This document shows, piece after piece, positions 1 to 64,000 of a stretch of 64,000 bases of DNA. The DNA is from the human T2T-CHM13v2.0 reference genome, Homo sapiens: NCBI RefSeq assembly GCF_009914755.1, contig NC_060929.1. The stretch is one strand, 5' to 3'. The translations under genes were made by a program, and so were the position numbers. Position 1 is the stretch's first letter. Each line of letters begins with the position of its first letter. The notes beneath the pieces were generated by a model. That model did no database searches. It had not been told where the DNA came from and was given only the letters and a program-made list of their open reading frames with translations.

Positions 1-360
1 AAGATGCAACTAAAGCAGCACTTAGAGGGAGATTTGTAGCTGTAAATGCCTCTATTAAAAGAGGAGGAGAGGAAAGTGGGAAGGAGAAAGACTTCAAATT
101 AATAGCCTAATTTTCCACCCTAGAAAACTAGAAAAAGAAGAGCAGACTAAATCCAAAGCAAGCAGAAGGAAGGAAATAATAAAAATTAGAGTAAAAAGAA
201 ATAAAATAAAAAATAGAAAAATAATAGAGGACGTCAATAAAACAGCATTTAGTTCTATGAAAATATTTTTAAAAAGTAATGAATGCCTAATTTAGGTAAA
301 CTGACCAAAAAAAAAAAAAAAATAGAAGACCTACATTACTAAAATCAGAAATCAGAAATG
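1..360 (+). mobile_element. Old L1 (L1M) ORF2 fragment
   Basis: gatgcaactaaagcagcacttagaggga...gcaagcagaaggaaggaaataataaaaattagag resembles L1 ORF2. Confidence 0.8.
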
Positions 361-1239
361 TTGCCTCACATTTCTGTGTTCTGTGTAAATGCCAGTTTGC
401 TTAAACCGTCTTGCCTAGTAAATGATCAATATGGTTGCTATTCCTTTCTTCTTTTAGCGGGAATGAAGCACATTGTTATTTGTGTGTTAGTGGTTTTTCG
501 TTTTTAATCCTGGTAGGAAACATTTGGCATGCTCCAATTGCGAAATTTAAGGAAAGTCTGTAATTAAGGGATTATATATAAAAGGATGGTTGAGGGTAAG
601 GGGTTCGTAAAGGAAAGTGCAGTACCCTGGGGTGTTTATTTAACAGCCAGGACACGGTTACCTCCCCAAAGCTGGGAAAGGGAAAGGAGTGGTTATAAGA
701 ACTTGAGTTAGAAAGGACTGAGTACAAAGGACTGGCTTACTTTTGGGCTTTTTAAGGGACTCAGATGGCCAATGGCAACCCCATAGAGAGGGCCTCAAAC
801 TCACTTTCCTTTCCTGATCTGCCACTGTCACCATCAGCCAGATCCAGCCAGAGGAGCAGGGAGCCAACTCATTCAGAACAACCTCCTCGGGCAAATACCT
901 CAGGAGAATAGAATCTGCATGTGAATAGTTGGGAGTTCCATTATCCAAATGGAATAAGATGAAGAATGAGCAGATTACCTCATTGTCCTCCTTTTAGAAT
1001 AAATTTTTACCCTTGAGCAGTTAAATGATAGAATTCTAAAATAAAGAGAAACTAATCCTATTCTACTAATTTAAATGCTACCCTCAGTGAAGCCTCCCTT
1101 GGCTCCCTGCCAACCATACCTCTTTTCTCCTGGGCTAAAATCCCACAAGCTGCAAACTAGGAAGGCAGTTGAATGTTTGATTTGTCTGACAGAGTTATTG
1201 CGAGAATCTAAGAGAGCATTCTAATAGAAGGTAACAAGT

Positions 1240-1450
1240 ATTGTCTGCTTAGTAAGTTTACATGCTTTATCTCATTTAATCTTCATGGTAACTCTATGAG
1301 GTAGTTACTATTATCCCTGCTATTTCACTGTTTCACAGATAAGAAAATTGAGTATCGGATAGGTAAAGTAATTTGTCCATGGTCTTGCAACTAAGTGGCA
1401 GATTAAGATTTAAAACCATATCAGAATCTGGGTTTTAATCACGAGGAGAT
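1240..1450 (-). mobile_element. MIR SINE
   Basis: Reverse complement of the MIR core (tctcatttaatc...cacagataagaaaattgag). Confidence 0.75.
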
Positions 1451-1969
1451 ACGTATCTGGGTTTATATATCATACTGCTCTATAAGTGGTAGGGAACATT
1501 TTCTACAGACATGTATGGACTATATTGTAGCTATTTACATGCCTTGATTGCTTTTTGAGAGAAGTTTAAGTTTCTAAAAATTATGAGGGTAAAAAATACT
1601 CATAAACGACTATAAGAAAATCCTACTCTTTTTTTTCTGCCTACTTTTACTTGATCCTAAAGGTCAAGAGGGTTGGTTTCCTTAAAAATGTAAAAGTTGA
1701 GGATATTTTACTTTCTGTATCCATAGTTATATTATTTGTATATAATAAAAGATAATTTCCCTTTTTAAAATTGTTTAATATTTTACTAATTAAGATATTT
1801 ACCTCATCCCTTAATGAAATTTTTAATTTCAAATATGAGTTTACTGATTTTTCATTAACAAATATGATTCTTTGGGGATTGGAAAACAGTTGTGCATCTT
1901 ATGAAGTTTAATTGAAGAATACTGATTAACTGACCATGCCGTGTGTTGGCTTAGTTTTGGAACAATTAG

Positions 1970-2570
1970 AATGCTCATATGATGCTGGTGGTGATATAAA
2001 GTGGGCAATCACTTTGGAAACTAGTTTGGTGGCTTTTTATTAAGTCAAATATACAGCTACCATATGACTCAGAAATTTCGTTATTTACCGAGGAGAAATA
2101 AAAGCATGTATTCACTATTCACAAAAAAAATTCATAGCAACTTTATTCATAATATCCCCTAAGTGGAAACAATCCACATATCTATCAATAAGTTATTGGA
2201 TAAATAAATTGTGGTATAATTCTACAATGAAATACTTCTCAGCAATAGAAAAGGAATAAATTACTGATACAAGCAGTAGCTTGGATGAGTCCCAAAGGCC
2301 TGCTATGTAAAAGAAGCCAGACACAAGAGTATATACACTAATCTATTGTGACAGAAATCTCATCAGTGGTTGTTTGGGACAAATGAGAGGAGGGTGAGAA
2401 CCAAAGAGTACTAGAACACTTCTGGGGATAATGGAAATGTTCTTTGTCTTGAGTGAAGTTATAGTTACAGGAGTATACATATTTGTCAAAATACATCAAA
2501 CCGTATACTTTAAAAGATTATATTTTATAGTATACAAATTATACCTTACTAAAGTGAATTTAAAATAACT
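1970..2570 (+). mobile_element. Old L1 (L1MB/MC-type) 3' end
   Basis: L1M 3' motifs: tggataaataaattgtggtat, aaaagaagccagacacaa, tttgtcaaaatacatcaaaccgtatac. Confidence 0.75.
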
Positions 2571-2799
2571 GATTACAATTATGAAAATGAACTTAAATAA
2601 AAATTCTGCAATTGATTTCGAGCCAAATCCACAGATCAGGAATATAATAGGTGATATCTTTATATCATAAATAAATTAAGCCTGATATAAATGCCAAAAT
2701 TTATATGATTTCTTTCCTTGGTGAAATTACCATCTTTAATGTATTTTTCAAACCTGAGTTACCTTGAATTTCCATCTCTCTTTCTTTTTTAAAACCTAG

Positions 2800-2913
2800 A
2801 ATGGTCAGTTGGAGTGCGTACGCTGGATGGTGAGCGAAACAGAAGCCATTGCAGAACTGAGTTGTTCTAAGGATTTTCCAAGCCTTATTCATTACGCAGG
2901 TTGCTATGGCCAG
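2800..2913 (+). CDS. SNCAIP: Synphilin-1 coding exon (NGQLECVRWMVSETEAIAELSCSKDFPSLIHYAGCYGQ, ankyrin-repeat region)
   Basis: Pyrimidine tract and ctag acceptor; CAG|gtatga donor; 114 nt, phase 0/0; translation matches recalled synphilin-1 sequence. Confidence 0.97.
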
Positions 2914-3943
2914 GTATGAAGGAGTTTTTTAAGTATCTTCCCTTTGTGTACCATATAATCTTCCTACTTTTTTATTATTAGTCCATCAAAATCCAAACAT
3001 AAGAAATCATCAAAAATGTATCCAAAGGTATATAACCAATGATATTTGTTGTTATTTTTGTTTTAAATGAAAAAAAGTTTACAACAACCTAAATAAATAT
3101 CCCATGACAGATATTGGATAAATAATGAAGCTGCAGCCATTGATGACATTTTATGGGAAAATGTTCATTATATAGTACTAAACAAATATGTATGATACAA
3201 AACTGGTCCTATAATTTAGCACCAACTTTGAATTTTGGAGATAAAGAGAAATAGAAATTAATACTAAAAAAATTATGTCACAACATGTTTATAGTAGTTA
3301 TCACTCAGAGTAGCAGTACAAGTGGCTTCGATTTTCTATTTTTTTAATTTTTCAGTATTTTCCAAATTTTTTACAGTAAACACATTTAACATTTATCAAA
3401 AGGAACAATGATACATTTTCTTGAACCCAAAGTTAAAAGGAAAATCTTTATAAGACATTAATCAAGGCAGTCTCACTCAATTAAAGATGAATAAGCACAC
3501 TAACCAGATGGCTCTCAGTTGCAATCAATTTCCACATTAGGAAATCCCAACATTAATTAGTGTACACAGATCACAATCCAGTGTTTGCAGTTAAAAAAAA
3601 AAATTACTACCTCCCTTTGGAGAATGTGACTGTGAGTTATCTTTTTAAAAAACTGGAACCACAAAATACCAATCTCAGTCTTAAAAAATAATAGTACTGT
3701 GTTAAAATAGATTTAATTGTATTTGTGGCAAAGAAAATTGCTTCTCATGCATTTAACTGTATTCTCTCTGGCTTCATAAACTTTCCTAGTAGAAGTAAAC
3801 TGTGGCATTGTCAACAAGAGATTATGCTTTTTCAAGTAAGACAATCTCAAGTTCAAAAAGTAGACAACACTATTACCACAGTCTTTCTTTAGTGGGAGTC
3901 ATGCTTAGGGATAGTTTATTTTGTGCTGTGGTAACTTCTAGTA

Positions 3944-3971
<28 letters not shown>
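3944..3971. repeat. (TG)n microsatellite
   Basis: Direct reading. Confidence 0.95.
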
Positions 3972-3974
<3 letters not shown>

Positions 3975-4029
3975 ATATATATTACATAAAAACATGTTTT
4001 TTATATGTTATATACACATGTAAAATGTT

Positions 4030-4235
4030 TCCTATGTGTGCCAGGCACCACGCCATTGGATTTTGTGTACATTCTCTCATTTATTCCTCAAAACAACCCT
4101 GTGAGAGCTTGTTGTGTTTATCCCCATTTCATAGATGAGGAAGGAGACTGAAGAAAGAGAGTTACATGACTTGCACATGGTCTAATGGCTAGTAAGAGCA
4201 AAGACTAGATTTCAACTCAGATTCTCTCACTTCAG
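4030..4235 (-). mobile_element. MIR SINE
   Basis: tgtgccaggcac...ccccatttcatagatgagga, reverse complement of the MIR core. Confidence 0.75.
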
Positions 4236-4579
4236 GGCCAGATCCTGTTTTGTCCCCATTTGTATAGAAAATGTATGCAGATTGTTTGTAGAGGCACTGA
4301 TATAGCTGAAGAAGACTTTTTTTTGCAGTTTTATCTAACAATACATTGTAATATTTGGAGTGCTTCACACTACTCATTGAAGAGATTTTTAACTGTACCA
4401 AATTTATGAAATGGAGAAAGGAGCAGGCCCTACATTAAAATTTGTAAAAGCCACTGTCTTTGAAATATTATACTTACTCTGTGTTCTTTGTGCATTGTAC
4501 TTACTAGTCCCCATCCACAGTGTCCTGAAAATGATTACTGGTTATTAAGGCATGACGTAAGGATGTCATTTTTTGCTTA

Positions 4580-4893
4580 TGCAGACGCTCCCCAACTTAA
4601 AATGGTTCAACTTATGATTTTTGGACTTCACAGTGGTGTGAAATAAATACACATTCTGTAGAAACCATACATCAAGTTTGAATTTCGATCATTTCCTAGG
4701 CTAGTGATATACAGTACAATATTCTCTTGTGATGCTAGGCCGTGGCAGCTGCAGCTCCCAACAGCCACGTGATCACAAGGGTAAACAATCAATACCCTAT
4801 AGTGTATTAAGTGCATTTTCGACTTAACAATATTTTCAACTTAGGATGGGTTTATTGGGCCATAACCCCATTGTAAGTCAAAGAACATCTCTA
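4580..4893 (-). mobile_element. Tigger4/MER46-family DNA transposon
   Basis: Terminal inverted repeats cagacgctccccaactta ... taagtcaaagaacatct. Confidence 0.7.
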
Positions 4894-7049
4894 CTGGCAA
4901 AGAAGAGAATAGGATTTTCAAATGATCGGAAGAATTTGATCACTGTTCATCTTCCTAATCATTTTGAGTCTAAAACAAAATTTTATTCAATTGTGTGAAT
5001 AGTTATTTCATGTCTCCGATTTCATTTGCTTATATTAAAGCCTAAAAAGGAATTTTAAGTATCAGTGGAAAGGCTGCCTGCACTTTTGGTAGAGCTTGCC
5101 AAAGAAAAGGAGGAAAGAATTACAGGGCTGTTCTGAGACTCTAAGTAAATAATTGGGCATTCGGCATGCTTTGTCTTGGGAAATGTTGATTATATGTGCC
5201 AGTTTCTTTATTCAGCTCTCACAGCAGGTTTCTCATAATTTTGAAGCTATTGGGACTGAACAAAATAAAGTGCCCTTTTTCTGGGACTGGTTGGGTCACA
5301 GTGTGACTTACTTGGTGGGACTAGAGGAAAATATGGAAATTGGTGACCTGTTTGAAGAGCTGTGTCAAACGTTTGCTTCATGCTAGTGTCAATATTCAGG
5401 TTGTTATTTCAAGATGATATGCATTTTTTATGACCTAAAATACAGCTCTGAGGGGGGCAGTCCAGCAGTGCCCTTAGGAGATCATTCTTACCCAACTGGA
5501 AAATATAGAAGCCCATTAGAACTGCAAATGCTGTCCAGCCATCCTACATCCGCCACAGCCACTTATGTAACAGATAACCTGTGGAGATGCTGAACTTGGA
5601 ACCATTACAAGCCTAATATTTTCACAAGGAAGACTGTTATTGAACGGTTTTCTAATGGATTCAGCATATGCAAGTTTTTCTACATCCAGCAGGCATTTGA
5701 GTGTGTCCTGGCTTTGTTTCTTCAGTAAATGCCCCTGGAAAGGATAGTACAGAGGAAAATTCCTCTCTTGGTTTATTTTAGCCGCTCTCTGCCCTTCATA
5801 TAGATTCCTAAAGAATGGGCTCCACGTGACTCCTAATTTGTGTCGTTTTTCTTGTAAAAATTACTTTAAAGACTCTAGTACCACAGGGTAGCCAACAGTT
5901 TTTAGTGCTCTCCTGAAGTGATAGATCCCTGGGTGATAGGAATTGATTTTCTTCATCTTGACACATGAAGTCTCAGAGGGTGCAATTATTTCATTGCCTG
6001 ACTGTACCTGGCAGAACTAGCCACAGGGAATGTGAAGGTGGAAGCATCAGGGACACCCGAGGAAAAAGCAGGGAGTGTCCTCGGATAGGCCTGCTTTGCT
6101 GGCCCTTGAGAAAGATGTTGCTGGCAAAACAATTGAGATGGAATTATCTCAATTCAAAGCTACTGCCTGTGTAACTTGGGCTGTTTTATTCAAACATGAA
6201 GGTTCAGATTGTCTCATCCAGGCTCTCCCAGCACAGCTTCCTGCCCTCCACTGCTTGGGAGCCTCTGCCTGCTCTGCGCTGGTTATTAGTCCAGTGGGCT
6301 CTATGTTACTTTCAACATCAAACCTGTGATTCCTTTTGTTTCTGAATCATTCATGTGACTTTTAGTCATGAGATTCTTCTACGAAAACAACCTGCATCAT
6401 GGCATTGAACATTTACTAACAGCACCTTTACCTACACTGTTTTTATTATTCTGTAGTTTAAATATTTGCCCTAATACAGATTTTTTTAAGGGCACTTTTT
6501 GAAAAAAGAAAAGGCTCAGCAATTCTTGCAAATGGTCATGAGCAGTGGTAGACATGCTGGTGAGGGGGGTGTTCCCGCAGGCTGTGTTATTGTTGTTTTT
6601 CCACAATTTACTTTAAAAAGGAAAAATATTCCCCTGCCTTTATTGTTTTGCTGTCATAGGGAAGTAAGTCAACAGTACTGAAAGTGCTGCGATCACAGAT
6701 GAAAGCAAAATAGAAGAGTCTTTGATTAGCACACACGCATCTGCTCTCCAAGTTCTGATCTTGACAAAGCATAACTGACACAGAGCCCTACAAACCCACA
6801 GACTGACAGGCAGTTAACTGTGATTTCTTTGACTCAAGGGGCACAAAGGGAGCATGTCCTTTACAGAGTCAGGGGTCATGAGGGGATGCGCAATTGTGGA
6901 TATCCATACTCAAAAGACAGAAAACAGAGTCATGAAGAACATTGGTTCATACAGCAAACTGTCTCCATTGTCATCCTAACCTTACCACTTACTAGTTCAA
7001 TGGGTTAGATATTTTAATTTTTTTTTTTTTTAAAAAGAGAGAAAATATA

Positions 7050-7200
7050 AGAATAGGTCTCCCTGGACCTCAGTTTCTTCATATGTAAAATGGAGATAAT
7101 AGAACCTTCCTCACAGTGTTAATCTGAGGACTAAGTGAGAAAAGCCACATTGCCCAACCCATACTAGGCACTAGATGAATGTCGGCTGTTATCACTATTG
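7050..7200 (+). mobile_element. MIR SINE
   Basis: cctcagtttcttcatatgtaaaatggagataatag core. Confidence 0.75.
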
Positions 7201-8958
7201 AATCTCCTCCAACTTATTGTTTTTATTCCTATCAATATTATTCAGTTTACTTATTTTACCATTAGTAATGTATAGGAGAAACTTGCAAAGGAATTATTAA
7301 GGCCATAACCTATTTAATCAATTCTTAGGTGCACTTTATTTCACATTTTACCGTCTTTTGATTCTACATATATCTTACAATACATGAAATTATAAAATAA
7401 TTGCTGACCTTTATTTTTTACATTTTTACATCTCAAAAACTGGAATAAATCTTATAATTGGTGGCATATTAGATTTGATAATCTATGATCACAAAGCTAA
7501 CTCCTTTTAAAACATGGATTGCCACACACTATAGAGACTTTATTGATACCAGCAATAAACCTGTGACATACTTCTCAAGTACATTTTTTATTGGAATTTG
7601 TCCAGCAAATCTCATAAATCACATGAGATAATTGCCTCTTTAAACAACTTGCATTGCCCTTAGGAACACATAAAATACAACATTAAAACAGGTTACCAAA
7701 ACAGCAGAAAATCCCCAGAAGAGGAAACTGCTGAGGAAAACTATATAAGAGGAGTTTTCAGTCAGTACATGAAGGTTGAATGGATAAGTGGATATGTGGG
7801 TGGATGATGAAATGTAAGTTGGAGAGCCATTCTGGGAAACAAATGACACAGAAATCTTCATCCATGTGACTTCATTAGATATTCTCTGAAAGCAATACTT
7901 ATGGGGAAATGAAGGTCTGAAGTTACATCCATCCTTTAATGTCTCCTGCATGTAGATACACTGACTGAGAGAACACACACTGAGGGGCTAAGAGGGGAGG
8001 GGGACACCATTACATATGTATCTAATCATATTAACAAGTGCCCTCTTAGCTGAAGAAAAGTTTTGTCCTTCTTAGGAGGTATTTTCAGATAGTCATTTTG
8101 AATGGTAGAACTGTGCATCTCCACAGGCATGGTCCCCAGAATCAGGGCAGGATTTGTCTGTAAGCAGATATTAAATATGCTTTTACCAAAACCAGAGACT
8201 CTAGCCATCTCCATGTCCCCCTCAAAAACCCTAAATGTCTGTTGTTAGAAGACAAGGTATATAGTCAATCCGTCATTTTGGGGAGTACTTCTCTGCATTG
8301 TATAATGGAAGATTTTGGTTTACATGTCATATCTCAGTGGACAGGCCAATCGCACTTCTTATTTTAAATTCTTATGCTTATTCTTAAATTGTCCAACATA
8401 AAACCCAAGACTGGATTTGAGGTGCTAGGCAAAACCTTGTTCTGAACAGTCAAATAATGGTTCTTTCTTTATGTAAATCTTGCATATTGAATTGGTTAGA
8501 ATCTTTCATTGTAAGGAAGAAGAGTTATCCATGCCTTCCTAAGAAGGAAAGGCAAGTTATTGTAACAATATAGGTTGAACCTGACTTGGAGGCCCCCTCA
8601 GGGGCCCAGGTAACTTTTGGCTCACACAGACCATGTATGTCTTGTTCTCCCAGATTATCAAGCCCCTGAAAAGTCCGAGGTCCTAGACTCTCCCCACAGA
8701 TTTCCACAATGGGAACATTCCCACTCTTATGAGGGGCAGTATTCCATTGCCTATAACCCCACTACTAAAACTAAAGCACTGTGATTTTAATAAAGGGCAT
8801 TTTTTTGTGTATGTGGAATAGACATACCCCCCATAATATTGGGGCCTGGAAATATGGAATTACATCCAACAAGAAGATACATGTAAAATGCTTCTCAGTA
8901 TCTTGAACTCCTCCAGGCTTTACTTGCTAAAGAAAGAAGTCTCTAGAATATCAAGGAA

Positions 8959-9542
8959 TACAGCAGGTCCTTACATTAACCTGGTTTCTTTCAACATCAT
9001 CTTCTTATAATGTTGATGAGAAGAAAAAAACCAGTTCCCAGCCAGGGCCACTGTCCCTGTGGAGTTTGCTCATTCTCCACATCTCAGTGTGGGTTTTCTC
9101 TGGGTACTCCAGTTTCTCCTCACGTCCCAAAGATGTGCACATTAGGTGAACTGCTGTGTCTCAGTTGTCCCAGCATGAGTGAATGTGTGTGGGTGTGAGT
9201 GCACCCTGTGTTAAGGTGGTGTCCTGTCCAGGGATGGTTCCCGCCCTGTGTTCTGAACTTCCAGGATGGGCTCCAGCCACCCAAACCCTGACTGGAATGA
9301 TCAGATAAATAATTATCTTACTTGTTTGTATTAGTCTTTCTTAAATGTATGTATAGCTCATATTTGTTTCAATGTTTCACTTTAGAAGTGTTTGGTCTTT
9401 ATTTAGAAGTTTGGTGCTGTTTTTGTGACCAGAAATATGTCATAGGAACTAAAATGGTAAAATTAGTTTCATTATACTTCATTTTGCTTAAAGTCGCAAT
9501 TTCCAAGAATCTGTCCATGCCATCACATGAGGACTTGCTGTA
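8959..9542 (+). mobile_element. MER6-type (TcMar-Tigger) element
   Basis: TA-flanked TIRs tacagcaggtcct ... aggacttgctgta; internal tgtggagtttgc...tcccaaagatgtgca segment typical of MER6. Confidence 0.7.
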
Positions 9543-11059
9543 TATCATTGTCCGCTCCCTCAGTTTTCTGACTTATAAAATAAGGCTTTTTGAATTGGAT
9601 GATTCTTTAAAATCTCTCCCCTCCACATGTTTAGGAGTCCATGATTTAATATCTTGAAGCAAACCAAATCACCACAAGTTTGAGAATGACCCATTGAAGA
9701 GAATTTGTTCTGCATATGGTGGGTCCATCTGTTTCACTGGTAGAGGTACCATAATCTATCCTCTTGCAGCCTCCATGTCTGAGCCATTAACCTCAACCAG
9801 TTGGTTATGTCTTTTATCCTGAGATACTTCCATTCATCCAGATTTTTAAGGAGTTAAGAATCGTATGCTATAATCATCTATGTCCAATTAAAAGTAATCC
9901 AGTGTTTTTCCCCTACCTAATTAGAAAAAAAACAAAGGAACTGCTTTTACGTTATGCAAATGAAACATCACCTGCTGTGGTCCAAACATCAGCTCCAATT
10001 TTCTCTAGGTTTGCCTTTGAAGAAGAGGACTAAGCATAGCAGCATATTCTTATCCAACCTCTAACTCCCAGCCATAGCTCCAGGCTCTGCTTCTACCTCA
10101 TTCTCTAGGGACCCTTGAGGGTTTCAGTTTCTACCATGTCTGTCTCCTTTTGCAGTTAACACTCACCCTGCTTTCTGGGATGCCTTCTTAGAAGGCTGTA
10201 GGCATAGATTACATTGTTCTCATCATGCTCTTTAGGGGTCTTACTCCCTGGTGCTCATTTAGAAAAAGTGTGGTGCAAATGTTCAGTCTCTCCCTGATGT
10301 CACAAATACCTTCATAAACAGTGCCCTGTTCCCCAACATAAGGGGTGAAACATTAAAAGATTTGGCTGTTTTTATCCAACATTCCTTTAGCAGATTAGTT
10401 GGCATGTTCAGAAGATGAAGGCAAATTTAATCCAGAAAAGTATAAAAGTTCATGAGCAGTCGGAGCAAACAACTGGAAAAAAAAATCCTTTAAAAGGCTA
10501 AGAAGAAAGAAGTTCAAGGTTATTTCAAACACATGATCATCTTTTTAAATGTCAAATTCCACCCACTAAACTTCATGCTGTTGTTTTTACCACTCTCATA
10601 TTTTTTTAACTTTATATTTAATCTTCTATTTTAAAACAGTGAAATCCCATCCCCCTGCTTTCTCCAAAGGCCAAGCATAACATGAAAATACCACAAAACA
10701 CTCAGTGGGTAAAATGCAAACAGATTATGACAACACATACTGTGACTGCTCTATGTCTTTGCTTTTGAAAGGTTTGCGTTCCAAGCTTTTGGTTCCCTTC
10801 CTTTAACATGAAAGAAGGGAAATCTTTACCTTAAGACACCACCAACACTTGGTCAGAAAATCAAGAGGGTCCTGGTTTTATTTCAATGAACTTATCTTAC
10901 ACTTGGCAACTTAACGTATTTACCTGTTTTTTATAAGCCTGTTGATTGCAGGAGGTATGGATTATAAAGGCATGGTTGAAGAATTATAAACTTAAGAGTA
11001 GAAGCTAATTCTCAACAATTCAAGGTTTTATGGTAACATTCTTGAAGCCTACAGGCAGT

Positions 11060-11210
11060 ATAACACAGCAGCAAGAACATTGCCTTGGGAGCCTTGGAAT
11101 CAAAAGACATGGATTCTAGTTCCAACTTTGGATCTGTCTAGCTGTGTGCCTTGGATGAGGCACTCAATCTTACTGCAAACCTATTTTCCCATCTATAGAA
11201 TAGATAAGTA
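11060..11210 (+). mobile_element. MIR SINE
   Basis: ggaatcaaaagacatggattcta...tagctgtgtgccttgg...catctatagaat. Confidence 0.6.
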
Positions 11211-11448
11211 AAATAAGAGCGCTTCCAAGGGAGCTTCCTGCTCTTAAAATTCTCTATGCCGTCCTCTTTCATTCATTTCAGTCAGAGATTCAAGGATTTT
11301 CAATTCACATCTGAATGAGAATTTTCTCTTGCTACGGTAAGCATGGTTTTACCTAAGCTTCACAAATTAGGGTATTGTTTTCCTCTGTCTTTTTATCTAA
11401 CTTCTCTGCAAGATATTACATGAATCCCAACTGTCTTTGTGTTTATAG

Positions 11449-11574
11449 GAAAAGATTCTTCTGTGGCTTCTTCAGTTTATGCAAGAACAGGGCATCTCGT
11501 TGGATGAAGTAGACCAGGATGGCAACAGTGCCGTTCACGTAGCCTCACAGCATGGCTACCTTGGATGCATACAG
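11449..11574 (+). CDS. SNCAIP: Synphilin-1 coding exon (EKILLWLLQFMQEQGISLDEVDQDGNSAVHVASQHGYLGCIQ, ankyrin repeat)
   Basis: tttatag|GAA acceptor; CAG|gtacac donor; 126 nt in frame; ankyrin-like DGNSAVHVASQHG motif. Confidence 0.97.
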
Positions 11575-14500
11575 GTACACAGGCCCTGCTGTTTTGCAAT
11601 GAGAAATGAGTATATCAAATATTAAACAAAACATTAAAATTATGTTCACTAGGAGAATGTCTGAATTAATTCACCTTTTGTATGGTCGTAGACAATAAGG
11701 AATTATTGCTCTATTTGTGTTTCCAGAAATCCACACAAATGTAGGTAGGCATAAATATCCATAAGAGTTTCTCTTTCAGTGTCCCAGGGTGTTGAAAGGG
11801 ACTTTTCCTGCTCCCTTATCACTGCTCTAAAGCCCCAGTGCTGAGGACAATAGACATTAAATTTCCCCATGTTCTCAAGGCACCAGAGAAACCACTACCA
11901 GGCAGACATCTGTCTCTCAAGTGGCAGGCTGCTCTTCCCCTAACTAGTAAATTTCATCCTCCAGGTATATGAAGAATAAGATAGATTTTTCAGGAATGGA
12001 TTAGAATTCTTTGTGTAGGGAGTTGTAGGCTAGAGAGAGAATGCTGTAGTTCCCCCTTTCTCTGTAGTAGGACTGAGCTTCTCAAATGCATTCAAAAGGT
12101 CCAGAATTGGTTGGGAGTAGATTCAGATATTGGTCCTCTCCGCCCTTGGGCAGGCCACCCAGGGCCTTGATTGCCCAACCACTGCACCCAACAGCCTCAA
12201 GTAGCCTTATGTTTTTACCCTAACTTGCCTTCTAAATATTGTCATATCCAGTGTGTACAATGATGTCAAAAAGTTGGGGAGCTGAGCCACAGGAGAGGGG
12301 AAGGAGTCTCGACCCCCTGCCCCAAGCCACATGAAGGGTGCTCCAAGAAAGCTCCCTAGAGAGTGTAGGGTTCCTATGAGAAGAAGAGGTGACATCTCAT
12401 CCCTCAGTTGAATGCAGAGCTGCATGAAACTGGGCCAAACCCAGAGCTGCCATCCAAGTAGTGCATGGCAGGAAAGCCCAACAAAGGTCTCCAGGAGTCT
12501 GGAGTATATGTGAACATAAGACCCAATTGATCTTTCCACCTTGAAAATGTTGAATGCCCTCAGTGACAGAGCAAAAAGAGGGGATAGCTGAAGGAGGAGT
12601 AGCAGATGGAAGAGGCATGACAATGTGAGGAAAGGAAAGGCTTTGAATTGGAAACAAAGTCAAAGTTTAGACTTGGTCTAGAATTTTATTTACAGACATA
12701 AATCATTATTACCAGAATCAGACCAATTATACCATTATTATCATTGAAAGTGACCCGACATATATGGATTTATTCCCATATCTATCTGATATATAGGATA
12801 GGGAAATTGACAACATATGGTTGAAGGTCATGATTAGAGACAAGACTTTTACCTCATCAAGTTCATACGGTTCAAAATATGTTATGGTATATAACATGTA
12901 ATACACTTTCTACCTTTAAGAAAGCAGTACTCTTTTTTTTTTTTTTTTTTTTTTTTTGGCTTACACGTGTGTTATTTTCCTATGTTGCAAACTCAGTGTG
13001 CTCAGTTATTCAACAGGTGCTTACTGAGGCCCTCCTGGGTGCAAGATAGATGGTATCCAAAACAGAAAACTGAGAGGTGAGAACCAGTTGCTCAGGAAGG
13101 TAGAGGAGACTTGGGAAATGACAGGAGAATATATGGGGAAACTATAAATATAAAAGGCAAGAGATTTATGAAAACAAAAAGCAGAGATAATAGCAGAAAT
13201 CTCTCTAGAGTGCCTACTCACATGAAACTGCTGTTTGGAGAACTCACTTGATAGGAAATAGTCCGGAGAGCTGAAAGTTTTTCTATTATTGTTGGCAAAG
13301 TGTGCATCTTCTAATTTAAGGCATCAAGTTTTTAAAAGAGTGATATGAAATTGGAGAGTATAGGAGAGAAATTTAAATTCTTAACAGGTTCTGCAGAAAT
13401 ATTAAAGGAGTAGCATTTTTTTGTAAAGGAAATATGATTGAATAAACATTGAAAAATATGCTTTTCTATTTAACAAAACACTCTAATATTTAATAGTCTT
13501 GAAACAAACTTTTAAGCAGCTAAGAAATGACTAAAGCCAAAGAAAGCCAGCTGATATCACTACGTGAGATTTTAGTTATTTTTCTTTTTAATATGTGAAG
13601 AGAGACAGTCTTTGCTTTTAGAGCGTTCATCACTCCACTTACACACAAATGATATTTTTGGCACTGGGTACCATGGAAGTGGAAACTTGGATAATCTTGG
13701 AAGGGGATCTGTCCACTGGGTGTGAAATTTAAAGAAAAAAAAAGATAAGAGACCGAGAGTGAGCAAGGGACCCTATGAGGTGAGGAGGGGACTGAGTAAG
13801 GAAAACAATGGAAAGAAAACTGCAGAGGTCAGGGCCAAGGGGGAGTAATAACAGTGTGTGTTTATATAGCATCTCTTCAAGAGCCCTGAGAGCTCAATAC
13901 TGACATGGTCTCTGTGACACTCCTGTGAGGTAGGTGGCAATGGCTTTGTGGTGAGTTGACCTTTCATGGTGAGTGATCATAAACCAAAAGGAAAACGAAG
14001 CTCCTTAATGACCTCTCAGTCTAAGTAGTCTAAAAATTTAAATACTACAACTATTGCTTAGGGGAAAACACTGTCTACTACCCAGATTAATCCAGGTTTG
14101 CAGTCTCATCATGATATTGTCAAAGAATCTATCAGATTGTAGTGGTTGATTAATATTGACGTAATAACTTTTTGTGGAATCTAATAATATCACAGTATGG
14201 ACACAAAATAGTTTGGATTTTTTTAAATTATTAATTTCAACCATGTTCCATCAAATTTCTCTCTCTCCACAACTAATGATACCTTGGCCAGATTCCGTAA
14301 CTTTCTCCTTTCTTATGACTATTAAAATTTACTCCAAGCCTCTTTAAAATCTCAGTCTTACTTCTGATTCAAAGCATTCTCCTTCCCACCCAGACTAGAC
14401 TCAAGATTCAAGGGACTTGGAATGGGAGTGAGACATGCCTTTTTACACACCACTTTAGCTCCTATCCCCCTATCTCTTCTGGGCTGCAGTGTCAAGGACA

Positions 14501-15385
14501 AGAAGGAGGTATGAAGACAAAAAGTCCGGTATCTCTTTGCTTAACTGGGAAAGGCATGCAACCTCCCTGAAAGTTGTCCCTGCTTCTTTGGCTGGCTGTG
14601 GTCACTGATGCCCTCTGTGCCAACCTTCAGATGCTGACTCTCCAGTGAGTGCCATGGTTGGGGTCTTCAGAGGGCCCTCTGGAGCCTTCCCCTCCTCCCC
14701 CATACAGTTCTCTCCACCTCTGGGGCAGCCTATTGCCAATTGTAGCCATAGAACCCTCTCCTCATTAAAGAGGTGATAAGAAGCTCACACAAAGCTTTCT
14801 TCTACAAAGCCTGCTCAATCCACAGACATGTCCTCACCATAGCCCATTGTGGGAGGGTGGGAGCTGCTTCACAGCCTCCCCACTCTCAGCCATGTCATTT
14901 CTTTCCAGTTCTTTTTATTCCTGATCAGGTTGGCGCAGCAACAAATAAACAGGTGTTATTTCAAAACCAATTACCAGAGACCAAATCCAGTTACTAGAGC
15001 CCAAGCAAATGAGAACAGGTAAGATTCCAGTCTCCCCCTCTTACAGGCATCTCTGACTATGAGTGATTCTCTTGGAGCCCAACCATGACAAGAGACAGAA
15101 CTCCCCACCACAAAGACTGCACTGCATATCTCATAAAGGAGAGCACACTATGGACAGCCTCCTCCTCTCCTTCCCAGCCCCCTCCTTATGTGGGCTGCAG
15201 ATGAGCATTGATAGTAGTAGGACTGGCTCTGCTACATCATCATAGACTCTGAAGGGAGGTGTGTGATATTGACTGCTGAAAGGTCCCTAGAGGCTCTCTT
15301 CATACTATTCAACATTCTGTTACAGTCATTAAAAAATAATGTGTACAGAGATGTCCTGATACACATGTCCTTCATTTTCTGACAG

Positions 15386-15555
15386 ACCTTGGTTGAATAT
15401 GGAGCAAATGTCACCATGCAGAACCACGCTGGGGAAAAGCCCTCCCAGAGCGCCGAGCGGCAGGGGCACACCCTGTGCTCCAGGTACCTGGTGGTGGTGG
15501 AGACCTGCATGTCGCTGGCCTCTCAAGTGGTGAAGTTAACCAAGCAGCTAAAGGA
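15386..15555 (+). CDS. SNCAIP: Synphilin-1 coding exon (TLVEYGANVTMQNHAGEKPSQSAERQGH...VVKLTKQLK), end of ankyrin repeats and start of coiled coil
   Basis: gacag|ACC acceptor; GA|gtaagt donor; 170 nt, phase 0/2, continues the frame. Confidence 0.97.
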
Positions 15556-16464
15556 GTAAGTGGCCTGTTGGTTCCATGAGAACCAAGTCTAACTCATTAT
15601 TGTTGTACTTAGGCTTCAGCCCCATGCTGTGCTGAGCACTCTTCTTTCCAGTTGTACAGGGAATTCCTAGCATTCTCCTCTTCTGTTCTTCCATCCAAAG
15701 TCCTCACAGCCAGCGTTCGTGCTGAAGATGCCATCTCTGCAGAGGCAAAAGGATGTCTAAACAGTAAAGTGTACAGCAAGCTCCCAAAGCAGGGAATTTA
15801 AGCCAGTGGACAAGGCGAGAGAGCCTCTCTCTGTGTTCACAACTCAGGGCCAGATTACAGAGCGCTGGAAGCACTCATAGGCATCATCTCCAAACTTTTG
15901 TCCTTAATATTTTAGGAATCATAAAGAACATGAGAGAGAGGAAAAGGCTAGAGATGGACCAATTTCCCAGTTTTCTCAAAAAGAAAAATGTGTGGGGGAA
16001 ATTACAGATAAATAACTTGGTGACTATCACCAGCAAATTTCTTATAAAAATTAATCAGATGATTCATGAATCTTCATAATAAAAAATAGTGCTCAGTCAG
16101 CATGAAGTTACTTAAAACACTTCACGACTAATTACAGTCAGTTCTTCCCTTGATAAGATTATTAAACTGGTACCAGTGCATGTCTGGGTGTCAGGGAAGT
16201 ATTTCTGGGAGATTGTCATAATATGCTTAGAGAAAGAGGTCCCAGATGAAAGGTCATCAGGTCTCTGGCAAGTTGAAGGACTAAGGAGTTAACACCTGCC
16301 TGAGGGGAACCAAGGTCAGCCCTTGAAAAGCTCACCCATTAAATACAGTTTCCAGATTGGGAAGGGTTTCCTGAAAATCAGTCAGTATTCAAAGTAATGT
16401 TGACAGATTAGGAGGGTAAATCTTAAAAATTAAATTTTAGAGGGAAAATACTCTTACCTTTAAG

Positions 16465-16468
<4 letters not shown>

Positions 16469-16495
<27 letters not shown>
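16469..16495. repeat. (CA)n microsatellite
   Basis: Direct reading. Confidence 0.95.
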
Positions 16496-16497
<2 letters not shown>

Positions 16498-17749
16498 TTT
16501 TTTCTGAATACAGCTGTACCCTAGAACTTAAAGTATAATCAAAAAAAAAAAAAGAAAAAAACCTTGGTTTTTTTCACCCAACCTTGGTTGGGTGAAAGAC
16601 CTCAATTAATTAATTATAATCCATGCAACAATATGACAAGGCCTTGGACCCTCTGCTTCTTCTCTAAGCTTAGGGAAATGTCCCTTCTCTCTCTCCTTCC
16701 ACTCTTTTGCCTTCAAGCTACAAGTCTCTGTGCCCCTCTACCCCTCCCCCTGTCAATACTAGAATAATTTCTTTAATGAGTTTAGACTTCTAGAAAAAAT
16801 AAATTAAAATTTGAAACTTGAAAAAAAGGGGTTACTGCCAACCATCCTTTGCCTAGTTACACAAAACTTCCCCAAGTTAGGTGAGCTAGGTAAACTTCAA
16901 GGTCTCAACGTAATCACAGGGAAAATGCACACAAATTAATAAGTCAGTAAGCTGTCTCCCCACAGTGAACACACTGTGCAAATGCCTTTATGAACATGTA
17001 TAGATATTTCAAAAAAACAAGTTCCTAGAAAAGGAATTGCTAGAGCAAAAGACATACGTATTTAAAATGTGGATAGATGTTAACTAATCTTTCCAAAAAT
17101 GCTATACTAATGTCCACTCCCTCAAGTAATGTATGGACATATCCATAAAGAGGAACTTTAAAATGATCCAAAGGAATGTTTTTTCTAAAGGTTCATACTC
17201 AGAGAAGGGAATCACAAAACATCCTCCTTCTTGTTCATAGCATGGAATCTACAAAACTTTCATGAGCTACAATCGCTCTTTTATTGGTGAACTGCTCAAA
17301 GTCAAAGTCTTGGCTGCTTTCTCAGTTGGTGATCCTGGGATAAAGTACACATATGTACTAGTAGACTGCAGTCCTTCAGTTGTCTCCAGAACAGAATGCT
17401 GTGGACAGCTATAGTTGGGCCAATGACAAGATGAACTAAGAGAGGCTACGTTGTATACCCTAGTCTTTTACCTACTGTATATCTAGGTGAAGTTGGCAAA
17501 ACTAGAAATGAATGGAGAAATCAACTTGGTACAGCCACAGTACACTGTGCCCTTCAGGCTCCCAGACACCAATAACATAGACAAGGACAGGAGAGAGGAT
17601 GGAAAACACTAGTCTTCCCAGTCCAAAATTCTGGGGGAAGACAGTCTTGAGTGCCTTTTCCAACCTTCAGCAACTCCTCAGAGTTAATAAACATACTTAA
17701 TATTTAGAAATGGCAACCTTCAGCTCTACTGAAGTGCTAATCAACAAGC

Positions 17750-18175
17750 CTAGGTATTATGGGTGTCCCCATCAAAAAAGTATGTTAGATTGTGACCTTA
17801 TTTGGAGACAGCACCTTTACAGAAGTTATCAAGCTACAGTGAGGTCATTAGGATGGGTCCTACTCTGACTAGAGTCCTTATAATAGGAGAACATTTAGAC
17901 ACAGACATGCACACGGGGAGAATACCCGTAAACATGAAGGCAGGGATCAGGATGTGCATCTGCAAGCCAAAGAATGCCAAAGACTGCCAGCAAACCATCA
18001 GAAGCTAGGAGAGAAGCAAGGAACAGCTTCTCCTCACAGCCTTCAGAGGGAGCCAGCCTGGCCAGCACCTTGATCTCAGACTTCCAGCCTCCAGAGCTGT
18101 GCGATAATAAACTTCTATTGTCTAAGCCACCCAGTTTGTGGTACTTCCTTACAGCAGCCCTGTCAAACTAATACA
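17750..18175 (+). mobile_element. MLT1 (MaLR) solo LTR
   Basis: gtgaccttatttggaga, cagacttccagcctccagagctgt, aagccacccagtttgtggtac...aaactaataca terminus. Confidence 0.85.
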
Positions 18176-18511
18176 GTGGCCATCTGCCCATATATTTTCT
18201 TTTCTACAATTAAAGCTGATGAGTTCTTCCTGAGGGCTACTATAGAATCCAGAGAGTAGTCTTCCTTCTCCATTCATACCTGAGATTCAAGTTGTCAGTC
18301 AACCCAATTACCCCAAAATATTTTTCTTGACTGTGTCATAATTCACTTAAAGACACATAATAAGCCCTTTAAAAGCAGACGCTAATCTTTCTTCATCTGT
18401 TTTATCCCCTCAATAAATATTTTTCTTAAAAACATGTGACTTGCAATACCAGCTAGCAAAGTGGGAAAAGTAGAATGCTTTTATGTTTTTAGTTTTTATT
18501 TTTTTCATTAG

Positions 18512-18730
18512 ACCAGAATCAGCAAATTATAGACTGTGGACCAAATCTAGCCCATCAGTTGTTTTCATAAATAAAATGTTACTGGAACACAGCCACACAC
18601 ATTCATTTGTCTATTGTGTAGGACTGATTTCATGCTGCAAAGGCAGAGTTGAGAAGTTGGGATACAATTGTATGGTTCACAGCCTAAAATATTTACTATT
18701 TGGCCCTTTAAGAAAAAGTTTGCTTGCTGG
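18512..18730 (+). mobile_element. MER58A-like hAT-Charlie element
   Basis: tcagcaaattat...ggaacacagccac...tttggccctttaagaaaaagtttgc. Confidence 0.75.
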
Positions 18731-19076
18731 TTCCCATGTTAGACAATTACATGTCAGTAGGTGAGTCTGGAAGAATGAGTGAGATAAAATGAGATCACAG
18801 ACTTCTCTGGTCTTAGTGATGAAATGTTTGGACTAAAACTGATAGCTTCTGAGAAAAACAAAGTGCTTGGAGCTTATAGAAGAGTATTAGCAGGATCCGA
18901 TCTCACATAATTAGATTTAGGCAGCTAATCGTTGCTGAGTATATGCAGTGACACTCAGCAAGGAGAACATTGGGCCAATATCTGAAGTACAGCAGTCATT
19001 TTAAGAAAATTTATGTTATGTTTGTTTAGTTACATGTCCTGGCTCGTGAGAGCTGCTGTCATTTTTTTCTGCTAAT

Positions 19077-19295
19077 TGTATTATTATAATAGTTTTCTAT
19101 TGCTCTGTAACAAATTACCACAAGATTAGTGGCTTAAAACAGCATCAAATTTATCTTACAGTTCTGTGGGTCAAGCCAAGCTAGGCAGAACACACCTGTA
19201 GTCCCCACTACTTGGGAAGCTGAGGAGGGAGCATCACTTGAGCCAGGGGTTCAAGTCCAGCCTGAGAAGCATAGCAAGACTCTGTCTCTAAAAAT
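19077..19295. mobile_element. MLT1 LTR fragment (-) followed by an Alu monomer (FLAM-like, +, ~19175-19295)
   Basis: ctgtaacaaattaccac...gcttaaaacagc, then cctgtagtccccactacttggga...gactctgtctctaaaaa. Confidence 0.65.
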
Positions 19296-19354
19296 ATTTT
19301 TAATTAAAAAATTTTTTAATTCAAACAATTTAGGAAAAGTAAATATAACATTTT

Positions 19355-19612
19355 GAAGTATATCCTTCCATATTTTTTATATATATATATCCTTCCATAT
19401 TTTATATATATTTTTATATATATTATATATATTTTTATATATATAATATATATTATATGTTATATATATTTTTATATATATAATATATATTATATGTTAT
19501 ATATATTTTTATATATATAATATATATTATATATGTTATATATATATTATATATATTATATACATATATATAATATATATGTTTTATATATATATATACA
19601 CACACACACATA
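19355..19612. repeat. AT-rich (TA)n compound repeat ending in (CA)n
   Basis: Direct reading. Confidence 0.95.
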
Positions 19613-19656
19613 CATGTGGGAAAGACAGAGTTAGTTTTCTTAAAAATGAGATTACA

Positions 19657-20250
<594 letters not shown>

Positions 20251-20702
20251 CTGCAAATAGTATTTTGTAGTTTCCTTTTTTATTTAATGAAAGTAAAGTA
20301 TACTTCATATATACATATTTATATATATGAAACTATGCTTTATATCTACATTATATAGACATAATTAGGAAGACTTCTTCTATGTCCATAGATACTCAAA
20401 CATATTATCATTTTAATAGCTGTCATTATAGAAATAATTATAATTTGTTCACTGAGACTTACTGCTAAGCATTTAGGTTACTTATAATTTTTCATTAATA
20501 TTGACAATACATATCTTTTTGGGGTACTTTTGATTGTTTCCTTAGGAAAATTTCTGAACCCGTAAGGATGAATATTATGCACATTTTAAGGCTTTTGTAT
20601 TTATTGCAACTTACTGGAAATTATTACGAAAAATATTATACACCCTAATTTATAGCAGTAACCAGTATCAGAGTCCTCATGTGTTTTGGTTGTTTTCCCC
20701 AG

Positions 20703-20795
20703 ACAAACAGTAGAACGTGTCACGCTGCAGAACCAACTCCAACAATTTCTAGAAGCCCAGAAATCAGAGGGCAAGTCACTCCCTTCTTCACCCAG
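20703..20795 (+). CDS. SNCAIP: Synphilin-1 coding exon (QTVERVTLQNQLQQFLEAQKSEGKSLPSSP), coiled coil
   Basis: ttttccccag|A acceptor; CAG|gtaata donor; 93 nt, phase 2/2. Confidence 0.97.
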
Positions 20796-20939
20796 GTAAT
20801 ACCAGCACATTGTTGTTTAGCATTCTTAAGTATCCTAAATTGTTAAGCCTTCTTCTGAACTTCCTTTGATATATTTTAAGAGGATGACAACAGAAAACAT
20901 TTTCTTCTTATAAAGAGGAATAAAAATGAGAAATCACAG

Positions 20940-21150
20940 TGAAAAAGGCACTGGACCTAGAGTCTGAAGACCTGCTGTATTCTCTGATTCTGCTATTTCT
21001 TCATTCCACGACTATAAACAAGTCATTTACTCTTTTGTAAGAATTGAATCTTTCAATTCTTCATCTGTGAAGTGGGAATAGGCGATATATATATATAGCT
21101 TGATAAGTTTGTTGAAAATGGAATTAACTGAGAAAATTTATGCAAAATTG
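20940..21150 (+). mobile_element. MIR SINE
   Basis: gcactggacctagagtctgaagacctg...catctgtgaagtgggaata. Confidence 0.6.
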
Positions 21151-21390
21151 ATGTATAAACAGTAAAACAGACAAATTTAGTAGTCATGGTAGTTATAGCC
21201 GAAGGCATAAGGCACCTTATAGCTGATACTATGGAGTATTTGCACATTGTTTCGAAAAGAAATTATGTACTTATCTGTATTCTGTTCTTATTTACTTATA
21301 CATTATTAGTGTCAGTAAAGACCATGTAGTGACTTGAGTCATTTCAACCCAGTAGGAAATCATCTCATATGTCCTTCATCTTCTTTTTAG

Positions 21391-22459
21391 TTCACCATCC
21401 TCACCTGCCTCCAGAAAGTCCCAGTGGAAATCTCCAGATGCAGATGATGATTCTGTAGCCAAAAGCAAGCCAGGAGTCCAAGAGGGGATTCAGGTTCTTG
21501 GAAGCCTGTCAGCCTCCAGCCGGGCTAGACCCAAAGCAAAAGATGAAGATTCTGATAAAATCTTACGCCAGTTATTGGGAAAGGAAATCTCAGAAAATGT
21601 CTGCACCCAGGAAAAACTGTCCTTGGAATTCCAGGATGCTCAGGCTTCCTCTAGAAATTCTAAAAAGATCCCACTGGAGAAGAGGGAACTGAAGTTAGCC
21701 AGGCTGAGACAGCTGATGCAGAGGTCACTGAGTGAGTCTGACACAGACTCCAACAACTCTGAGGACCCCAAGACTACCCCAGTGAGGAAGGCTGACCGAC
21801 CAAGGCCGCAGCCCATTGTAGAAAGCGTAGAGAGTATGGACAGCGCAGAAAGCCTGCACCTGATGATTAAGAAACACACCTTGGCATCAGGGGGACGCAG
21901 GTTTCCTTTCAGCATCAAGGCCTCCAAATCCCTGGATGGCCACAGCCCATCTCCCACCTCAGAGAGCAGCGAACCAGACTTAGAATCCCAGTATCCAGGC
22001 TCAGGGAGTATTCCTCCAAACCAGCCCTCTGGTGACCCTCAGCAGCCCAGCCCTGACAGTACTGCTGCCCAGAAAGTTGCCACAAGTCCCAAGAGTGCCC
22101 TCAAGTCTCCATCTTCCAAGCGTAGGACATCTCAGAACTTAAAACTGAGAGTTACCTTTGAGGAGCCTGTGGTGCAGATGGAGCAGCCTAGCCTTGAACT
22201 GAATGGAGAAAAAGACAAAGATAAGGGCAGGACTCTCCAGCGGACCTCCACAAGTAACGAATCGGGGGATCAACTGAAAAGGCCTTTTGGAGCCTTTCGA
22301 TCTATCATGGAGACACTAAGTGGCAACCAAAACAATAATAATAACTACCAGGCAGCCAACCAGCTGAAAACCTCTACATTGCCCTTGACCTCACTTGGGA
22401 GGAAGACAGATGCCAAGGGAAACCCTGCCAGCTCCGCTAGCAAAGGAAAGAATAAGGCA
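21391..22459 (+). CDS. SNCAIP: Large synphilin-1 coding exon (SPSSPASRKSQW...SASKGKNKA), Ser/Pro-rich C-terminal region
   Basis: tctttttag|T acceptor; GCA|gtaagt donor; 1069 nt (1+356 codons); overlaps ORF 21575..22549. Back-counting from a 919-aa protein places Arg621 at CGC 21566-21568. Confidence 0.98.
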
Positions 22460-23783
22460 GTAAGTGCTATTTGGAGAATATTCTTTTTTTTCCTTCAAAT
22501 GGATTATGTTGTTCCTAATATCACAGATTGTGGGCCCACACTACCTTGAGGGAATCCCCAGGAAAAAAAAAAAATCCAAAGGGATGCATGGAAAGCCAAC
22601 TTCATGTGTCTAATGAGACATGTCATGTTAGATACATACCCCTTGCTCTTCTTTTGGAAAATACTCTAAGAGAGAAAGGTTAAAAAAAAAATAAGAGATT
22701 ATATTCTGGTCCGTAAATTTCCCTAAATGGCCTAATCTTTAGGTGTTAGGGTCCTAGACTTGGAGGCATTTCTGCAAGATGAAACCACCAATTAGCGCAA
22801 GTTTAGTCCTGCATTGGCATTGATTCTGTCCCAAGGAAGAGTTTGTTCTCTTCATGTGATGGGATAGTTTATTCTCAGGCCCAATTAAAAAGTACATAAA
22901 TAGATGCTCTATTGCCAAAGACTTAACTACACAACTTTGGGATGACCTTTGAAATGAATACACCACAGGGACCTCCACATAGGTATTTTACAACACAGAC
23001 TCCTAAGTGTTGATTGGAGCCTATAGGAGCCTGAAGTGCTTGCCAGTCCACAGGGGATGGCAGAGTATGCCATGAACTACATTTTATAATTGCCTTCACT
23101 GGAAACCCATGCACTATAATCTGTGATTTATATCCAGTGGATAGGCGATATGAACATCTTTTTAGGCAATGTTTCCTGCAAGCTTTGTGCTTGCCATGCC
23201 ATTAAAAAATGGTATAGCAGCCAAAATGCAAAACTCTCTGTGGAATGGAATGACCTAGATCATTCTCCATGTGATCCAGATAAACCACCCAGTGGAGCTG
23301 CAGAATCTTTGTAATTTATCATTAGCTATGATGTTAGAATCCCATTACAATGAGGTCTAAGAACTGTCCAAATTCTTTTTGCAGTACCCAAATCAAGTTT
23401 TAGTGAGTATTTCTCTAATAAGTTGAACACCAAATTTTAAATTAAATATCAAATTCCTCTGTAAATTGTCCTTGTTATAGAAGACTATATCATGTATTTG
23501 TTTCAGCTAGAAAAGGCATACTCGTGCCCAAAACACCAGACCTTTTGGGTTAAATGTGTCAAAACTTAAGTCACTCAGATCAAACTTTTCCAGGTAACTT
23601 ACTGGGTTCTGCTGCTCAGTAGTAACAGAAGAATCATCTCAATTGCCCATGCTCCTTAAAGTGCATACTAAGCCACTGTCCTCTAATCTATCTATCTTCC
23701 TGCATGCTTCATGTTTACTGGGACTTGTGCATGTGCTGAGCTTGTTGCATGTTTTCAGATGATTTTTAATTGCACCTCTCTAG

Positions 23784-23854
23784 GAAATGTACAGCAGCTG
23801 CATCAATCTTTCCTCTAACATGCTGATTGAAGAGCATCTGTGTAACGACACACG
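23784..23854 (+). CDS. SNCAIP: Alternative cassette exon 9A (EMYSSCINLSSNMLIEEHLCNDT-R), synphilin-1A-type C-terminus
   Basis: ctctctag|GAA acceptor; CG|gtacgt donor; 71 nt. Splicing shifts the terminal exon into a second open frame, giving a 51-aa tail as known for synphilin-1A. Confidence 0.9.
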
Positions 23855-24595
23855 GTACGTGGTGCTAGGAGATATGCTGTGCGGCATTGACATGCTTTGC
23901 TTTGAATTGCATGAGCTTTTAAATCATGGACTTGGAGCACCTTTCATCAGGGGATAACACCAAGGAAGAAGAAAATTACAACTATTCCCCCAAGTAGAAG
24001 CAGGCACTGATGTAATGGTAACTAGGTCTTAGGTCGCTAGTCTGCCCTTGGAGGGCTTTATTCCAGTGTCAGCCAGAAGAATCTGCTCAGTTCACAAACT
24101 TTTGCTGTATTTCCTAGTTGACTTTAGCTTTCAATCTTTGTTTTAATGGAGTCAAGTATTAAGAAAGTATTGAAATTAAATTTCCTGTCATGGTGGAGTG
24201 AGTCAGCCTCCGATCAGAACTAGAACTTTGAAACAGAGCTTTAATTTTATTTCAGTGCTGATTACAAACCAAAAGCTCCTTTTATTACCATTTTGCTGAT
24301 CTCAGGAGAAGCAAGGCCTTGCCATTCTGAAATTTCTCTGTGTTAGCATTATGAACACGATTTCAGTCCATGAGCCAGGTTTATGAGTGCCCTCTAATAA
24401 AACAAGGGCCTTTCTCAAATAAGACGTTTACAATTCAAAATGCATGGACTACATAACACAGAAAGGAGAGAATCGAGTCCCCAGTGGCTGGGCCACCTCC
24501 TTGGGCAAAGTTCTTCTGCAACATAGCTTTCATCTCCCTGTGGGATGAAACCAGTATGCCTTAATTGGTTTACTTCAGAAGAGTTACATCCCTAA

Positions 24596-24917
<322 letters not shown>

Positions 24918-27800
24918 TAAAAGACTATCACTTTTTAAATATTTAAACGAATTGAAAAATTATAACATGCCATTCAGCACTCTTCCAAAATCCTCCAAAG
25001 CATGCATGTGGGTAGGTGGATAGGTGGGTGTTGGTGTGGATGTATTTGTGTGTTGTGGGTATGAATTTTAGTTGAGAATACTAAGTTGTAAGAAAGTCAC
25101 TCTGCTTTTTTCTTCCTCTAAATCAAATTTAATCTGCTCTAAGTCTTTATTCAGGCTAGAGAGAAATTAAATCTCAGTCATTTTAGGGGATGCCCCTAGG
25201 GGGCTCATTAATTCAGTATGTTAAAGGAAGAACCTTGGAGCTTCAATATTTACTGGTCACCAGTGATCTGCTTGGGTCAGGCTCACATGTTGCCAGAAGT
25301 CAGGTGTCTGAACTGCTTCCGGCCTCACCGAGGCAGGGAATCTTGGCCAATGGTGAGAGCCCAATGCCTGGGGTGGGAAAGGAATAGAAAAAAAACATAC
25401 TCATTCCCCTCCTAGACCTTGGTATTAGCCCACTTCTATTTCATTTCTCCTAACCTGGGTTCCTCACCCCTATGCCCTTCTCTGTCCCCATCTTGGGAGG
25501 AATGTGTTTTCTGGTGCCTGGAAAATTCTGGTTTTGTCCTTAAGCTGAAGTTACCAGCAACCCCCTGAGGCAAGAAAGCACAAATAGTTGGCAAACTCCT
25601 TGGGAAGGGGAAGAATACTTCTTATTTCTTCCAGGCTCCTACAGCAACAGGGAGCAAGACAATTAGTATCACAGTAGATTCTCCTGCCAGAAACATTTCA
25701 TTCTGTCTTTTTATAAGAAAGGGAACAAAGCTGAGACATCTGTTATAATAGGATTACAAAAATCAGAGCACAAAATGAGGTTATGGGGCTACTCAGTTAT
25801 CTGATGCTAGGTTAACACTTTCCTTCTCTAAGCTTAAGGAAAAGTCCTTCTAAAGGCTCAGTTTAGATTCACTGGCTTTACTTATTAACAGAGTTTAATT
25901 TCAACAATAAATACTTAGAAACCCCAAAATAAAAATATTCACTGTATTTAAATAAGCATCTTGACCCCTTCTCCTCATTACCCTGTAAATTAACCTATAC
26001 TTTATCATGGTTGTCATTTGGCATGTGTTTCCATAGGAAGTGGAAACCTTAGTTCTTTCATGCTAGAAAGGAGAGGTTTCACTCACTCATAATCACACAC
26101 AGACAGAGAGAACTAGGCCGGTTCACTCCTGAGATAAAGCAAGAATGGATCTCTCTGGCTGAAATAAAGATTCTTCTGATAAATTAAGACTAGAGTGGGA
26201 ATGTGGGCCTGAAAAATACCTAGGCTTGCCTAATTTTGCCTATGGGACCCCACTGCAAGAAGGAAAGGAACTAAAGTGTTCATCTCTCAGCTATGACTCC
26301 AAATCTTGGCCCCAAAATTTGCTTGACCACCAAATGGCTCCTCTCAGGTAGCAGGGATGCACAGAGTAGTATGACTTTGGAAGTCAGTGGCAGTCATTGG
26401 GTTGGAGTTGGGGCCAAATGTTATTGCCTCTACATGGCCCTATCAGCATATCCCTGGGGAAAAGAGTGAGGCGATGGATCCCGGTTCCAGGAATACATTG
26501 GAATTCCATTTTAGTTAAAAGAAATTGTTATTTTTTTCTGATAAAGGAAAAATAGGGACAATAAATATAACATTTTTAACATTTTAAAGAATGTCTGCTC
26601 TGTGAGGGCTCTGTTTGCTGTTTATTTTTCTAAATTGTTCACAGCTTGATAGCAAAAATCTAAATTTCTTTTCAATGCCCTTTAAAATTAGATTCAACTC
26701 TATTCCTTTGAGCAGCATCCCCAGTGTGATTCAACTGTAGAGGATCACTTGGTTTATAACAAGCAGATTTATCTTTACTTTATCTTACAAAAGACAAGTT
26801 GTTTTTAAGTTATTGTAACTCCAAGGAAATGTTTGCAATTACTTGTCTTAAAATGCCAGTGAAACATTCATTTCCCAGAGTTTAAGTCCATCTGAGATCT
26901 TTAGGGCACAAAGTGAGCAGTGATTCCAGTTACTGATAGGCAAAAGGGCATAACCCCTGGCCACCACCAGTAACACCCACTTTGACCACAGTTGCACAGT
27001 TGCCTGAGGGGTTAGGAAACGCCTAATCCTAGCACCAGCATTAGCATAGAGTCCTTAAAAATCATAAAGCAATAAACACCAATAGTGTGGGTTTTACTGC
27101 CAAGGTATTAGCCACACTGGGAACTTCATACTGAGAGCCAAGAGCTGGTATCAAATATTTTGCATAGATCTTAAGGTTGTTCAGCAGCCACTTCAAAGAG
27201 ACTGGTCTGCTTCGCCAGTAGTGAGATGACATCTACTATAGTAATGGTCATCTGCTGTGCCCATTAGAGAGTCAGAGTTTAGGGTATCATTCCCCCACCC
27301 CTAACACACACAAACACACATTTCTGTCCTTATTGCCAGGACATCATACTAAACAGAAAAAGGAACAAAGATGTGGAAGACATTGGGAAGTAAAGGTGAG
27401 GCCCTGGCTGAAACCTGCTCCCAACCAGAGCATATCCTCAGCCCCACTAAAAAGCATTTCCAGAATCCTGATGGGAAAATGCAGCCAGTGCAACAAGACC
27501 CTGGTGCTGCTGAACAAATGTCTCCTTGCCATCATTTCTCTATATATTATCAAATAACCATATTTTAATCTTGCTTTCATTTTTTGACCTTAAAATGTTA
27601 ACATTATTTTTAACTCATATGCTTGATTCTTGAAAGGATAATGATAAACCTACTCAATCATGTGGGTGTTGTTACCAAACTATGTAATATATGTTGAGTG
27701 CATCCTTCCAGAGACAGACAAATCTCACCAATGCAACAGTTCAGAAAAGTTTGTTAAAGCTGTTAATGAAAAAGTATTTAGTAAAGTAGTTGGTGCTTAA

Positions 27801-28160
<360 letters not shown>

Positions 28161-30869
28161 TGTAGTTTCATGTTCTAAGCCCTGAACGGAAGTATAATTT
28201 TCTGTTTGCCTTTCTAACCTGCTGGCATCAGGCTGCATGCCCAATGAGCAAAAGTTGAAAGACAACAGCCAGGTGCCTGAAGTTGGGTGATTGCCTCTGC
28301 TCCAGAAACCCTTAGAGCAGCACTGACCCTCCCAGCTCCCATGCTTCCCCAGGTACTCTGTGCTCTCCCACAGTGTACCCCCAGGTGCTCCGTGGTTCCT
28401 CCCCACCAATGCTTCCCCAAGTGTTCTGTCTGTGTCCCCACCCAACCCCGCCAACTCTTTCTCTCTCTCTCACTCTCTCTCTCTTTCCTGCCTCCTCATG
28501 CTTCCTTAGGTGTTCTGTGTTCTCTGTCCTGCCCACACCCACCTCAGCCTCGCCTGTAGTTTCAAAGTATTTTCAGAAAGAAAACCCTCATTTTATACCA
28601 TGACTTGGAGAAGAAGAGGAGGCTCTAAACTTGAACTATGTCTTCACATGAATTAAGCGACAGTTCCTTCTTTCAAATGTGCCAGGTTTTGGGGTTTCTA
28701 TTGACCATTGCACAGTAGAATTACAGGGAATTGTTGCCAATAAGGCAGAGTCTTGTGTATAAAGAAAAAATGTCCATGTTATGAGAAGCCAGAATGATCA
28801 CATCTTCCCAGTGTCTAAGCACAATTTAGCAAAGTCTTTATAGAGGCTGGCAGAGTTCCCAAGATGGATGCACAAATGGGGTGTCTTTTCATAAGCTCCT
28901 TACACTGGGAAAAGGAGAAAGCAGATTGCACCACAAGAAGACAGTGAAACAGTTTAGTTAGTGTCAAAGTATGATATGTTGAGACATAAAAAAGGCAGGG
29001 AAGACCCTCGTACTCTCTTAAATCACTATTCCAGGGAGGCAGGAAATGAATGTGTGGAGTTTGTGAACACCCATGAACCAACAGTAGGAAGACAACAGGA
29101 AGAGAACTGCCTTGGACACCAAAATCTTCCCACCAGACCATTTGCTTTCAACAAGCCGCTCCTGATTTAAGGATAGTCAGAAAACCTAAGGACAACTCAC
29201 TTCTCCACCCCCACCCTCCTTTCCTTATTCCCCAGAGATCCAGTTTTGAATTGTGTGACCTCAAAGCACATACATGTTCTATTAATGTCATATTTGCACC
29301 ACACGTCTGCCACCACTAGAGGCATCTTTGTACTTTAAAAGAACAGAGCCTGCCTGTATCTCTTAAGGCTGGAGTTTCAAAGAAGCAATAGGTTAGTTGA
29401 GTTTAAAAATACCAAATAGAGACTTTACACAGCCACTTTCCAGTGCCTTCATCAAGTATCCTTCCCCCGGCCAGTCACTGGTGCTCTTCGTTCCCACGCT
29501 GAGGACAGCGCGGATGGACAATCTTCCTAATGCCACATCCCTGGATGGCCGGGCCACTCTGCAAATATTTTCAGCTCTAAGCCACACATTTTGCTCTGCC
29601 AGGATAAGGCCTGATTCCTTCACTCAGGGAGATCATAATCAAGAGAGAATGAAAATAGGATTCAAGTAAAACATGGCAAGCTCTGTGAAAAAGGCCTAAG
29701 AGCTTCATGAAAATAGTAATCCCCAATAGCACCTTTGTACTCCACGTGTACTCCCAGTGTCTTGCTTGGTGCCTGGTGCATGATAGAGACTTCATAGATA
29801 TTTGGAGAGAGGTGAAGCTAGAGAGAGGAAAAGTGGAAGAAGAGAGAAAAATATGAATAAAAAAAGGACTGAGCCTGTCTTCCCACAGCGGGGAAAAATG
29901 GTGTGTTCTTTATCAATATTGGCCTTCTGGTCACAAGTCCACCTACCCACAGTGAGTTTCCATTTGGGCACTTCAAATACAAGTTTTCATGCCTTGAACC
30001 AAAATCCATTTCTTAGTAGATGAGACTTATAGATGTGCTCTCAGTCAAAACTCTGAGGGAGATCACAGAAAATAGCAAGGTTTCCCTGTTTTGGTTATCA
30101 GCGGAAATGTCGTGCGTGCCGTGGACCATTCTACATGGATGCTGTAAGTTGCAGTCTGGTCACCATGGACTGTGGAAATCTGCAATCCATGCCTAGAAGA
30201 GTCAGCAAGTTAGAACACTTGAAAAACTGTTATTTAAATTTAAGCTTTTTTTCTTTCCAATTTTGGTCACTCAGAATGTGATTTCATATCCAAAAATGAA
30301 ATAGAGGAGTAGCAAATTATCTGAATAATTCATGCCAGAATTACCCAAACACTTTCGTTCTTTGAATACTGTTAATTTGGGACTAGGTAATTGAAGGGTT
30401 CAGGGAGGATTGAATTATCCTGATATTTTTCAGATAAATGCCTCAAGTTAATATTTTACTTGGTACAGACTTAGCTCTAATCATAAGGGGTTTTGTCCTG
30501 CAGAAAGAGTGCTCATTTTAGTGTTTTTGACCACAGCACCTCTTATATTAAAGCAGAAATGCCCATCAAAGTCTAAACTTTATTATCTTTAGACTATGAC
30601 CAAAACCTTCTTTTAAGTGTTCTATTTTAATTTATTGTTAAAGTGATATAGATACTTATAAGAGTAATACTAGCATTATAATAAAGACTGGATGTGCCCT
30701 GTGCCAAACCCACCCCCTTCCCTAGCCTCACTCTTTTGAATCGACCATTCACTTTTCCTTCAGGTGTTTTCTCTAGTATTCTCTATTTCTAAGTAACATG
30801 CTCATACAGATTTTCAGTTTCAAATAGTATCCCTGTTATCTACTGGCATTCTACTATAGAAAATCAAAA

Positions 30870-31300
30870 TGATAGCACTTATAAACACTTATAAAGCACG
30901 TACAGTATCCCAGAGAATATTTCAGGTGCTTTACACATATGTACTATTTTAATCTTCTCAATGACACTATGTGGCAGATACTTTTTTTTTTTTTTAAGAA
31001 ACAGGGTCTTGCTCAGTCACCTAGGCTGCAGTGCAGTCGTGTGATCTTGGCTCACAGCATCCTCTAACTTCTGGGCTCAAGAGATCCTCCCACTTCAGCC
31101 TCCTGAGCAGCTAGAACTACCAGCATGTGCCACCCCACCCAGCCAAGCAGATACTATTATTATCCTAATTTTGCATATTGGAAACTGAGACATAGAATGA
31201 TTACATATCTTGCCCAAGATTACATAGTAATGATGGCAATAAATTGTGGAGCCAGGATTTGAACTCAGTCTGGCTCCTAAATCCGTATTTTTAACAATGA
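30870..31300 (-). mobile_element. MIR interrupted by an Alu monomer (~30982-31145)
   Basis: MIR core on both sides; TSD gcagatact flanks the Alu monomer. Confidence 0.8.
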
Positions 31301-31439
31301 GCCAAATGTGTCTAGCTCCATTTTAGCATCCAACAATCCAACACTGCACCTGTTCTCTCTTGTTCTGTCTCTCTCTTTCCCTCTCTTTCCTATCTCTCAC
31401 ACACGCACCTACACACATGCACACATTCCTGCTTCCTCT

Positions 31440-33310
<1,871 letters not shown>

Positions 33311-34350
33311 TAATTGGAATCTCTCGCACATCTTTTAGCCAACTAGATTTTTCTTTCACCTCTTCCCTTTCCCTTTCTTGCCCATGGACAGCTCTCTAAA
33401 GTTCCAGTTAGAGGAAAAATAAAAATAAGAATTATAACTTTCAGATGATGATGATGATGATCAAATATATTCCAGCACACTGAAAATAGGCTTCATGGTC
33501 TTTGTGAGCAAGCACAATTTTGAGACTCTGGAGCCATGCCTGGGGTTCTCCTGCATCCAAATGTGGTCTCATAATAGCTAGTATCATTACCAGAAAGTGT
33601 TTTTGTCTGGTGTAGCAACAAGAAGTAATTTAGTAATATGTGGCCTTGTCCACCCTCAGAATATAGCTCCTCTCTGAAGATTTTACACCCAGAATGGGAG
33701 TAATACCTCATGAAAATGATTGCACCTACCCAAGGGAAAATTTATTTGAAAAGCAAAGCTGTTCCAAGGCTCGAGTTTGTACTCTTTTCCCGCAGACTTA
33801 GCAGGTATCAAGTACTGAGGGAAAAGGAGCATATTGTTCTTTAGCTTTTTCTTTTTCCCATAGATTTATCTACTTATGATCTTTCAACATGCTATTACTC
33901 AGTAATCACACACCAAAAAGCATTCTTCTTTAAACTTTTAAGGCTCAAGCTTATTGGAGAATAAAAGTGTCACCAGTGAATCTATCTAAATAAAATAAAA
34001 ATATTTTGTTTATACTCAGCCAACAATACTATACTTCCTATCTTGTTTAACTTTGATAAAATTCCCTTGACTGTAAAATGCCTGTATTTCAATCAGTATG
34101 GTTGAGAAATTATTTCCATAGCTGAGTTAAAGAGTGTTTAGTAACTGTGTGTTATTACATGACTATTGCTTTCATTGTTTAAAGAGTAGTTTACATGAAA
34201 AGAGAATAATTTGCGTATTGGAATGAAGTGTTCTTCAGTGTGGTTTGTGTGAGGATAATTTCCATTTTTTGGTGAGCTGTTTAGTGGTATTGTCTTGTAA
34301 CTTGACCATAGTTTTATCTAATTTTGGCCTGTGGTTTCTCTTCTGCTTAG

Positions 34351-34435
34351 GCATAATGACATCAATAGAAAAATGAAGAAATCCTACAGCATAAAGCACA
34401 TTGCTGAGCCAGAGTCAAAAGAACTCTTCTTGTAA
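34351..34435 (+). CDS. SNCAIP: Terminal exon coding part: GCA TAA (34351-34356) ends synphilin-1; alternative frame HNDINRKMKKSYSIKHIAEPESKELFL* (to 34435) ends exon-9A isoforms
   Basis: ttctcttctgcttag|G acceptor; both frames translated by hand. Confidence 0.94.
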
Positions 34436-34915
34436 ATCACTTTTTAAATTTTCTCTCACTGATGCCCTTTGGAAATTATTGGAAATTTCTGGACTATCCT
34501 CTTTGGAAAGAGAACCATGAAAACAATGCCTCACCAGCAGAAGAACAGAATATCAGGATGCCTTAAATTTATAGTAGTAGACTGTAAAAGATTCATTTTG
34601 GGGTGATATCTGTATATATAACTTGTTTTTTTAAAAGATGCCGTTTAAAAGCATGATTGGGAAAATGTATGTTTTTTAAGAGTAGATTGATTCACCCTAC
34701 CCACAGGACATTCACCAAGCCACTGATACCATTTTATATTTCATCAATTGCATGAGTATTTGCTAATGTTGATTGAACCTCCCTTTCCCCATAATGTGGG
34801 CAGATTTGGCTCAGCTCCTTCATGAGATCAGGTCAGTGGTATTGTTTCTGTCAAGAGTGTTTTTTCTGTCATTTCTACTTTTTGTATAAAGGAAATAAAA
34901 CAATGTTAACAGCCA
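34436..34915 (+). other. SNCAIP: SNCAIP 3' UTR (to proximal poly(A) site, end approximate)
   Basis: AU-rich, repeat-free sequence after the stop codons, ending at AATAAA. Confidence 0.75.
34894..34899 (+). terminator. Polyadenylation signal AATAAA (second AATAAA at 35052-35057)
   Basis: Canonical hexamer preceded by a U-rich stretch and TGTA (34883-34886). Confidence 0.75.
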
Positions 34916-35629
34916 CCTATAAGCTTGGGGCACCTACTTTCTAACAAATCTGTGATGTTCTGATTTCTAAGGGACTTTGCAAGTATTTTGATTGCTGATA
35001 TTTGATTTCAGGAACAAACTGCTCAGTTTAGCAGTTTTCCCATAGGCGTCAAATAAAACATTCTATATTTCATTAAGTACTAAAGGATCAGACAAGTATA
35101 TAAAGTAAGTCAGTTCCTTCTGCCTTCTCAAATCTCAGTGTTGACATGGGAAAATATTAAGGAGAACTAAGGATTTAGCCCCTTCTTGGGTCACTTTTTT
35201 CTGCCTCTGACACATTATGAGACCTGTCTAATCCCTTTAGGAGACAGTGTGGAGCCCGAGTTCATAACAGCCCCATTGTTGATGCAACTCCTTCACTCCA
35301 TGTAAGCGGTAAGTTCCAGAAGGCTTCCTCCTATCATGTAAAAATATATTTCTGTTGAAACTTCAAGAGTTTTATTTTCAAAGTGTTGGCATGGCCTATA
35401 AGAGGCCTGTCAAGTTTTAGTTTAAAAGTAGAATGTATTCTTACCAGTAGGAGGGAACACTGTATGCTATTATAGTTAGTAGCAATGTTACTGCAGCCAA
35501 ATCAGTTGAATGTGAACCATTCCTGTATCCTGGTGCAGAGAGCAGATAAAATCACTGAATTAAGAGATAATCTTGCATATGTAGGTCATCTGACAAACTT
35601 GGGCTTGATGAGATGCAATTAGGTATAGA

Positions 35630-35790
35630 ATGAGCTAATAATACCTTAGTGCCTTTTATGTACCAGACACTATTATGTGGCGATGTTACTACTCTCATTT
35701 TATAGATTAGAAAACAAAAGTTTGAAATGTCTTAAGACCTGGTTCCCAGGTAACACTACCAGTAAATCGTATAACTAGGCTTTGGTATGT
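35630..35790 (-). mobile_element. MIR SINE fragment
   Basis: tgtaccagacact...ctcattttatagattagaaaac. Confidence 0.55.
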
Positions 35791-37799
35791 ATTTGCCTAT
35801 TATCCCCACTGCACTAATGAACCTACACTGTGCTGTCTCCCTAGTGCACTGACTGCTGGACTCGCACACAGGAGGCATGAGTTCTGGTGTTGGCTCTTCT
35901 TCTAACAGCCCTTTGATCTCAGGAAAGGGACGTTGCCCTGCCCAAGAAATCTGGAAAGGGCAAGACAGGCCTACATGCACATCGAGGAGAAGTTTCCTTT
36001 CGAACTTACAGAGCAACACATCTGTGAATTTCAGTCCATGTGCTATGTCCTTGTCCGGGTCCTGTGAGTTGCTACTGTTAGAGCCTGGTGCCATGTGTGA
36101 ACCTTCATTTATCACATGGTCTTTTTCTCAAACGAGATGCCCTCGCTCTGATTTATGGCCCCTTGGCCCTATCCACCCACTTTGATTTCTTCCTCATATT
36201 TCACTACTTTGTCCTATTGCTTGAGATTCTAATAGAGAATTTATGGCAAGCACATGTGAAATGTAGACTCCTGTGTTTTCTTTCTGCTTAGTGCAGAGGA
36301 GGTGATGGTGAGGTCACACAGCCCACTTTTGGGATTTGGCCAAAATGAAGCCTCAAAGAAAGAGGACCCAGCGAGTGCTCTCTATGTCTCCCAGAGGTCC
36401 CAGTTTTGTTCTTAAACTGTGTTTTTAAATGTGAAAGATGAAGGGGGCTAGGCAGAGATTTCATAAGCCACATAGAGTTCCCAATTAAACATAGCAAAGA
36501 AAATTTCAAGAGTTTGAAAGAAAGAGATGTTACTTTGACTTAGAAAACCCTGGCAATTCAGTTGTTCAGTGACACTAGCATTTTAGCTTCTGCAGTATGA
36601 GTACAAAAGAGCAAAGAATAAAAAAGGTAAAATAGGGAAGTTGAGCAGATTCAGATCAGCCCAAGAAATCTGGGCTGATAATGCATTCTGTTTAATGATG
36701 CTGCTAGGATACTAAAAATAATGGCCCTTAAATTATACATGTACCTATCTTTACTGTCTAAGTTCCTTATGAAATTGATACATTATGGTTGCTTGAAATT
36801 AGTACAAATGATGTTTTCCTTACAACAAACTTAGTTTTGTCCACCATTTTTTAAATGAAAATACACAAAACTCGTTTATTTTTTTCTAGAAATTGAGAAG
36901 CATTAGCATGTTAAAGAAAGTGAGAGTGCGTTTCCTTTTAGTGAGCAGAGCTTTGAGGCCCCTGTCCCAACTGCCACCCAATGGGCTAGTAAAATGAGTA
37001 AAGCTCTATCTGCATGCCTAATTACATGCAGCAGAGTAGGAAACTCAGCTCCATTGTAAAAAAAACAATCACATCTGTCAGCATCTTTTAAAGACTGGCT
37101 TCTTTTATGTCACTAAAGGGACTTATATTGCCAAAGTTCAACGCAGCAAATTAAGAATGTTTCTTAGAAAAGATAACAAGATACCAAACTGTCACCGCTT
37201 TCAGTGGATTAAATTCCCATTATTTATTCTTGTAAAACAGTATCAAGACTTCAAATCAAATAAGAAAGTTCTAGATGTGCATCACAGGGTTGGAAGTGGG
37301 GATGAGGCTTTCAAAAGATATCTTCAAGTAAGACTGACAATTAATTATTTTTCTCAAAATGAATAATTATAAGCAAAATTATGGTACAGGCTAGAGGAAA
37401 TAATTATAAATATTTAAATAACTCCCTAAAAGACTCCTTGATACAAACTAGATTCAATATTTTTTCTTCAGCAGCCACCTATATCCTTAATGTTGAATTA
37501 AGTTAATAGAGCTAAGTAAGCCTAAGGAACTACTGCAACAGAGTTGGTACCATTGCCCCTCATAAAAAATGGAATTCACGCTTAGCCTATAACTCTCATT
37601 GGTTGATAGGTCTGTCATTATTGTTATGTTATCTCAGTATTATTTCCCTTTATTCTTTAACTATTGCATAGTTTTATGTAACTTTTCAAGCACTTGATTC
37701 CTGTCTCCTAATGAGACCAAAAATTTGTTAATCTCAACAGAATCTTAGTATCACCTCTCACAGATGGTGTTTAGTATCTACTAACAACTTACAGCCATC

Positions 37800-37950
37800 T
37801 TTCTTTTCATTTCCTCCCCAGTCTTCTTCTATTCTCTCCTTGTCCTCCTTTTCTCTCTCTCTTCCTCCTTCCTTCTCTCCCTTACTCTCTCCCCTCCCTC
37901 CCTCTTTGCTGTCATCTTCCCTCCTTTTTTCTCTCTCTCTTCTCTGCCTT
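37800..37950. repeat. Polypyrimidine (CT-rich) low-complexity tract
   Basis: Direct reading. Confidence 0.9.
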
Positions 37951-38295
37951 CTGTTTACAAGATCACTAAACCCTATATATATGGGATCTTCCTTGAAAGA
38001 AACCTGGCAAAGAAATTGCAGTAAGTACACATGTGCTGGACCAGGTTTACAGTGAAAAGCAAGTTGCTTCTCCCTTCTTGCCAGAGCATGTGAGTGGGAC
38101 AAGTGTCCCACATGCTGATATATTCAACACACTGTGATTGAACCCATGCCAAAGAATGAGGCCCTGTGCTAGGCATTCCATTTGAACAAAAAAGACCTGG
38201 AAGTTGGTATCAGCCATAGTAGCAACAAAGATAGATAAGTCTACCAAATTGTGCATTTGGAGAGACTTGTGGAAAAAACTGTTGCAACTGGTCTA

Positions 38296-38520
38296 TAGCA
38301 GTGATTCCCAAATTTTGCTGTACATTATACCACCTAGGGGAGCTCTTAAATATTGGATGCCCAAGCTAAACCCCCAACAAATAAATCCCCTCTCTGTGGT
38401 GGAACCTAGGCCTCAGTATTTGTAAAGAAGAAGACGAAGAAGAAGAAAAAGAAGAAAGAAGGAGGAGGAGGAAAGAAGGAAGAAGGAGAAGAACAAATAT
38501 TAGGATTTCCATATGCAACC
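38296..38520. mobile_element. MER5-like hAT element interrupted by a (GAA)n-rich repeat (38426-38492)
   Basis: tagcagtgattcccaaattttgctgtacatt...cacctagggga; GAA/GGA run. Confidence 0.6.
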
Positions 38521-39637
38521 AGATTTAAGTTAACAATAATTATACATATTCATGGGGTACATAGTAATGTTTGGAACCATATCATTTACAGCGATCAGGT
38601 CATGGTACTTAGTATATCCATCACCTCAAATACTTAACACTTCTTTGTGCAACTAAGTTTTAAAACCAGCACCTTGCTAACTGAAAACGTGGTCAGAACC
38701 CATCAGCATTGGCATCGGCTGGGAGCATGTTGCAATGCAGAATCTTCTGGCATTCACCATGGCTTCCACTTTTAATTTTGTGATTCTGTGAGCTGTCTAT
38801 CAAGAAAATATTTCAGAAGAATAGGCAAAAAATTACCCTGACCTCAAAGAGAAATGAAGAGTAGTATATCCCTAAACCTGGGGTAGAATGTGGAGAAGAA
38901 CCTATTTTGTGTTTTAAGGGAGTGTGTGTAATATGTATACAATTTGAAAATCATGTTCCATGTTGTAATTCACATGTTGGAAATTTTGTAAATCCTAAAG
39001 TTATAGAAAGTGAAACTTCTTTTCTGGAGGGGAGAGGTAGAAGACACAGCAATAATTTTTCAATCCAGGATAGGGTCATTACACTTTTATGTTTAAACAT
39101 AATGTAGCTAGGTTTTCACTTGTTATGAAATATTTCTCTAAATTTCCTAAAATCAATGTTTATAGAAGTCAAATCACCAGAAAACGACTCATTATGCAGT
39201 AGCATAACCAAGACAAAGCACACTCAAAGCAAAGACCAAACCCCACCTCTCAATACCATTTCCTAGCTGCTACTGGAGGGGCTCTTCTTGATAAACCACC
39301 AAGATATATGATATTTTATTACCTTGTTGCTTAGGACACTGTTATATGTCAAACATATTATTTTGTACACACCACACACACACACATGCTGAATGCCTAC
39401 CATGTACACAGCTCTGCCCCAAGTGGTGGAAGTAAATTAGCGATAAATTCATAAGAAATATTTTTGATGAAATGTGGAAAGTCTTAATTAAACAGAATGA
39501 ATCTGAGAAGTACAGTGATCTGTCATGATGTTATACTCATATATGTATTTTATAACTGTATATTTTTTCTGTGGAATTTGTTCTCACAGTTGTTCAGCCA
39601 ATTAGGAACAATGGCAGAAGAATTTAAATTCTATTAT

Positions 39638-40090
39638 TTGTGGTAGAAAATACTAGTTATCTCCTCAATGTCCTTTCTCCCTTTCTTCTGATTAAAAGAA
39701 CACAGTTAAATGTTCCCAGGTAAAATTACTTTCCCAGATGCCATTGAAACTGGGAATGGCCATGTGACTCAATCTGGCCAATGAGAGGGAAGTGGAATTC
39801 GTAGAGTGGGGCTTTAGAGAATCTTGTAGAGGACAAAGCTTACCTGGCACTCATCTTTTGCCCTTTGTACTACTGTGGGATACAGCACTGCTTCTTTAGC
39901 CATAAAGACAAAAGTCAGATTCTTTAAAAAAAAGAAAAAAAGGAAAGATAAGGAACCCAGCTCCTTGTGCAGCTATGTGAGCCCTGAATTGTACATATTA
40001 CTTATTGAGTAAAAAAACTCTCCTAATTGACTAAATCACTGATATCTGTCTTCTGGTAGGAGCAGCCAAATATACAACCTAACTGAAATA
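39638..40090 (+). mobile_element. Old MLT1 LTR
   Basis: tggccatgtgactcaatctggccaatgaga...gcagccaaa...cctaactga. Confidence 0.65.
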
Positions 40091-40249
40091 CTCAATTGAC
40101 AGAATAAAGAATACACCACTGGAATAAAGCAGCATTTCACAAATCATATTCTATTTACCACTAGGACTAGGGGATGTTTGGCTATGCTCCAGGATTAATG
40201 TATATTTTGCTAATTAGTTAGGTAAACAGTGCATACAAAGTCCTGACAT

Positions 40250-40650
40250 ACACTGTGAAGCCCCACCTTCAGAAACAAAGGACATAGTCCCCCAGCTGCT
40301 GGCGGTACTGCTGGCCCAGAGCTTTCAGGTCTTAGCCTTCTCCAGGAACTGCCCTTGGCTGAAGAAAGTCACCTTGCCCAAGAGCACAACCTTTCCCTGG
40401 GCAGCCCATATCCAGTAGTGGTCAATGTGCAGGTATATAGACCCAGCCCCTAACATAACTTTGGACAATCCCAGAAAGCCATCCCAGCTTCAGACCTCCC
40501 CCACGGGTTTGTCCCAACTTCTTCCTCTACCTGACACAGCCTCTTTCTCTTCCGTAATATAGACGTTGATCCCAAGAGCCATCTATAATAAACTTCCTGC
40601 ACATTAATCTCTAGGTCAGAGTCTACTTACCAGGGAATCCAGTCTGTAAT
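40250..40650 (+). mobile_element. ERVL-type solo LTR (LTR33/LTR16-like)
   Basis: Terminal aataaacttcctgcac...tcagagtctacttaccagggaatcc. Confidence 0.6.
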
Positions 40651-41604
40651 GATATATTATCATGTTCATATCTCGAAGAAGTCCCAGAGTACAAAAGAAA
40701 CTTGTTTAATTGGGTTGGGTGCTTAAACTGATTTATAAACCAGAGGTCTTTTAGAATACCTTTCACATCCCCCAGAGTGATTTCTACTAATGTTTAGTTT
40801 AGGATGTGCTGGAATCAATTTTAGGTCATTACACATATATGGAATTTAGACTATTCTAACTATCATGAAAGCCCAATGTCAAATCAAAATGTGTATACCG
40901 GAACAGAGCTATTTAGCCAAATGTCAAAGAAATGCAGCCAAAGTTATATTCTATTTGGATATAATTTTGTGGTCATTATTATTGAAATGTACCATTTCCA
41001 GGGTCCTTCCAAAAGCTATGGGCTCAAATTCATTTCACTGCTGATGGTTAAACTACACCCTAAGTTTCCATAGAAATGTCATCTATAAACTATGGCATTT
41101 ATCAAAAATCAATGTAAGAAATAGTCATATAGAAAAAAGTTTCCATATATTTTTTATAAAACTCTTATTGAAACCATCATATATTTTAAAATTCAATGGC
41201 TCTATAAGGGGCCATAAAATAAATTCCTCTTAGAGTTAGTACTAGAGAAAAAAATGCTTCTATAGGAAAAACTGGCATGCTTCTTTTTATTAGCTAATAA
41301 GAACCTTATATAACTCGTGTTTTCCCTTTTTGTCTTGCTTGCCAGGAAAAGGTCAAAAGCAAAGTTTGCATTTAATCTCAGTAGCAATCCTTAGCCTAGT
41401 TTTTTCTGGTATAACAAGCTGTCTCCAACTCCACCCTCTTCCTTTGTTCTTACATTTTTATCCTGTTTAATGGCTGTAACACACCTATGTCTTCTATTTT
41501 AAAGACCTTCTGAGAATAAGTAGGCTGAAATAAAAATAAATGTTTCCATCGTGTTTTTTCCACCCTACCTTTCTATCTGCCCAATCCTGCCCCTTTGTTT
41601 TATT

Positions 41605-41679
41605 TATTAGGTTGGTGCAAACATAATTGCCATTACCTTTAATGGCAAAAACTGCAATTATGTTTGCAGCAACCTAATA
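41605..41679. mobile_element. MADE1 (Hsmar1-derived MITE), palindromic
   Basis: TA-flanked ttaggttggtgcaaa ... tttgcagcaacctaa. Confidence 0.92.
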
Positions 41680-41979
41680 ACTGATGTTGAAGTCCACACC
41701 AATTGTGTGTGCAAGGCAGTGCTGATTCAAAGTGTAAGACAATTGTTATCTTCAAGTTGCTTACTGTCTGTGGACGCTGGGAGAAATCACATACGCAAAT
41801 ATATAAAGTGCAAGACAAAAAACAATATGTGTGGAGGGACTCAATGTAGCTGAGAGGAGGGAGAAACCACTTTTGGTTTGGCTGAGGCCAAGCAGGTGCC
41901 CTGTAAGGTTTGCATTTAATAGAGGCTGACCAATATATACTCAGATGCAGTGACTGGCTGCCCATGTCCACATGTAATG

Positions 41980-42646
41980 TGATTAAGTGTCAAAATGAGA
42001 ATCACAGATAGGAGCATAGTACTACATGTTCACAGCCAAATGTCCTTACTGGTAGCTTGTCAAGCTCAGAGAATCTTGGAAAAGAGTCAAACAGCCCTTA
42101 ATATTTTCCAACCTACAGACAGGTGGGCAGAGATTCAAAAGGGAGTTCTCTGTTTAATTCGTCTCCTTGCTCTGACCCAGATCCAGGGCCTTAGTCCTAG
42201 ATCCTGAGAGTCCCTCTAAGGAGCACTCCACGTCAATGCAATGTACCCCTCCTTGTGGCAGCCCTGAATTACCCCGCTAAGAGCTCTCTGCAAGAAAGCC
42301 TGCTGTAGGGACACCTTCAGCTCTATTGTGCGCTCACCCCAAGGCCAGTGACTGAGCACAGCAGAGGGATGACAGCCAGGGCATATCCTCCCACCCTGAG
42401 ACTCTTCCAAGGGCAAACTGTGGTCTGGGACTCCCCTTGACCTGGCTAAATTTTTTTCTGAATGTGTTGCAGTCTAGAGCTCTTCCTACCCCATCCTCCT
42501 TCCGAGCCACTCTCACAGTATCAGAAAGACGTTGCTGCCTACACCTGCGCCCTCCTCCTTTATCCTTCAGAGGCAAGGCCCGTAATAAATCTCTTGCACA
42601 TCTAGTCCCATTTGGAGGGCTGCTTCTCAGACCGCCTGAACTGACA
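41980..42646 (+). mobile_element. ERVL-type solo LTR (LTR41-like)
   Basis: Terminal aataaatctcttgcacatctagtccca...gctgcttctcaga...gaactgacac; 5' boundary uncertain. Confidence 0.5.
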
Positions 42647-45070
42647 CGCTCCCCTGACCCTCCTCCTCACCCTCATCCTTCTACTCCCCCTGCTTTTCCA
42701 AGGGTCAGCCTCCTCCTGGGTTAAGCACTCACCTTGGGCTGTCCTTTCTCGCTACTCTCTCTCCCTCCCCTGCTGGGTACGGTGGTAGTTTGGGGTGAGG
42801 ATGGTGCTTAAGATCCTATAAGTGGAGGGGGCAGTGGCACAGGCCTTCTCTCCTCTCCGCAAAGATTAACTTAGTGCTGATATCTATGTCTCCTGTAACC
42901 TATGCTGAGTCTATTTCCTTTCTCAACTTGAGTTGTATTACAAAGAGCCATCTGCTGTTCGCTTATGCCTCATAAGTTCCAGGTTCAAGGACCAGGTTTT
43001 GGCTTAGTGGGAGGAAGACAGGCTAGTGGGGTGGGGGCAGGTGATATGTGATTGAGGAAGACTCACCCTACAGCACAGCTAAAATATGTTATCTGCATTC
43101 AAAAAAATAAATAAATAAAGGTTAGTAAGAGGTAGAAGAGAACTTCTGCTTTACATTAAGCTCCCTGCAATTTTTTTCTTCTCACGTTTCTTGTCTCTTA
43201 CTCAAAAAATTTTGCTGTTTGTAGGTGAATAACTCATAGTTGTTGTCTCTTCCCTTAAGTTTCTCTCTCACATAATCACTCTCCATATTTACATTAATTT
43301 AGCACAAGAAACAAGTAAGCAAGTTACTAAAGTTGTTATCTATCGTTGTTGATAGCATGGATTTTCTTAATTCATCTATGTTGAAAGAGATGTACTTTTA
43401 AAAATAAATATACTTAAAGTTTTAATAAACTAGTTACAGGCAGTAAATAGCAGGTATGGGGAGTAAATATTAAGTTAGATTGAGAAGTTACTAGTCATTA
43501 TATTGGTGGTTGCCTTTTTCAGCACACGTGTAGGACTAATTGTCATAGCCAATTTCCAAAACCTGTAAAGACTTCAAGAAGGGAACCATTCTATTTGTGT
43601 CTTGTCTGACTGGGTTACTGGCATCCTGGCTACAGACCTCCATGTCTCTCTGGACCTGCACACACATCTGCAAGACAATTCTGGGATGTCATATTCCCAA
43701 CAACTGCTGGATTGTAGTAAGTCTCCAGCAGGAAGCAATTCATCATTAAGCTTTAGAGGAATAAGAAGAGAATGGAAAATCCTTCTTTCTGCTTATATGT
43801 ACAATAGCCACATTCCAAGTGAATGCCTAGATATTGTTCCTTTCCAGACTTAAACTCTGACAACCAAGAAAAATCACACCTCTGATTTTAGGGCCATTTT
43901 GCTGGGACTTACCTAGGCCCAATGGACACTTAAAAATAATCACTTTATTTAAATATCCTTCAGCCTCCTTCCAGACATGTTTCACAGGCCGAGCTTCCCC
44001 TTTCTCCTGTGTTCCTTTTGTTTTCCAGACACACCACAAACCAAAAGGAGCACACGGCCTGTGTTATACAAAATGTGCAGGAACAGGGTTTCTTGAGTGG
44101 CTACCCAATTAAGTAAATCTCCTTGCCTGGAGGAAACTAAGTTAAAATAACATTGAGGTCTGTCCCCAAGCCCGCAAAAGAGAAGAAAATGTAAAACCAG
44201 AGCTGAAAATTTCCTCTGTTGTGCAATGAGTATTGCAGAATGAGAACTCTCAGATGAAGTTTCAAGGAAGTATTAGCATTTTCCAAAGCACAAGTTCAGA
44301 GCACCCCAGTCTCCTAAATGTTGCAGGTTTGGCTGACATTAGTTTTTGGAAGATTACACTGTTAGAAACCATCAGCAATAAAGTGACTACTTGCTATTAT
44401 AGCCTCTTATTTTATTATATGGTCAAGAGGATTTTCTCTTCTGCTTTTCAGTAATAAACACATGTTGAGAAAGTATGGTATGCTGGGCAGAGACCTGAGA
44501 GATCAGCTGCCTCCCAGGTGTTTCCGGACGTAGCTCATACACATGATTCCAGACACACGAAAGCATGCACCTTCTTTACTAAACCTGCAGACAATGAGAT
44601 TCCACTATCCTTACTGACATTTTTAGGTTGGTGCAACCATTAATGCAAACAGTCTTTCTCCAGGCATAATCATTTCTATGGGCCTACCTGCACAGAAATG
44701 TTCCAATTTGAACCGAGTCACTTGACCAAGACAAGTACCCAATCCAGTACAAGTATAGAAAGGGGGGGAAGAGTCAATTCTAAAAGCAGAGAATTGTAAG
44801 AGAGGGATTGAATAGCTCTTTTAGTGTAAGAATTGGCACTTCATATTTTAACCATAAAAGAACTAAAATATATCCCTCATAAAGCCACATTTTATTGGTA
44901 TGTATGTGGTTCAATAAGGTAAAAACCACCTTAAAGCTAATAAATACTTCATATTCTCCTTGACCTGTGGAATAAATACCCGTGAAGGACAAAGTTCTTG
45001 GGATTATGCATCATCTTGTTGGTAAATTTCCAATAAGTCAATGGTTAAGGCATCACACTAAAACAGGCAG

Positions 45071-45107
<37 letters not shown>

Positions 45108-45108
<1 letters not shown>

Positions 45109-45548
45109 TGAGCAATAAAGCTGTTTATTTCACCTGGGTGCAGGTGGGCTGAGTCCGAAAAGAGAGTCAGCGAAGGGAGATAAGGGTGGGGCCGTTTTAT
45201 AGGATTTGGGTAGGTAAAGGAAAATTACAGTCAAAGGGGGTTTGTTCTCTGGCGGGCAGGAGTGGGGGTCGCAAGGTGCTCAGTGGGCAGGAGTGGGGGT
45301 CACAAGGTGCTCAGTGGGGGAGCTTTTTGAGCCAGGATGAGCCAGGAAAAGGACTTTCACAGGGTAATGTCATCAGTTAAGGCAAGGACCGGCCATTTAC
45401 ACTTCTTTTGTGGTGGAATGTCATCAGTTAAGGTGGGGCAAGGCATATTCACTTCTTTTGTGATTCTTCAGTTACTTCAGGCCATCTGGGCGTATACGTG
45501 CAAGTCACAGGGGATGCGATGGCTTGGCTTGGGCTCAGAGGCCTGACA
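45108..45548 (-). promoter_or_regulatory. LTR7 U3-R (3' LTR lacking U5), TATAAAA at 45195-45201, AATAAA at 45124-45129
   Basis: Starts TGTCAGGCCTCTGAGCCCAAGC right after the polypurine tract AGAAGGCAGGAA (45549-45560); TATA box 30 nt upstream of the R start. Confidence 0.93.
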
Positions 45549-46499
45549 TTCCTGCCTTCTTATATTAATAAGAAAAATAAAACAAAATAGTGTTGAAGTG
45601 TTGGGGCGGCGAAAATTTTTTGGGGGGTGGTATGGAGCGAGAATGGGCGATGTTTCTCAGGGCTGCTTCAAGCGGGATTAGGGGTGGCGTGGGAACCTAG
45701 AGTGGGAGAGATTAAGCTGGAGGGAGGTCGTGTGGTAAGGGGTGATATTGTGGGGATGCTAGAAGAAACATTTGTCGTATAGAATGATTGGTGATGGCCT
45801 GGATACGGTTTTGTATGAATTGAAAAACTAAATGGAATAACAGAAGGAGAAAAACAGGTATAAAAGGTCTAAGAAATGGGACGACTTGATGTCTGATTAG
45901 AGAGTGCTTAAGGAGATTTGGCATAGTCCTGCCAGCAAAGATTATTTATTTACTTCAAGAGTTAAGAGTGGCAGTTTGGGGATAGCACCAGGAGATATCA
46001 GCTGTGATGGCTTGGAGAAACAGTGTAAACAAGAGCAGGGCAGGTATGAGTAGTTGAGAAGGGTGAATAGGAGTATGACTAGACAGAAAATAGTAGGGAT
46101 GACAAGTTTTTTGTTTTTTTTTTTTTTTGAGGCACAGTCTAAGTTGGTCTGGTGTCTGGAATGAGACTGGGGCCTAATAAAAAGGAGCGTCTATACAGGA
46201 CCTTAAATGGGCTGTACCCTGTAGCATTCTGAGGACAGGCCTGAATTCTGAGAAGGGAAAGTGGTAAAAAGTATTGTCCAGTCCTTTTTAAGTTGGTGGC
46301 TGAGCTTGGTGAGGTGTGTTTTTAAAAGACCTTTAGTCCATTCTACTTTTCTTGAAGATGGAGGACCATAAGGGATATAAAGGTTTCACTCAATACTAAG
46401 AGCCTGAAAAACTGCTTGGCTGATATGACTAATAAAGGCTCATCTGTTATCAGACTGTATTGAGGTGGGAAGGCTAAACTGAGGAATTATGTCTGACAG

Positions 46500-47699
46500 A
46501 ACAGAAGAAATGACTGCGGTGGCCTTCTCAGACCCTGTAGGAAAAGCCTCTACTTATTTTGAGGGCCTCTAAAAGTATTAAAGCAGCGGCAGCCACTGCA
46601 CGCAGACATGAGGGCTAGGCTAAAACAGTAAGGTCAAGTTGTTTGGACAGAAAGGCTACAGGGTGTGGTCCTGGCTCTTGTGTAAAAACTCTGACCGCGC
46701 TAACCATGCCTAGGAAGGAAAGGAGTTTTGTAGAAGGTGCTTGGGTTTGAGAGATCAGTCGGACACGATTGGCAGGGAGAGCACGTGTGTTTTTATGAGA
46801 ATTATGCCGAGATAGGTAACAGATGAGGAAGAAATTTGGGCTTGATGGAAGTAATGGGGGCTGTCTGTGAAGCTTTGCAGCAGTACAGCCTAGGTAATTT
46901 GCTGAGCTTGATGGGTGTCAGGGTCAGTCCAAGTGAAAGCGAAGAGAGGCTGGGATTAAGGGTGCAAATGAATAGTAAAGAAAGCATGTTTGAGATCCAG
47001 AACAGAATAATGGGTTGTAGAGGCAGGTATTGAGGATAGGAGAGTATATGGGTTTGGCACCACGGGGTGTATAGGCAAAACAATTTGGTTGATAAGGCGC
47101 AGATCCTGAACTAACTTGTAAGGCTTGTCTGGTTTTAGGACAGGTAAAATGGGGGAATTGTAAGGAGAGTTTATAAGCTTTAAAAGGCCATGCTGTAGCA
47201 GGCAAGTGATAACAGGCTTTAATCTTTTTAAAGCATGCTGCGGGATGGGATATTGGTGTTGAGTGGGGTAAGGGTGATTAGGTTTTAATGAGATGGTAAG
47301 GGGTGCATGATCGGTCGCCAAGGAGGGAGTAGAGGTGTCTTATACTTGTGGGTTAAGGTGGGGGGATAGAAGAGGAGGACGCAAAGGAGGCTTTGGATTG
47401 GGAAGAAGGTCAGCAATGAGATACAGCTGTAGTCCAGGAATAGTCAGGGAAGCAGATAATTTAGTTAAAGTGTCTCAGCCTAATAAGGGAACTGGGCAGG
47501 TGGGGATAACTAAAAAGGAGTGCTTAAAAGAGTATTGTCTAAGTTGGCACCAGAGTTGGGGAGTTTTAAGAGGTTTAGAAGCCTGGCCGTCAATACCCAC
47601 AACAGTTATGGAGGCAAGGGAAACAGGCCCTTGAAAAGAGGGTAACGTGGAGTGAGTAGCCTCCGTATTGATTAAGAAGGGGACGGGCTTACCTTCCAC
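46500..47699 (-). pseudogene. HERV-H pro/pol remnants (protease FLINTEAT with degenerate DTGA motif; RT N-terminus ...LVQDLRLIN...LDLKHAFFTI; integrase fragment)
   Basis: ORFs 47475..47699 and 46956..47321; stops, frameshifts and deletions; no YxDD motif visible. Confidence 0.9.
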
Positions 47700-47899
47700 T
47701 GTGAGAGTTACCCGAAGCTCGGCGTGCGTGATGGTCTAGGGGGCTTCCGAGGCGATCGGGCAGTGTCAGTCTTCAGCCGCTAAGCCGAGAAGATCTGGGA
47801 AGGAGTCGGTCAGAGAGCCTTGGGCCAGAGTTCCAGGGGCTCTGGGAGTGGCTGCCAGGTGAGTTGAACAGTCCGATTTTCACTGGGGTCCCACACAGA

Positions 47900-48990
47900 T
47901 GGGATACGGCTTAGGAGGAATCCCGGGCTGCGGGCATTCCTTGGCCCAGTGGCCAGATTTCCGTCACATGTAGCAAGCTCCTGTGGGAGGAGGTTCTGGA
48001 GGAACGCCTGGCCGCTGCAGTTCAGGCGTTTGGAAGTTCTTGTGTGCTGGAGATGTGGCTGGGGTTTGTCTCACAGTGGAGGCAAGGAATTGCAACTTTT
48101 TTCTATTATGGTACACCTTGAAGGCGAGGTTAATTAAATCCTGTTGTGGGGTTTGAGGGCCGGAATTTAATTTTTGGAGTTTTATTTAATGTCGGGAGCA
48201 GATTGGGTAATAAAATGTATTTTGAGAATAAGACGGCCTTTTGACCTTTTAGGGTCTAGGGCTGTAAAGTGTCTCAGGGTTGCTGCCAAACAAGTCATGA
48301 ACTGGGCTGGATTTTTATATTTGATGAAAAAGAGCCTAAACGCTATCTGATTTGGGATAAAGAAAAAGGAGCATTAACTTTGACTATGCTTTTAGCTCCA
48401 GCCACCTTTTTAAGAGTAAACTGCTGGGCAGGAGGGGGAGGGCTAGTCACGGAACAAAACTGTAAGCCGGACCAGGTGTGAGGAGGGGAGGTGATAAAAA
48501 GATTATAGGGTGGAGGAGCAGAGGCTGAGGAAGAATTGGGACCTAGCTCGGCCTGGCGAGGAGCAAGCAGGCTGGGGAGGAAGGGAGAGGTCAGATGGGT
48601 CTGTAGAAAAGGAAGATTAGAAAGGCTCAGCGACGCTTGGGGTTGGTACTGAGGGGACAGGCGGGAGGGAAAGAAGGAAGATTTGGGACGAGTTGCACTG
48701 GTCACAGAGACTAGGAAGGGACTGATGTGTAAAAGAATGCCTGGACGTCAGGCACCTCAGACTGTTTGCCTATTTTACGACAAGAATTATTTAGATTTTG
48801 CAGGATGGAAAAATTCAAAGTGCCATTTTCTGGCTATTTGGAACTACTGTCGAGTTTGTATTGGGGTCAAGCGGCATTGCAGAAGAAAATAAGGCATTTA
48901 GGTTTTAGGTCAGGTGTGAGTTGGAGAGGTTTTAAGTTTTTGAGAACACAGGCTAAGGGAGAAGAAGGAGGAATGGAAGGTGGAAGGTTG
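47900..48990 (-). pseudogene. HERV-H gag remnants (PPPY late-domain motif; disrupted CCHC knuckle GACYM*RKSGHWAKECP near 47930-47982)
   Basis: ORF 48343..48705 contains APPPYN; hand translation shows a stop at the second zinc-knuckle Cys. Confidence 0.85.
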
Positions 48991-49769
48991 CCCATAGTGA
49001 AGGAGGCAAACCCTGAGAAAAGAGAGCATAGAGACACGGAGGAGGGGAGTGGGGTTCTTGCCCTCCAGAAAAGCAGAGAGGGGGTTGGGACACGGAAATA
49101 AGGGATTGGGGCACAGAGATAAGAGGTCAGGGTGCAGAAATAAGCGATTGGGGGGTTCTTGCCCCCTAGGAAAGCGGGACTTGCCGCTAAGGGTGAAGGA
49201 CCAAGGCAGGCGTCCCTGCGTGGTCTGACACCCTTGAAACATGGCTGAATGATCAGAGAGGCGTCCCTGCAATGATTAAACACCAAGGGAAGGTTGCCTT
49301 CCCAGTCCGTGACCGGCGCCGGAGTTTTGGGTTCACGGATAAAACATGTCTCTTTTGTCTCTACCAGAAAATGAAAGGAATTGAAATTAAGAGAAGGGAG
49401 AGATTGAAGTGTGGCGCCAAGATTGAAAGGAGAAAGAAGTTGAGGGATAGCGAGGGAGGTTGGAGAAGAGAGTAAAAAGAGGCCGCTTACCGGATTTGAA
49501 ATTGGTGAGATGTTTCTTGGGCTGGTCGGTCTGAGGACCTGAGGCCATAGGTGGATGTTTCTCACGGAGCAAAGAGCAGGAGGACAGGGGATTGATCTCC
49601 CAAGGGAGGTCCCCCGATCCGAGTCACGGCACCAAATTTCATGCGCGTCCATGTGAAGAGACCACCAAACAGGCTTTCTGTGAGCAATAAAGCTGTTTAT
49701 TTCACCTGGGTGCAGGTGGGCTGAGTCCGAAAAGAGAGTCAGCCCAGGTAGTCTTAATGACAAATTCAT
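48867..49769 (-). CDS. Putative 300-aa ESRG-like ORF from the HERV-H R-U5-leader, initiated at a flank-derived ATG (coding status unproven)
   Basis: ORF track 48867..49775; ATG at 49769-49767; TLFSDSAHLHPGEINS...WCRDSDRGTSLGRSIPCPPALCS closely resembles the recalled ESRG/HESRG predicted protein. Confidence 0.3.
   Translation of the reverse strand: MNLSLRLPGLTLFSDSAHLHPGEINSFIAHRKPVWWSLHMDAHEIWCRDSDRGTSLGRSIPCPPALCSVRNIHLWPQVLRPTSPRNISPISNPVSGLFLLSSPTSLAIPQLLSPFNLGATLQSLPSLNFNSFHFLVETKETCFIREPKTPAPVTDWEGNLPLVFNHCRDASLIIQPCFKGVRPRRDACLGPSPLAASPAFLGGKNPPIAYFCTLTSYLCAPIPYFRVPTPSLLFWRARTPLPSSVSLCSLFSGFASFTMGNLPPSIPPSSPLACVLKNLKPLQLTPDLKPKCLIFFCNAA
49617..49634 (-). other. Primer binding site complementary to tRNA-His (TGGTGCCGTGACTCGGAT)
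   Basis: 18-nt match to the 3' end of tRNA-His directly after U5 (...CATGAAA); defines the HERV-H family. Confidence 0.95.
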
Positions 49770-52593
49770 ATCCAAAAACCAGCACTATCAGACCACAAGT
49801 TACAGATATCTTTGAATGAATTTAGTTAACCATTAATTAAGTTTAGCACACACTAAACCTAGTTTAGATTCACCTCCCCTCCTCCAAGTCCCCACAAAGA
49901 TCAATTACACAGGAGTTACCTGGTTTATTTCCATATTAATGCTTGATATCTAATATGGCTTGTTAACATAGCTTACCATATTTTCTGGGCATAAGTGTTT
50001 ATGGGAAAAACTTCAGATTTATACAAGGTTTTGGACATGTGACTCATATAAACTGGAATAACAGCATTGTTGCTAAAACTTGCCGCTTGCTTTGAAGCCT
50101 CATCATACTGTTCTTGGGAAACCATTAAGCAAAATGCCCTGAAGGGTAGGAGAAATTGCATTGAGCAATAAAATGTCAACAAACTGCAGAATTTGAACAT
50201 CAAGCACTTTCATCTAAATATGCCCTTCTCTCCTTTCACTTGGCAGGGGTTTGGTTTTTGAAAAGTAATAAACTCTAGCACTCTAGTTGACCTGGGATGT
50301 GTTTAAGAAATCAAATCTTAGAGCCAGAAGCAGTATAACCTTTAATGTGGACTCCCCACCTCGGAAAAACCATAGAATGAGAAATATAAACAGAAAAGTA
50401 GAACAGAAATATATATCTCAATTGTCTAGATATTTAATTTTTTTAAAGAGGGTACACACCAAAACCCTAGGCCAGAAGAAACAATCTTAAATCTGTTTAA
50501 ACAGGTGCTCAGTTCTTACTATCATCAACAGCAAATGACTATAATCATAGCACAAAATAAGAAGTATATGAACAAGGAAAACCTATTCATAAGTCTGCAT
50601 AACTTTTATAAACCTGGGATGGACACAGCTCAATCTCAGAGCAGGTTTGCAGTCAAGAAACAGCTGCCCACAGCCAAAAGTAATTTCAAAACAACTGAAA
50701 CCCTTCACTTATGTTTCTTAAGAACCATAAAGGGGATCTACATTCAAAGACCATACCAATATTTATTAAAACCCCTTTCGTCTTCTACCCTTCCCCCGCA
50801 AACTTGCTGCCAATCCAACACATTACAATTCATGATTCCCCATAACTTGTCTCAACACTTTATTCTATTTTCTGTCTGTCTTTACCCTCTCTTTTCTATA
50901 TCACTTTATTATTCAGACTGACCTTACCTCTCTCCTAGCAGAAAAGAATCCCTACTTACAGGAAGAAAAAGGATCTAGAAATTGATCTGGTAAATAGAGA
51001 ATTCCCTTAGGCTTGGTAGGGTAGAGGAATAGATGGAAAACAACCCACGTGATGAATATGATCCCAACTTATATATTTAACTGTATCATGAATTAAAAAC
51101 TCCTGAAGGGTAAGAGCTGTAACTTCAGTGTACCCTAAAACTGAGACCTAAAAAATCTGGGAGACATTATATGGATACATGCTGTTTGCATAGTTCTAGT
51201 GATAATGAATGTTTGCCTTGAATGACTCATGTTGATTAAAGTACAGAGAAGGACATCTCTGTTTCGTACCTCAAAAGAGTCAAGTTTCCTTTTGGAACTA
51301 TAAATCTAATAGGTTACCAAATGGAGGTCTAGAATTTCTTGGAGAAGGAAGGGGCAGGAGCCATAACAGAATGCCAGTCATGGACAATGGGAAATGTTCA
51401 TACCTGCATGTAGAGAACATTGTCTCATGGTTTGGAATATTAAATCAGGGATTGCATATACATGACTAGCATTCATCTTCTAATAAGTTCTATCCTGCAA
51501 AATTGGGGATTGTGAATCCAAATGCTTAGAAGAGTCAGGCTGTGTCCTAATTGAGTGACATTGGCAGACTGATAACTATGGCAATATGAGAGAACATATC
51601 CTATCTAAGCAGGAGTAATTTTTCTATTTCTACTAATTCTTATCATGTAGGAATGCTGGCTCAGTATTGTCAGATTCTCAGTGTTCCAAGATAGCCTGAA
51701 AATCCAAATGCTATATGTGATATTCCTCAAATTTTAGGTGTTGGCAGTTTAATATTTTTTATCACTATGACGACCAAATAGCCACACCTGTGGGCTGATG
51801 CAGCTCACAGACTACGTCACTCCTGGAAAAAAATAATAATAATCAACCTTCAAGAAGCAATGAATATAATATATAAATATTTTGTCTCTACTTGATTCAA
51901 TATGAATATTCAATAGAAAGAATTTTCTGCAAAAACCATTCACCAACAAATAAAAAGGCTTAGAAGAAATCAAACAAGTGGCAACTTTGCAAAAAAATGA
52001 ATTCAACTAAACATATAAAAAATGTAGTCTCAGGCCGAGAAAAAATCAGAATGAAATAGGAAACTATCTTGAAAGAGGATACCCTTACCCAACAATTCCA
52101 CTTATTAGAAACCATACAAAAAAATTTTAATTGCACAAAGATTAATATATAAATATATTCATTGCAACAATTTGTAACTGAAAAATTAGAAACTACCAAG
52201 TTAATAGGTGCTTGGTTTAAATAAATTTTGTATGACATATCTACAATGTGCAAAACTATACACTCATTAAAAATGATGCTGCAGAAAATTTATTTAGTGG
52301 AAAGATTTTCTTGATATTATTAAAAACACAGGTAATAAATACAAAGAAAGTATGATTTCATTTTCTTACATGTTCGTATCTTTGTGTGCATATGTCTGGG
52401 TCAAAGAAGAAATTACAAAGGAAATTTAAAGATAGTTTGAATGAATGACAGTGAAAAAATAACAAAACTTGTGGCATGCACCTAAAGCAGTGCTTAGTAG
52501 TAAATTTTTAGATTTTAATGCTTATACTAGAAAACAAGTAACATTTAAAATAATTATATGTTTCCACATTAAGAAGCTATAAAAAGAAAAGCA

Positions 52594-52889
<296 letters not shown>

Positions 52890-54211
52890 TTAAACTCAAA
52901 GTAGAATAAAAAATGTAGCAAAAATAGGAGCAGAAATTAATGAAAAATAAAACAAACAATAGAGAAAAATTCATGAAAACAAAAGTTAATTATTTGAAAA
53001 GATCTATAAAGTTGATAAACCCCAGGATGACCAAGAAAAAGGAAAAAGAAAGACCATAAAACACTAATATCAGAAATGAAATTGTCATTATTACTGTAAA
53101 CTCTATGGCCAATTTAAAAGATAATAAGAATATTATGAACAATTCTATGATAGTAAGTTTGACAAAATAGAAGAAATAGACAAATTCCATAAAAGATATA
53201 AATTATCAAAATTGACACAAGAAATAAAAATCTGAAAAGTCCTATATATAGCAGAGTAGTACATCTAATAGATTGAATGTGTGATTTAAAAAAAAAAAAA
53301 AAAAACTTCCTTCGAAGAAAACCTCCAGTCAAGATGGCTTTACTAGTGAACTCTGTCAAACATTTAAGGAAGAAATAATACCAATCCCACACAAACTCAG
53401 AAAATAGAATAGCAGGGAATATTTTTTGACTCATTACCTTGATATTAAAACCAGACAAATACATTGAAGGAAAAGAAAATTACAGATAAGTATGCCTTGT
53501 GAAAGTAGAAGCAAAAAAGTCTTTAATAAAACTTTAGCGAACTAAAGCTAGCAATATATATAGATTATAATACATCATGACCATGTGGGGTTTATTCCAG
53601 GAATAAAAGGTTGATTTGGTAAAACAATCAATGTAATGCATCATAATGAGACAATAAGAGAAAACCATATATGAATAGATAATGTAAAAGCATTTAAGAA
53701 AACTTAATACACATTTATGAATGAAAACTTTCAGCCAACTAGGAAAAAAAGTAACATTCTTAACATGATAGAAGGCAGCTAAGAAAGGCCTATAGTTAAC
53801 ATTCTATATTAATAGTGAAAGAATTACTGCCTTCACTAAGATTAAAATTGTCTTTATTCACAAATGGCATAATTGTGTACACAGAAAATCCTAAGGAATC
53901 TACAAAATGAAGTACTAGAACTAATTGAAAATTTTGCAAGGTTTCAGTATACAAGGTGAGTAAAAATAAATTGCTTTTCTATATATTAGCAATGAATAAT
54001 TGGAAAGTAAAATTTTAGAAAAATTTTGCAATTGCATCAGAAAGCCAAACAACCTAGAAGCAAGTTAACAAAACGTGTGTAAGACTTATACACTGAAAAC
54101 TACAAAATATTGCTGAGAAAAGTTGAAGATGACCTGAAAAGTAGAGAAATAAACTGTGTATATGAATTGAAAAATTCAATATAGTTATGAAGTCAATTGT
54201 CCCCAAATTGA

Positions 54212-54666
<455 letters not shown>

Positions 54667-54884
54667 AGATTTACACCTTTTAAGATTTGCTGCAAAACTA
54701 GAGAAATCAGACAGTTGTATGAATATAAGGATAGAGATATAAATCAATGGAATAGACAGTGCAAAAATTGACCCACACATATATGGTAAATTGATTTTTG
54801 ACAAAGGTCCCAAGGTAATACATTTTCCCAAGTGGGAACAATGTAGCCTTTTTAACAAGGGGCCCTAGAACAACTGGACATCAG

Positions 54885-56490
54885 TGTGTGCATGATAGTT
54901 AATTTTATGTGTCAATTTGGCTGAGACATAGTGCTCAATTATTTGGTCATTATTCTAGATGTTTCTGTGAGGGTGTTAGTAAATGAGATTAACATTTAAA
55001 ATGAGGAACTTGGGCTTTTTTAACTTTTATTTTAGGTTCAGGGGTACATGCGCAAGTTTGTTACATAGATATACTTGTGTCATGAGGGTTTTATGTACAG
55101 ATTATTTCATCATCCAGGTACTAAGCCTAATACCCAACAGTTATTTTTTCTGCTTATCTCCCTCCTCCCACCCTCCACCCTCTGATAGGCCCCACTGTCT
55201 ATTGTTCCCCTCTTTGTGTCCATGTTTTCTCATCATTTAGCTCCCACTTATAAGTGAGCACATGTGGTATTTGGTTTTCTGTTCCTGGGTTAGTTTGCTA
55301 AGGATAACGACCTCTAGCACCATCCATGTCCCTGCAAAAGACGTGATCTCATTGTTTTTTATGGCTGCACAGTATTCCATAGTGTATATGTACCACATTT
55401 TCTTTATTCAGTCTATCCTTTATGGGCATTTAGGTTGATTCCATGTCTTTGTTATTGTGAATAGTGCTGCAATAAACATACACATACATGTCTTTATGAC
55501 AGAACTATTTATATTTCTTTGGGTATATACCCAGTAATGATAATGCTAGGTCAAGTGGTATTTCTGTTTTTAGCTCTTTAGGGAATTGCCACACTGCTGT
55601 CCACAATGAACTAATTTACACTCCCACCAACAGGGTATGTTTCCTTTTCTCCACAACCTCACCAGCACCTGTTATTTTTTGACTTTTTAGTAATAGCCAT
55701 TCTGACTGGTATTGAGATGGTATCTCATTGTGGTTTTGATTTGTATTTCTCTAATGATCAGTGATATTAAGCTTTTTTCATATGTTTATTGGCCCCATGT
55801 ATGTCTTCTTTTGAAAAGTGTTTGTTCATGTCCATTGCCCACTTTTTAATGGGGGTGTTTGTTTTTTTCTTGTAAATTTGTTTAAATTCCTTAAAGATGC
55901 TGAATATTAGAACTTTGTCAAATGCATAGTTTGCAAATATTTTTTCCTGTTCTGTAGGTTGTCTGTTTATGCTGTTGATAGTTTCTTTTGCTGTGCAGAA
56001 GCTCTTTAGCTTAATTAGATCCCATTTGTCAATTTTTGCTTTTTTTGCAATTGCTTTAGGCATCTTTGTCATGAAATCGTTGCCAGTTCTTATGTGTAGA
56101 ATGGTATTGCCTGGGTTATCTTCCAGGGTTTTTACAGTTTCGGGTTTTACGCTTAAGTCTTTAATCCATCTTGAGTTGATTTTTGTACATGGTGTAAGAA
56201 AGAGATCCAGTTTCAATCTTCTTCATATGGTTAGCCAGTTATACCAGCATAAAACAGTGAACTTTGAGTAAAGCAGATTGCCCCACATAATATGGGTGGA
56301 CCTCATCTAATCAGTATAAGTAGTTAATAGAACAAAGGTTGACTTGCCCTGAGCAAGAAGGAATTCTACTAGCAGATTGCCTTTGGACTTGAATTGCAAC
56401 TCCTCCCTGATTCTCCAGCCTACTGCATCAGATTTAAGACTCACCAAGCCATTTTACTGTGTGAGCCAATTCCTTAAAATAAGTCAATCT
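54885..56490 (+). mobile_element. MLT2 (ERVL) LTR split by an L1PA
   Basis: ttaattttatgtgtcaatttggct...gagattaacattt (54885-55005) resumes as actttgagtaaagcagattgcccc...gtgagccaattcctt (56252-56490). Confidence 0.8.
55012..56249 (-). mobile_element. 5'-truncated L1PA (ORF2 C-terminus and 3' UTR)
   Basis: ORF 55767..56216 ([10 protein letters not shown]...[19 protein letters not shown]) is L1 ORF2; L1PA 3' UTR and T tail near 55015. Confidence 0.93.
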
Positions 56491-56995
56491 CTCTCCCTCT
56501 CTCTCTTTCTGGTATATGCAATATAGATTATTCTCAAAAACATCACACTAAGCAAAAGGAGACTGATACAAAAGAATATACACTGTGTGATTCCATTATA
56601 TAAATTTCAAGAAAAAATAAAACTATACTGAAAGAAAAAATAATAGTAGTTGTCTACTGTGTGGGTCAGGGTGATAGGTGGATTGACTGCAAAGTAGGAT
56701 GTAACAACTTCTATGTGTGCTGGAAATATTCTATATCATGATTGGGGTGATTGTTACAGAGATATATATATATTTTCAAAACTCATCAAACTGTACAGTA
56801 AAACTGATGATTTAAAAATCATACCTCAATGAAGTCGATTTTTTTAAACATTTTCTAAAGAGTGTCCCACTGCTGCTCCACACTGTGTGAGACCTCCTGC
56901 ACACTATAAGCCCCAAATGAAAGCTCATGCGAAGTTCTGATTCTGAGGATCAGCACACACATCTCCCAGCCCTTGTGTGCTCCACCAGGAGAAGA

Positions 56996-57714
<719 letters not shown>

Positions 57715-59339
57715 AAGGTCTGCTTTAAATCCAAGGCAAAGGGCACACTGTCCTACTTTCATTGCTTGCATCCAACTGCACTATATTTAAAGTCACTGCT
57801 GCAAGGCTCTTTGCTGAAACTCAATTCTCCCTTGTGTCTGGGGCTGCCATTGGACACTTGCCCCACTGTTTAAAGAACTGCCTTTTTCAAATTTAAGCAG
57901 CTCAGAAGACAAATGATGTCACTCTTATCATTTATACACCAAATTATGAGGGCTCTGAGAAAAATGAACAGAAAGCCCCGTCTTTTTCTGGGGTTCTCTC
58001 CCCTTAGCAATCCCAGGAACCTCTAGGAAAGGTTACATAAATGCAGGAATCAGTCCTACTCATCACCACTGCTTGTCAGGGGAGTGGGAACCCAGACTTT
58101 CCCTTGAAATCCAAGATTAAGGATAAAATCCTTTAATGGCAAAAGTGAGAAGGAGGACTCTGCTCTGGTTCCAGGTCAAGGTGACGCTAAGTAACCTTAC
58201 TATTTAACTAGTTTGTTAATTCATAGAGTTTGTTTTCTGAAGCCTATGCCACAAGACCATGAAAATTATGGTGACTAGGAAATCCCTTTGTTTGGTCTGA
58301 TTAGAAAAATATTGAAGATTGTACATGAAGAACAGATGTATGTGAGACTCCTAGCATGGCCCTAGTAGAGGGCCATGACTGTTCGCTGATGATGTCCACC
58401 TAAGCAAGGCTTTGTTTACCTCCCCCTAGCTTACATGGCTGACTTTACCAAAAAAGCTTCGGGTGGAAATGGGTGTGTGTGAGACAGCAATCCTGATTTT
58501 ATGATTCTCAGGTCCCAGAAGAATAGACGAGACAATGGACCATATTTCAAACTGCACATTTTCTTTAGGCCTCACTCACCCTTTAATATAAATGTTTTAA
58601 TCAATTGGGATACAGGCTATTGATGAGAACTTCGGGGATTGGAACTCTAGCTCAGTGAAGAAGAAACAAGATAAATCTCTGTGCAGATCAGTAGAACAGT
58701 CAGAGATGAAAGGGTTTAGAAAGCAGATGGCAGTATGAGAAAATTCAATAGCTAGAGTACAATAAATGGAGTGCAAGAGGGTGGTGGAACGCAGAATGCA
58801 AGCTTGACCTTCTCTACAACTTTGCCTGGGGCCCTGGTGACAGCTGTTAACTCAACTTCTCTACATTTTTGCCAACAGAGCCACTTTGGAAAATAGAGTA
58901 CATCTGCCATGATTCGGTACAATTTCCACTAGTAAAAATTCTGATTTGTTTTCATGTCTTCCTGATTCTCGCCAATGAAAAGAAAAAAATAGAGACAAGC
59001 CAATTACTCACCTAAACATTCCCCCTTGTCAATACGATATTGGCAGAATTTCCCTAGTTGTGTATTCCCAACTCTTACTTTGAAGCATTTAACCATTTAT
59101 ACAACACTACATATTATTAAGCCTCTACTCTGAGCCAGGAATCAGAAAGAGCTAGAGATTTACCCTCAAACATCACAATGTCCCTTGTTTATCTGTGCTA
59201 AGCTGGTGGCCATGAATTTCTCTCAATGTGGAGTTGTAGGTTCTTTAAGCCACTGCCTACTATGTAAGCAGTAACTCTTCATATTGTTCCTACACTTACC
59301 TCTTTTGGACTACAGAGATTAGAGTATATTAGTATTATA

Positions 59340-59760
59340 AAAAACAGATAAAAATTAGTCTAAGTAAGCTTATATTCTAGTGAATAAAATAATTGACAAA
59401 GAAAAATAAATATCTAAATCAAATAGTGATAAGAAATAAAGTATAAGTTAAGTAAGGGGCTAGAGAATGACAGTAGAGCTGGTGACTTATTTAAACTGGT
59501 GGTTAGAAAAGGCCTTTCTGAGGAAGTAATACTTGAATCGATATCTAAATGAAGTGAGAGAATAAACCAGGTAGAGATCTGGAAACAGTATTCCAGACCA
59601 AGGAAAGAGCAAAAATGCAAAAAGCCTGAGGTGGGAATGAGCTTGTCATATTTCAGGAACAGCAAGAAATCCACTATGGCTAATATGGAGTGAATAAGGC
59701 CAAGTGATAGAAGGTAAGATCAGCAACAAGCAGAGGACAAATCATGTGGGGATGTAGGAA
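59340..59760 (-). mobile_element. L2 fragment
   Basis: aaaggcctttctgaggaagtaatacttga...ttccagaccaagga...aagcctgaggtgggaatgagcttg. Confidence 0.75.
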
Positions 59761-60528
59761 TCTAAAAGACCTGTAGGGAAATTTTTGAGTAATTTTCTAA
59801 GGTCAGAGGTATAATTTGTCCCACTTCCCCTATACTCCACAGAGTATTTTAAAAGTAACCTAGAAGCTAAGGTCACCCTAAGTTTCTGAAGTCAAAGTCT
59901 GTCCTTATATCTTATAGTCCCAGTTATCATCCATTATAAAGTAGACCACAAAGTAAGAGCAGAGCAGAATGAGAGAAGGATGAGTAAACCCTAAAAGGAA
60001 TGAGATGAGTAATAAAATTTTGAAAAGAAAAGCTACACACTGGGAGATTTAACTGAAATTTTATGCCATGGAAAATGTGATAGGATCCTAATGGAATTAT
60101 CTTTATCCTGTTCCTAAATATGTCTTTCCAATAAATGTATAGTCAATTTTATTTTTACAGATGTGTAAAGAGAAGACTCTGGAAGCTCAGTCTTTCATGA
60201 ACAATTCCCATATAGTGAGTCCTCAAGGAGTGGCCAGAGAAGGCCCTCAGGTAACAGGCACTGGATCTGCAGAGCCAGTGCCCAGGTCTGTCATCCAGAG
60301 CGGGATCCATTGGCAGGCCAACTGGGCAGAGTAAATTAGAAACATGGCACCTGTCAACTTGGGTATCTATCCAGATTGTAGATCACACTGCTAAAATACA
60401 AGTAGGTACTGCTTTCAACAAAGTAGACATATCAAGTGGAACCATAAAAACCATTCCTCCAAAAAAGCTGTCTGCCCAGTACAAATCTTGAAACCAGCCA
60501 GTTAATATTTTTCTAAAATCAAAATATT

Positions 60529-60830
60529 AGGCTGTGTAGGCTCACGCCTGTAATCCCAGCACTTTGGGAGGCTGAGGTGGGCAGATCACTTGAGGTCAGG
60601 AGTTGGAGACCAACCTGGCCAACATGGCGAAACCTTATCTCTACCAAAAATACAAAAATTAGCCTGCTGTGGTGGCACACACCTGTAACCCCAGCTATTT
60701 GGGAGGCTGAGGCACAAGAATTGCTTGAACCCAGGAGGCAGGAGGCAAAGGTGGCAGTGAGCCAAGATTACGCCACTGCACTCCAGCCTGGACGACAGAG
60801 CAAGACTTTGTCTCAAAAATAAATAGATTA
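60529..60830 (+). mobile_element. Alu (S type)
   Basis: Full dimer. Confidence 0.93.
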
Positions 60831-61959
60831 ATTAATTAATTTAATTTAACTAATGCATGGGACAATACTATTTATTGAAAATGGAATTATTTTATTATCT
60901 AATGCTTGGATACCTGAATATGTTGTCCAAGAAATTAGTCCAGAAAACGGAAATTCCAAGACGATTGCAACAAAATAAAAAGAAAATGAAGTAAATTCAT
61001 ACTTCCCATATAATAATGTCTTAATTTTGAGCATTAAGTAAAAAGTACACAACTTTGATTAATAAAAAAAATCAATATCTCCTCAACCTTACTAAATAAA
61101 TGTTAAACAAATATACAAATAATTTATCAGTTTGAAGGGATACCAAGTTGTTCGCCTTGCATGGAGCCTCATATTTCTGGGTCCAGCCCTATTGTCATCT
61201 CACTTTCTCAAATGTACCAAGATCCAGGAAGCTCTTGCCCTAAATGGAAATGAAGATTCGATCCCAGCTGATCCTAAGTTCATATCTGAGAAAGAACCAA
61301 CAGTGCTGGCCAACAGGTAAATGAAAGACATGGAGTTGAATATGTTTTTCCTCATATGGAAAATATGATATTTTAGGGATTCAGATATAAATCTAAGAGT
61401 CCAAAAGAGGTAAACTTAGGAATAATATAAGAAATTACTACTTACCTAGCAGAACGTACAACCCCACATTGATAGAAATTCATGACCACCAGCTTAGAGT
61501 AGGTAAATAAGGGCACATCTCTGGCTTTTTCTGGTTACCTCTAGGGAAGACAGCTGTGCGCTTTCCTAGATGTGCCTTGGTCTCCCTCAAATTCACGGGA
61601 TGTCTACTACATAGGCAAATCTCATGTTCACGTGTTCTAAAAATACGTGGTTTAAGACGTATCTAAGAGACAATGGTTTTTATTTTCCTCCGTCATCTAG
61701 ATATTTTGAGGAACTCAGAAGAGAATTCTAGCCATTTGAAAAAGTTTGTGTTTAATAGAATCTCTTAGAAATATTTAAGTCATTGGCTAAAGTGAGGCCT
61801 CTGTTTCTACTCAACTATTTGACATTTCATACATCTCTCCCTGTTTACCTCAAGAAGTTTTCTCTGACTAACCCATGCCCTGGAACCTTCTCTGAATTCC
61901 TAAAGAATTGCCTGTTCCACTCATTTTCCATTTGACATATACCATCCTATAAGGTTCTA

Positions 61960-62068
61960 ACTTCTTTCTTCCTTCCTTGCTTCCTTCCTCTCTCTTTCCT
62001 TAATCTCTTCCTTCCTCCCTCCCTCCTTCCTTCCTTCCTCTCTTCTGCTTCCTCTTTTCTTTCTCCTA
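61960..62068. repeat. (TTCC)n-rich polypyrimidine tract
   Basis: Direct reading. Confidence 0.9.
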
Positions 62069-62424
62069 AAATGTGTTGACCACTCACTCTGTGCGAGCAC
62101 TGTTGTAGTCTCTTTTCAGTCAATTTTCTAACCTAATCTGCACAAATCTATGATCTAATCCGTTCCTGTTAGATTCTCTACTTTTTGGTTGTAAAGACCA
62201 CCTTACTCCTCTTTGGATCCTAGGTACCTGACATGCTTATTCTTCCAAAAGAGTAAAACTTGGACCAAAATTTGTACACAACTGAAGTGTACACTTGTGT
62301 TTGACATGTGGCTCACTCCAATATGATGGAAAAATTAATTTTGCCATTCTTATTCAGTCCGGTTATTATGTCCTAGCTCTGCGACTATCATCATGCATGG
62401 CATGTCCTAGAACAGAGGATTTTC

Positions 62425-62542
62425 AGAGAAAGAAAAGAGAGAGAGACAGGAAGGAAGGGAGGGAAGGAGGGAGGGAGGAAGGAAGGAAGGAAAAAGAAAT
62501 AAAAGGAAAAAATGAGAGAGAAGGCAGTAGGAAGAAGAAAGG
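62425..62542. repeat. (GGAA)n-rich polypurine tract
   Basis: Direct reading. Confidence 0.9.
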
Positions 62543-62562
62543 GCGACTTGTCACCTCATACA

Positions 62563-62881
62563 TTTTATTTTATTTATTTATTTATTTATTTTTGAGGCAG
62601 AGTCTTGCTTTGTCGCCCAAGCTGGAGTGCAGTGGCACGATCTTGGCTCACTGCAACCTCTGCCCCCTGGGGTTCAAGAGATTCTCCTGCCTCAGCCTCC
62701 CGAGTAGCTGGGATTACAGGCACCTGCCACCATGCCCAGCTAATTTTTGTATTTTTAGTAGAGATGGGGTTTCGCCATGTTCGCTAGGCTGGTCTCAAAC
62801 TCCTGACCTCAGGTTATCTGCCCACCTTGGCCTCCCAAACCAAAGTACTGGGATTACAGGTGTGAGCCACCGCATCTGGCC
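62563..62881 (-). mobile_element. Alu (S type)
   Basis: Antisense dimer with (TTTA)n tail; TSD cacctcatac. Confidence 0.94.
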
Positions 62882-63619
62882 ACCTCATACTTTTGATAAA
62901 CTGTGAAGTGTGTCTCCTTTTCTATGCTGCTGCTTTTATTTTCTTATATCAACCAGCCAAAAGAACATTGGTTTCTTGAAGAACACCTGTCAATGTGCTG
63001 TACAAAATTGTGTATATTTTCAGAATAAGAAAGAGAAGCGTGTATGTGTTGGGATGGTGGAGGTAGAGGCAAGAGATTCCTTAAACCTTGCTCAACAACC
63101 CTAAAAGGGCATTTTTTTTTTCAAAATTACAACTTATTCCAAGAAATAGTTTCCCCCTTTCAAATAGTTTCCCCCTTGCAAATACTCTACCACTAAATTG
63201 GTTTGGATTCAAGTCCTAAATCTCAGCTACTGGGGAATTCAAATCTTGACTTCAGAAACCACCAGTGACCTACATGCTCATCATGGGAAGTGAAGGAGGC
63301 AGTTCAAAGCCCAGAGCCAGCAGTGACCAGGAAGAAGTCTCTTTAGGCTCAGGACGCCACTGATCCCATTTTGCAGGAATGTTGAAAATAGCAGCTTTCC
63401 CAGGCAAAGACCCCTAACTATACTTTTAGGTGATGCAACCCAAGCCAAGCGTCCTCACGTGGCAGGCTGTGGAGCCAAGGAAATTTCTGTCAGTTCTTCA
63501 ATCCTCCCTGAACTGTTTGGTCACTAGAAATCTGGAATCACAAATAAATTAGGAAAATTCACAGAGTACTGAAATGGTACTATCAGCTACACTTGGAAGG
63601 CATATCACATGCCAGGAAT

Positions 63620-63965
63620 TAACCAACTTTCATTTTTCCAATTTTTATAACAAACATAGAAGATATATTATGGACAAGGAAATTGGGTCTCAGAGAGGCT
63701 AAGTAACGTGTTAAGTGGCAGAAGCAGAATTAGAACCCAGGTCTAGCACAGAGTTTCTCAACAAGATGCAATTTTGCCCCCTAGGGGACATTTGTAAGGC
63801 TTGGCAACATTTTTCATTGCTACAACTAGAGTGGGTGCTAGTAGTATCTAGTGGGTAGAGGTTAGGGATGCTCCTAAACACCCTATAATTCAAGGACAGT
63901 TCCCACAACACAGAATTCTGTAAGCCAAGATGTCAATAGAGCTGCTGAGGCTGAGAACCCCTGGT
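63620..63965. mobile_element. MIR (-) followed by a MER20-like hAT element (~63745-63965)
   Basis: ggtctcagagaggctaagtaac; tttctcaac...ttttgcccccctaggggacattt...gtgggtagaggttagggatgct...gctgagaaccc. Confidence 0.75.
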
Positions 63966-64000
63966 CTTTTTGTTTCCAAGGCTGACTTTATAAAAAGCAT

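What the first reader, a model, noticed from the sequence alone, without database searches (positions are those of the whole stretch)
45064..49755. HERV-H that is an L1-made processed copy of the viral RNA, not a provirus
Seen: the - strand reads TSD-G-R-U5-PBS...PPT-U3-R-A35-TSD. The 5' LTR has no U3, and the 3' LTR has no U5, ending 16 nt after AATAAA in a pure poly(A). The TSD is 11 bp (AAGACTRCCTG, one mismatch) and the upstream junction is TT|AAGA. Established: integrase-made HERV-H proviruses have two complete LTRs and ~5-bp TSDs. The mRNA-like layout, poly(A), long TSD and TT/AAAA-like site are hallmarks of L1 target-primed reverse transcription, common for HERV-W but unusual for HERV-H. 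Inference: the full-length unspliced HERV-H genomic RNA was mobilised in trans by L1 ORF2p.
Basis: partly seen in the sequence, partly recalled or inferred. Interest (0 to 1): 0.85.

Follow-up and report, generated by a model that had tools for sequence, protein, structure and literature searches.

The report
L1-made retrocopy of HERV-H RNA

Summary
On the - strand the locus reads: 11-bp TSD (10 of 11 match), one untemplated G, R-U5-PBS, internal region, U3-R, 33 pure A, TSD. U3 and U5 each occur once in the 64-kb window; R occurs twice and is identical 64/64. R starts 30 nt after TATAAAA. The tail starts 16 nt after AATAAA. The insertion site is TT|AAGA. A two-LTR HERV-H provirus on C12 of the same genome has complete LTRs and a 5-bp TSD. 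The element is collinear with that provirus apart from the missing 377-nt 5' U3 and the missing 3' U5. L1 target-primed reverse transcription of a capped, polyadenylated, unspliced HERV-H RNA is the best explanation (about 0.93).

The layout is recurrent, not rare. A pattern scan of the window's own genome found 51 LTR7 R-poly(A) junctions against 0 in the reversed control. Of the 41 I could read, 10 are full-length unspliced copies including this one, 2 are spliced, 1 is R-only, 5 are 5'-truncated with 9-17-bp TSDs, 5 are VNTR-LTR7 chimeras and 18 are unresolved. It is a new member of a known kind. No primate orthologue could be examined.

The parts
49745..49755 (-). 5' target-site duplication AAGACTACCTG. 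It is preceded by TT, so the insertion site reads TT|AAGA.
   Evidence: Matches the 3' copy at 10 of 11 positions. Chance 2.65e-5 per registration.
49744..49744 (-). One untemplated G between the TSD and R, read as a cap-derived base.
   Evidence: The base before R in this copy's own 3' U3-R junction is C. PMC11702581 (passage read) says full-length L1-mediated insertions typically carry an extra G reflecting mRNA capping.
49680..49743 (-). 5' R (64 nt). It begins at the transcription start and has no U3 upstream.
   Evidence: 64/64 identical to the 3' R.
49637..49679 (-). U5 (43 nt). It is the only U5 in the window.
   Evidence: Its end ...CATGAAA equals the 3' LTR end of the C12 provirus.
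49617..49634 (-). Primer-binding site TGGTGCCGTGACTCGGAT.
   Evidence: The assignment to tRNA-His is recalled and was not tested here.
49491..49720 (-). Annotated exon of lncRNA SNCAIP-AS3. It runs from an AG acceptor inside the 5' R to the HERV-H leader splice donor (ccg|gtaagc).
   Evidence: Hub annotation table. The AG and GT dinucleotides were read.
45549..49616 (-). Unspliced internal region: leader, gag remnant, protease remnant (47478-47735), a weak RT fragment (46959-47339) and the 3' remnant. All frames are broken.
   Evidence: Collinear with the C12 provirus at 95.9% over 4153 columns, with only two gaps of 8 nt or more (42 and 13 nt). The longest stop-to-stop frame on the - strand is 305 aa, in the leader. 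Pfam: RVP E=1e-6; RVT_1 E=0.0029, below its cut-off.
47687..47699 (-). Internal splice donor GTGGAAG|gtaagc (exon end 47693). It is retained unspliced here, used in the spliced C22 retrocopy, and is the end of exon 1 of LOC107986446.
   Evidence: hub annotation.
45172..45548 (-). 3' U3 (377 nt), starting TGTCAGG. TATAAAA lies at 45201-45195, 30 nt before R.
   Evidence: 98% identical to the C12 5' LTR over 441 nt. A RefSeq enhancer (45027-45903) overlaps it (hub table).
45108..45171 (-). 3' R (64 nt) with AATAAA at 45129-45124. It ends 16 nt after the signal and no U5 follows.
45075..45107 (-). Pure poly(A) tail of 33 A.
   Evidence: The A-run is 35 at 45107-45073, and its last 2 A belong to the TSD.
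45064..45074 (-). 3' target-site duplication AAGACTGCCTG.

Best explanation
This is a LINE-1-made processed pseudogene (retrocopy) of a full-length, unspliced HERV-H genomic RNA.

Proposed sequence of events:
1. A source provirus of the common deleted form was transcribed from its 5' LTR start site, 30 nt after TATAAAA.
2. The RNA was capped and then polyadenylated 16 nt after AATAAA, at the R/U5 border of its 3' LTR.
3. L1 ORF2p, acting in trans, nicked the target at 5'-TCTT/AA-3' on the window's + strand (TT|AAGA on the element strand).
4. It primed on the poly(A) tail and copied the RNA to its capped end, which left one extra G.
5. Second-strand cleavage 11 bp away produced the TSD.

Shown here: the anatomy, the junctions, and the contrast with an integrase-made provirus. 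Inferred: that L1 was the enzyme, and the order of events.

Today the copy has no 5' promoter. Its R-U5-leader serves as an exon of the lncRNA SNCAIP-AS3, which starts upstream (annotation). Its intact 3' U3 overlaps an annotated enhancer.
For: - Layout TSD-G-R-U5-PBS...U3-R-A33-TSD with exact boundaries.
- U3 and U5 occur once each in the 64 kb; R occurs twice and is 64/64 identical.
- R begins 30 nt after TATAAAA, and the tail begins 16 nt after AATAAA.
- The TSD matches at 10 of 11 positions, with chance 2.65e-5 per registration.
- Same-genome control: the C12:14.58M provirus has complete LTRs and a 5-bp TSD, GTTTG. Our element is collinear with it at about 96%, minus exactly 377 nt of 5' U3 and the 3' U5.
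- The extra G is untemplated. In 12 of the 13 TSS-start copies the base before R in the copy's own 3' U3-R junction is C or T; the 13th, the R-only copy, has no U3.
- The same signature recurs. 51 R-poly(A) junctions were found against 0 in the reversed control. Of the 41 read, 13 start at the R start with TSDs of about 10 to about 20 bp (one contains an indel). Of those 13, 11 carry an extra G, including one with TG (C7:117.78M); 1 has none and 1 is ambiguous.
- Five 5'-truncated copies have 9-17-bp TSDs abutting the homology end.
- The locus meets the published criteria for HERV-W processed pseudogenes: R-U5 / U3-R, poly(A), TT/AAAA motif, 5-15-bp TSD (PMC5016936, passage read).
- An extra G at full-length L1-mediated junctions is reported in PMC11702581 (passage read).
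Against: - No orthologous empty site was examined, so the pre-integration state is inferred only.
- The nick site is TT|AAGA, one base off the TT|AAAA consensus.
- No near-identical source provirus was found. The best internal matches are 95-96%, and only 40 of 1235 candidates were scored. The best LTR match is 99%.
- That L1 rather than another reverse transcriptase did the copying rests on signature, not on experiment.
Confidence: 0.93

Rival explanations
1. An ordinary integrase-made HERV-H provirus that later lost its 5' U3 and its 3' U5 by deletions, with an A-run arising secondarily.
For: HERV-H loci do carry many deletions, and this copy lacks 42 and 13 nt relative to the C12 provirus.
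Against: - Two independent deletions would have to end exactly at the transcription start and at the polyadenylation site.
- They would also have to add 33 pure A and one G, and leave an 11-bp repeat directly abutting both new ends.
- No 5-bp TSD of the kind seen at the C12 provirus is present.
- Twelve other loci show the same boundaries.
Confidence: 0.02
2. A retrocopy of HERV-H RNA made by a reverse transcriptase other than L1 ORF2p, for example a retroviral RT with integrase-independent capture at a DNA break.
For: I did not test which enzyme acted. The nick site deviates by one base from TT|AAAA.
Against: - Retroviral reverse transcription does not copy the poly(A) tail, and it regenerates full LTRs.
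- A poly(A)-primed copy, an 11-bp TSD and an A-rich nick site preceded by TT are the L1 signature.
- By my reading of the junctions printed, 8 of the 13 TSS-start copies have TT directly before an A-rich TSD.
Confidence: 0.03
3. The locus is a DNA-level duplicate (segmental duplication) of a processed copy that formed elsewhere.
For: Three of the VNTR-LTR7 chimeras on C9 share flanks and look like segmental duplicates.
Against: - The TSD directly flanks this element.
- Searches with the LTR part and the internal region found no other 100% or near-100% copy. The best were 99% over the LTR part and 95-96% internally.
- The tail-junction pattern hit with this R variant plus these flanks is unique.
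Confidence: 0.01

Closest known systems
HERV-W processed pseudogenes (Pavlicek et al. 2002, as quoted in Grandi et al. 2016, PMC5016936)
   Same: 5' R-U5 and 3' U3-R truncated LTRs, a poly(A) tail, a TT/AAAA-type site, and a TSD within the 5-15-bp range (passage read). All were met here.
   Different: - A different retroviral family (HERV-H/LTR7).
- In HERV-W the pseudogenes outnumber the proviruses: 135 against 65 of 213 loci.
- Here, R-poly(A) junctions number 51, set against roughly 3055 first-look LTR candidates and 1235 internal-region candidates. These are rough, lower-bound figures.
HERV-K(HML-2) processed pseudogene at 2q32.1 (Schmitt et al. 2013, PMC3590776)
   Same: A single retroviral transcript copied by L1, with a 13-nt TSD and a poly(A) stretch (passage read).
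   Different: That locus is truncated and has an 8-nt A-stretch about 90 bp past the signal. Ours is full length, from the cap site to the canonical poly(A) site.
Spliced HERV-H sequences in genomic DNA (Goodchild, Freeman and Mager 1995, Virology 206:164)
   Same: Evidence that HERV-H RNAs were reverse-transcribed back into the genome. [quoted passage not shown]
   Different: I could not read the paper itself. The citing text suggests copies with proviral structure. Ours is unspliced and lacks the outer LTR parts. The C22 and C12:113.99M loci found here are spliced and L1-type.
Cellular processed pseudogenes and full-length L1 insertions
   Same: Cap-to-poly(A) copy, extra G at the 5' junction, TSD, A-rich nick site (PMC11702581, passage read).
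   Different: The template is a retroviral genomic RNA, so the copy carries a complete U3 promoter/enhancer at its 3' end.

Membership tests
L1-mediated retroviral processed pseudogene (criteria quoted in PMC5016936) | The 5' LTR is R-U5 only, with no U3. | tested here: met
   R starts at 49743, right after the TSD and one G. U3 occurs only at 45548-45172 in the 64-kb window.
L1-mediated retroviral processed pseudogene (criteria quoted in PMC5016936) | The 3' LTR is U3-R only, with no U5. | tested here: met
   R ends at 45108. U5 occurs only at 49679-49637.
L1-mediated retroviral processed pseudogene (criteria quoted in PMC5016936) | A poly(A) tail at the polyadenylation site. | tested here: met
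   33 pure A start 16 nt after AATAAA.
L1-mediated retroviral processed pseudogene (criteria quoted in PMC5016936) | A variable-length TSD (5-15 bp) that directly flanks the copy. | tested here: met
   11 bp, 10 of 11 identical. Chance 2.65e-5 per registration.
L1-mediated retroviral processed pseudogene (criteria quoted in PMC5016936) | A TT/AAAA-type insertion motif. | tested here: met
   TT|AAGA, one base off the consensus.
L1-mediated retroviral processed pseudogene (criteria quoted in PMC5016936) | An empty pre-integration site with one copy of the TSD in an outgroup. | not testable with these tools
   No primate genome is held.
Integrase-made HERV-H provirus | Two complete U3-R-U5 LTRs. 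| tested here: not met
   The control provirus C12:14.58M has both.
Integrase-made HERV-H provirus | A short TSD (5 bp) next to TG...A LTR ends. | tested here: not met
   An 11-bp TSD here; 5-bp GTTTG at the control provirus.
HERV-H / LTR7 family | Sequence similarity over LTR and internal region to the high-copy family. | tested here: met
94-99% to 40 scored LTR copies (3055 candidates). 91-96% to the scored internal copies, 40 of 1235 candidates scored.
HERV-H / LTR7 family | A primer-binding site for tRNA-His. | not tested
   An 18-nt PBS is present at 49634-49617. Its complementarity to tRNA-His is recalled.

The most novel reading that the evidence does not exclude
HERV-H is a second HERV family that L1 copied repeatedly, and this has gone largely unrecorded. 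Reviews call HERV-W the 'sole' or 'only' family commonly copied by LINEs (PMC5537654 abstract; PMC3758188 passage). Yet this genome holds at least 51 LTR7 R-poly(A) retrocopies. Among them are at least 10 cap-to-tail unspliced genomic-RNA copies, spliced forms, an R-only form and VNTR-LTR7 chimeras. L1 would thus have scattered promoterless HERV-H exons and intact LTR7 U3 enhancers independently of retroviral integration. The chr5 copy has the longest pure tail of the 41 read and may be among the youngest.
Probability: 0.35. Interest if true: 0.55.

Novelty: new member of a known kind. Interest (0 to 1): 0.38.

Why it matters
- Such copies are counted as 'proviruses' in HERV catalogues. PMC4724089 says it did not distinguish processed pseudogenes from proviruses.
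- They cannot be dated by LTR-LTR divergence.
- They cannot collapse to solo LTRs in the usual way, because they share only a 64-nt R.
- They have no 5' promoter, but they deliver a complete U3 to a new place. At this locus the promoterless 5' end is an exon of SNCAIP-AS3, and the 3' U3 lies under an annotated enhancer.
- At the family level, the census suggests that L1 copying of HERV-H RNA was recurrent. HERV-H RNA is abundant in early embryonic cells (recalled). This qualifies the statement that HERV-W is the only HERV family so mobilised.

Tried and rejected
- **Source element.** The C12:14.58M provirus matched the 3' LTR part at 99% but only 95.9% internally. No scored internal match exceeded 96% (40 of 1235 candidates scored). 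No source could be named.
- **Full census.** Ten junctions were therefore never read.
- **Relaxed TSD search.** For 17 truncated copies it found no TSD at the BLAST homology boundary; shifted-boundary controls gave 1 hit in 134 trials. Together with the complex C16 locus, which was left out of that search, they stay unclassified.
- **False 5' boundary.** An apparent common 5' end at element position about 3244 came from a deletion in my reference copies. It disappeared when longer copies were used as subjects.
- **Literature.** Searches for 'HERV-H'/'HERVH' with 'processed pseudogene', for 'LTR7' with 'processed pseudogene' and 'target site duplication', for 'HERVH' with 'L1-mediated', and a five-term search turned up no paper describing an L1-made HERV-H class. 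I looked only at the listed top hits and selected passages. Pavlicek et al. 2002 (PMC155283) is not held, and Goodchild et al. 1995 was not readable. Either may already report such copies.
Full report
**1. Observation**

Read on the - strand, the locus is, in order:
- flank ...tcatt
- AAGACTACCTG (49755-49745)
- G (49744)
- R, GCTGACTC...GCTCAC (49743-49680, 64 nt)
- U5, AGAAAGCC...CATGAAA (49679-49637)
- TT, then the PBS (49634-49617)
- about 4.07 kb of internal sequence
- U3, TGTCAGG... (45548-45172)
- R (45171-45108)
- an A-run of 35 (45107-45073)
- GACTGCCTG up to 45064, then flank ttttag.

Exact coordinates come and the A-run. The 11-mers match at 10 of 11 positions. The last two A of the run belong to the 3' TSD, so the tail proper is 33 A.

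Both R copies are identical at 64 of 64 positions. U3 and U5 each occur only once in the whole 64-kb window, so no displaced LTR fragment is nearby. TATAAAA begins 30 nt before the R start, and the 3' R ends 16 nt after AATAAA.

As a chance control, 53 of 2,000,000 random 11-mer pairs from the window match with at most 1 mismatch.

**2. What the element is**

The window's own genome could be searched.
- The LTR part hits 40 scored copies at 94-99% identity, from 3055 first-look candidates.
- The internal 2.7 kb hits copies at 91-96% over most of its length, with 40 of 1235 candidates scored.

The element therefore belongs to a very abundant LTR-retroelement family.

A two-LTR copy at C12:14.58M served as an integrase-type control. 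It has complete LTRs (TGTCAGG...CATGAAA) and a 5-bp TSD, GTTTG. Our element is collinear with it:
- 95.9% identity over 4153 columns.
- Only two gaps of 8 nt or more, of 42 nt in the leader repeats and 13 nt.
- The R start aligns to position 378 of that provirus, so exactly the 377-nt U3 is missing at the 5' end. The U5 is missing at the 3' end.

The copy retains the sequence downstream of the leader splice donor (exon end 49491) and of an internal donor (47693), so it derives from unspliced RNA.

Coding capacity is gone.
- The longest stop-to-stop frame on the - strand is 305 aa, in the leader. All the others are 134 aa or shorter.
- Of the ten - strand frames given to Pfam, one matched a retroviral protease remnant (E=1e-6) and one gave a sub-threshold RT fragment (E=0.0029).

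**3. Mechanism**

The layout is that of an mRNA running from cap site to poly(A) site. Retroviral replication regenerates full LTRs and does not copy the tail.

The features that point to L1 are:
- a tail-primed copy
- an 11-bp TSD
- a nick site TT|AAGA (5'-TCTT/AA-3' on the opposite strand)
- a single untemplated G at the 5' junction.

This is the signature of L1 target-primed reverse transcription. It also matches the published definition of HERV-W processed pseudogenes (PMC5016936, passage read).

An extra G 'reflecting 5'-mRNA capping' is reported at most full-length L1-mediated junctions (PMC11702581, passage read). Here the base before R in the element's own 3' U3-R junction is C, so the G is not templated.

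That L1 ORF2p was the enzyme is inferred from this signature and is not shown.

**4. How rare is it?**

A pattern for the R end followed by nine A, with up to 2 mismatches, gave 51 hits in the genome (23 forward, 28 reverse) and 0 with the reversed control pattern. I could read 41 of the 51. All 41 have A-tails of 9-37 nt by my tail rule.

| Class | Count of 41 | Loci and notes |
|---|---|---|
| Full-length unspliced, starting at the R start with no U3 | 10 | This locus; C2:199.74M, C5:12.43M, C6:81.69M, C10:110.46M, C11:81.06M, C13:34.02M, C7:117.78M, C8:89.87M, C8:116.95M. Sizes 4.1-5.5 kb. TSDs about 10 to about 20 bp (the C11 one has an indel) |
| Starting at the R start, spliced | 2 | C22:28.2M, which uses donor 47693; and C12:113.99M |
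| R-only copy of about 70 nt | 1 | C14:33.49M, TSD 13 |
| 5'-truncated, with 9-17-bp TSDs abutting the end of homology | 5 | - |
| VNTR-LTR7 chimeras | 5 | - |
| Unclassified | 18 | 17 with no TSD found, plus the complex C16 locus |

Among the 13 copies that start at the R start, 11 carry an extra G, including one with TG (C7:117.78M). One has none (C2:199.74M) and one is ambiguous (C8:116.95M). By my reading of the printed junctions, 8 of the 13 have TT directly before an A-rich TSD.

So the chr5 locus is a clean example of a recurrent class. It has the longest pure tail of the 41 copies read.

**5. Age and source**

No near-identical source was found. The best matches were 99% over the LTR part and 96% internally, and scoring was not exhaustive.

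The identical R copies, the 10-of-11 TSD and the 33 pure A suggest that this is not among the oldest copies. This is weak evidence. Dating needs primate orthologues, which are not held here.

**6. Present-day context** (from the hub annotation; I only checked the splice dinucleotides)

- SNCAIP-AS3 starts upstream at 49992. It splices into an AG inside the 5' R (exon 49720-49491) and leaves at the HERV-H leader donor. This fits a promoterless 5' end.
- Exon 1 of the predicted LOC107986446 ends at the internal donor 47693.
- A RefSeq enhancer (45027-45903) covers the 3' U3-R.

**7. Literature**

- Schmitt et al. 2013 note that retrotransposed HERV-H and HERV-W elements 'have been described before', citing Goodchild 1995 and Pavlicek 2002 (PMC3590776, passage). 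I could read neither cited paper.
- Vargiu et al. 2016 did not separate processed pseudogenes from proviruses (PMC4724089, passages).
- Five searches gave no paper on an L1-made HERV-H class among the listed hits.

**8. Verdict**

The kind is known (L1-made retroviral processed pseudogene). The locus is a new, well-preserved member, and the family-level frequency is higher than reviews imply. Interest is moderate.

Noticed in passing
L018, L019, L020, L030, L045 (C9:42408622, C9:47593848, C9:77276266, C5:29035247, C13:24229113): Five R-poly(A) loci are chimeras. A GC-rich, SVA-like VNTR is joined at one fixed point (...CTCACATCCC|AGATCCACAAAAG) to the 3' part of an LTR7-like U3, followed by R and an A-tail. 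In L045 an exact 15-nt repeat of the 3' flank lies 2.7 kb upstream, right before a CpG-rich stretch that looks like a host 5' exon (striatin-like by recall). This looks like a small retrocopy family of a chimeric RNA that ended at an LTR7 poly(A) site. The three C9 copies share flanks.
   Followed up: partly
L025 (C14:33487230-33487264, - strand): An R-only retrocopy: a 13-bp TSD, an extra G, about 70 nt of R, then an A-tail. The RNA started at the LTR7 start site and was polyadenylated in the same R.
   Followed up: partly
L010 4122-6960 (C22:28.2M) and L040 717-1558 (C12:113.99M): Spliced HERV-H RNAs copied by L1, with TSDs of 12 and 15 bp and an extra G. The C22 copy joins the donor equivalent to window 47693 to the acceptor equivalent to window 45696. 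The C12 copy uses the leader donor and a small internal exon.
   Followed up: partly
window 49491-49720 and 47693-47732 (- strand): Annotated lncRNA exons reuse HERV-H splice sites of the promoterless copy. SNCAIP-AS3 enters at an AG inside the 5' R and exits at the leader donor. Exon 1 of LOC107986446 ends at the internal donor.
   Followed up: partly
window 49075-49153 (+ coordinates): Three to four 21-nt tandem repeats lie in the HERV-H leader. Their copy number differs from the C12 provirus by 42 nt.
   Followed up: no
L049 (C16:76427309-76436543): A complex locus. A HERV-H with a complete 5' LTR has a 3' R followed by an A-rich run, and a second HERV-H internal region lies directly upstream. 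It was not classified.
   Followed up: no
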